Below are positions 1-46,968 of a stretch of 46,968 nucleotides of DNA, in pieces. The position numbers and the translations under genes were made by a program. The stretch comes from an uncultured Acidimicrobiales bacterium (GTDB lineage Bacteria > Actinomycetota > Acidimicrobiia > Acidimicrobiales > SZUA-35). The stretch's first letter is position 1, and the number at the start of each line of letters is the position of its first letter. The notes beneath the pieces were generated by a model. The model was not told where the DNA came from and made no database searches. It was given only the letters and a program-made list of their open reading frames with translations. The DNA is taken from NCBI GenBank assembly GCA_937981915.1, contig CALJMD010000214.1:1-46968 (forward strand), in the 5' to 3' direction.

Positions 1-483
1 GTACGAAGCTTCGAGCGGGGAGACGGTTCCCCTGAGCTCTTCGCTGCCGACTTGGTTGACGAGTTGAATCTGACGATCACGCCCGAAGAGTTCCTCACCA
101 ACTTCACGAAGTTCTGCACTGGCCTGTACCCCGGCGCGCTTGAACTGGTCCGTGACGCACGTAAGCGGGTGCAAACCGCAATCTTGAGCAATACCAATGC
201 GCTTCACTGGTCAGGACAAATCGACGCACCGGTCATCCAGTCGATGTGTGACCGCAACTACCTATCCTTCCAGCTGGGCCTGCTGAAGCCCGACGGCGCC
301 GTCTACCGGTACGTCGGCGACGACCTTGGAGTGCCAGCGGCCAACATCGTGTTTCTCGATGACAACCAAATCAACGTCGATGGCGCTCGCCAGGCCGGCT
401 GGCGGGCCTATGTCGTATCGGGGCCAGAGGAGGCCCGGCGCTGTCTCATCGATATCGGCGTTCTTGGTGACACGACCGATTGA
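1..483 (+). CDS. HAD-family phosphatase (YihX-like), 5'-truncated by the window edge
   Basis: Frame 1 is open from base 1 (VRSFERGDG...). HAD motifs LSNTN, KPD and FLDD present; motif I lies upstream of the window. Confidence 0.85.
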   Translation, partial: VRSFERGDGSPELFAADLVDELNLTITPEEFLTNFTKFCTGLYPGALELVRDARKRVQTAILSNTNALHWSGQIDAPVIQSMCDRNYLSFQLGLLKPDGAVYRYVGDDLGVPAANIVFLDDNQINVDGARQAGWRAYVVSGPEEARRCLIDIGVLGDTTD

Positions 484-535
484 GGCCCGAGCCTGTCCCA
501 GTGCGTGGCGTGGCAGACCGGCGTAGTGTTGGGCT

Positions 536-1096
536 GTGACCCCTGCTGAGTACCTACGGCTCGTCGTCGATCCGGTCCGGTTGGCGATCCTTGGTTCGGC
601 CGCCTGTGGCCCCGTTGACGCTGATCGCCTCAGCGCCGATCTCGGCAAACCGAAGGTGAAGCTGCTCAAAGAAATCGAGCGCCTCCGAAGTGACGGCCTA
701 CTCAACCAGGACAACCAGCTTGACGTCGAGCTGTTGCGAGACTTGGCCAAGCGGCTACCGAGTGAGGCTGAACACGATCCAGCGATCGTCGACGGGCCAT
801 GGTCGGCCGACGAGCAACAAATTCTGTCGCGTTTCTTCACCGGGATGCACCTGGTCAGCCTGCCATCGGCCGACGCCAAACGCCGGGTCGTTTTGGAACG
901 CCTGGCGTTCGAGTTCGAGCCTGGCCTTCGCTACACCGAACGCCACGTCAACTCGATCTTGCAGATCTACAACGAGGACTACGCCACGTTGCGTCGCTAC
1001 CTGGTGGACTATGGGATGCTGACCAGAGCTGACGGTGTTTACTGGCGTTCCGGAGGCCGCTTTGACGACGACCTCGCCGTCACTGAGGGCGACTGA
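536..1096 (+). CDS. DUF2087 domain protein with N-terminal HTH-like region
   Basis: C-terminal FEPG.RYTE..VN...DYATLRRYLVDYG.L.R is typical of DUF2087; N-terminal DPVRLAILG is ArsR-like. Confidence 0.8.
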   Translation: MTPAEYLRLVVDPVRLAILGSAACGPVDADRLSADLGKPKVKLLKEIERLRSDGLLNQDNQLDVELLRDLAKRLPSEAEHDPAIVDGPWSADEQQILSRFFTGMHLVSLPSADAKRRVVLERLAFEFEPGLRYTERHVNSILQIYNEDYATLRRYLVDYGMLTRADGVYWRSGGRFDDDLAVTEGD

Positions 1097-1101
1097 ACGA
1101 G

Positions 1102-2349
1102 CTAGGCCTGGCTGACACCTTCGAACACGAACGTGCGGCGACCGAGGGCCACTGTTTCACCGGAGTGCAATTCCACGGGCTGACCGGCGGTCAACTGGCT
1201 CCAACGGTCATTGTCGGCATCCCAAATGTAGGTGCCGTTGGTCGAATTCAGGTCGGTGAGCTGAACGGTCCAATCGGTCAGCTTCAACTCGGCGTGGGTC
1301 CGACTGAGGGTGTCGTTGTTGTCGTGAATCACCAACAGCTCAGGCGGCATGCGGCTAGGTGTGCCATCGTTTGTCGACGGCTCCCGCCCAATGAGGTAGG
1401 AACGATCCAGCCCGAAGCTCGATCCGTCGTCGAACACGATGAATCCCAACGTCGGGCGCGGGCGCCGAACCGGATTGGGCGTCAGATGAAGCATTGACAC
1501 CCCGCACACCATGCAATAAGCAGATCGGGGATTGTTGAAATGATCGCGGGAGCAGAGGATCCCGTCGACCATGACCTGTTTGTCGGAGGCGTCTACAACT
1601 GGTCCGCCGTCACCGGCAAGTGGCAACGGCTCGAGGCCACCGACCGGTGGCACGTCAAGCAACAGCACCGACTTGAATGGGGCGCTGAGTGGACTCGGAT
1701 CTGACGGGGAGGCTGCGACCAGTGGCGATGGGCCCACACCAGCCGGTTCGGATTCAACTGCAGGCTCGGGCTCGACCAGCGGCGTGGCGACTACGGGCGG
1801 AGCGGCAGCCGCTACCGGCTCCTGTGCTGGCTCTTGGACTGGTTGTTGAGGTTGGGCGGCGACTACCGGTTCGGCGATAACGGGTGGGCCTTCAGAGGCC
1901 ACGGCTATCAGGGTGACGCCGGCGCCCGGAGCGATCCCACGACGAAGATCGAAGGGGGGAATTGGCTCGCTGGCCTCTACGTAGTCGGTGGCTCGAATGG
2001 TCAAACGCTTGGCTTGATGGGAGAGCTGTTGCTTGGCGATGCCGCTGACTCCGGTCAAGACAACTTCGCCGTCGCTCAGCACCTCGACCGGCCCATAGGC
2101 AACGGCCATTGGCCCGCCTGTGGCTTCGACAACCATGCCCAACGCGTGCAGGCGATTGCTCGATAGGAGTTCGTTGACAGCGCGGATCACGGTTTGCGAA
2201 GCCGGGTTGGGTTCGAGGTTGACGAGCATCTCGTCAACGACGGCATCGTGGGACGGGTCGCTGGGTATGACAATTGCAATGTCAGGCCAGCGAGCCACGA
2301 TGCCGAGACCGCGGTGAATTTGTCCGCCTCGAAGATCGATATCGGTCAT
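1102..2349 (-). CDS. FHA-domain protein with Pro/Ala linker and Cys/His zinc-ribbon-like motif
   Basis: FHA motifs IGR, SRTH, STNGT; C-x3-H-x9-C-x2-C (CSRDH...CMVC); start overlaps the upstream kinase stop (TAATG). Confidence 0.85.
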   Translation of the reverse strand: MTDIDLRGGQIHRGLGIVARWPDIAIVIPSDPSHDAVVDEMLVNLEPNPASQTVIRAVNELLSSNRLHALGMVVEATGGPMAVAYGPVEVLSDGEVVLTGVSGIAKQQLSHQAKRLTIRATDYVEASEPIPPFDLRRGIAPGAGVTLIAVASEGPPVIAEPVVAAQPQQPVQEPAQEPVAAAAPPVVATPLVEPEPAVESEPAGVGPSPLVAASPSDPSPLSAPFKSVLLLDVPPVGGLEPLPLAGDGGPVVDASDKQVMVDGILCSRDHFNNPRSAYCMVCGVSMLHLTPNPVRRPRPTLGFIVFDDGSSFGLDRSYLIGREPSTNDGTPSRMPPELLVIHDNNDTLSRTHAELKLTDWTVQLTDLNSTNGTYIWDADNDRWSQLTAGQPVELHSGETVALGRRTFVFEGVSQA

Positions 2350-3167
2350 TATCGAGGTCCTCCCTGTTGGCGGTTGGCCTCATCTTCGATGGCTTCTGCG
2401 ACCTCGAGCGCTGTCGATGGCCGATCCGCCGGGTCGGGTTTGACGGTCGACTCGATGATGCGGCGCTCGCCATTGCGCAGCGCGTCACCCATGACCGGTT
2501 GTTCGGTGAGCAGGAATCGAAGGGCGTCGACGAGCGATCCGCTCGGAATGTCCGGGAAGATTGAGAAGCCGGTCAGCGTCTTGTGGAGCGTGGCGCCCAA
2601 CGCCCAGATGTCGGTGGCCCGCGAGGCGGGCTGACCTTGAACTACTTCGGGTGCCAAGTAGTCGATTGCCCCCATTTGGGCGGCCCCGGTGACGGTCTGG
2701 CCGGGGCTGAGTAGTTGTGAAATGCCGACATCGCTCAGCCGTGACCGATCGTCGCTCAGCACAATGTTGCCGGGACGGATGGAGCGATGGGGAATCCCGA
2801 CCTCGTGGAGGGCGTGTGCCCCTCGGGCGGCGCCGGCCACTGCGCGGAGCACGTCCACCCTCGATGAGGGGCGAGCGGGGCGGGTCAGCGTCCCGCCGGT
2901 CTCGAAACGACCGGCAAGGTAGACGACTGAGCCTTGTTGGCCGATGTCGAAAATCTCGTGAAGGTATGGCGAGCGAACCGACGCATAAGTTCGGAGATGC
3001 TCAGCCAGTCGTTCGAACTCGGCATCACTGGCAGCATGAATAATCGTCTTTATCGCAACCTGTGGGTCGGCGACACCAAGACGTGCCGGTGTCTCAGCCA
3101 GCCAATATTGGCCTTGGCTTCCCTCGCCTAGCTGGTGAATGATCTTGTAATCCGCGATCTCCTGCAT
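2349..3167 (-). CDS. Hanks-type Ser/Thr kinase domain protein, probable pseudokinase
   Basis: GEGSQG loop, VAIK, YLAPE and DIWALG are present, but HRD is replaced by HRS (HRSIRPGN) and DFG by DVG. Confidence 0.85.
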   Translation of the reverse strand: MQEIADYKIIHQLGEGSQGQYWLAETPARLGVADPQVAIKTIIHAASDAEFERLAEHLRTYASVRSPYLHEIFDIGQQGSVVYLAGRFETGGTLTRPARPSSRVDVLRAVAGAARGAHALHEVGIPHRSIRPGNIVLSDDRSRLSDVGISQLLSPGQTVTGAAQMGAIDYLAPEVVQGQPASRATDIWALGATLHKTLTGFSIFPDIPSGSLVDALRFLLTEQPVMGDALRNGERRIIESTVKPDPADRPSTALEVAEAIEDEANRQQGGPR

Positions 3168-3481
3168 CGATTGATGCCGGCTCCTTCGTCAAGTGGTCAA
3201 CGACCTAGTCTAGGTCTCCACGGCGCCGCACGGTACTTCGCCCGGTCGAGCGGCGTGTCGTCGAATCACGACGGTACCGGCCGAAGTGTCTATGCCCAAA
3301 CTGGGTGAATCACATCGAATTGATACAAATAGTAGCGCGACGTGTCGACCAATAGCAGCGATAGCGATTCGGCCACGGCGGCATCAAGACCTGCTAGGTT
3401 GCCATATGACCACTCAGAGATACGCCACCAGGGCGGCCTGAAGAGAAGCTGCGAGTCAGCGGCAAGAGGAGTAGTGATCAC

Positions 3482-4039
3482 ATGGGCGTGTTCGATTTCA
3501 TTCGCGAAGCTGGAGCCAAAGTAGGCATTGGGGACAGCAAGGAAGAAAAGCAGGCCAAAGCGGCAGCGGCGTCAGCCGAGCGTGCCGCCGAGATGTCGAA
3601 GCGGGTAAAGGCCAGGAAGGCCGCTGCCGCCAAGCAGGCCCAGATGCGTCGCCTTGACGACTCCAAAAAGGCCATGGGCCTTGAACGCTACGTGCGGGAA
3701 CTTGGCTTCGACGTCAAGAACCTCGATATTCGCTACGACGACGGTGTTGCTACTATTTCCGGCACCGTGGCCGACCAGGAAACCCGAGAGCGGGTCATTC
3801 TGGCCGTCGGAAACGTTGCCGACGTCGGCACCGTGGAAGAGGAAATCGAAGTTGAGGCTCCGGCCGAGGAATCCGACATGCACGTCGTGGTGTCCGGTGA
3901 CACGCTCAGTGCGATCGCCAAGGAACATTATGGCGACGCAAACAAGTACATGGCGATCTTCGAAGCCAACCGACCGATGCTCAGCGACCCCGACAAGATT
4001 TACATCGGACAGGTCCTGCGCATTCCGGCTTCAGCCTGA
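3482..4039 (+). CDS. BON-LysM protein (Kbp/YgaU family)
   Basis: N-terminus MGVFDFIREAG, BON domain, LysM domain (HVVVSGDTLSAIAK...IYIGQVLRIP); SD GAGGAG upstream. Confidence 0.9.
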   Translation: MGVFDFIREAGAKVGIGDSKEEKQAKAAAASAERAAEMSKRVKARKAAAAKQAQMRRLDDSKKAMGLERYVRELGFDVKNLDIRYDDGVATISGTVADQETRERVILAVGNVADVGTVEEEIEVEAPAEESDMHVVVSGDTLSAIAKEHYGDANKYMAIFEANRPMLSDPDKIYIGQVLRIPASA

Positions 4040-4082
4040 CAACCTCGTTCCCGGTCGGCACAGCCGATGGGGACACGTAATT

Positions 4083-4116
4083 GAGTCGACGCCGGACAAG
4101 TTGCCGGCGTCGACTC
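4083..4116 (+). terminator. GC-rich hairpin after the BON-LysM gene
   Basis: Perfect 13-bp inverted repeat GAGTCGACGCCGG / CCGGCGTCGACTC with an 8-nt loop; no U-tract. Confidence 0.55.
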
Positions 4117-4126
4117 GCGTAGCACC

Positions 4127-5881
4127 GTGAATAGTCGAGACGATCAGGATCTGTTGATCCGACACGCGCCCATCTTGCGGTACGACCAGCGCGAGCTGTT
4201 CTTCCCTTCACCGGTTGACGCCTACGTGCAGTCATGCTCGCTGTGGTCGAGCGAGAAACAAATAGTCGAACCCGGCGAGGTGAGGTTGACCGACCTCACC
4301 GGTGAGCTGGCAGTCGGCTCCTACCTTCAATTCATCTCCGACACTGAGCGTCGGGCCGTTGTGCGCACCGATGCCCGACAGCTGGCTCGCCGATTGCTCG
4401 GACCACGTCTCGGTCGGGTAGGGCTATTTGGGCGAATGGTGGACGCCCTGTTCTTAGCCAGCGTCTGGTTCAGACCCACCACACCTGGGCTTACCACTCC
4501 GGCCGCCGCCATCAAATCGGCCGAACTCGAGACCGGCCCCCGACCGGTCGTTTACGCTCGAGTAGCCGAGGTCGCCAACTGGACGGTTCTCCACTACACG
4601 TACTTCTACGCAATGAACGACTGGCGGTCTGGCTACCGCGGGTTGAACGACCACGAGGCCGACTGGGAACAGATCTGGATCATGTGCGATCCAGCCGATA
4701 GACGGCCGGTGTGGGTCGTGGTGTCCAACCATGATCTGGAGGGCGCCAATCTTCGGCGGCATTGGGATGACGACGAACTGCAGCGTCGAGGCGACCGACC
4801 CGCTCTGTTCGTGGGCGCGGGCTCCCACGCTCTGTTCTTTCTCCCAGGAGACTATGTCACTCGTATTGACGTGCCCGGGCTTCGCTGGTTGCTTCGGCTG
4901 CAGCGTTGGGTGAGACGGGCGCTGCAAATTCCCGACCAGGCGGCCGAACGTGGTCTTGGCCCAGCCGTCGGTGTTCCCTTCGTCGACTCCGCCCCCGGCG
5001 ACGGTCTTGAACACAGCGACTGGGACCTTCGCCTGCTGGATGAAAGCGTGCCGTGGGTTGGTCAATACCGGGGCCTTTGGGGTCTTGACACAGGGGACCG
5101 AACCAACGGGGAACGAGGGCCGGCGGGCCCGAAGTTCACCCGAACCGGTGATGTCCGGGCCGCTTGGGCGGATCCCGTCGGCTTCGCCGGGCTGCATGGA
5201 ACCAACCCGCCCTCGCAAGCCCAAGCCGCCGCGTCCGAGGAGCGGATTCGCCTGGCCCTCACCGAAGTGAACGGGGAGATCCAACGATCGTCCCGGTTAC
5301 TCCCGGTCTTCGGCCAGGTGGACGACCCGGTCCGTCGATATGAGGCCTCGGAGCGTCTCAGCGATCTGCTTCGGCGACGGGTCGAGCTAACCGATCTTCA
5401 GGCCCGCCTCCGACGCGGGCAGCAAAAGGCGGTTGGGATTCGCGATCACCTGGTGCAGGCCGCAGTGCCCCTCGCCCCACCGCAGGAGGCAGGTTGGCTG
5501 CTGGCCGGGTGGGCGGCGGTAAGCGTGCCACTTCTGATCTTGGCCATTGCCTCGATGCTGGTGTTCGACCCGCTTCGAGTGACGACGGTGGTGGCAATTG
5601 TGGCTGCCGCCTTTTCGCTCTTGGAGCAGCTTGTGCGTCGCCACTTCGCCCCGGCGCTGCGGCTCACAGCGGTCTACGCGGTGGTTGTCGCCGCCTTCCT
5701 CGCTCTTCGAGCGGTGGCTTCGGGCGTGCTGAGCGTCAGCGTCTATGTTGTCGGGGCGCTACTTGCGGCCGCTGCCGCAGTGCTCTTTGTCGCCAATCTC
5801 GGTGAGCTCACGGCCGTCCGTCGGCGGGCGGACACCGCCGAGGCAGTGGTGGCAGAAACTGCAGGCGAAACGGCTGACTGA
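4127..5881 (+). CDS. Hypothetical membrane protein with Vps62/NPP1-like N-terminal domain and about 4 C-terminal TM helices
   Basis: Motifs HAPILRY...FFP, YFYAMND, HEADWE, GSHA, GLWG, GPAGP; hydrophobic C-terminus. Confidence 0.7.
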   Translation: MNSRDDQDLLIRHAPILRYDQRELFFPSPVDAYVQSCSLWSSEKQIVEPGEVRLTDLTGELAVGSYLQFISDTERRAVVRTDARQLARRLLGPRLGRVGLFGRMVDALFLASVWFRPTTPGLTTPAAAIKSAELETGPRPVVYARVAEVANWTVLHYTYFYAMNDWRSGYRGLNDHEADWEQIWIMCDPADRRPVWVVVSNHDLEGANLRRHWDDDELQRRGDRPALFVGAGSHALFFLPGDYVTRIDVPGLRWLLRLQRWVRRALQIPDQAAERGLGPAVGVPFVDSAPGDGLEHSDWDLRLLDESVPWVGQYRGLWGLDTGDRTNGERGPAGPKFTRTGDVRAAWADPVGFAGLHGTNPPSQAQAAASEERIRLALTEVNGEIQRSSRLLPVFGQVDDPVRRYEASERLSDLLRRRVELTDLQARLRRGQQKAVGIRDHLVQAAVPLAPPQEAGWLLAGWAAVSVPLLILAIASMLVFDPLRVTTVVAIVAAAFSLLEQLVRRHFAPALRLTAVYAVVVAAFLALRAVASGVLSVSVYVVGALLAAAAAVLFVANLGELTAVRRRADTAEAVVAETAGETAD

Positions 5882-5931
5882 CAGCGTGGCTAGTTGACTA
5901 CCGGATGTTGCCTCGCCGCTGGTGGGACTCA

Positions 5932-7125
5932 CTAGCCGAATGTTGCTTGGAGCCTCTCACCTGCTTCGATCAGAACCTCGTCTCGCTTGGTAAAGCAGAA
6001 GCGGACGAGTGACGCCCCCTCGCTCTGATCTTTGTAAAACACCTGGGCCGGTACCGCGACTACACCGGCCCTTTCGGGGAGCGACAGGCAAAAGGCAATG
6101 CCATCGGACTGGCTGACCGGCTTGATGTCGACCATGGTGAAATAGGTGCCTTGAGGTTGGTATACCTCGAATCCGGCGCGTTCCAGGTAGCCGCCCAGGA
6201 GATCGCGTTTGTGCCGTAGTTGCGACGTGAGCTGCTCAAAGTAGTCGTCCCCCAAGGCCAGGCCGGCGGCGACGGCCGGTTGGAAGGGCGCACCGCTCAC
6301 GAAGGTCAGAAACTGCTTGGCAGTCCGGATTGCCGACAAGAGATCGGGTCGAGCGATCGCCCACCCGATTTTCCAGCCGGTCACAGAAAATGTCTTGCCT
6401 GCGGACGAGACCGTGACTGTTCGATCGGCCATTCCGTCCAGCGTCGCTACCGGGTGATGGGCGCCGTCGAAAACCATGTGCTCGTAGACCTCATCGGTGA
6501 TGAGTATGAGATCGTGGCGTATACAGCAGTCGGCGATGAACGCCAGTTCTTCGGCGGTGAAGACTTTTCCGGTCGGATTGTGCGGAGTGTTCAACAGCAC
6601 GGCCCGCGTCTTCGGCGAGATCGACGCTGAGAATCGGTCGCGGTCGAATGTGAAGTGACCTTCTTCGGAAGGGGTGAGTGTGACGGTTCGCAGGCGGGCC
6701 CCCGCCATCGCTACCGCAGCGCCGTAGCTGTCGTAGGTGGGGTCGAAGGCCAGGATCTCGTCGCCGGTTTCACAAAGAGCGATCAAGGTGGCGGTGAGAG
6801 CCTCGGTTGCCCCGGTGGTGACCAACACGGTGTCCGGATCGGTCGCCATGCCATAGAACCGCTGCTGATGGTCGGCGATGGCCTGGCGCAGCTCCGACGT
6901 GCCGGGTCCCGGCGGGTACTGGTTTTGTCCGCCCCGCAGCGCAGTAATTGCAGCTTCGATGATTTCCGCTGGACCGTCGGTGTCGGGAAATCCCTGCCCG
7001 AGGTTGATGGCGTTGGTCTTGGCGGCCAACGCCGACATCTCAGCGAAGATGGTTGTTCCGAAGCCCTGCAATCGGGTGTTCAGGTGCGGTTGTCGATTCG
7101 AGGTGAGTGTTGGAAGCTCGGCCAT
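5932..7125 (-). CDS. PLP-dependent class I/II aminotransferase (actinobacterial DapC-like)
   Basis: TIFAEMSALA, NLGQGFPD, NTPHNPTG, DEVY, SAGKTFSVTGWKIGW (PLP lysine). Confidence 0.9.
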   Translation of the reverse strand: MAELPTLTSNRQPHLNTRLQGFGTTIFAEMSALAAKTNAINLGQGFPDTDGPAEIIEAAITALRGGQNQYPPGPGTSELRQAIADHQQRFYGMATDPDTVLVTTGATEALTATLIALCETGDEILAFDPTYDSYGAAVAMAGARLRTVTLTPSEEGHFTFDRDRFSASISPKTRAVLLNTPHNPTGKVFTAEELAFIADCCIRHDLILITDEVYEHMVFDGAHHPVATLDGMADRTVTVSSAGKTFSVTGWKIGWAIARPDLLSAIRTAKQFLTFVSGAPFQPAVAAGLALGDDYFEQLTSQLRHKRDLLGGYLERAGFEVYQPQGTYFTMVDIKPVSQSDGIAFCLSLPERAGVVAVPAQVFYKDQSEGASLVRFCFTKRDEVLIEAGERLQATFG

Positions 7126-7536
7126 CGGGTCTCCGGTTCGTTGCCCATTGGTGTTCTAGACGCTCGGATCCACCGGTGTGTGGTCCCGCTCAGGACTGTG
7201 GCCTCAAGCGGAATGTCCCGAAGATCGGTCAGGAGTAGCGCCAAACGCCGTTATCGTAGAAAAACCAGATCTGTGGTCCGGTGTTCCCTCGGGCAACTTA
7301 CCAGAACGCGGATCCGACCGGCGAGACTACGCTCGCCGTCGGCGCTGGCTGTGCCGACATGACGTGGTCGAGACGGAAACGCACAGAAGTAGTTCGTTGA
7401 CGTAGCGCTCCAACCCACCACGAGCATCGTCGCATCAGGGGGACTGCTGGAAGAGAGACTGTCGTGAGACGTCCGGCTAGAAGTAGCCGAATCACGGTAC
7501 CGATCTTCTTCGAAGTAGTGGGAGTAGGGGATTCAC

Positions 7537-9408
7537 GTGACTGACACTGTTGAACCGGTTGAGCAGACAACGCTTGATCAGGTTGTTATTCGTTTTGCCG
7601 GCGATTCCGGAGACGGAATGCAGCTGACCGGCGATCGTTTCACATCGGCAAGTGCTCTTGCCGGAAACGATCTGGCTACCTTGCCGGAGTTCCCGGCCGA
7701 GATCCGAGCGCCTCAAGGAACGCTTGCCGGCGTCTCCGCCTTCCAGGTCCATATCTCAGATCATGAGATCTACACGCCCGGCGACGCCCCGGACGTACTG
7801 GTCGCCATGAACCCGGCCGCACTCAAATCGGAGCTAAGTCGCCTGCGCGACGGCGGCACCCTCATTCTTAACGATGACGCCTTCGACGAGCGCAATCTTG
7901 AAAAAGCGGGTTTCGAGGCGGACCCACGAGAGACCGGCGAACTCAGCGGCTACGTCGTTCACCGCGTGAACATGACAAAGCTGACCCTCGGGGCGACCGA
8001 AGATCTTGATGTGAAGAAGCGGGACGCCGAACGGTCCAAGAACTTCTTCGCCTTGGGTCTGGTCAGCTGGATGTACTCCAGGCCAACCCAGCCGACGTTC
8101 GAGTGGATCGACACCAAGTTCGGCAAGTTGCCGGCCGTTGCCGCCGCCAACACGGCTGCATTCAAGGCCGGACATGCCTTCGGTGAGACCGCTGAGATGT
8201 TCGGCTCGCCGTTCAAGGTGGATGCCGCCAAGCAGGTACCGGGCGAATACACGAACATCACCGGCAATGTGGCGACCGCCTGGGGCATGGTGGCCGCCGG
8301 TGAGCTGTCCAAGTTGCCCGTGTTTCTCGGAACCTACCCGATTACTCCGGCATCGGACATTTTGCACGAACTCAGTCGGCACAAGAACTTCGGTGTCCGC
8401 ACGTTCCAGGCGGAAGACGAGATTGCCGGTGTTGGCGCCGCTCTCGGTGCTGCCTTTGGCGGAAGCCTGGCCTTCACCACAACATCGGGACCAGGGGTTG
8501 CGCTCAAGGGTGAAACCATCGGCCTAGCGGTCAGCATTGAAATTCCGCTTGTCATCGTTGACGTCCAGCGTGGCGGCCCATCAACCGGGCTGCCCACCAA
8601 GACCGAAGCATCGGATCTGATGATGGCCATGTACGGCCGCCACGGCGAGGCACCGCTTCCCATCGTGGCTGCATCAACCCCGGCCGACTGTTTCTACGCC
8701 GCTATCGAGGCCTCACGCCTTGCAATCAAGTACCGGACGCCTGTCATCTTGTTGACCGACGGCTATCTGGCCAACGGCGCTGAACCGTGGCTGTTGCCTG
8801 ACGTGTCGAGTCTGCCCGACATCAGTGTCGAGTTCGCCACCGAGCCCAATGCTGAAGACCCAACCGGCCAACCCATCTTCTTGCCCTACCAGCGTGACCC
8901 TGAGACGTTGGCCCGACCGTGGGCTGTTCCTGGCACGCCCGGCCTTGAGCATCGAGTCGGTGGCCTGGAAAAGCAGGACGTGACCGGCAACGTCAACTAC
9001 GATCCGGCCAACCATGGGCGGATGACCGAACTGCGTGAAGCGAAGATCGCAGGCATCGCCTCCGATATCCCGCCGGTTGCTGTCGAGGGCCCGGGCGACG
9101 CTCCGGTTCTGATCCTCGGATGGGGTTCCACCAGAGGGGCTATAACGGCGGCCGCCGAGCGTTTGCGCTCGGCTGGTATGAACGTCGATCACGCCAACCT
9201 CACCCACCTCAATCCGTTCCCACCGAACCTCGGTGAGGTGCTGAGTGGGCGAGAGCATGTGTTTGTACCGGAACTTAACCGGGGTCAACTGGTTCGGCTT
9301 GTAAGGGCTGAGTACCTGATTGATGCCACGCCGATAAACAAGGTGATGGGCGTGCCGTTCACGGCCGCTGAACTCGCCGAAATCATCCAAGAAGCTGTGA
9401 ACGGGTAG
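7537..9408 (+). CDS. korA: 2-oxoacid:ferredoxin oxidoreductase alpha subunit
   Basis: FAGDSGDGMQLTG, YPITP, QAEDE, QRGGPSTG motifs; paired with the beta subunit. Confidence 0.93.
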   Translation: MTDTVEPVEQTTLDQVVIRFAGDSGDGMQLTGDRFTSASALAGNDLATLPEFPAEIRAPQGTLAGVSAFQVHISDHEIYTPGDAPDVLVAMNPAALKSELSRLRDGGTLILNDDAFDERNLEKAGFEADPRETGELSGYVVHRVNMTKLTLGATEDLDVKKRDAERSKNFFALGLVSWMYSRPTQPTFEWIDTKFGKLPAVAAANTAAFKAGHAFGETAEMFGSPFKVDAAKQVPGEYTNITGNVATAWGMVAAGELSKLPVFLGTYPITPASDILHELSRHKNFGVRTFQAEDEIAGVGAALGAAFGGSLAFTTTSGPGVALKGETIGLAVSIEIPLVIVDVQRGGPSTGLPTKTEASDLMMAMYGRHGEAPLPIVAASTPADCFYAAIEASRLAIKYRTPVILLTDGYLANGAEPWLLPDVSSLPDISVEFATEPNAEDPTGQPIFLPYQRDPETLARPWAVPGTPGLEHRVGGLEKQDVTGNVNYDPANHGRMTELREAKIAGIASDIPPVAVEGPGDAPVLILGWGSTRGAITAAAERLRSAGMNVDHANLTHLNPFPPNLGEVLSGREHVFVPELNRGQLVRLVRAEYLIDATPINKVMGVPFTAAELAEIIQEAVNG

Positions 9409-9419
9409 GAAGTGAAACG

Positions 9420-10439
9420 ATGACTGACGTACAACTCGACCCAACCAAGCGTCCATTCTGGACTTCCGATCAGGAAGTCCGCTGGTGTCCGGGCTGCGGA
9501 GACTACGGCATCTTGGCCGCCATGCAATTCCTGCACACCGAACTCGATGTCAAACGCGAAGACACCGTGTTTGTGTCAGGAATCGGCTGCGCTGCTCGAT
9601 TCCCCTACTACATGTCGACCTACGGCATGCACACCATCCATGGACGGTCCCCGGCCATCGCCACCGGGCTGGCCATGAGCCGCCCCGACCTGAACGTGTG
9701 GGTAGTGGGGGGCGACGGCGACATGCTGTCAATCGGCGGTAATCATCTGATTCACGCCCTGCGGCGCAACGTCAACATGACGGTGCTGCTGTTCAACAAC
9801 CAGATCTACGGTTTGACCAAAGGTCAATATTCTCCGACCAGTGAGGTTGGCAAAGTCACCAAGTCCACGCCGATGGGTTCGGTGGATCGCCCGTTCAATC
9901 CGATTGCGCTTGCCGCTGGTGCGGGTGCCACCTTCGTGGCTCGAACTCACGACCTCGACCGCAAACATATGATTGAGGTCTTCCGTCGAGCGCACGAGCA
10001 CAAAGGCGCCTCCTTCATCGAGATCTACCAGAACTGCAATGTCTTTAACGACGGGGCATACGATCCGATTCTCAAGCGCGACAGCCGAGCCGACATGATG
10101 ATCAATCTGACTCACGGCGAACAGATCCGGTTCGGGGCCGACGGCAACCGAGGTCTTCAGATCGTGGACGGTGTGGCCGAGATTGTCGACGCCGGCGAAG
10201 TAGGGGAGTCGTCACTGTTGGTGCACGACGAAACCACCGCCAACCCGGCGTTGGCCTTTGCCCTTGGAATGCTGTCACAGGACAACTACAGCCCTACACC
10301 GTTTGGTGTCTTCCGGGCAGTTAGCGCACCGGAGTACGGTGAGGCGGTGAACCGCCAGCTGGCTGAAGCGGCGGAGAAGAGCGGGCCGGGCGATCTTGGC
10401 GACCTGCTGCGTTCATTGGCCACCTGGAGCGTCGACTAG
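9420..10439 (+). CDS. korB: 2-oxoacid:ferredoxin oxidoreductase beta subunit
   Basis: WCPGCG, SGIGC, TPP motif GGDGD...NNQIYGLTKGQ. Confidence 0.93.
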   Translation: MTDVQLDPTKRPFWTSDQEVRWCPGCGDYGILAAMQFLHTELDVKREDTVFVSGIGCAARFPYYMSTYGMHTIHGRSPAIATGLAMSRPDLNVWVVGGDGDMLSIGGNHLIHALRRNVNMTVLLFNNQIYGLTKGQYSPTSEVGKVTKSTPMGSVDRPFNPIALAAGAGATFVARTHDLDRKHMIEVFRRAHEHKGASFIEIYQNCNVFNDGAYDPILKRDSRADMMINLTHGEQIRFGADGNRGLQIVDGVAEIVDAGEVGESSLLVHDETTANPALAFALGMLSQDNYSPTPFGVFRAVSAPEYGEAVNRQLAEAAEKSGPGDLGDLLRSLATWSVD

Positions 10440-10523
10440 GCCCACGAGTATCTGGCCGCCAACGCTCATGCTGGCCCAGACCGGCAACCGCGGGCCAGTG
10501 AATCCAGCCGCTAGCCTGCCGGA

Positions 10524-11582
10524 GTGAGCAAAATCTTTCTGATCCTTTTCAGCTTCGTGCTGGCGGTATCGGCCTGTGGGGTCGACCGCGAGTCGGAGAA
10601 CGCGCTCGATGCCGAGGAGGAGACCGCTTCGACGGCCCCGGCGTCTGATGAGGACGAGGGTACCGAGACCGATGGCGGCGAGGATGAAAGCGCTCTGCCA
10701 ACCTCCACGGTTCCGCCGCTGCAGGCTTCCGAACCACCGGTCACCGCTCCGGCCACCGACATCGCAATCGATGTTGACTTTGGTGACGAGCAGTGGCAGT
10801 TGACCCACGGTGAGCTGAACGAAGTGGCTCTGTCGGTCTGGAACAACGAAGACTTCGTCCGCCGAGGCTTCGGCGGCGCGGTTCCGCCCGGTTTCTACAG
10901 CACAGTCGCCACTGAACAGATCGTGGGCAAAGTGCTCGACCGCCAACTGGCCGAGCTGGGTGCTGAAGCCTCGGATGTCGAAGTGGACGCAGCACGAGGT
11001 TCACTCATGGAACTCATCGTTTCCTGGTACGGAGACAGCGACGACCCTGAAGGCGACGCTCAAGCCATGTTCGACGATGTGCCGTACCTTGAGTTCGTCG
11101 CCGGCCTGCAGGCTGACCAGCAGGCGTTGGTCGAGGCAATCGCCGGAGACGGCAGCGCCGTGGTCGAGGTGCCCTGTGTCCGCCATATCTTGTTGGACGA
11201 GGAGTCGGGCGCCCAAGATGTTCTAGCCGAGCTTGAGGGTGGCGCCGACTTTGCCAACCTGGCCATCGAGCGCTCGACCGGACCTTCCGCCCCGTCGGGA
11301 GGCGATCTCGGTTGCGCCGCATCCAGCAACTACGTGCCTGAATTCGCTGAGGCAGTTGACAACGCTGAGATCGGTCAAGCCATCGGTCCGGTGCAGACGC
11401 AATTCGGCTGGCATGTCATCGTCGTTGAGAGCTACGACGAGCAGCCGGTCGACCCGGCGACCGAGCTGAACGAACGGATCACCGAGGAACTCACCGGTGC
11501 CACGGTTGAGGTCGACCCGGTTATCGGATCCTGGGACACCACGGCACTTCAGATCACCGAGGTTGCCTCCGCCTCCGAGTGA
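10524..11582 (+). CDS. Lipoprotein peptidyl-prolyl isomerase (parvulin, PrsA/SurA-like)
   Basis: Lipobox VSAC; RHILL, FANLAIERS, GGDLG, YVPEF, PVQTQFGWHVI; located upstream of mazG. Confidence 0.85.
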   Translation: MSKIFLILFSFVLAVSACGVDRESENALDAEEETASTAPASDEDEGTETDGGEDESALPTSTVPPLQASEPPVTAPATDIAIDVDFGDEQWQLTHGELNEVALSVWNNEDFVRRGFGGAVPPGFYSTVATEQIVGKVLDRQLAELGAEASDVEVDAARGSLMELIVSWYGDSDDPEGDAQAMFDDVPYLEFVAGLQADQQALVEAIAGDGSAVVEVPCVRHILLDEESGAQDVLAELEGGADFANLAIERSTGPSAPSGGDLGCAASSNYVPEFAEAVDNAEIGQAIGPVQTQFGWHVIVVESYDEQPVDPATELNERITEELTGATVEVDPVIGSWDTTALQITEVASASE

Positions 11583-13048
11583 GCGGGACGCCTCCACGAC
11601 TTATCGTTTGCGGACTGGGGCCGGGCGACCCCCAGTATCGCAGTGCTCAAACTGACGAGTTGCTCACATCGGGTCTACCGGTCTTTCTGCGGACAGCCAG
11701 GCATCCCGGGCTTGGCTCGATGGTCGATTACCGCAGTTTCGACCACCTATACGAGAACGCCGAGACGTTCGACGAGGTGTATCGGCTGATAGCCGAGGCG
11801 TTGCTGGATGAAACGTCCAGGGAGGGCCAGGTCATCTATGCGGTGCCCGGCTCTCCGTTGGTTCTGGAACGCTCGGTAAGGCGGCTTCAGGAAGAGGCCG
11901 AGTTGCGCTCCGATGAGTTAATCCTCGACCTTCTACCGGCCATGTCATTTCTTGATGTCGTGTGGAGCAGATTGCGGGTCGACCCGATTGAGGATGGCGT
12001 CCGCTTGATCGACGGACACCGATTCGCCACTCAGGCTGCCGGGCAGCGTGGACCGCTCCTGGTCGCTCACACCCATGCACAATGGGTGCTCTCCGACATG
12101 AAACTCTCGGTTGACCGATCGCCGTCGGAGCCCGTGGTGGTGCTCCAGCGACTTGGCACGGGCGAAGAATCGGTTGTCGAGGTCCCCTGGGAGGAATTAG
12201 ATCGGATCGACGCCGACCATCTGACAACCGTGTTCATACCGGAGCTTTCTCAGCCGGTCGGTGCTGAGCTGGCGTTGTCGATCGAGATGATGGACCGGCT
12301 TCGCGAACAGTGCCCCTGGGACCGAGATCAAGACCACGGGACACTTCGGAAGTATCTTCGGGAAGAGACATACGAGGTGCTCGACGCTCTCGACGCCGTC
12401 GTGGACGCCGATCCGGACGACGTGGGCCGCCCGTATGAGGAACTCGAAAGCGAGCTGGGTGATCTGTGGTTTCAGATTCTGTTCCACTCCCGACTGGCCG
12501 CTGAGCAAGGTCAGTTCACCGTGGCCGACGTGGCCCGAACGCTTACCGAGAAGATGGTCGAGCGCCACCCTCACGTGTTCGACCCCGCCGTGAGCTTTGA
12601 CGGCGACCTTCTTCCGCCGCAGCCCAGCGGACGCGATGACGATGACACCGGGGACAGTTCGGAAATGGCTAAGACGTGGGAGGCGAAGAAGGCCGAGCAG
12701 TCAGATCGGCTTTCGGTGTTCGACGGCATCCCATCGGACCTTCCCTCACTTGCCTTTGCTGACAAGGCGCTTGGGAGGGCCATCCGGTCCTTTGGTCGGC
12801 CACGTCCGGGCGAGGCCGCAGCTGTGGTCGATTCGGTGTTGGCGGCAACCAGCGACCAGGGCGATGGCCCCGCGGCAATGGGAAAGGTTCTCTTGGCCTT
12901 GGCGTTGCGGGGACGTGAGTTGGGTCTCGACCTTGAACACGAACTTCGTCGAGCGGTTCTGCAGCTACTCGACGAGGTGCGGGCCCTCGAAACAACTGCG
13001 GCAAGCGCTGGCGACGAGAGCCGATCCGAGTCTTGGGTCGTCGGTTGA
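11579..13048 (+). CDS. mazG: YabN-type tetrapyrrole-methylase/MazG nucleotide pyrophosphohydrolase fusion
   Basis: GLGPGD, LRTARHP, YAVPGSPLVLE; MazG domain CPWD..Q, EETYEV, ELGDL, RHPHVF. Confidence 0.88.
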   Translation: MSGTPPRLIVCGLGPGDPQYRSAQTDELLTSGLPVFLRTARHPGLGSMVDYRSFDHLYENAETFDEVYRLIAEALLDETSREGQVIYAVPGSPLVLERSVRRLQEEAELRSDELILDLLPAMSFLDVVWSRLRVDPIEDGVRLIDGHRFATQAAGQRGPLLVAHTHAQWVLSDMKLSVDRSPSEPVVVLQRLGTGEESVVEVPWEELDRIDADHLTTVFIPELSQPVGAELALSIEMMDRLREQCPWDRDQDHGTLRKYLREETYEVLDALDAVVDADPDDVGRPYEELESELGDLWFQILFHSRLAAEQGQFTVADVARTLTEKMVERHPHVFDPAVSFDGDLLPPQPSGRDDDDTGDSSEMAKTWEAKKAEQSDRLSVFDGIPSDLPSLAFADKALGRAIRSFGRPRPGEAAAVVDSVLAATSDQGDGPAAMGKVLLALALRGRELGLDLEHELRRAVLQLLDEVRALETTAASAGDESRSESWVVG

Positions 13049-13080
13049 AACGACAAACCCGATCGATCTGAGATCGATGG

Positions 13081-14334
13081 CTACAGAATTCGAGCCAGCA
13101 GCAGAATCAGTAGCAGGCCAACGACCAGGGTTAGCGCATAGGCCGCGGCGAAAGCGCGTACTTTAGGCGAGATCTGGTCGAGGAAACCCGGCCCTGACCG
13201 GGCGACGCCGTCAGCCCGGCTACTTGTGCCGGTACTGATTGTTCGACGCGGTGTTGTACTCAGGCCATTGGCTCGTCCCCATGTTTGGCCGGTGGGTCCG
13301 GTGGCCGGAGCCGTTTGCTCGCTGAGGGTGGCACCACTGAACGGAGAAGACGATGCGGTTTGCGGGCGAACTTCGACGCCTCGATCCGCCACCGGGGCCT
13401 GCCCCAGAGCGCCGCCCATCGGCACCGCCGAGGGCCCTCGAAGTCCGGTTGACGCCGACCCGCCGGAGCCAAGGACCGAACCTGAGGTCTCCCGATCCGT
13501 CGGGGAGTCTCTGCGACGCCGGTAGTGGAGGTCCTGAAAGAGCTGATGGGCCTCTTCGGCCGACTGAGGGCGCTGCTCCGGCGACTTGTGGAGCAGTTTG
13601 TCGATCAGGTCTGTTAGTTCTTCGCTCAGACCCCGGTTCTTCAAAGACGGATGGTCTTCGCTCATCACCCGATTGATAATCGGGTGGATGGAATCATCCT
13701 TCTTGTCAACAAACGGCACGGACTGAAGGATGGAGGCCAGAAGGCACACACCGAGACCATAAAGGTCGCTGGCGGCGCTGGCCTTCGTGCCACCGAGAAC
13801 CTCAGGTGCGGCGTAGGCGACACTGGCCGTGATCGCCGCCGACGTGGTGTTGGCGCCATCTTGAAGGCGGGCAATTCCGAAGTCACCCAAGACGGCATCG
13901 CCGCTGGATCGCATGAGAATGTTCTCGGGTTTGAGATCACGATGTAGAACGCCTGCGGCGTGGGCCACCGTTAGGGCGCCGGCGATCTGTTCCCCCAGGC
14001 GGCAGAGATCGATTTCACTTAGGCCCTGTCGCCGGAGTTGCTCCCATAGCGTTCCGCCGTCGATGTATTCGAGAGCGAGGTAGGGGCGTCCGTCGGCAAG
14101 GGTTCCCGCCGTATAGACGTCGATGATGTTCGGATGGCCGGAGAGTCGACCGAGAGCCTTGCACTCCCGCTCGAACCGAAGCTTGATGATGTTGTCCTGA
14201 ATCGGGGCGTGGCCGACTTTGACAGCAACCTTGCGGTCGACGTTGGTTTGGCGTGCCAGCCAAACATCGCCGAAGCCGCCGCCACCGATACGTTCGATGG
14301 GCTCAAATCCGTCAAGCTCGAAGGACGTTGCCAT
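13081..14334 (-). CDS. Ser/Thr protein kinase with C-terminal membrane anchor
   Basis: GGGGFG, VAVK, HRDLKPEN, DFG and APE intact; low-complexity linker and terminal TM helix. Confidence 0.9.
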   Translation of the reverse strand: MATSFELDGFEPIERIGGGGFGDVWLARQTNVDRKVAVKVGHAPIQDNIIKLRFERECKALGRLSGHPNIIDVYTAGTLADGRPYLALEYIDGGTLWEQLRRQGLSEIDLCRLGEQIAGALTVAHAAGVLHRDLKPENILMRSSGDAVLGDFGIARLQDGANTTSAAITASVAYAAPEVLGGTKASAASDLYGLGVCLLASILQSVPFVDKKDDSIHPIINRVMSEDHPSLKNRGLSEELTDLIDKLLHKSPEQRPQSAEEAHQLFQDLHYRRRRDSPTDRETSGSVLGSGGSASTGLRGPSAVPMGGALGQAPVADRGVEVRPQTASSSPFSGATLSEQTAPATGPTGQTWGRANGLSTTPRRTISTGTSSRADGVARSGPGFLDQISPKVRAFAAAYALTLVVGLLLILLLARIL

Positions 14335-14550
14335 AGATTAGGACACCGACCTTCTAGCCCGATTGGCGCCGTGTTTGAGATGTGTCATCGGGAGGACCGT
14401 TCATGTGATGGACTCCGGCATGCCGCTCACGGCGAAGGGCTCGTGGCCGGTGTTCGGTGTCGCCTCAAGGCTCAGGTTCGACTGGCGTCAGTGGTGTCAG
14501 GCTCCCGCTGGAGCACTTGAGAAATCATGTCGTTACCAAAGCGATGATAG

Positions 14551-16289
<1,739 letters not shown>

Positions 16290-16467
16290 ACCGTCGCGAC
16301 CGAACGGTGGGGCTGTCGGCCATCACCGACACGGCGTGTCGATACGCCTAACATTTAATCCCAGTCGCAGAGTGTTATTCCGCGACTTTCGCCGGTGTAG
16401 ACCGTCTGAATCAGTGACGAGTCCGCATATGACTAGGGTCTGAGATGCCCGGACATCAGGAGTTGAT

Positions 16468-17511
16468 GTGAATACTGCAGGGAGAAGCACGCTATCCGAC
16501 GACGAGGGAGGCGGATACGGCGAGAAACTCATACCAGAGTGGAGAGTCGGAGCTGACGACCAAACGTTGTTGGCCGGCTTGGCCGTCGTGGCCGCGTTGC
16601 TGTTGGCCTTCGGGTGGTCCATTTGGCGAGGTGGCGATGGCGACATTGTCCCCGCCGTGATCGCCGCTGATGAAGAGAGCGAACCCAGCGAGGAAGTCGC
16701 CGCTCCGGTCAGCACCACCGTGACCACGGCAGCGCCGACCACCACCGAAGCACCAACCACCACCGAAGCACCAAGCACCACTGTCGCTCCGGCTCCCGTA
16801 ATCGGTGACGTTCAAGCCTCAGTCGACCCGTTCCCCGGTGCTATCACGGGAACGAACGACGGTGCTGTTGCCGTTCTTACCGGCTTCGTCGCCAACCAGG
16901 GTGAGAGCGACGAGGCTGAGACTGCGGCCGCCGCAGTTGAAGGAATTGAGTCGGTCGACAATCGCCTTGAGATTCTTGAGCCTGCCGTGCTGTCGGCACT
17001 CCAAGATCAAGGTGTCGCAGGAGCAAGCGCCACTGGCGTCGGTACCGAGATTACGGTCTCCGGCACCATTGACTCTGAAGACAATCGCCAACCGACCCTG
17101 GACGCAGCTGCTGCGGTGCCAGGCGTAACCAACGTGATTGACAATGAGCTGATGGTAAGCGTCACTGCTGACCTGAACGCTCTGCCACAGGTTCAGTTCG
17201 CCACCTCTTCGTCTGACATCCTTCAGGAGTCGAACGCCGATCTTGATGCGGCTGCGGAACTTCTGATTGCCGCCGGCGATGACGTACGCATCGAAGTGCA
17301 GGGTTACACCGACATCCGAGGCGACGAGGCTCTCAACTTGCAGCTGAGCAAGGATCGAGCCAACGCTGTGCGTGAGTATCTGGTTGCAGCCGGAGTAAAC
17401 ACCGACGTACTGACGTCGGAAGGCTACGGCGAGACCGAGCAGTTCGGAGCAGGTGACTCCGACGAAGCGTTGCGAGCCAATCGCCTCGTCCGATTTGAAG
17501 AGATCGGCTAA
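16468..17511 (+). CDS. Membrane-anchored BON + OmpA-like peptidoglycan-binding protein
   Basis: TM helix, Thr/Pro linker (TTTEAP repeats), two BON-like units, OmpA C-domain (GYTD..N..LS..RA.AV..YL, NRLV); SD AGGAG. Confidence 0.85.
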   Translation: MNTAGRSTLSDDEGGGYGEKLIPEWRVGADDQTLLAGLAVVAALLLAFGWSIWRGGDGDIVPAVIAADEESEPSEEVAAPVSTTVTTAAPTTTEAPTTTEAPSTTVAPAPVIGDVQASVDPFPGAITGTNDGAVAVLTGFVANQGESDEAETAAAAVEGIESVDNRLEILEPAVLSALQDQGVAGASATGVGTEITVSGTIDSEDNRQPTLDAAAAVPGVTNVIDNELMVSVTADLNALPQVQFATSSSDILQESNADLDAAAELLIAAGDDVRIEVQGYTDIRGDEALNLQLSKDRANAVREYLVAAGVNTDVLTSEGYGETEQFGAGDSDEALRANRLVRFEEIG

Positions 17512-17547
17512 GCAATCAAAATCTTTGCAAAACGTGCCTGTCCCTAG

Positions 17548-17576
17548 TGGCCAAGACCAAAGTTAGAGTCCATAAT
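17548..17576 (+). promoter_or_regulatory. sigma70-type promoter
   Basis: TGGCCA (17548-53), 17-bp spacer, CATAAT (17571-76). Confidence 0.5.
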
Positions 17577-17581
17577 TAACT

Positions 17582-17677
17582 GGTCTTGAGTAAGAGCACA
17601 ACAAAGTTCGCCCGTCCGACTTCCCTCCCGGACGGTGTGAAAGACGGCCAGCCGTAAGGCTGGCCGTCGCCCTTTTT
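17582..17677 (+). ncRNA. Candidate small RNA with C-rich anti-SD loop
   Basis: Lies between the promoter and an intrinsic terminator; stem 17607-17641 exposes loop ACTTCCCTCC. Confidence 0.45.
17643..17677 (+). terminator. Intrinsic terminator
   Basis: 11-bp perfect stem GACGGCCAGCC / GGCTGGCCGTC, GTAA tetraloop, then GCCCTTTTT. Confidence 0.8.
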
Positions 17678-17840
17678 GGCTAAGGCTGAGGAAGGGCTTG
17701 AAATTTTGACATCGAACTCGGCAGCAGCGGCTGCAGTGTGCAAGAATCGGAGCTGGCGCCGTCCGTACGCACAAGTTTGGGCTGCGGCGCGGCGGCACTG
17801 AAACCCGGATCGCGGTCTGCGATCCGGAGGTACTGACTCT

Positions 17841-18317
17841 ATGAAGGGAGACTCAGTGGAGATCACCGTTGACGTCAACGGATCCAGCCATAGCCATGAC
17901 GTGGAGCCGCGTACGCTGCTCGTTCACTACATTCGCGACCAGGTTGGGTTGACCGGCACAAATATCGGCTGTGACACGTCCTCCTGTGGAGCATGCACTC
18001 TCCACGTGAACGGTGAGGCCGTCAAGTCTTGCACCATGTTGGCCGTCCAGGCCGATGGGCAGGAGGTCAAGACCATCGAAGGCTTGGCCAATGGTGACGA
18101 ACTGCATCCGATGCAGGAAGCGTTCATGAACTGCCATGCGCTCCAATGTGGATACTGCACACCGGGTATGGTCATGGCCTCTGTGTCACTGCTCGACGAG
18201 AATGCCAATCCGAGCGAAGCCGAGGTCCGTGAAGGCCTGGAAGGCAACCTTTGTCGTTGCACCGGCTACCACAACATCGTGAAGGCTGTTCTGTCGGCCA
18301 GCGGAGGTTCCCAGTGA
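17841..18317 (+). CDS. coxS: Molybdenum hydroxylase small 2x[2Fe-2S] subunit (CoxS-like)
   Basis: [28 protein letters not shown]; alternative start GTG 17856. Confidence 0.93.
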
Positions 18318-19144
18318 TTCCAGTCGCATTTGAGTACGTTCGTGCCGCATCGGCCGACGAAGCGCTGGCCGCCTTGGGCGAGCACGGTGATGAGGCCAAA
18401 CTGCTGGCCGGTGGTCACTCCCTTTTGCCGATGATGAAACTGCGCTTGGCCTACCCGGCTGTCGTAGTCGACATCGGTCGACTGAGCGACCTTTCGTATG
18501 TAAACGACGGTGGCGATCACCTGGCTATCGGTGCGCTTACTCGTCACCGAGACATCGAGATCGACCCGCTCGTGGCCGAGCATGCACCGTTGCTGGCCGA
18601 GGCCACCGCTCATGTCGGCGACCCACAGGTTCGCCATCGCGGCACAATCGGCGGATCGCTAGCTCACGCGGATGCTGCCGCTGACCACCCTTCGGCCTTG
18701 CTGGCTCTCGGTGGATCCGTGGTTGCACGCAGCGCTTCAGGTGGGGAACGTGTGATCGCCGCTGATGATCTTTTCGCCGGGTTCCTGGAATCGAACCTGG
18801 AGCCGACAGAGATGATCACCGAGGTCCGCATTCCTAAGCACACCGGTGGGGGCTGGAACTTCCAGAAGTTCAACCGTCGAGCCCAGGATTGGGCCATCGT
18901 CGGCGTTTCGGCTCAACAGGTCAACGGTTCGGCCCGAGTCGCTCTGGTCAACATGCACCCGACACCGGTTCGTGCTGCTGCTGTTGAATCGGCCCTAGCC
19001 GGAGGCGCATCGGCCGCCGAGGCCGCCGAGGTGGCAGCAGAGGGTATGGAACCTTCCGGCGATCTCAACGCGTCGGTTGACTACCGCCAACACTTGGCCC
19101 GCGTCCTAACCCGACGAGCATTGGAAGGCGCCGGCTTTTCGTAA
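18314..19144 (+). CDS. coxM: Molybdenum hydroxylase FAD subunit (CoxM-like)
   Basis: [34 protein letters not shown]; GTG start overlaps the coxS stop (GTGA). Confidence 0.93.
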
Positions 19145-19175
19145 GCCGTAGCGTCAAACAGGAGATCCGTCAGCT

Positions 19176-19490
19176 GTGAAAGAGATCCTTCCCGACCTGC
19201 GCCGCTGGCGTAGTCAAGGCCTCAAGGTGGCGTTGGCCCGCGTCGTCGATGTCGACGGCTCAGGCCCTCGGCTCCCCGGCGCGGCCATGGCCGTCAACGA
19301 GAACGGTGAGGTTGCAGGCTCCGTTTCAGGGGGTTGCGTCGAGGGCGCGGTGGTGACTGAATCACTGCAGTGCCTGGAGGACGGATCACGGCGAATTGTC
19401 ACGTTCGGCTACTCCGATGACGAGGCGTTCGCCGTCGGACTCACCTGTGGCGGAACGATTCACCTGTACCTGGAGCCACTCGATTGGTAG
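19176..19490 (+). CDS. xdhC: XdhC/CoxI family, N-terminal part
   Basis: GSGPR.PGA.M, GSVSGGCVE, GLTCGG. Confidence 0.85.
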   Translation: MKEILPDLRRWRSQGLKVALARVVDVDGSGPRLPGAAMAVNENGEVAGSVSGGCVEGAVVTESLQCLEDGSRRIVTFGYSDDEAFAVGLTCGGTIHLYLEPLDW

Positions 19491-19533
19491 CACTTACGAC
19501 GCGGTTAACGCCGTCGAGAGGTGGGTCACTCCT

Positions 19534-20361
19534 ATGACGGGTGAACCGACCGAGCTGTTCGACCTTCTGAGTCGTGCCATCGAGAGCGAGACCCCTGCGG
19601 TCTTGGCGACGGTTGTGGGCCTCGACCCCGCTGATGAGACAGATCCCGCTGACCTCCCGGAGCCGGGAGCGAAGATTCTAATTGGAGTGGACGACGAGCC
19701 TTTGGGCTCGTTGGGCAACGACGACTTGGATCGGGTTGTCATCCGAGACGCCACCGGCGAACTTTCAGCCGGCACAACCGGGCTTCGACATTACGGGCCA
19801 CGGGGTGAGGCGAGGGCAGATGACGTTGCAGTCTTTGTCGAGACGTTCGCCCCGCCTCCCCAGATGTTGATCTTCGGAGCGGTCGACTTCACAGCAGCCC
19901 TCAGCAGGGTGGCTAAGGTTCTTGGCTACCGGGTCACGGTCTGCGATGCCCGACCCGTCTTCGCCACCAACCAGCGCTTCCCCTATGCCGACGAGGTTGT
20001 GGTCGACTGGCCGAATCGACTCTTGACCAAGGTGGGTCCGAAGCTCAGTGGTCGCGATGCGATCTGCATTCTCACTCACGACCCGAAGTTCGACATCCCT
20101 GCAGCGCTCGAAGCGCTACAGACCGATGTCGGCTACATCGGGGCGATGGGGTCGCGCCGCACGACTGAGGATCGCAACGAACGACTGCGCAACGAGGGCG
20201 TCAGCGACGCTGACCTCAGTCGAATCAGGGCACCTATTGGTCTCGATCTCGGGGGTCGCACCCCGGAAGAGACCGCTATTTCTATCTGCGCCGAAATTAT
20301 TTCAATGCGATCAGGCCGAAAGGCTGCCGCACTGAAGGACGTTTCGGGAGCCATCCACTGA
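19534..20361 (+). CDS. xdhC: XdhC/CoxI family, C-terminal part (Rossmann domain)
   Basis: FGAVDF, CDARPVFA, LTHDPKFD, YIGAMGSRR, APIGLDLG.RTPEE; ATG 19534 preceded by GAGGTG. Confidence 0.85.
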   Translation: MTGEPTELFDLLSRAIESETPAVLATVVGLDPADETDPADLPEPGAKILIGVDDEPLGSLGNDDLDRVVIRDATGELSAGTTGLRHYGPRGEARADDVAVFVETFAPPPQMLIFGAVDFTAALSRVAKVLGYRVTVCDARPVFATNQRFPYADEVVVDWPNRLLTKVGPKLSGRDAICILTHDPKFDIPAALEALQTDVGYIGAMGSRRTTEDRNERLRNEGVSDADLSRIRAPIGLDLGGRTPEETAISICAEIISMRSGRKAAALKDVSGAIH

Positions 20362-20440
20362 GGTCCTACACCTCACCAGTACGCAAACCACATCGTCAAA
20401 CACCGACCAGCAACAACAGAAGCACGAGGAGCACGCACAA

Positions 20441-22732
20441 ATGGCAGTAGAAGGTTCGATTCTAGGAAACGCGGTTCTACGCCGTGAAGATCCGGCCCTG
20501 CTCACTGGAGACGAACTGTACGTGGACGACATCGTCGTCGACGGCATTGGACATGCTTTCTTCGTCCGGTCTCCCTTTGCTCACGCCACGATCACAGCAA
20601 TTGACACCTCGTCGGCCGAGGGCATGCCCGGCGTGGCCGGTGTATGGCACGCAGGCAACCTGACTCTCCCGTCGTTCCAGGGTTTCGCCATGATGCCCGA
20701 GATCTTCAACCGCCCCTGCTTGGCCGAGGGCAAAGTCCGCTGCGTCGGTGACGTAGTAGCGGTCGTCGTGGCCGACACCAGGGAACAAGCCGCTGACGCC
20801 GCTGAGGAAGTCGTGGTCGACTACGATCCGCTTCCCGTTGTGACCGACCCGGAGGCCGCATTGGCCGAGGGCGCCCCGATTCTGTTCGAAGAAGCCGGTG
20901 GAAATCTGTGTTTCCCCACGGCGATTGAGTATGAGGGCGATCCCAACGAGGGAGCGGACCACGTTGCCGAGGTGCGACTGGTCTCACAGCGGCTGGCCGG
21001 CGTTCCGATGGAGCCCAACGGATGCGTCGCCATTCCTGACGGCGACCACATGACCTTGTGGATGTCGAATCAGGCCCCAATCGCTTTGCGAGACGGCGTG
21101 GTCGGCATCTGCGGTATCGACGCCGAGAATCTCAGGGTGGCGGCACCCCCGGCTGTTGGCGGCGGTTTCGGCCCGAAGGCCAGCGGCTACGTGGAGTACT
21201 TCATTACGACCAAGATCGCTCAACAACTCGGCCGTGCCGTCCGCTGGACCGAAGAACGTACCGAGAACATGCTCAACATGGTTCACGGTCGGGCCATGGT
21301 GCTGGATGCAAAGATGGGCTTCACCTCCGATGGCAAGATTGTCGGCATGGATTGCAATGTCGTTGCCGACGCTGGCGCCTATCCGTGCATCGGAGCGATC
21401 CTCACGTTGTTCACCCAGCAAATGATTCAGGGTGTATACACCATCCCGAACATGAAGTTCGACGCCAAAACGGCGGTCACCAACACGGCCGCCATCGGTG
21501 CCTATCGCGGTGCCGGCCGTCCGGAGGCAACGCAGCTTCTCGAGCGGATCTTGGACGTGGCCGCCGACGAGCTCGGCATCGATCCGGCCGAGATCCGACG
21601 CAAGAACTTCATTCAGCCCGATGAGTTCCCGTTCACCACCCACGGTGGTGTGAACTACGACAGCGGAGAGTATGAGAAGTCGCTCGATACGCTTTTGGAA
21701 GCCGCCGATTATCAGTCGCTACTTTCCGAGCAGGCCGCACGGCGAGCCTCCGGCGACACCAAGCAGCTCGGTATCGGTGTCAGCACCTACGTGGAGATCA
21801 CGGCTCCAGCCGGTCTGCACGTTGAGTACGGCGCCGTTTCGGTGGCCGATGACGGGCACATCACCGCCCGGGTTGGTACCAGCGCACACGGCCAGGGACA
21901 TATCACCTCGTTCTCGATGATCGTTGCTGAGCACTTCGGCGTCGAAATGGATGACATCACTGTTCTGCAGTCCGACACCGACGAGATTCCACGAGGCGCC
22001 GGCACTATGGGTTCACGGTCTTTGCAGACCGCGGGTTCCGCTGTATTCGTCGCCTCTGAAACCGTTGTGGCAAAAGCCAAGCAATTGGCGGCCCACATGC
22101 TTGAAGCCAACGAAGCCGACATTGTGACCGGCGCTGGTGGCCTACAGGTGGCCGGCGATCCCGGTTCGGCGATCTCCTGGGGTGACCTGGCCAAGGCAGC
22201 CAACGATGACTCGAAGCGTCCGGGCGGAATGGACGCTGGACTGGCTCACGAACTTGACTTCGATGGCACCGATGCAACGTTCCCGTTCGGAGCTCACATC
22301 AGCCTGGTCGAGGTTGACACCGAGACCGGTGAGGTGAAGATGCTTCGCCACATCGCCGTTGATGACTGCGGCCAGATCCTCAACCCGATGATCGTAACTG
22401 GTCAACAGCACGGCGGTATCGCCCAGGGAGCGGCGCAGGCCCTGTTCGAGATCTGTCACTACGACGACGACGGAAACCTGCTCACCAGCAACTTGATGGA
22501 CTACGGCATCCCGTCGGCGGCCGAGCTGTGCTCGTTCGAAACGTCCAACACCGAGACGCCAAGCCCTCGAAATCCTCTCGGAGCAAAGGGCATTGGCGAA
22601 TCAGGAACCATCGGGTCAACCCCGGCGATTCAAAACGCCGTTATCGACGCCGTTTCGCACCTTGGTATCAAGCACATCGACATGCCGCTCACGTCTCAGA
22701 CCGTATGGCAGGCAATTAACGAGGCCGGATAA
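20441..22732 (+). CDS. coxL: Molybdopterin-binding large subunit, form II CoxL-like (xanthine/aldehyde oxidoreductase family)
   Basis: RREDPALLTG, VGGGFG, active-site loop AYRGAGR, GQGH, GSRS, AKGIGESG. Confidence 0.9.
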   Translation: MAVEGSILGNAVLRREDPALLTGDELYVDDIVVDGIGHAFFVRSPFAHATITAIDTSSAEGMPGVAGVWHAGNLTLPSFQGFAMMPEIFNRPCLAEGKVRCVGDVVAVVVADTREQAADAAEEVVVDYDPLPVVTDPEAALAEGAPILFEEAGGNLCFPTAIEYEGDPNEGADHVAEVRLVSQRLAGVPMEPNGCVAIPDGDHMTLWMSNQAPIALRDGVVGICGIDAENLRVAAPPAVGGGFGPKASGYVEYFITTKIAQQLGRAVRWTEERTENMLNMVHGRAMVLDAKMGFTSDGKIVGMDCNVVADAGAYPCIGAILTLFTQQMIQGVYTIPNMKFDAKTAVTNTAAIGAYRGAGRPEATQLLERILDVAADELGIDPAEIRRKNFIQPDEFPFTTHGGVNYDSGEYEKSLDTLLEAADYQSLLSEQAARRASGDTKQLGIGVSTYVEITAPAGLHVEYGAVSVADDGHITARVGTSAHGQGHITSFSMIVAEHFGVEMDDITVLQSDTDEIPRGAGTMGSRSLQTAGSAVFVASETVVAKAKQLAAHMLEANEADIVTGAGGLQVAGDPGSAISWGDLAKAANDDSKRPGGMDAGLAHELDFDGTDATFPFGAHISLVEVDTETGEVKMLRHIAVDDCGQILNPMIVTGQQHGGIAQGAAQALFEICHYDDDGNLLTSNLMDYGIPSAAELCSFETSNTETPSPRNPLGAKGIGESGTIGSTPAIQNAVIDAVSHLGIKHIDMPLTSQTVWQAINEAG

Positions 22733-22738
22733 GGCGGT

Positions 22739-22773
22739 GGCCAGGCTACTCCGTCAAACGGAGTAGCCTGGCC
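22739..22773 (+). terminator. Hairpin after coxL
   Basis: Perfect 16-bp stem GGCCAGGCTACTCCGT / ACGGAGTAGCCTGGCC with a 3-nt loop, beginning 7 nt after the stop. Confidence 0.75.
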
Positions 22774-22803
22774 TGACCGTCAACCTTCGAGGAAGCCGCC
22801 GCC

Positions 22804-24630
22804 GTGTCTCGAGAACCTGTTTACGTACCGCCCCATCACGATTCGTCGGAGCGTTACGTCTCCGACCCTTGTCCATTGCCGGGGAACTCGGTCGAAGTTG
22901 TAGTCGACGTTGGGACAGAACCCATCGGCCGATCGTGGCTGCGTACCGTTCGCGACGGCGAACAAGAGTGGGTTGAGGGCAAGGAAGACGGCGGTCGGCT
23001 CCGGTTCGAGTTGCCCTGCCACAACAACGCAGTCAACTACCGGTTCCACTTAGAGACGCCGAGTGGACCACGATGGCTCAATGGCCTTGGTCTTATCGAC
23101 TACGACCCTGGTGACGTGCACGATTTCCGTCTGGTCACCACCGGTCGGCCACCGTCATGGGTTGGCGACGGTGTGTGGTACCAGATCTTCCCGGATCGGT
23201 TCGCCACGACGGGCAAGTACCGGTTTGGCGATCAAGACGGTCGAACCGAGGCAGATGGCCATGATGTGTCGTGGGTCAACTGGTCGGAGTGGAGCGATCC
23301 GGTGGCCGACGGTCCAGCAGCGATGCCACAACTGTATGGCGGCGACCTGGACGGCGTCATACAACACATGGACCACATCGCCGGGCTGGGTGTCAAAGGC
23401 ATCTATCTGAACCCGGTCTTCCCGGCTCGGTCAAACCACCGCTACGACGCCTCGACCTTTGACCGCGTCGACCCGTTGCTTGGCGGCGACGAAGCCCTCG
23501 TCCGTCTGTCTAAGGCGGCGCACGATCGTGGTTTGAAGATCATGACGGATCTGACGTTGAACCACACCGGAGACGGTCACGAATGGTTTAAGGCGGCACA
23601 GGCCGATCCTGACAGCGATGAGGCAGACTTCTACTACTTCACCGAACACCCTGATCAGTATGAGTCGTGGCTTGGCGTTTCCAGTCTGCCGAAGCTGGAT
23701 CACGGCTCAGAGGAGCTGCGCCGCCGGTACTACAAGGGCCCCGAGTCGGTGTTGGGCCGTTACCTTCGCGGACCGTTCAACATGGACGGGTGGCGGATCG
23801 ATGTCGCCAACATGACCGGGCGCCTTGGCAGCATCGATATGAACCACGACGTGGCCCGGCAGACCAGGTTGACGATGGACGACATCGACCCCGACCTGTG
23901 GTTGCTCGGCGAGCACTTCTTCGATGCCAGCTTGGACGCCCCTGGCGATGGGTGGCACGGCGTCATGAACTACGCCGGTATCACTCGTCCGGTCGTGTCA
24001 TGGCTGGGCGATTTCACCGCCCTCAGCGCGTTTAACGCCGGACCCGGCCAACCGAACCGGAACGGAATTCAGATGGCGCGGGCGATGGACGTTGTTCGTG
24101 CGTCAATGCCGTGGTCGGTGACCACGGCATCCATGGGGCTGCTGGCATCACACGACACAGCTCGGTGGAGGTCGATGGCGGTCAGCGACGATCTGGCTCT
24201 CGTCGGATTCGGATTGCTGCTCTGTCTGCCGGGAACGCCGACGTTTCTGTACGGCGATGAGATCGGCCTGACCGGTGAGACGTCGGAGAAAGCTCGGTGT
24301 ACGATGCCGTGGGACGAGTCGAGGTGGGACAAACGTTTCGTTGATTGCTACCGCAACATGATCGGACTGCGCAACAGCGAAAAGGCACTGCAGCGTGGCG
24401 GATTCCGGTGGGTGTCGATCGCAGCGGACAATGTCTGCTTTATGAGGGAAACCTCTGACGATCGACTGTTGGTGCGAGCGTCGCGGGCGGCGACCAGCGC
24501 GACAACCATTGGCCTGACTGGAACTGATCGACTCGAGCCGGTGTTGAACGCCGATGGAGTCGACGTTCGGGAGGGCGCTGCTCTACTGCCAGGCGACGGT
24601 CCCACTTTGTCGATTTGGCGCCTTTCTTGA
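22804..24630 (+). CDS. GH13 alpha-glycosidase (maltodextrin glucosidase/neopullulanase-like)
   Basis: YQIFPDRF, GGDLDG, SNHRYD, NHTG; catalytic GWRIDVA, GEH and SHD intact. Confidence 0.92.
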   Translation: MSREPVYVPPHHDSSERYVSDPCPLPGNSVEVVVDVGTEPIGRSWLRTVRDGEQEWVEGKEDGGRLRFELPCHNNAVNYRFHLETPSGPRWLNGLGLIDYDPGDVHDFRLVTTGRPPSWVGDGVWYQIFPDRFATTGKYRFGDQDGRTEADGHDVSWVNWSEWSDPVADGPAAMPQLYGGDLDGVIQHMDHIAGLGVKGIYLNPVFPARSNHRYDASTFDRVDPLLGGDEALVRLSKAAHDRGLKIMTDLTLNHTGDGHEWFKAAQADPDSDEADFYYFTEHPDQYESWLGVSSLPKLDHGSEELRRRYYKGPESVLGRYLRGPFNMDGWRIDVANMTGRLGSIDMNHDVARQTRLTMDDIDPDLWLLGEHFFDASLDAPGDGWHGVMNYAGITRPVVSWLGDFTALSAFNAGPGQPNRNGIQMARAMDVVRASMPWSVTTASMGLLASHDTARWRSMAVSDDLALVGFGLLLCLPGTPTFLYGDEIGLTGETSEKARCTMPWDESRWDKRFVDCYRNMIGLRNSEKALQRGGFRWVSIAADNVCFMRETSDDRLLVRASRAATSATTIGLTGTDRLEPVLNADGVDVREGAALLPGDGPTLSIWRLS

Positions 24631-24724
24631 AGCTCTGATCTGTTACTCGATCGCCTCTTGTTGGTGCCGCTACGGTTGAGGCCATGACGCCCGACATCGC
24701 TAGGGGAGAAGGTTGGCCCGCTGC

Positions 24725-25357
24725 ATGACGGTGGCCGGAGCGCTCCTCGCCGCCGGTCAGGGTCGACGGTTTCTTGAATCACTGGCCGATGAAGCTGACC
24801 CGTTTCCCGCACCAACTTCGGCTTCACACAAGCTGCTGGTCGAGTTCCGTGGTCGGCCGCTCGGGGCATGGGCGGTTGAGGCGCTAGTGGAGGCGGATCT
24901 TGATCAGACCTACGTTGTCACGGGCTCGGTGGACCTTAAGCCGGTTTTCGATTGGTTGGAGCGCAACAGACCTCAACTGAACCTGTCGGCCGTGACCGTT
25001 GTCCACAACGACCGGTGGGAGGACGGGCAGGCCACGTCGGTAGGAGTAGCCCTGGACCGGGCGGCCGCCGATGGCCACGAGGCAGTGGTGATCGGACTAG
25101 CCGATCAACCTCTCGTTCCGGCGTCAGCGTGGACGACGGTGGCCGGCTCCGATGGCCTCTTGGTGGTGGCAACGTTCGATGACGTGCCACGACCGCCGGT
25201 CAAATTGCACCACACCATCTGGTCCAAAGTGTCAAGAGAGGGCGATGCCGGTGCCCGATCCGTCATTCGACAGCATCCGGAGCTCGTTTCTCAGGTACGG
25301 TGCTTGGGTAACCCTGTAGATATCGACACAGTGAAGGATTTGCGGGCATGGAGCTGA
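24725..25357 (+). CDS. mocA: Molybdenum cofactor cytidylyltransferase (MocA-like NTP transferase)
   Basis: LLAAGQGRRF, HKLL, W.DGQATS, LADQP, GDAGAR, DIDT. Confidence 0.8.
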   Translation: MTVAGALLAAGQGRRFLESLADEADPFPAPTSASHKLLVEFRGRPLGAWAVEALVEADLDQTYVVTGSVDLKPVFDWLERNRPQLNLSAVTVVHNDRWEDGQATSVGVALDRAAADGHEAVVIGLADQPLVPASAWTTVAGSDGLLVVATFDDVPRPPVKLHHTIWSKVSREGDAGARSVIRQHPELVSQVRCLGNPVDIDTVKDLRAWS

Positions 25358-26091
25358 CAAACGACTTTGTAATCGAACGGAACATCGAGGAGACCTGGAA
25401 GATCCTCAACGATCTTGAGTTCATCGCCCCGTGTATGCCGGGCGCCCAGCTAACCGAGATCGAAGGCGACGAATACCGTGGCTTGGTGAAGATCAAGGTC
25501 GGTCCGATTTCCGCCAACTACAAGGGCAAAGCATCGTTCGTCGAACAAGACGCCACGAACCACGTCGCCAGGCTCAAAGCAGAGGGTCGCGACCCTCGCC
25601 AAGGCAATGCCAACGCCATGGTGACGGCCACCATGGAAGAGCTCGCTGCTGAGCAGACCAAGGTGACAATTCACACCGATCTTGGTCTCACCGGCAAGAT
25701 TGCCAGTTTCGGTCGAGGCGCCATCGAAGATGTTTCCAAGAAGATTCTCGGGCAGTTCACCGACAACCTTCGTGACAAACTGGCAGCCGAGGGCGAACCT
25801 GCGTCAGCGACAGCCGCTCAGGCGTCGTCGACTGAAGCCCCGGTGGATGCGGCAACCGCAGCACCAACGGCAGCGGCCGCCCCACAGGCTGACTCAAGTC
25901 CGGCGCCGGCGGCAGCGGCATCAACCCCGGCAGCTGCCGAGTCAACCGGCGTGCGCAAGATCGAAAGCCCAGAAGCTGAAGCTGTTGACCTGTTGGATGT
26001 GGCCGGTGGAGCCGCCGCCAAACGGTTCATTCCTGCCGCTGGTGGAGCCGCCCTGTTGGCTGCCATCATTTGGTGGATCGTCAACCGCTGA
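25348..26091 (+). CDS. coxG: CoxG (SRPBCC) membrane-anchored accessory protein
   Basis: MELTNDF, IAPCMPGA.L, KVGPISANYKG; Ala/Pro linker and C-terminal anchor. Confidence 0.88.
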   Translation: MELTNDFVIERNIEETWKILNDLEFIAPCMPGAQLTEIEGDEYRGLVKIKVGPISANYKGKASFVEQDATNHVARLKAEGRDPRQGNANAMVTATMEELAAEQTKVTIHTDLGLTGKIASFGRGAIEDVSKKILGQFTDNLRDKLAAEGEPASATAAQASSTEAPVDAATAAPTAAAAPQADSSPAPAAAASTPAAAESTGVRKIESPEAEAVDLLDVAGGAAAKRFIPAAGGAALLAAIIWWIVNR

Positions 26092-26118
26092 TCGTCTCTG
26101 CTCGGCTACCCGAGGTGA

Positions 26119-26619
26119 GTGACGTTGACCAAGCCTGAGCGTGTCTCGGTTTCCCGCGACTCTGAGACGGACGAACGCGTGGCCGAGCTGCTCGGGCGGC
26201 GACCGCAGGGAGCCTACGAGATTGTTGTTTCTCGACTAGATGGTTCCCCGGTCGTGCTGGCCAACCATCCGTTGTTGGACGACGGTCGGCCGATGCCAAC
26301 CCGCTTTTGGCTGATCGATCCGAAGTTGAACAAGGCAATCGGACGCCTCGAAGCCTTGGGCGGCGTGAAGACGGCGGAACGCATCGTCGACCCTGCTGAG
26401 CTTCGCCAGACTCACGACGCCTACGCACAGGAACGCACGACGCTGATTCCTGAAGACCACTTGGGACCTGCGCCGTCCGGCGGCGTTGGTGGGACCAGGC
26501 AGGGTGTCAAGTGCCTCCACGCACACTACGCCAATTTTCTAGCCGGACGATCCGACCCGGTGGGCTTGTGGGTGCATCAACGTCTTGAGGAGTCGGGGGA
26601 GCAGTTCACCGATGCCTGA
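26119..26619 (+). CDS. DUF501 protein (Rv1025-like)
   Basis: LGRRP, G.PMPT.FWL, IGRLEA.G, VKCLHAH; upstream of ppx. Confidence 0.88.
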   Translation: MTLTKPERVSVSRDSETDERVAELLGRRPQGAYEIVVSRLDGSPVVLANHPLLDDGRPMPTRFWLIDPKLNKAIGRLEALGGVKTAERIVDPAELRQTHDAYAQERTTLIPEDHLGPAPSGGVGGTRQGVKCLHAHYANFLAGRSDPVGLWVHQRLEESGEQFTDA

Positions 26620-27598
26620 GGCCGAGCGGCCATGGTTCGTCGAGATCGGCTCGGGGTCGATGAAGTGGCGGATCCCGTCGGATGACGTCGGCGGCGGTGA
26701 ATCCGCTATGGAGCGCCACAGCTGCGAGATTGGACTGTCGGCGGGGTTGGGCGCTGACGGCGGATTGTCTGCCGACTCGATAGCCAGGTTGGACACTGCG
26801 CTGTCGGACCTGGGCACGTCCACGGCAGGTCGCGGGCTCGGCTTACCGGTTGTGGTCGCCAGTGAAGCGCTCCGGCGCGCCGCCAGCGATCAGAGTACGG
26901 TCACAGATCTTGTCTCGCGACATCTTGGCGCACAACTGGAAATCCTGTCGGGAGCCGAAGAAGGGGCGTTGGCGTTAACGGCCGTCCGATCACAGCGTGA
27001 ACCGTCAGATGCACCTCTCACGGTTGTCGATGTAGGGGCGGCGTCGACGGAGCTGGTGGCAGGTGGCGGTAGTTCGACCGATACTGTCGCAGAAGATCAC
27101 GTTTCTTCGTTTTCCATGCCGCTGGGAGGTCGTAGTTTGGCCGCCCAGTACCTCGAGTCTGACCCGCCAGACCCCCGAGAGTTGTCAGCTGCACTATCGG
27201 TGGTCGAACTACATCTCGACGACGTCCGGCGAGAACACAGCGACCTGGCCCACGCTTTGACCTCCGGCACCGTTGTGGGGTTGGGGGCGTGTGTCCAAAT
27301 TGCTGCCGTGGAGATCGGCGTGGATATTGCCGATGGCCCCGAGCCGGTAGCCGGGTACGTGCTGACCCATGAGGCGGCCGAAGAGATTTTTCGGGTACTG
27401 GCAACCGAGTCCAAAGCGGATCGGCTGCACAACCCGGGCCTGCTGGCCCATCACGTGGACGGTGTAGTCGGCGCTCTTTGCATAGTCGTTGAACTCTTTC
27501 GTCAGTTCGCCATCGAAAGCCTTGAGATCTCGACCGTCGACGTGGTTGACGGACTGGCCGTCGGCCACTTCCCAGGCGACGCTAAGATCGGGCTGTGA
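26612..27598 (+). CDS. ppx: Ppx/GppA family exopolyphosphatase, divergent
   Basis: ASKHA-like motifs EIGSGS, ILSGAEEG, DVGAASTEL; conserved position after DUF501. Confidence 0.75.
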   Translation: MPEAERPWFVEIGSGSMKWRIPSDDVGGGESAMERHSCEIGLSAGLGADGGLSADSIARLDTALSDLGTSTAGRGLGLPVVVASEALRRAASDQSTVTDLVSRHLGAQLEILSGAEEGALALTAVRSQREPSDAPLTVVDVGAASTELVAGGGSSTDTVAEDHVSSFSMPLGGRSLAAQYLESDPPDPRELSAALSVVELHLDDVRREHSDLAHALTSGTVVGLGACVQIAAVEIGVDIADGPEPVAGYVLTHEAAEEIFRVLATESKADRLHNPGLLAHHVDGVVGALCIVVELFRQFAIESLEISTVDVVDGLAVGHFPGDAKIGL

Positions 27599-28185
27599 CT
27601 CGCAGTCTCCTGGGCAGAAGAATCCTGCTCCGGCCACTAAAGCCGGAGGACTTCTGGAGGTGGCAGGAAGTTCGGCGACGAAACGCCGATTGGCTGATCA
27701 AGTGGGAGCCGTCGCGCCCAGCGGGTTCTCCCGATCCGGTTGAGGACCGCAGCGCCTTCGCCCTGAGGTGCCATGCCCGCGACCGGGAATGGCAAATGGG
27801 GACCGGTTACGGGTTCGGGATCTTCATCGGCGGGGTCTTCAGCGGTGAGGTGAACGTCAACGCGGTACAACGAGGCCCGTTCCAGAGCGCCTACCTCGGC
27901 TACTGGATCGATGAGCAGCAGGCCGGCAACAGCTATGTACCTGAGGCAGTGGTTGCAGTACTCAAATTCGCTTTCGAGGAACTGAAATTGCACCGGGTGC
28001 AGATCTCGATCGTGCCTCGCAATAGTGCATCACTGCGCGTAGTCGAAAAACTAACGCTTCGAAACGAAGGGGTGGCACAGCGCTACCTCGAGATAAACGG
28101 GATCTGGGAAGATCATGTCCGCTTTGCTATCACCGCTGAGGAGTGGACAGAAAGAAGCCAGGAACTGACCACGTCCTGGCTGTAA
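27595..28185 (+). CDS. RimJ/RimL-type GNAT N-acetyltransferase
   Basis: RGPFQSAYLGYWID, LHRVQISIVPRN.AS, YLEINGIWEDH. Confidence 0.88.
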   Translation: MTRSLLGRRILLRPLKPEDFWRWQEVRRRNADWLIKWEPSRPAGSPDPVEDRSAFALRCHARDREWQMGTGYGFGIFIGGVFSGEVNVNAVQRGPFQSAYLGYWIDEQQAGNSYVPEAVVAVLKFAFEELKLHRVQISIVPRNSASLRVVEKLTLRNEGVAQRYLEINGIWEDHVRFAITAEEWTERSQELTTSWL

Positions 28186-28212
28186 GGTCGCAGCACTCGC
28201 TCGCTTGGCGGA

Positions 28213-28965
28213 CTAGCGAGACGAAATCTTCGACTTGAGCTTGGCCAGTTTCTCGGCAAAGACAGGTTGACGAGTGGACCAGACCTGAGGGCCCAGCTCG
28301 GTGTGAACCGCGGCGCGTTGTGTGGTTGCCGTTCGGATGTCCTGCATCGTTCGCTTGGTGGTGATCACGAGGTCTCTGGGCGCCCGACCTGCACCTTCGG
28401 CCATCGTCTGGGCGGCATCGAGCAGCTCATCGTCAGCGTACACCTGATGGGCCAGTCCGACCCGAGCCGCCTCCGTCCCGTCCATGATCTGGCTGAAGAG
28501 TATGGCGGCGGCTGCTGCTTGTGGCCCACAAATGTTCTGGAACATCCAGGTGTGTCCTCCACCTGGATGGAGACCTAAGTTTAAGAAACGGTCGTCGAAG
28601 CGGGCCGACACCCCGGCCAGACGAACGTCGCATATTAAGGCCAGGTTCATACCGGCGCCTACTGCGGCGCCGTTCACAGCGGCGATGGTGGGGAGAGGCG
28701 AGCGGCCGACCCGAAGGAAGCCCTCATAGATGGCCAGCAGACCTTCCTCTGCGGAGTCGCCGAGATGCGACAGGTCGGCGCCGGCGCAAAAGGCGGGAGC
28801 CGCTCCGGTAATCACTATTGAATGGACATCTTGATTGGCTTCGAGAGAGTCGAACGCTTCACTCAGCTCGTCACACATCTCCAACGTCACGGCGTTGCGC
28901 CGATCGGGGTCGTTCAGTGTGACTGTCGCCACTCGTTCTCGAATCTCCACATCTACCAGGCTCAT
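28213..28965 (-). CDS. Enoyl-CoA hydratase/isomerase family protein
   Basis: LNDPDRRNA, AFCAGADL, AAVNGAAVGAG; start moved to ATG 28965 to avoid overlap with maf. Confidence 0.88.
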   Translation of the reverse strand: MSLVDVEIRERVATVTLNDPDRRNAVTLEMCDELSEAFDSLEANQDVHSIVITGAAPAFCAGADLSHLGDSAEEGLLAIYEGFLRVGRSPLPTIAAVNGAAVGAGMNLALICDVRLAGVSARFDDRFLNLGLHPGGGHTWMFQNICGPQAAAAAILFSQIMDGTEAARVGLAHQVYADDELLDAAQTMAEGAGRAPRDLVITTKRTMQDIRTATTQRAAVHTELGPQVWSTRQPVFAEKLAKLKSKISSR

Positions 28966-29063
28966 GGCGACAGTCTGGCACCTGGGTTGGAGCGAGAGCC
29001 ATACCGTTCTCCAAAACGACATGTGGTCGACGATGCATGCCCTTTTCGTTCTACCATTGAGAT

Positions 29064-29825
29064 ATGAATGCGAGTGAGTCGTCGCTGTCGGCGACTCTTG
29101 TGCTGGCGTCGGGTTCGCCGCGACGTATGGAGCTCCTTCGTAATCTGGGCATCGTGCCATTTCGGTTTCCGACCGATATTGACGAGACGCCGCAGCCGGG
29201 AGAGTCGTCCGCCGCGCTCGTGGAGCGTTTGGCTCGCGGCAAGGCGGAGGCGGGTTGGCTTGCTCGCAATCAGCTGGAGATCGACCCTGACGAACTCGTG
29301 GTTGTCCTCGCTGCCGACACCGTTGTCGACATCCACGGTGAGACGCTGGGTAAACCGGACTCTGCTGCCGATGCCAAGAAGATGTTGTTGAAACTGTCCG
29401 GCGCCGATCACAAGGTGTTTACCGGCACGGCGGTGAAAGTTGGAGACGACTTATTCTCCACGGTGACGCAAACAACGGTGCGGTTCCGCTCTCTCGAGCC
29501 TGAGGACATCAGCTGGTATGTGGCTACCGAGGAGCCGATGGACAAGGCCGGGGCCTATGGCATCCAGGGCAAGGGATCGATTTTCGTTGAAGGAATTATT
29601 GGGAGTTACGACAACGTCGTCGGCCTACCGGTTGTCAGCGTTGATCGACTTCTTCGACAAGCCGGACTGTCGATTCCGCAGTTGGCGTCGGCGATAGGTG
29701 ACCAACTGGTACCTCCTGTTGGCTTGGTCGATCTCAGCCCGACACCGGATGTGCCGGTATCCCTGGATTTGATTGCTCCGGTCGCTAACGACGGCGAAGC
29801 CACCTCCGAAGTTGCCGCGCCATGA
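29064..29825 (+). CDS. maf: Maf family nucleoside triphosphate pyrophosphatase
   Basis: LASGSPRR, ADTVV, LGKP, DKAGAYGIQG, NVVGLP. Confidence 0.92.
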   Translation: MNASESSLSATLVLASGSPRRMELLRNLGIVPFRFPTDIDETPQPGESSAALVERLARGKAEAGWLARNQLEIDPDELVVVLAADTVVDIHGETLGKPDSAADAKKMLLKLSGADHKVFTGTAVKVGDDLFSTVTQTTVRFRSLEPEDISWYVATEEPMDKAGAYGIQGKGSIFVEGIIGSYDNVVGLPVVSVDRLLRQAGLSIPQLASAIGDQLVPPVGLVDLSPTPDVPVSLDLIAPVANDGEATSEVAAP

Positions 29826-30910
29826 GATTCGGGCGCGTCCCGTCCGTCGAGGAGATTCGCTCGGCCCCTGGTAGCACGGCCTTTGTAAAGCAGGTGTTGT
29901 GGTGGGGTATCGCTCTCACGGTCAGCGTTCTCGCCTTTTACTTCCTCCAGGATCAATTGCGCGACATCTTGTCGTCCGGCCCGAGGCTTCGGACCATTCG
30001 ACCTGCATGGTTTGCGGTAATGCTGGCGCTGGAGGTCGCCAGCTTCGTTTGTCTGTGGTGGCTGACCCGACTGGTTCTTCCCGGCGTGTCGTGGTTTGTG
30101 GCTGCCACAAGCCAATTGGTCTCAAACGCTGTGAGCCGTGTCATCCCCGGCGGTGCAGCCACTGGAGGTGCGGTGTACTACCGCATGCTCACAGCGTCCG
30201 GCGTTGATACTGCCAAAGCCGGGGGAGCGCTGGCCGTCAGTTCCATCATCACCACCGCGGCGCTGGTGGCCATTCCTGCGGTAGCCAGTCTTCTGGCCCT
30301 TGTCGGGGCTCCGATTCCCGAGAGTCTGTTGCCGGCCGCTATCGCCGGCGGCGTGATGTTTGTGTCGTTGGCAGCGCTTGGCGCAATCGGCATGGCCTTC
30401 GATAAGCCGCTGCGTTACTGCGAGGAGGCGGTGGCCCGCTTTGTCGAGTTCACCGGCCGGGCGGTTCGTCGACCGTGGAGCATCGAGCGAGGCAAAGCGC
30501 TGGTCGAACGGGATCGCCTCCTGGAGGTTGTTGGCGGCGGCTGGCCTCAGGTGGTTGGTGCTGCGGCGGGGAAATGGGCGTTCGACTATCTGGCGCTCAT
30601 TGCAGCCCTCTACAGCGTCGGTGCCGACCCTCGCCTCAGCATTGTGTTGTTGGCATACGCCGGCGCTCAAGTGTTGGGGATGGTACCGATTACCCCGGGC
30701 GGCGTCGGTTTCGTAGAGGTCGGTTTGTACTACTTGCTGATCATTTCCGGGATAAGCGCCCAGGATGCCAGCCTGGCAACCATCGCTTACCGCCTCGTGT
30801 CGTGGTGGGTTCCCATTCTCAGTGGCTTTGTCGCTTGGCTAGCGTTTGTCCAACGTAATCCTGAGTCTGGATCTCAGCCGTCGTCGCAGACTCGCCAGGC
30901 CGTCCACTAG
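29822..30910 (+). CDS. Lysylphosphatidylglycerol-synthase TM / flippase-like membrane protein (UPF0104/YbhN)
   Basis: Multiple TM helices; PITPGGVGFVE and YRLVSWW. Confidence 0.85.
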   Translation: MRFGRVPSVEEIRSAPGSTAFVKQVLWWGIALTVSVLAFYFLQDQLRDILSSGPRLRTIRPAWFAVMLALEVASFVCLWWLTRLVLPGVSWFVAATSQLVSNAVSRVIPGGAATGGAVYYRMLTASGVDTAKAGGALAVSSIITTAALVAIPAVASLLALVGAPIPESLLPAAIAGGVMFVSLAALGAIGMAFDKPLRYCEEAVARFVEFTGRAVRRPWSIERGKALVERDRLLEVVGGGWPQVVGAAAGKWAFDYLALIAALYSVGADPRLSIVLLAYAGAQVLGMVPITPGGVGFVEVGLYYLLIISGISAQDASLATIAYRLVSWWVPILSGFVAWLAFVQRNPESGSQPSSQTRQAVH

Positions 30911-30988
30911 GTCGACCCTCGGCATAGCGACGCCTCAGCTGTCTGCTCGAACTGCTTACTGTCACAGCGGATCGACATAGTGAATGGC

Positions 30989-31450
30989 GTGGAGTCGTAT
31001 ACCGCACCGGACGTTGAATCCGGGCTTCTCGCTGACCCTGGGGTGCTGACGTCATCTCTTAACTCGGTCGAGTTCGCTTATCTGGCCCGATCCGTCGGCG
31101 CAGCCGCTGAGGAACTTGGGTTGACGGTGCCAACGTTTCGCAGCCCGCCAACTGCCGGTGGTGCGGGGCGTTCAATACGCCGGAGTCCCGGTCAACGAGC
31201 CACGGTCGCTGTTCGCTACCGCTCACGTCCAATGGTGTCGGTCGCCGCTGACATGGTGGAAGGTGTGCTGCAGGCCTGCCGTGTTTCCTCGGCTGCCGAG
31301 CGGCGGGCGTCAGACGGTCAGCGAACAACAGACTTCACGGTCCGTGACCGTTTATGGGTGGCGGCCATGTCGGCATTGGCTGAGCTTGCGCCCCAACAAG
31401 GTGTTTCCGACACGCCGCAGCGGAGAGCGGAAGACCAGCGGGCTGCTTGA
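30989..31450 (+). CDS. Hypothetical protein
   Basis: Fills the gap with a protein-like sequence (PTFRSPP, RSIRR, AADMVEGV); GTG 30989 lies 7 nt after CATAGT; the track start is 30980. Confidence 0.6.
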   Translation: MESYTAPDVESGLLADPGVLTSSLNSVEFAYLARSVGAAAEELGLTVPTFRSPPTAGGAGRSIRRSPGQRATVAVRYRSRPMVSVAADMVEGVLQACRVSSAAERRASDGQRTTDFTVRDRLWVAAMSALAELAPQQGVSDTPQRRAEDQRAA

Positions 31451-31586
31451 TCTTGTTCGGGCCTTTGCAGACTCGGGATTGGTACCGACAGGAGAAGTGG
31501 GCGCGGGCTGCCGCTTGAATTGATGTGACGGCGCCATTTGCCTTGGGGCATCAGCCATACTGGTGTTCAGAGATTTCGGAGTAGCG

Positions 31587-32066
31587 ATGGCGACTGAAGC
31601 TTCAACCACTGCAGCCACAACCGATAGGCCCGCCCCTCTAGGCGATCTGGACCCGATGGCGCTTGCGGTGCGCGGGGTGATTGTCGCTCTCATTCTGATC
31701 GGTTCGTTGTTTGTCTGGCGGTTCGCTCGCTCAGCTGTGGTGGCTCCTTTCGACTCACTGGTCACCGAACAGGCCTGTCGTAGTCAGGCTGAAGAGTTGG
31801 AACGCCCGCTGATCGACTTCGAACGATCCAACCGGTTCGGTCTACGGGACCGAACCTACGGTTCATGTCTCTTGGGACCGCTAGAAGGTGAACAAGGAAC
31901 TCTTCAACTTGGACTTGAAGACGTGGAGTTCGGACCGCTGTACCGGTTGGCCAAAGCGGCCGGGATTATCACTCAGCTGTTCATCGTCAGCATCTTTCTC
32001 CGATTCATCGTTGATCCGGCCATGGACCTTTACCGGAGCATCGTGAAACTGATGGGGCGTCGGTAG
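31587..32066 (+). CDS. Hypothetical membrane protein (two TM helices, Cys pair in loop)
   Basis: SD GGAG before ATG 31587; two hydrophobic segments. Confidence 0.65.
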   Translation: MATEASTTAATTDRPAPLGDLDPMALAVRGVIVALILIGSLFVWRFARSAVVAPFDSLVTEQACRSQAEELERPLIDFERSNRFGLRDRTYGSCLLGPLEGEQGTLQLGLEDVEFGPLYRLAKAAGIITQLFIVSIFLRFIVDPAMDLYRSIVKLMGRR

Positions 32067-32141
32067 GGATCTGGTCGTTTCGCCCCGGGCCACCGGCCCT
32101 GTGGCAGCTCAGTTGACGCGCGACGTGGCCGATTGGTTTCT

Positions 32142-33539
32142 ATGCCACGTCGAGCCGTTGTTATCGAGATCAACGAGATTCCGCTGCGGGTAATCGGCGA
32201 CGTCGCCGCTCGAGGTCGAGCACCGTTTCTCAAGTCGATGATCGACGACCGACTCTTCGTCGAGACCCGGATCTCCGAGTCTCTCGACCGCGAGCTGTAT
32301 CCGTCACAGACGTGGGCATCGGTGGGCACCGGTGTGCCGTTCGCCGAGCATGGCGTTTGGTGGTACAACGACCCGAAACCGGTTGAGTACCCGTTCTACT
32401 GGCAGCTGGCCGCCGCCGAGCGGTCGGTCGGACTGGTGAACGTTCTACATTCGTCGCCGGTCGCCGGTCAGTGCCGTTTGGGGGACTTTCGATTTGTGGT
32501 CCCCGACTGTTTCGCAACTGACTCTGCAGCCATTCCGGAGCGCTACGAGTCGTTCCAGCGGCTAAATCTTGAGTTGACGGAGCGAAACTCCCGTCAGAGC
32601 CGCTTGGCCCTGGACCCTTCGCAGCTGAAGCTGGTGGCCGATGGTCTGCGTCATCTACCGCTGCGTGTCAGTACAGCGGCGACCTTGGCTCGACTGGTCG
32701 GGGGAGTGGCAGCAGGCAGAGTGCCAAAAGAGCGCGTGCGTTCGGCCCAGTTCCTACTGTTGTCGGACTTGTTTCTTCGGTTGCTGAATGATGAGGCCCC
32801 TGATCTGGCTGTCTTCTTTACCAATCACGTCGCAGCAGCCATGCATCGCTATTGGTATGCCCTGTTCCCAGACGACTTCACGACCAGTCACTACAACGAG
32901 GACTGGGTCGAGAGGCACAGCAACGAGATCGTCTTCGCTGTTGAACTGTTGGACCGCTTCCTGGCTGACGTCGCCCGCTGGTGTCGAGTCAACGATCGGG
33001 TTTTGATCCTTGTGTCGTCGATGGGGCAGGGGCCGAGCAGCCGGTTGGACTCCAGCCGCTCGCTGGAGGCAGTCGTTCGATCTCCACGAGTCTTTCTCGA
33101 CGCTGTCGGGGTGTCGGACAGCTGCGAAGTCCTGGCTGCTATGACTCCCAATTTGACGTTGCGGTTTCCGTCAGAGGCGGCCGCCGCCGGTGCTGCGATT
33201 GCACTCGAAGAGCTGTCCGCAGGTCGACCTGACGCCGGAGTCGATCAGTCCGGGCCGGTGATCACGTTCACTTATGATCTTGAGGTTCTGGACGAGCACA
33301 CGGTTGCCTTGGGAGGGTCGGTGGGTCGAGCAGAAACCGTTGGCGTTGAAATTCTCAGCGTCGATGATCACTCCAGCGGTCGCCACACGCCGGTTGGAAC
33401 GCTCGGCGTTTTCAACTCTGATCGTTTTACCGCTGACGGTCTCAGCCAGGTTGATGTATTCGAAATTGCTCCGGCCATGCTGACTCTTCTCGGGGTCGAG
33501 GTCGCAGCCAAGCACTTGACGCCTGGCGTGGTGTTCTAG
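32142..33539 (+). CDS. Alkaline phosphatase/nucleotide pyrophosphatase superfamily protein
   Basis: VVIEINE, YPSQTW.S..TG, AAAMHRYW, ILVSSMGQ, SGRH.P.G, IAP..L.LLG. Confidence 0.65.
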   Translation: MPRRAVVIEINEIPLRVIGDVAARGRAPFLKSMIDDRLFVETRISESLDRELYPSQTWASVGTGVPFAEHGVWWYNDPKPVEYPFYWQLAAAERSVGLVNVLHSSPVAGQCRLGDFRFVVPDCFATDSAAIPERYESFQRLNLELTERNSRQSRLALDPSQLKLVADGLRHLPLRVSTAATLARLVGGVAAGRVPKERVRSAQFLLLSDLFLRLLNDEAPDLAVFFTNHVAAAMHRYWYALFPDDFTTSHYNEDWVERHSNEIVFAVELLDRFLADVARWCRVNDRVLILVSSMGQGPSSRLDSSRSLEAVVRSPRVFLDAVGVSDSCEVLAAMTPNLTLRFPSEAAAAGAAIALEELSAGRPDAGVDQSGPVITFTYDLEVLDEHTVALGGSVGRAETVGVEILSVDDHSSGRHTPVGTLGVFNSDRFTADGLSQVDVFEIAPAMLTLLGVEVAAKHLTPGVVF

Positions 33540-33664
33540 GAGGCGTTTCGTCCGCGGCGATGTCCTAGGTTTCGCCGTTGGCGGTGTCATAGATCCCGTA
33601 GATGGTGAGGCGGTCACCGAGTCCTAGACTGGTGCCCGGCGCTCTACTGTGTGCGCCTCAATCG

Positions 33665-33749
33665 GCCCGGGTGGCGGAATGGCAGACGCAGAGGGCTTAA
33701 ACCCCTCGGGAGGTAACACTCCGTGCGGGTTCGAGTCCCGCCCCGGGCA
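33665..33749 (+). tRNA. tRNA-Leu(TAA)
   Basis: Acceptor GCCCGGG/CCCGGGC, D-loop GGAATGGCAGAC, anticodon arm GAGGG-CTTAAAC-CCCTC, long variable arm, T-arm GCGGG-TTCGAGT-CCCGC, discriminator A; CCA not fully encoded (CCG). Confidence 0.97.
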
Positions 33750-33851
33750 CCGAAATATCGCCGTGAAGTGCGCGCTTGCCACGACGCTGCCGATTGGGGG
33801 AGCCTGTCCCGTAGTCGCCGGAGTGGATCGAACCTGGCTATGGTCTGCGGC

Positions 33852-34649
33852 GTGTCGCAGTTTCTCTACTCCATTGACGGATCGACGGCTCATCCGACGG
33901 AACTGACGATGGGTCCGTGGGGAGCGTCAGCCCAACACGGGGGACCGCCATCGGCTCTGCTGGCGTTCGTGGTTGAACAGCACCTTGAGGCCGACGAGGT
34001 TGTCAACCGCATTCATGTTGATCTTTTGGCCGGTGTTCCCCTTGGCCCTCTTCGGATGGAGAGCAGTCGACAGGCGAAGAGTCGCCGGGTTGCCCACGTC
34101 GAAGCCTGCTTGTTGGACGGAGAACGAGTTGTTGCTCAGGCCAGAGGTCTGCTGGTTCGAACCTCTGCTGCCCCACCTCCCGACGTTGCGCCACTGAGTG
34201 ACGATCTGCCGGGCCATGACTCTGTGGCCCCGGCGACGCCTCCGTCCTGGTGGAGTCCGGAAGGCAGCACGCCATTTCATAGTCACGCCGTCACCCATCG
34301 CTTTGTGTCCGGCGCCTTCGATGCACCTGGTCCGGCCATTGACTGGATTCATTTGGATGTCGATGTCGTTGAGGGGCACCACACCAGCGGAGTCCAGCGA
34401 GTGGCGGCTATAAGTGACCTGGGCTCCGGTATCTCCGCCGTCTACGGTCCACAGGCCCGCTTCGGGATGATCAACACCGATTTGACCATCGGATTTGTCG
34501 ACTCGCCGACAGGGGAGTGGTTCTGTCTCGATGCGCAAACCACGGTCGGCGCCAATGGGTCTGGTCTGGCGCAGACCCGAGTGGTAGACGAGGGCGGCAA
34601 GTTGGTCGCTGTGGCCAGCCAATCGCTTCTCGGTCGCCACCTCACGTAG
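33852..34649 (+). CDS. Thioesterase family protein (double hotdog, TesB-like)
   Basis: T.GPW...QHGGPPSALL, D.GSG.S, INTDLT; start placed downstream of the tRNA. Confidence 0.85.
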   Translation: MSQFLYSIDGSTAHPTELTMGPWGASAQHGGPPSALLAFVVEQHLEADEVVNRIHVDLLAGVPLGPLRMESSRQAKSRRVAHVEACLLDGERVVAQARGLLVRTSAAPPPDVAPLSDDLPGHDSVAPATPPSWWSPEGSTPFHSHAVTHRFVSGAFDAPGPAIDWIHLDVDVVEGHHTSGVQRVAAISDLGSGISAVYGPQARFGMINTDLTIGFVDSPTGEWFCLDAQTTVGANGSGLAQTRVVDEGGKLVAVASQSLLGRHLT

Positions 34650-34942
34650 GGCGAGGGCTCATTGCTATCGGTGCGGTGCCGACTTCTACAACGTGGACGA
34701 GGTTGAACGCACCAGACCATTCTCGCTTCGAGCTAAGATCGCCAACCGGTGGAGGCATCGTCATATCACCAATCCGTCAACGTGGCGATTGCGGGTGCAA
34801 TTCGACGATTTAGTGGTTGCTCAATATTGGGATCTGGCTGAAAACGTTGACGAATTGAACGAGCGCTACAACGAGTACGGGTGACCGCGGCGGTGTTGAG
34901 ACTCAAACGCGACACGAAGTGCCGATAGATTCAGGTACGACC

Positions 34943-36136
34943 ATGAACTGCCGTCACACCACCTTCGTCAGCGATGCCACGCCGACACAGCCGAGTCCCG
35001 TGCGTTCCCCCGACCGGGCGAGGCGTCGCCGATCCAGGGGTCGTTGGTTGATCGCTGCAGCTATTGCCGTTGGCCTCCTGGCTTCGGGCTGCACGGGCGG
35101 TGGCGATGAGGACCAGTCCGATCCAGTCGATCAGCCCGAGCTGGACGAGGCTGAATTAAACGCCGACGGCGTTGTAGTGATCGACGACTGTGCGGCGGAC
35201 ACCAATGACGACGACAGGCTTTGTGTCGGTGTCGTTTCCGGCATGGCTACCGCAGCTGACATCGGCATACAGGATTCGGCCCGAGATGCCGTCGCCCAAT
35301 GGGGCGAGGACAACGAGGCCACCGTTGTCGGCCTCACAGCTGACAGTGAAGACGATCTCCGAGCTAATATCGATCTGCTGGTAGAGCGCGGTTACGACGT
35401 TGTGGTCGTGCCGGGAAAGAACAGCGTTTCTGTGTTGGCTGATGCGGTCGCCGAGTACACGGAAACCTACTTTGTGGGCGTCGACCAGTTGGGACTTGAC
35501 GAAGCTGACAACCTAGGTTCGTTGAGTTTCTCAAATCATGAAATAGGTTTTCTGGCTGGAGCACTCGCCGGATTGCTCACCGAGTCGGGCGATGTGGCTC
35601 AAGTTCTGGGCAGCGCGCTCGTTCCACCAATCTCGGACCTTCGCGATGGTTTCGCCAACGGCGTGCGTTACACAAACTCACGGACCGATGTCGATGCCTT
35701 CTTTCACCCTGGCGACCCCGAGGCAGCCTTCATCGATCCTGCTTGGGGGGCGGCAACTGCGGCCCAGGCCCTCGAGGCCGGCGCCGACGTGATCTTCGCA
35801 ACGGGCGGAGAGACAGGCCACGGTGCACTTGTCGAAACGGCATCGTCTGACGGCACGGCCTTTTGTATCGGCGTCGACTTCGACAAGTGGGACGTCGTGG
35901 CTGACGCCCAGCCCTGTCTGGTGAACAGCGTGGTAAAGCTGGTCGAAGACGGGCTGGAAGAAATGCTGGACGCTGCGGCCGATGGTGAGCCGGTGTCGGG
36001 AGAGTTCGAAGGACAAGTTAGCTACTCCGACTATCACGACCGAGCCGAGGACGTCCCGAGTGAGATCCGCGACGCGGCCGAAGGTATCGCCGAACAGCTG
36101 AGAGCCGGCGAGATTTCCGCCACTAGCAGTCGCTAG
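34943..36136 (+). CDS. BMP family ABC transporter substrate-binding lipoprotein
   Basis: Arg-rich N-region and lipobox LASGC; GFLAGALAG, GADVIF..GG.TG.G, IGVD.D; start uncertain (34919 or 34943). Confidence 0.85.
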   Translation: MNCRHTTFVSDATPTQPSPVRSPDRARRRRSRGRWLIAAAIAVGLLASGCTGGGDEDQSDPVDQPELDEAELNADGVVVIDDCAADTNDDDRLCVGVVSGMATAADIGIQDSARDAVAQWGEDNEATVVGLTADSEDDLRANIDLLVERGYDVVVVPGKNSVSVLADAVAEYTETYFVGVDQLGLDEADNLGSLSFSNHEIGFLAGALAGLLTESGDVAQVLGSALVPPISDLRDGFANGVRYTNSRTDVDAFFHPGDPEAAFIDPAWGAATAAQALEAGADVIFATGGETGHGALVETASSDGTAFCIGVDFDKWDVVADAQPCLVNSVVKLVEDGLEEMLDAAADGEPVSGEFEGQVSYSDYHDRAEDVPSEIRDAAEGIAEQLRAGEISATSSR

Positions 36137-36145
36137 CCGGTCAAG

Positions 36146-37207
36146 CTAATCGACCAAGCTGATCAGGCCATCACCTTGCGAGGTTCTTCCGACGATCGCT
36201 GCTTGATGGTCCGACTCGGTCAGCTGATCGATGCAGTGGGATGACTTGCCCGGGTCCACCCCGAAGAGCAGCCCCCCGGATGTTTGAGCGTCAGCGAGGA
36301 GCAGAACGTCTGATTCACTGACTGAGCCAACGTCGAGCTGTGGACGCACTGATTCGAGGTTCCTAGTCGAGCCCCCGGGCACATACCCGGCTTCAGCCAG
36401 CTCCGAAACTCCGGCCAAAACCGGCACCTTCGACACCTGTAGGGTCACGTCGACCGTTGATTCCTTGGCGGCGCGTGCGAGATGCCCAAGCAGGCCGAAC
36501 CCGGTCACGTCGGTTGCCCCGGTCGCTCCGGCATCAAGCGCCACTCGGGCCGCGATATCGTTCAGCTTTGTCATCGAGGCGACCGCTGATTCAGCCAGAG
36601 TTTCGAACTTCGGTTCAGCAGGCATTCCTCGCTTCATCGCGGTAGCCACGATCCCGATACCAAGTGGTTTGGTAAGAATGAGATCTTGCCCCGGTTTGAG
36701 TCCTGCGTTAGTGAGAAGTCGGTTCGGGTCGGCCTCGCCGACAACTGCGAGACCGAACTTCGGCTCGGGGTCATCAACCGTGTGGCCTCCGGCGATCACG
36801 AAGCCGGCCTTAGCGGCGATTTCGCCCGCTCCGGCTAGAACGTCGGCCAACAGTTCGAGGGGTAGCTCTTCGCGGTTCCAGCCGACCAGGTTGAGGGCGA
36901 CAAGGGGTCGTCCACCCATGGCGTAGACGTCGGAGACGGCGTTGGCCGCCGCGATGCGCCCCCACTGGGTAGCGTCGTCGACGATTGGCGTAATGAAGTC
37001 GGCGGTGAGCACGAGGGCTCGTCCGTCGTCGATCTGCCAGATGGCGGCATCGTCGCCTGTCGTGGCGTCAACCAGCAACCGGTCGTCATGGTTTGGGTTC
37101 AGGTCGCGCAGCACGTGCGCAAGCTCAGACGGGCTGAGCTTGCACGCTCAACCGGCGCCGTGGCTGAACTCGGTTAGCCGTTTGCGTGGTGCTGCCATGG
37201 AGGACAT
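36146..37207 (-). CDS. selD: Selenide, water dikinase (selenophosphate synthetase), selenocysteine-containing
   Basis: The frame extends past the track ORF: MSSMAAPRKRLTEFSHGAG-U(TGA 37148-37150)-ACKLSP; GDDAA, TADF.TP, ANAVSDVYAMGG, GGHT, TDVTGFGLLGH, DAQTSGGLL; SD AAGGAG 10 nt before ATG 37207 (alternative ATG 37198). Confidence 0.93.
37117..37145 (-). promoter_or_regulatory. Putative bacterial SECIS element
   Basis: GUGCAAGCUCAG-CCCGU-CUGAGCUUGCGC: 12-bp stem (one G-U) starting 3 nt after the UGA, with a G-containing loop at +15 to +19. Confidence 0.7.
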
Positions 37208-37357
37208 TTCCTAGCTGCTCCTTGCCGTTCTGACCTTCGTAGAAGACTTGCCTCGGTAGTTGACGATACCCAAGTACCTAACCAACTGAGTTGAAGAGGG
37301 TGTTACGCGAGGGTTCGGGCGACCGTAGTCGATAGCGATCAACTCTATGCTCTATGC

Positions 37358-39355
37358 GTGGTCCCTCGTGTGCTTGCCCAGCGCCTCGCCGCTGTTCCGT
37401 GGCTTGGCCCCCGGTTGCTCATTCGCCTGCATCGGCAGGGCTACGGTCTCGAGGAGCTGTCGTGGTCCCAGTTTGCTGACCGCGTGGTACAGCAGCGGCC
37501 GGATGCCGTCACCGTCGATGTCTTCGATACTTGCATAGTGCGCGACCTGGCCGGTGACGAGTCGATTGAACATGTCATCGAGTATCGGGTGGGTCGACAG
37601 CCCGACTCCCAGAGCGCCGACTCCCAGTGGATCGAAGAGGCCGCTGCTCTTGAGGTAGAAATGTGTCGGCCTGTCGCCGGTGCTCGGGCGGCGTTGGCCA
37701 AGATTCGGTCTGTGGTCGGCGGTGTCACGTTCATCTCTGACACCGAGCGCTCATCAGAACTCTTGCAACAGATTCTTACTGGCTTCGACTTGTTTGAAGA
37801 TGGGGATCGGATGGTGGCGTCGTGCGAAGAGGGGGCAACCAAGTCCGACGGCCCGCTCTATGACCTCATCTGGCAGAACCGGCCCGAAGTCGTTTGGCAT
37901 GCCGGGAACAACGACTGGTCCGACGGCGTGATGGCTGCAGCCAAGGGCTATCACCCGTTCATCATCTCCGATGGAAACCTCTCACGTTATGAAGAGGCGA
38001 TGAGCCATCGCGCCAGAAGCGTCGGGCCGGCGTTGGCCTCGGCGTCGCGAGCCGCCCGGCTCGAGTTGGAGGAGGAACGGCGGGTCGGCTTGGTGAGCGA
38101 CCGGGAGTACCAGCTGCAACTCATGGGGACACAGGTTGCCGGTCCAGCCATGGCGGCGTTCGCGTTGTGGATCGGCGAGCAATGCCGACAGCACGACATT
38201 GGTCATGTGGGGTATCTGGCTCGAGACGGCGAGTTGCCGATGTTGATGTCCCAAGCCATGAGCGAAGACCACCTGGGTCCAGTGTCGAGCTCGTACCTGC
38301 ACTGCAACCGACTTATTGTCACCTTGGCCTCGGCGTCGACTGTCGGCGTTGAACAATGGCTTCGGGACGGTACTGCTTCCGACGATGCCTTTCTCGAAGT
38401 GAACCGTCACATCGTGCCGCTCTCACTTCTGCTTTCTCGTATCGGATTCGATCTTCAGGACGTGGCGGATGTGTTGGGAGTGAGCCATCCGCTGGCCCGC
38501 CTGTCACCTGACAAGCCGCTTGGCTCCGAGAATGTTGCTCACTGGCATGAGCTTCTGTTTGATCAGACGGCCGCCAAGCTCATTCAGTCACGATCGGTTG
38601 GTAGGCGGGACCTTCTGTTGGATCACGTGCGCAGTCACGGCATCGGTCAGGAGCGGTTGGCCTTGGTCGACGTCGGCTGGCGGGGACGTCTTGCGTGGCT
38701 GTTGTCGTCGGTCCTCCGCGACTATCTGGGCCACGAGCCGCTACACCTCCACTTTGGAGGCGACAAGGTCTTCCCTGGACTCGAAGACGGTGTTCAGATC
38801 CGTCGGTTTGCCTTCGACGGTGTTTCGCCCCCGGACCCCTTGGACAGCCCGGTGTCCACCGTTGAGACCATTACTGCGTCCGGCAAGGCTCGAGTGGTCG
38901 ACTACTCACGTGGTCCAGGTGGCGAGGTTCAGCTTGTTTACGAGCAGGGACCGGCCGACCTCGGACTTGAGTTTCGAAGCGAAATGTGGCGGGGAGCGAC
39001 GAGAATGGCGGCATCAGTGCCATCTCGCAAAACTCTGTCGGAGTGGGGTGTCTCCAACGCTGCGTTGGACAGTGAGGTGCGAGCGACGCTGGGTGCCTGG
39101 TGGAACCAGCCGACGCGCCTTGAGGCCGAAGCTCTGGCATCACTCGGGTTTGAACACGACGAAGCAGGCACGACGGTGCGGCCAGTTGTTGCCCCGTACC
39201 GTCTCACCGATATTGTCGGTTCTCGCCAGCCCCGCCAATGGAGCCAGGGCTCTGAGGCAGTTTCGTCGCCTGCGAGCCGGGCTGGAATGCGGCTGGTGCG
39301 CTTAACGAGACGGCTTCGGGATCGAAAAGGCTCCGAGGCCGGTCGCTCTGCGTAG
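37358..39355 (+). CDS. HAD-superfamily hydrolase-like protein of the type found in surface-polysaccharide loci
   Basis: VDVFDT, FISDT, S.E.G..K, HAGNN, YLARDG, VDVGW.G. Confidence 0.7.
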   Translation: MVPRVLAQRLAAVPWLGPRLLIRLHRQGYGLEELSWSQFADRVVQQRPDAVTVDVFDTCIVRDLAGDESIEHVIEYRVGRQPDSQSADSQWIEEAAALEVEMCRPVAGARAALAKIRSVVGGVTFISDTERSSELLQQILTGFDLFEDGDRMVASCEEGATKSDGPLYDLIWQNRPEVVWHAGNNDWSDGVMAAAKGYHPFIISDGNLSRYEEAMSHRARSVGPALASASRAARLELEEERRVGLVSDREYQLQLMGTQVAGPAMAAFALWIGEQCRQHDIGHVGYLARDGELPMLMSQAMSEDHLGPVSSSYLHCNRLIVTLASASTVGVEQWLRDGTASDDAFLEVNRHIVPLSLLLSRIGFDLQDVADVLGVSHPLARLSPDKPLGSENVAHWHELLFDQTAAKLIQSRSVGRRDLLLDHVRSHGIGQERLALVDVGWRGRLAWLLSSVLRDYLGHEPLHLHFGGDKVFPGLEDGVQIRRFAFDGVSPPDPLDSPVSTVETITASGKARVVDYSRGPGGEVQLVYEQGPADLGLEFRSEMWRGATRMAASVPSRKTLSEWGVSNAALDSEVRATLGAWWNQPTRLEAEALASLGFEHDEAGTTVRPVVAPYRLTDIVGSRQPRQWSQGSEAVSSPASRAGMRLVRLTRRLRDRKGSEAGRSA

Positions 39356-39435
39356 TCACGCTCTGGGGTCGCTCGTGATCGGTTGTGGAGGGGGCTCCTT
39401 GGTCGATCTCCCGTGCAGGGTCTACAGTACGTACC

Positions 39436-40188
39436 ATGTCGCAGGGGGCTGAGATAGTTGCAGTGGACCCCGGATCGTCGGTTTCAGCCGCCGTTCCGGC
39501 TGATGACGTGCCGACGTGGAGTCGAGCCGTTGAGTACGGGCGTCGCCTGATTCCGGTTGTTATTGGGGCCTTGGCGATTGTGACCGTCATGTTGTTGGTG
39601 GACCGGACTCGGTTTCTATCGACGTTTGACACCGACTTCTCGGACAGCGGGTTGTTTCAGGTCACACAGTGTCAGGAGTTGGGCGGTGACAGCGGCCAGT
39701 GGCGCTGCAACGGCTCACTAACCGAGGATGGCCGTCTCACTGAGGTTCCGTCTCGCTTGGTCGCTACTCGGGGCTCGCTGTCGTCCTCTCGCCCCTACGT
39801 AGGTGAGCGCCTGGACGTATTCTTCGAGACGGGCGACAACTCGACGGTGTATCCGCAGTCGGCCCGTCTCGGCGAGTTGACCAGGCTGTACGTGCAGCTT
39901 GTGCCGATGTTCTTACTGCTGTTGGGTGCCTTGTTGTGGCTCACCGGATGGGTTGCAAAGATGTTCGGTCCCCGGCCGGGCTCGACCGATGAAATGATCG
40001 TGGTCGAGAAGGGTCGGCAACTTCAGCCCTCTTGGGCCGCTAGCGAAGTCGGCTTTGGTCCGTTACGCCTACCGGCGGTTGGCGCCTTGCAGCGTCGGGG
40101 TGGAGCGTGGCTGGTGACCGGGTTCGTGGCGGCTGTTGCAGTTGCGGTCCTGACTCGAATCGTGCTTGGCTCGCTGGGTCTCCCTTAA
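39436..40188 (+). CDS. Hypothetical membrane protein (three TM helices, extracellular Cys pair)
   Basis: Hydrophobic segments flank a C..C beta-type domain; ATG 39436 lies 7 nt after TACAGT. Confidence 0.65.
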   Translation: MSQGAEIVAVDPGSSVSAAVPADDVPTWSRAVEYGRRLIPVVIGALAIVTVMLLVDRTRFLSTFDTDFSDSGLFQVTQCQELGGDSGQWRCNGSLTEDGRLTEVPSRLVATRGSLSSSRPYVGERLDVFFETGDNSTVYPQSARLGELTRLYVQLVPMFLLLLGALLWLTGWVAKMFGPRPGSTDEMIVVEKGRQLQPSWAASEVGFGPLRLPAVGALQRRGGAWLVTGFVAAVAVAVLTRIVLGSLGLP

Positions 40189-40201
40189 GCCTTCCCACCA
40201 G

Positions 40202-41623
40202 ATGAAGTCCCCATTGTCTTCGCCCGACGTCATTGTGATTGGCGGGGGAGTGGGCGGATGCGTTGTAGCGCTGCGTCTGGCTGAACACGGGCGACGCGTG
40301 CTCGTAGTCGAAGCTGGGCCCGCTTCGCCGTTGCCTGACGGGTTGCGCCGCTTGGATGTCGAGCAGTCAGGGGGGAGTCGACGTCGCTGGAGCGGCGTCA
40401 CCGTCTCTCCCGGTGGTGCCGATCGGCCGTACCTTCAAGGGCGTGGTCTCGGTGGCTCCGGCGGACTGAACGGAGCGGTTTTGGCCATGCCGACGAGCTC
40501 TGAACTGAACCGGTGGAGCGCCGCTACAGGCTCCGATCAGTGGGCTCCGGATTCGTTCGTGGCCGGGGCGGAACGGGCAGTTGAGGCGCTGGGCTCGACG
40601 TTGCTGTGTGATGACACGGCCGGCCTGGATCTCGACGACATGTTCGCGCCGCTGGCCCCGGTCAGTGCCGGTTCGACCTTGACCGGTGAATCGGCCGGAC
40701 TCTTTGTGCCTGCCCTGGCCGCACAACGCTCCGATGATGGTGTGATCAGCCGGGTTCTGGTGGCGGACCGGCTTGCAGAGTTACCGACTCGAATCGAGGT
40801 CCGCTCCGAGTCGGTCGTCGTGCGCCTACTAGGTGACGACGGCCGGGTGACCGGCGTGCAGCTGGCCGGTGGGGACGTTGTCACTGCCGATGAGGTCGTG
40901 GTCTGCGCTGGTTCGGTTCAAACTCCGCTCTTGTTGCAACGATCTGAAATGCTGGGGAAGGCAATAACGGGCCTTGACCATGCGTCGGTGGCATTGCCCT
41001 TCAGTGTCCCGCTCCGGTCCGATGCCAACGGTGGAGACCATCAATCCTTGGTGCGTCGCGTCGGTAGGTGGGCGCCGATGGCGACCGTGGATAGCGGCCA
41101 GGCCGGTGAGGTTGTACTGCATGTCATCGGTCCGCTAACTGGTGACCGCACTGAGAGGTCGTCGCCTTGGCTGGCACTTTTGTCGCCTGGTTTGGCCGCC
41201 CGACGCGCAGTTCATAGTGAAGGCTCGTCGGTGGTACTCGGCGGACTCCAATGGGATCGTGACTGCATCGACGTCATGACGTCGGCTGTTCGTGCTGCAA
41301 CCGAGCAGATCTCGGACTGTTTGATTTCAGGTGGCGCGGATGTTGAACTCACCCCTGATCTACGGCGAGACCTCAGCCACCAGCCAAAGGACGCGGACGC
41401 TGTTCTGCGCTGGATGAACCAGTTTGCCGGTCCGACCTACCATCTGTCCTCGACGTTGGCGTCGACCTCAATACTGGGCTCGTCTAGAGCGATTGGGAGG
41501 CTAGACGGGTGGTCCAACTTGGCGGTTGCCGATGCATCGGTCTTGCCCGGGCTGCCCGCGGTTGGCCCCCAGCTGGCGGTTATGGCCGTCGCTGAGCTGG
41601 TCAGCGAAGCGTTGCTCATGTAG
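40202..41623 (+). CDS. GMC family oxidoreductase, short and divergent
   Basis: DVIVIGGGVGG, EAG, GRGLGGS..NG, TPLLLQRS, YHLSST, VADASVLP. Confidence 0.8.
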   Translation: MKSPLSSPDVIVIGGGVGGCVVALRLAEHGRRVLVVEAGPASPLPDGLRRLDVEQSGGSRRRWSGVTVSPGGADRPYLQGRGLGGSGGLNGAVLAMPTSSELNRWSAATGSDQWAPDSFVAGAERAVEALGSTLLCDDTAGLDLDDMFAPLAPVSAGSTLTGESAGLFVPALAAQRSDDGVISRVLVADRLAELPTRIEVRSESVVVRLLGDDGRVTGVQLAGGDVVTADEVVVCAGSVQTPLLLQRSEMLGKAITGLDHASVALPFSVPLRSDANGGDHQSLVRRVGRWAPMATVDSGQAGEVVLHVIGPLTGDRTERSSPWLALLSPGLAARRAVHSEGSSVVLGGLQWDRDCIDVMTSAVRAATEQISDCLISGGADVELTPDLRRDLSHQPKDADAVLRWMNQFAGPTYHLSSTLASTSILGSSRAIGRLDGWSNLAVADASVLPGLPAVGPQLAVMAVAELVSEALLM

Positions 41624-41766
41624 AGAAGATGTTGTTAAGACGAAAGTCGTCTGGAACAAATGGGGCCGCGGTAGCGTTCTACTAAGCAGGTATCTGTTTT
41701 TAGGCGTGTGACGTCGGCCGGTCGTTAGGTCTGGTTCGGAGTGTCCACGCCAGGGAGATTCGGGAA

Positions 41767-42471
41767 ATGGCATTCGCACAAACATCCAGCACACCGGTTA
41801 TTGAAGCTGATGAGGGGACACGTTCAACGTTCCTGGTCAGGGTGTATCAGCACCTGGCGCTCGCTGTTGCGGCGTTCATCGGGTTTGAGGCGCTTCTGTT
41901 CACGCTCGGCATCGCCGAGGCGTTCTACGACTTCGTTGCCGGCTCGGGCGGCTTTGCCTGGCTGCTGATCCTCGGTGGCTTTGCCATCGTCAGTTCGATC
42001 GCCACGCGATCGGCGCATTCACTTGGTGACACCAGAATGCAGTACGGCGCCCTGTTTGCCATGGCGTTGGCGGAGGCGCTGATCTTCGCCCCGTTCCTGT
42101 ACATGTTCTTCAACGGCAGCGGTGGCGGAACCTCAACCGTGTTGACTGCGGCTGTCGTAACCATCATTGGCTTTACCGCACTGTCGGTCGTGGCCATGGT
42201 GACCCGCAGGGATCTCTCGCCGTTGCGACCACTCATCATGTGGGGAAGTTTCGCCGCCATCGGGCTTATCATCGCCGCCGTGATTTTCGGCTTTCAGCTC
42301 GGCCCGATCTTCTCAATTGCGATGGTGGCGCTGGCTGGTGCCTCGATCTTGTATCAGACCCAAAACATCGTGCGTCAGTACCCGGCTTGGGCCTATGTGG
42401 GCGCAGCCGTCAGCCTGTTCGGCTCACTGATGATGATGTTCTGGTACATCCTCCGCCTGATGCGGGACTAA
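41767..42471 (+). CDS. Bax inhibitor-1/YccA family membrane protein
   Basis: About 7 TM helices; R.TFL.RVY.HL, ILYQTQNI, AAVSLF.S...MFWYILRL. Confidence 0.88.
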   Translation: MAFAQTSSTPVIEADEGTRSTFLVRVYQHLALAVAAFIGFEALLFTLGIAEAFYDFVAGSGGFAWLLILGGFAIVSSIATRSAHSLGDTRMQYGALFAMALAEALIFAPFLYMFFNGSGGGTSTVLTAAVVTIIGFTALSVVAMVTRRDLSPLRPLIMWGSFAAIGLIIAAVIFGFQLGPIFSIAMVALAGASILYQTQNIVRQYPAWAYVGAAVSLFGSLMMMFWYILRLMRD

Positions 42472-42514
42472 ACACCCCCGATCTGACCGCTGTCGGATCA
42501 TAAAAGTAGTATTT

Positions 42515-42592
42515 GGACCGTTCCCGGCATGGGTCGGCTGGCCTAGCGAGTGTCTCGATCTAGGACCGGCGGCCCATGCCGGGGTCCGTTTT
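42515..42592 (+). terminator. Long imperfect hairpin with short U-tract
   Basis: CCCGGCATGGG/CCCATGCCGGG plus inner CCTAG/CTAGG and CGAG/CTCG stems, followed by GTTTT. Confidence 0.55.
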
Positions 42593-42628
42593 GCACTGGC
42601 CTTGTGGCTATCTTTACTCATCCTTGTC

Positions 42629-42657
42629 TTGTCGGGTGTCGACCTCATCCGTACTCT
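42629..42657 (+). promoter_or_regulatory. sigma70-type promoter upstream of the GH16 gene
   Basis: TTGTCG, 17-bp spacer, TACTCT. Confidence 0.5.
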
Positions 42658-42820
42658 CCATCAGTGAAGGCAGCACGCGTCGCGCCGACCGACTCGAAAT
42701 GAAGTCGGCTGTGTCGCCGTGCTGTGCTCCGGACATCGACCATGTTGATCCGGAGAGATTGGTTACGACGGTGGGTGTGTCAGGTTGCGCTCACCGAGGT
42801 GCGGTGGCAAGGAGCCATAC

Positions 42821-44131
42821 ATGGCAGGAAAAGTACTTCGACGAGATCGGCGGAGACCGTCCAAGAGTGGGGCGTTGCCCGCACTGATCGTTTGCGGGTT
42901 TGTTATTGCCATCGGGGCCATGGTTGCTTCTTCGATTGGTGTTGCTGACAGCAAGACCAGCCGTTCCGACAGGGCCATCGCCGACGAGACTGTCACTGCG
43001 TCAGATGCCGGGCGCGGCAACAAGGGCAAGGGCAAAGCGCTTGGCCTTCAGCGGGATCGAGACACGAAACGCGGTGTGCTTGTCGTCAAGAACAACGGTC
43101 GGGGCTCGTTCACCAACTCGTCGTCGTCGACGTCGTCGTCGACACCTTCATCCTCGACGACCACATCGGAGCCTGGTTCGTCGTCGACCTCGACCATGTC
43201 TGTCGGTTCGTCAACGACTTCAAAATCGGGCTCATCGTCTACGACCGCCCCGGTTGTCAGCTCCACCTCAACGCCGTCAACGAAACCTCCGACAACGTCG
43301 GTAACCACAACGGCGGTCACATCGACCACTGTTACTTCAACCACTATCGCTCCGACCACGACGGCCAAACCGGTCACAACCTCAACTACGGCTGCGCCCA
43401 GGGCGGGCGAGTGGTTTGAAGGCTTTGACTCGCTGAATACCAGCCGTTGGGCGCCGGAGCACTCAACGTACGGAGACGGCAACGGTGAACGCCAGTGTTA
43501 CCAGCCGGACAACGTGTCGGTCCAGGGTGGCAAGTTGGTTCTCCGTGCGGTGGAGCAAACAGTCACTTGTCCGGGCGGATCGACCAGGACAATCAGTTCC
43601 GGCATGGTTCGAAGTAGGGGACTGTCATTCTCGCCGGGACAAGCAATCGAGTTCCGGGTCAAACTGACCGTAGCCGACCCATCGAACCAGGCCGGACTGT
43701 GGCCTGCGGTGTGGGCATCGAGCTGGGCGGGCGGTGGGTGGCCCACCGGCGGCGAGCTCGACTTCCTTGAGGTGATGACTGCCGAGGATCCGAATAGGGC
43801 TGTGTTCTCGATGCACTACGCAGACGAGTCAGGGCGTCACCGGTTACAGAACCGACCGTCCTACCTCGGTGGCCGGTTCAGCGATGAGTGGCATACGATC
43901 CGCTTCGACTACGGATACGGGGGCAAGCTGACCTGGTACCTGGATGGTCGTGAGACCTTCTCTGTGGACTATGCCGCCACCAGGCAGGGCTACCCTGCGC
44001 CGTTCGATCAGACCATTCGCGAGATCAAGGTAAACATGGCCGTTGGGGGATCTCCTGGAGCTCTGGGGTCGGGCGTGCTGTCGAAGGACGCCACCTTTGA
44101 AGTCGACTACATCCGGGTCTTCAACCTCTAG
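42821..44131 (+). CDS. Secreted or anchored GH16 glycoside hydrolase with Ser/Thr-rich linker
   Basis: SD AAGGAG before ATG 42821; N-terminal hydrophobic helix; S/T stalk; GLWPA.W, catalytic ELDFLE, FEVDYIRVF. Confidence 0.88.
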   Translation: MAGKVLRRDRRRPSKSGALPALIVCGFVIAIGAMVASSIGVADSKTSRSDRAIADETVTASDAGRGNKGKGKALGLQRDRDTKRGVLVVKNNGRGSFTNSSSSTSSSTPSSSTTTSEPGSSSTSTMSVGSSTTSKSGSSSTTAPVVSSTSTPSTKPPTTSVTTTAVTSTTVTSTTIAPTTTAKPVTTSTTAAPRAGEWFEGFDSLNTSRWAPEHSTYGDGNGERQCYQPDNVSVQGGKLVLRAVEQTVTCPGGSTRTISSGMVRSRGLSFSPGQAIEFRVKLTVADPSNQAGLWPAVWASSWAGGGWPTGGELDFLEVMTAEDPNRAVFSMHYADESGRHRLQNRPSYLGGRFSDEWHTIRFDYGYGGKLTWYLDGRETFSVDYAATRQGYPAPFDQTIREIKVNMAVGGSPGALGSGVLSKDATFEVDYIRVFNL

Positions 44132-44144
44132 TTGAGCGGCAGCG

Positions 44145-44173
44145 GCTCCCGTCACCACAGCGGTGGCGGGGGC
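44145..44173 (+). terminator. Hairpin after the GH16 gene
   Basis: GCTCCCGTCACC / GGTGGCGGGGGC stem with G-U pairs, beginning 14 nt after the stop. Confidence 0.5.
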
Positions 44174-44381
44174 TCGCCAACCATGTAGTCACATGGCCAA
44201 TCCTTTTTGTATCTATAGCGAAGCGAGCCCTGGCCGACTAAAACGTTAGATAGACGTTTCGGCCCGGCGTATCGGTTCGACTAATCGCCACCACCTGATT
44301 GCCTTGTTAACTGGCGTTTCTTCGCGACTTTTGCTAGCTGTCGTCCGTCTCTCTGAGTGGTAAACAGATGCAGGAGTACAG

Positions 44382-45407
44382 ATGCGAAACATTCGAAGGT
44401 GGTGGCTTTGGCCGCTGCTCGGCATGCTTCTCTGCGCAGCGATAATGGGCTTGATAATGGCCGGCGTTGCCAGAGACCGCGCAGCGGATGCTGCCGCGGC
44501 GGCACTAGAAGGCGCAGGGCTTGATTCGGCGGTCAGCTACGTTGGCCTTCAGGGCCGAGGCCTGGACGGCCTTGGCGGTGATGGCCTGAACGTTGTTCTC
44601 GAAGGTCCGGCGGCCAATCAGGAAGCGGCTGTTCAAGCCGTTCGATCCCGAGACCAGATCGACGACGTGGAGTACCGGATCACTGAAGGTGACGCCGAGC
44701 CGGCACCCGAACCGGAGCCGGAACCCGAGCCAGAACCTGAGGTAGCGCTAGCGCCCATGGGTCTGGCAGCGGCTGCAGCCGGTGGCGCCATCGTCTTGGA
44801 CGGAGCAGTGCCGGACGAAGCTACCCGAGGGGCCATCGTTAGTTCGGCAGAAGCCGAATACGGGGCTACTAACGTCACCGACAACCTCACAATCGACGGT
44901 GACACCGTCGGCGAGGGTGGCGAGCTGGTAATAACCGGTGAAGCCGAGTCTGACGCTCAGAAGACCGAGTGGATCAGTCAGGCGTCAGTCGTCGCAACGG
45001 CAGGCGGCCTTGACCTAGTTGATCGAGTAACGGTTGCCTCAATCGAGCAGTCACTGAATGACCTGTTCCAATTGGAGCCAATCGAATTCGATGTCAACCG
45101 AGCGACGATTCGACCGGAATCAACTGCGACGCTTGACGCCGCAGCCGAGATGATCAACGCCAACCCTGCGGTTGGGGATCTCCTCGTCGTCGGGCACACC
45201 GACAGCGACGGAGACGAAGGTTCCAACCAGGCCCTGAGCGACGCTCGAGCCCAAGCAGTTGTTGCCTATCTGGTAGAAACCGGCAACGTTGACGCTGACC
45301 GACTTGACTCGGAAGGCAGGGGCGAGAGCGAGTTGCTCATCGATCCCGAGACCTCACCCGAGGATAAGCAGCGGAACCGGCGCATCGCCTGGGAGCTTCG
45401 ATCATGA
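44382..45407 (+). CDS. BON + OmpA-like peptidoglycan-binding membrane protein (ArfA-like architecture)
   Basis: SD AGGAG; N-terminal TM, (EP)n linker, BON-like L.GAVPDEA.R..I...A, OmpA domain GHTD..N.ALS..RA.AV..YL, NRRI. Confidence 0.85.
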   Translation: MRNIRRWWLWPLLGMLLCAAIMGLIMAGVARDRAADAAAAALEGAGLDSAVSYVGLQGRGLDGLGGDGLNVVLEGPAANQEAAVQAVRSRDQIDDVEYRITEGDAEPAPEPEPEPEPEPEVALAPMGLAAAAAGGAIVLDGAVPDEATRGAIVSSAEAEYGATNVTDNLTIDGDTVGEGGELVITGEAESDAQKTEWISQASVVATAGGLDLVDRVTVASIEQSLNDLFQLEPIEFDVNRATIRPESTATLDAAAEMINANPAVGDLLVVGHTDSDGDEGSNQALSDARAQAVVAYLVETGNVDADRLDSEGRGESELLIDPETSPEDKQRNRRIAWELRS

Positions 45408-45486
45408 CATCAACAGTTCTAACAGTAAGTACGAAATCGAAATCACGAGCCGACGACGGCGACATCACAAAGGGAGCAAAATAGAG

Positions 45487-46968
45487 ATGGGTTGGTTATT
45501 CGGAACGATTGCATTGGCACTGCTGCTGTGCTTCCTCCTAGGATTGCTGCTCGGACTGCTTTGGTGGTGGTGGCGTCGTCGAGGCGAGGTCGCCGAGCGA
45601 GAGCGGATTCGACTTGAAAGCGAAGCGGAGACTGATCGGCTGCGCCGTCGAGTCACCGAGCTGAAGACGGCTGAGACACGAGCAGACGAGATCCAGCTTG
45701 AGTTGGACGGAGTTCGAGAGCGGGCCGATCGAGTCCCGAGCCTGGAGTCTGAGCTAAAGGGCTTTAAGTCCAAGGCTGATCTGGTGCCGGGTCTGGAGCA
45801 ACAGGTAGTCGCTCTTCGTGGCAAAGCCGATCGCTCGACAGAGCTTGAAGCTGAGGTCAGCGGTCTAAAGGCAGAAGCCGGCAAGGTCGGCGGTCTTCAA
45901 GCTGATCTGTCAAAGTTCAAAACGGAGGCCGGCAAGGTCGGTGGTCTTGAGACTCGAGTCGCTTCCTTGACAAAGGACTTGGACTCGGCGAAAGCTGATG
46001 CCGCCAAGGTGTCTGGCCTTGAAGCTGAACTGACCAAGTTCAAAGCTGAGGCTGGCAAGGTGTCCGGTCTCGAAGCTGAGTTGGCCAAGGCGAAAGCCGA
46101 CGCTGGCAAGGTTGGCGGTCTTGAAGCTGAGCTGACGAAGTTCAAAGCTGAGGCTGGCAAGGTTGGCGGTCTGCAGTCACAGATTCAGGGTTTCAAGGCG
46201 CAGGCTGACAAGTCAGCCTCACTCGAAACTGAGTTGGCGAAGGCGAAAGCTGATGCTGGCAAGGTTGGCGGTCTTGAAGCTGAGTTGACGAAGTTCAAGG
46301 CTGAGGCTGGCAAGGTGTCCGGTCTTGAAGCTGAGTTGGCGAAGGCGAAAGCTGATGCTGGCAAGGTGGCTGGTCTCGAAGCTGAGTTGGCGAAGGCCAA
46401 GGCTGATGCTGGCAAGGTGTCCGGTCTTGAAGCTGAGTTGGCGAAGTTCAAGGCTGAGGCTGGCAAGGTAAGTGGTTTGCAGGCTGAGTTGGCGAAGGCG
46501 AAAGCTGATGCCGGCAAGGTGGCTGGTCTCGAATCCCGAGTCTCGTCATTGTCGAAGGATCTCGACCTCTCTAAGGCCGAGGCCGGCAAGGTGTCCGGTC
46601 TGCAGTCGCAGATGCAGGGCTTCAAGGCGCAGGCTGATAAGTCGGCTTCACTTGAGGCTGAGCTGAGCAAGGCAAGGGCTGAGGCTGGCAAGGTCAGTGG
46701 TTTGCAGGCTGAGTTGGCGAAGGCGAAAGCTGATGCTGGCAAGGTTGGTGGCCTCGAAGCTGAGTTGGCCAAGTTCAAGGCTGAGGCTGGCAAGGTAAGT
46801 GGTTTGCAGGCTGAGTTGGCGAAGGCGAAAGCTGATGCTGGCAAAGTTGGTGGCCTCGAAGCTGAGTTGGCCAAGGCGAGGGCTGAGGCTGGCAAGGTAA
46901 GTGGTTTGCAGGCTGAGTTGGCGAAGGCGAAAGCTGACGCTGGCAAGGTTGGCGGTCTTGAAGCCGAG
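45487..46968 (+). CDS. Membrane-anchored long coiled-coil repeat protein, 3'-truncated (absent from the ORF track)
   Basis: SD AGGGAG; ATG 45487, MGWLFGTIALALLLCFLLGLLLGLLWWWWRRR...; hand translation gives 494 codons with no stop to the window end. Confidence 0.9.
   Translation, partial: MGWLFGTIALALLLCFLLGLLLGLLWWWWRRRGEVAERERIRLESEAETDRLRRRVTELKTAETRADEIQLELDGVRERADRVPSLESELKGFKSKADLVPGLEQQVVALRGKADRSTELEAEVSGLKAEAGKVGGLQADLSKFKTEAGKVGGLETRVASLTKDLDSAKADAAKVSGLEAELTKFKAEAGKVSGLEAELAKAKADAGKVGGLEAELTKFKAEAGKVGGLQSQIQGFKAQADKSASLETELAKAKADAGKVGGLEAELTKFKAEAGKVSGLEAELAKAKADAGKVAGLEAELAKAKADAGKVSGLEAELAKFKAEAGKVSGLQAELAKAKADAGKVAGLESRVSSLSKDLDLSKAEAGKVSGLQSQMQGFKAQADKSASLEAELSKARAEAGKVSGLQAELAKAKADAGKVGGLEAELAKFKAEAGKVSGLQAELAKAKADAGKVGGLEAELAKARAEAGKVSGLQAELAKAKADAGKVGGLEAE
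45691..46968 (+). repeat. Coding tandem repeat, 51-bp (17-aa) unit with two 72-bp (24-aa) variants
   Basis: 24 complete units plus a partial one; consensus L(E/Q)AEL(A/T)K(A/F)KA(D/E)AGKV(G/S)G; 24-aa units at 45946-46017 and 46528-46599. Confidence 0.93.

Follow-up and report, generated by a model that had tools for sequence, protein, structure and literature searches.

Results

The selD locus and its reading frame

The window analyzed here comprises 46,968 nucleotides and represents the whole contig C214 of the genome assembly G000 (GCA_937981915.1; 4.07 Mb in 484 contigs, 88% complete) of an uncultured marine Acidimicrobiales bacterium. A mechanical ORF list gives only one frame at the selD locus, namely the truncated ORF in Table 1. 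This called ORF lacks the SelD N-terminus, as the first-pass annotation had pointed out, and starts at GTG 37114. Read from ATG 37207, the minus strand is ATG TCC TCC ATG GCA GCA CCA CGC AAA CGG CTA ACC GAG TTC AGC and goes on with CAC GGC GCC GGT TGA GCG TGC AAG. Translation with TGA as U yields MSSMAAPRKRLTEFSHGAG-U-ACK..., a protein of 353 residues; U20 is the sole table-11 stop inside this frame, which is terminated by TAG at 36148-36146.

The read-through protein scored 374.6 bits with TIGR00476 (cut-off 125) and 344.4 bits with NF002098 (cut-off 299). It contains the Pfam domains AIRS (PF00586, 88.6 bits, residues 51-158) and AIRS_C (PF02769, 60.5 bits, residues 171-348). In a comparison with solved structures, it matched E. 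coli SelD (3u0o, E = 2.7e-70, residues 9-323), with U20 opposite Cys17, C22 opposite Cys19, and K23 opposite Lys20. Cys17 and Lys20 are the established catalytic residues of the E. coli enzyme. The proposal of a hidden SelD with an in-frame UGA at its active site was borne out by the TIGR00476 score and by the alignment of the TGA with Cys17. Judged by its sequence, the frame is a complete gene for selenophosphate synthetase (SelD; selenide, water dikinase).

Table 1. Features of the selD locus and candidate selenocysteine (Sec) genes found elsewhere in the assembly. Positions refer to the window unless a contig is named.
Feature	Position	Strand	Remarks
Full selD CDS	36146..37207	-	353 codons + TAG; UGA at codon 20 predicted as Sec
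Predicted Sec codon UGA (residue 20)	37148..37150	-	aligned with the catalytic Cys17 of E. coli SelD
Shine-Dalgarno-like AAGGAG	37218..37223	-	10 nt 5' of ATG 37207; putative role
Truncated ORF of stop-to-stop callers	36146..37114	-	GTG start, 322 aa, without Sec/Lys loop
Hairpin H1	37117..37145	-	12 bp (one of them G-U) with loop CCCGU; in MFE fold
Hairpin H2	37105..37121	-	6 bp (U-G, then GCGCA/UGCGC), loop CGUGC
Two CMD/AhpD-like candidate Sec genes			Pfam
Six Redoxin/TlpA-like candidate Sec genes			Pfam, one below cut-off
Two AhpC-TSA (peroxiredoxin-like) candidate Sec genes			Pfam
Two Rv2466c-like and one DSBA candidate Sec genes			Pfam
Two GRDB/PrdB-like candidate Sec genes			Pfam
Two UGSC candidate Sec genes			Pfam
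One Rdx candidate Sec gene	C121:19356		Pfam Rdx, 61.6 bits
One FdhA candidate Sec gene	C28 start		counted among the 19 with a Pfam domain
20th candidate Sec gene			NCBIfam NF041238 'alkylhydroperoxidase-related (seleno)protein', 270.6 bits (cut-off 175); third AhpD-like
Two DUF3179 candidate Sec genes			read TW-U-PLC; added to the 20

Two conserved hairpins downstream of the UGA

The mRNA downstream of the UGA can form two hairpins, H1 and H2. Folding of a 61-nt stretch containing H1 gave -27.8 kcal/mol as compared to a mean of -18.96 kcal/mol (sd 2.56) for shuffled sequences, which corresponds to z = -3.45, and none of 200 shuffles folded as well. The 12-bp hairpin with the loop CCCGU that had been described earlier forms part of the MFE fold. 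The helix energies are -20.8 kcal/mol for H1 with 12 bp, -9.2 kcal/mol for H1 with 7 bp, and -7.7 kcal/mol for H2.

Conservation was analyzed in a gap-free alignment of 88 distinct sequences that covers the TGA together with the 9 nt preceding and the 57 nt following it. In a numbering that starts from the U of UGA, the two-hairpin model pairs positions 11-17 with 23-29 (H1) and 30-35 with 41-46 (H2). H1 was found to be conserved and covarying only in its upper 7 bp (37140-37134 with 37128-37122), which are paired to 94.8% over the 88 sequences and show two-sided changes at four of seven pairs. The lower five pairs are poorly kept: an A-U pair is standard in 3/88 and a G-C pair in 27/88 sequences, and the three others never covary. 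The stem covariation that the first-pass annotation had suggested as a check was present in the upper part of H1. For H2, 98.1% of the cells are paired, with two-sided changes at three of six pairs.

Taken together, the model of 7 bp in H1 and 6 bp in H2 pairs 96.3% of the cells as compared to 24.6-41.8% with slid partners. Two-sided changes occur at 7 of its 13 pairs, a number equalled by 5 of 500 shuffles; since the aligned sequences are related, this control overstates both significance and independence. Some of the compensatory changes come at an amino-acid cost, for example CTC/GAG to TTC/GAA (Leu to Phe) and GCG/CGC to GCC/GGC (Arg to Gly).

The unconstrained fold in the window prefers the 12-bp form of H1, the 3' arm of which overlaps H2. 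When the first 15 nt were held single-stranded, mimicking a ribosome that decodes the UGA, the best fold was an extended H2 (-10.6 kcal/mol). The single Cys-type orthologue of the set (L038, with TGC in place of TGA) folds with neither H1 nor H2. A scan of positions 36900-37400 against Rfam (E ≤ 10) returned three chance-level matches and no SECIS family.

Candidate assignment of the SECIS element

The bSECIS consensus as given in a 2026 review (PMC13188914) comprises an upper stem of 4-16 bp that carries an apical loop of 3-9 nt, a G among the first two loop nucleotides that is mostly followed by G or U, a distance of 16-37 nt from the UGA to the apical loop, and an MFE of -7.5 kcal/mol or lower. 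Both hairpins have suitable loops and stems (5 nt on 7-12 bp for H1, 5 nt on 6 bp for H2), and the energies of both lie below the limit, that of H2 marginally so. The loop of H2 carries the G at position 2 (CGUGC in the window, xGUxx in 88/88 sequences) and begins 32 nt after the UGA. In contrast, the CCCGU loop of H1 follows the UGA after 14 nt, and only 3/88 of its loop windows begin with G. Hence, H2 agrees with the consensus in all four respects, and H1 departs from it in two. Other candidate Sec genes of the genome also have GU-bearing loops, which lie 17-42 nt away from the U of their UGA; those of four TlpA-like candidates are at 38-42 nt.

On these sequence criteria, we lean slightly towards H2 as the putative core of the SECIS bound by SelB. 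A constraint on the protein may act in the same place: the invariant GU of the H2 loop is the start of a Val codon that is also kept in the Cys-type orthologue, so that selection on the protein could explain the GU.

The other possibility is that H1 itself is the SelB-binding SECIS, as the first-pass annotation had assumed for the hairpin adjacent to the UGA, and that H2 is incidental. H1 is the most stable local structure and appears in the MFE fold, its upper 7 bp covary, and the GU of its loop occupies positions 21-22 relative to the U of UGA, near the range of 21-28 observed for many other candidates. On the other hand, the G in its loop is not kept (CCCUU in the closest relative; CCCCG as the commonest window, in 31/88), and neither are its lower pairs, which adds to its departures from the consensus in loop and spacing. 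Furthermore, the ribosome covers the mRNA next to the codon being decoded; the 5' arm of H1 starts 2 nt after the UGA and is therefore expected to reside inside the ribosome at the moment of UGA decoding. We regard a SECIS function of H1 as unlikely, though it deserves to be kept in mind. Thus, the hairpin described first exists, but H2 fits the bSECIS consensus better. That H1 and H2 should both be required for recoding appears improbable.

H2, which we favor as the putative SECIS core, resembles the bSECISearch model in its 5-nt loop with G-U at positions 2-3, its 6 bp, its distance of 32 nt, and its energy of -7.7 kcal/mol. The selD gene studied here differs from this model in that the stretch separating UGA and H2 is occupied by a conserved hairpin of its own, H1. 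Among known systems, the bSECIS model and the SECIS of E. coli fdhF are close to H2.

Genes of the Sec-decoding machinery

The only tRNA gene in the window is tRNA-Leu(taa) at 33665-33751. In agreement with the earlier observation, selA, selB, selC, and selU are all missing from the window; selA and selB were found on another contig of the assembly. The selA gene (C17:30596-31645, minus strand) scored 323.3 bits with PF03841 and has no internal stops. Directly 3' of it, an ORF of 596 aa encodes SelB (TIGR00475, 253.2 bits, cut-off 242.25) with a GTP_EFTU domain, a SelB beta-barrel, and the SECIS-binding winged-helix domain SelB-wing_3 (PF09107, 53.9 bits) at residues 547-591. A match to the selenouridine synthase SelU (TIGR03167) was not obtained in the 88%-complete assembly.

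A tRNA-Sec gene was not detected in G000. The best RF01852 match reached 46.1 bits, below the gathering score of 47 bits, and ARAGORN calls it tRNA-Ser(tga). ARAGORN predicted 35 tRNAs on all 484 contigs and none for Sec. An odd 94-nt ARAGORN call with a two-base anticodon on contig C171 was discarded as a false positive, as Rfam gave 0 matches at E ≤ 0.01. BLAST with tRNA-Sec sequences of the genus produced no match longer than 23 nt in G000. The end of the contig 5' of selA was also inspected for part of a tRNA-Sec, but Rfam returned chance-level matches only, and the regions around the tRNA-Sec genes of relatives showed no conserved neighbors by which a matching contig end of G000 could have been recognized.

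Among the 24 relatives of the same genus, selA was found in all and a tRNA-Sec above the gathering score in 21; the genus assemblies lacking one are G000, G006, G022, and G023. ARAGORN calls tRNA-SeC(tca) in 3/3 genus genomes tested, and the tRNA-Sec of the genus, 92 nt in length, hardly differs between G001, the single-contig genome G007, and G020. Where both genes lie on one contig in the genus, selA and tRNA-Sec are about 35-55 kb apart; in G000, a contig of 31.9 kb has selA at its end. Since G000 is 88% complete and divided into 484 contigs, the absence of tRNA-Sec from the assembly shows neither its presence nor its absence in the organism; we infer that the missing selC reflects an assembly gap. 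Of the three components which the first-pass annotation wanted to see in the genome, selA and selB were thus recovered and tRNA-Sec was not. The expectation that this actinobacterium decodes Sec is supported by selA and selB in the assembly together with tRNA-Sec in the genus.

Further candidate UGA-interrupted genes

The genome was scanned for in-frame TGAs that are flanked by potentially coding sequence on either side and have a Cys no more than 3 residues away. Filtering by the coding potential from codon usage alone was abandoned: it ranked SelD 875th and FdhA 1259th of 18141. As codon usage was too weak, a paralogue search, the Cys screen, and family scans were added. The Cys screen limits the candidate set to TGAs with a nearby Cys, the exception being FdhA. 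The latter came from a search of the molybdopterin family and is a partial gene, located where contig C28 starts, that reads NRT-U-HAPSV; since it is cut off by the contig end, its score of 322 bits on TIGR01591 remains under the cut-off for full-length proteins.

In total, 22 further candidate UGA-interrupted genes were obtained, or 23 with selD, as had been anticipated by the suggestion that the genome hides other genes split by UGA (Table 1). Twenty candidates were run against Pfam with TGA translated as U. In 19 of these, a Pfam domain spans the U or, in the case of GRDB, ends 3 residues before it. The TGAs of these families are shared with relatives: matches to the DUF3179 proteins with one TGA occur in 22/24 other genomes of the genus, and in five relatives one TGA is present in 22/51 Redoxin matches and in 7/17 Rv2466c-like matches. 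Every family represented among the candidates is either already listed as a selenoprotein family or covered by a curated '(seleno)protein' model, and nearly all of the 23 candidates are thiol-redox proteins.

The large number of in-frame TGAs in the genome might also be explained by an altered genetic code or by suppression, with UGA read as Trp, Gly, or Cys without Sec machinery. However, TGA is the commonest terminator of long frames and ends 990/2174 frames of ≥ 300 codons, hence the code is not reassigned. Moreover, the family-supported TGAs are found in known selenoprotein families, at sites of redox Cys residues (UxxC, CxxU), and selA and selB are present and intact. A reading of UGA as one of these standard amino acids is accordingly very improbable.

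Conservation of the in-frame TGA

Of the forty relatives sampled, 24 belong to the same genus and 16 to other families in the order. In 23/24 genomes of the genus, the SelD match contains exactly one TGA; in the remaining one (G012, 81% complete), no SelD match was found. The TGA also occurs in 2/16 genomes from other families (G035 and G028). G033 has TGC at the Sec site of an otherwise close orthologue, three genomes (G029, G034, and G039) have full-length but more distant Cys-type homologues (44-46% identical), and G025 and G026 gave partial matches without TGA. The TGC of the G033 orthologue provides an instance of the interchange of U and C which had been suggested as a check.

Among public genome contigs, TGA occupies the Sec site in 80/80 kept loci, 79 of them identified by motif and one (L126) by tblastn. 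The closest of these loci are labelled as Acidimicrobiales MAGs, an order within the Actinomycetota, and more distant ones as Microthrix, Egibacteraceae, Nitriliruptorales, and Pseudonocardia. In three loci across both sets (L029, L032, and L126), the second Cys is replaced by Ala or Val.

Sequencing runs were inspected as well. The codon at 37148-37150 is spanned by contigs from X1, X2, and X3, three runs of two studies, without any deviating letter being listed for them; the TGC or TGT that would have pointed to an error or a pseudogene did not appear in these contigs. One of the three runs may be the source sample of the window. A fourth run (X4) contained only short pieces over 37136-37174, each with 2-3 other letters, which probably come from relatives and were left out as support. 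Runs labelled as marine metagenomes contain 77-92% of the words that were sampled from the selD stretch; among the datasets listed as containing it, none was of RNA.

These data bear on the possibility that the UGA is a true stop and that the working enzyme is the truncated protein. An ORF of 322 aa starting from GTG 37114 does exist. Such a protein would, however, miss the residues matching E. coli Cys17 and Lys20. In addition, the 31 codons 5' of this GTG are kept at the protein level in >100 loci with the TGA in frame, and an AAGGAG motif precedes ATG 37207. We consider it most unlikely that the truncated protein is the functional form. The idea that the TGA results from a sequencing or assembly error, or that selD is a pseudogene, might be prompted by a fragmented metagenome assembly and by gene callers which stop at TGA, but can practically be dismissed given the TGA in the genomes, loci, and runs described above and a frame that is otherwise intact, with 60-81% identity to relatives.

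Discussion

The whole of these observations is very probably best explained by a SelD protein in which Sec is inserted by recoding of the UGA with the aid of a two-hairpin signal. The following mechanism would be in line with them. The UGA at 37150-37148 would be recoded by SelB carrying Sec-tRNASec, with SelB tethered to an mRNA structure just 3' of this codon, the conserved pair of adjacent hairpins. H1 extends over 8-26 nt after the UGA and H2, with its GU-containing apical loop, over 27-43 nt. Once the UGA reaches the A site, the ribosome would have to melt the 5' arm of H1 and would thereby free the bases required for H2. As predicted from the alignment, Sec would then be the catalytic residue in the glycine-rich loop at the N-terminus of SelD. 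Selenophosphate, the predicted product of SelD, would supply SelA; in this way, SelD would support the synthesis of the Sec needed both for its own chain and for the products of at least 22 further candidate genes, and thus probably depend on its own product.

Among the selenoprotein families of prokaryotes, Sec-containing SelD has been described as the second most widespread (PMC13188914; PMC1794560), and both Sec-SelD and its self-dependence have long been published (PMC1794560). The protein studied here shares with known bacterial Sec-SelD the TIGR00476 family, the Sec in the N-terminal Se-binding loop, and an in-frame mRNA structure after the UGA. It does not differ from them in kind, but it is found in an uncultured Acidimicrobiales genus and its gene has two adjacent hairpins instead of one long stem. 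With E. coli SelD (3u0o) it has in common the motif SHGAG-x-x-CK and the AIR-synthase-like domains; in contrast, E. coli SelD has Cys17 where Sec20 is predicted here, and the E. coli gene contains neither a UGA nor a SECIS. The Sec-SelD finding as such is already known, selD is an ordinary gene in this respect, and no concept is changed by it.

A further comparison is offered by Actinomarina, a member of the same class, Acidimicrobiia, for which selA, selB, selC, and selD, with SelD itself in the Sec form, and about five predicted selenoproteins per 1.1-Mb genome are reported in a preprint (bioRxiv 10.64898/2026.04.03.716425). As predicted for the genus studied here, selD of Actinomarina is itself a selenoprotein gene, and a selenouridine synthase was found in neither. 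Actinomarina belongs to another order-level lineage, however, and its selenoproteins contrast with 23 candidates per 4.1 Mb in the Acidimicrobiales genome analyzed here.

Genomes with six or more selenoprotein genes are called 'selenoprotein-rich' in PMC5029168, which names Deltaproteobacteria, Clostridia, and Synergistetes as rich. The candidate genes, at least 23 in number, amount to about four times this threshold, in a lineage outside the three groups named there. In the literature within reach, we found no selenoprotein-rich Acidimicrobiales in print, and the per-genome tables of PMC5029168 may list some. We tentatively suggest that the genus might represent an undescribed selenoprotein-rich group within the Acidimicrobiales which possibly also uses a bipartite SelD recoding signal, with a spacer hairpin preceding the SelB-binding one; this suggestion may well not hold in full. 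Mildly new is only how large the selenoproteome is; Sec-SelD, its self-dependence, and all selenoprotein families found here have already been published or are represented by curated models of NCBIfam and Pfam.

The annotation of selD should be corrected by moving the start of the called ORF (36146-37114) to 37207 and reading codon 20 as Sec. A similar reannotation is needed for at least 22 further genes of the assembly, because standard callers split or truncate them. Our results place a full Sec-decoding system and a large candidate selenoproteome dominated by redox proteins in an uncultured genus of the Acidimicrobiales.

Candidate selenoprotein genes in the source assembly

The assembly from which the window derives (G000) was scanned for in-frame TGA codons at redox Cys positions (UxxC or CxxU). 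Besides selD, at least 22 candidate genes were found outside the window, a number which is a minimum because only TGA codons with a nearby Cys were screened. They encode members of the families TlpA-like (six), Rv2466c/DsbA-like and AhpD-like (three each), PrdB/GrdB-like, UGSC, DUF3179 and peroxiredoxin-like (two each), and FdhA and Rdx (one each); the genes are located on contigs C28, C78, C205, C313, C52, C325, C187, C212, C62 (two genes), C176, C398, C305, C79, C379, C65, C71, C12, C93, C4, C55, and C121. The candidate count is about fourfold the threshold of 6 genes for a "selenoprotein-rich" genome, as published in PMC5029168.

A loop of the (C)CGUGA or GGUC(U) type recurs in many of the hairpins downstream of these TGA codons, 21-28 nt from the U of UGA. 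In four TlpA-like paralogues the loop is instead AGUUC/G or GUU, at a distance of 38-42 nt. The hairpins seem to fall into two spacing classes of SECIS elements, the mRNA sites for SelB, within one genome.

tRNA-Sec look-alikes and the surroundings of selD

Two tRNA-Sec look-alikes were rejected. The tRNA-Leu(taa) of the window has a long variable arm, which accounts for its score of 39.4 bits on the tRNA-Sec model. ARAGORN predicted a 94-nt "tRNA-?(SeC|Val)" elsewhere in the assembly; it has a two-base anticodon and no Rfam match and is probably a false positive.

Features in the neighborhood of selD and tRNA-Sec look-alikes
Feature	Sequence	Position	Strand	Remark
tRNA-Leu(taa)	window	33665-33751	+	
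665-aa ORF	window	37358-39355	+	divergent from selD
tRNA-?(SeC|Val)	G000:C171	14671-14764	-	ARAGORN prediction

The 665-aa ORF showed a steady and throughout positive coding potential; no match was obtained in Pfam or NCBIfam. A search of 109 related loci showed it adjoining selD in 20, with 42-78% identity; several of these loci come from a genome that was included twice. Comparison with a protein atlas returned long HAD-family hydrolase-like clusters (score 0.95), an affinity to be taken as a lead only.

In matching contigs from three sequencing runs (X1, X2, and X4), the A-run ending in the selD start codon (window position 37207) is one base shorter; the ATG is retained, separated from AAGGAG by 9 instead of 10 nt. 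At position 37190, these contigs additionally show a synonymous substitution. Both differences are strain or assembly variation.

Sec decoding in other families of the order

Neither SelD nor a match to selA or tRNA-Sec was found in six genomes (G027, G030, G031, G032, G038, and G040). Four genomes from other families of the order (G033, G029, G034, and G039) encode a Cys-type SelD without TGA, yet selA and tRNA-Sec are present. Sec decoding thus persists in these bacteria without Sec-SelD.
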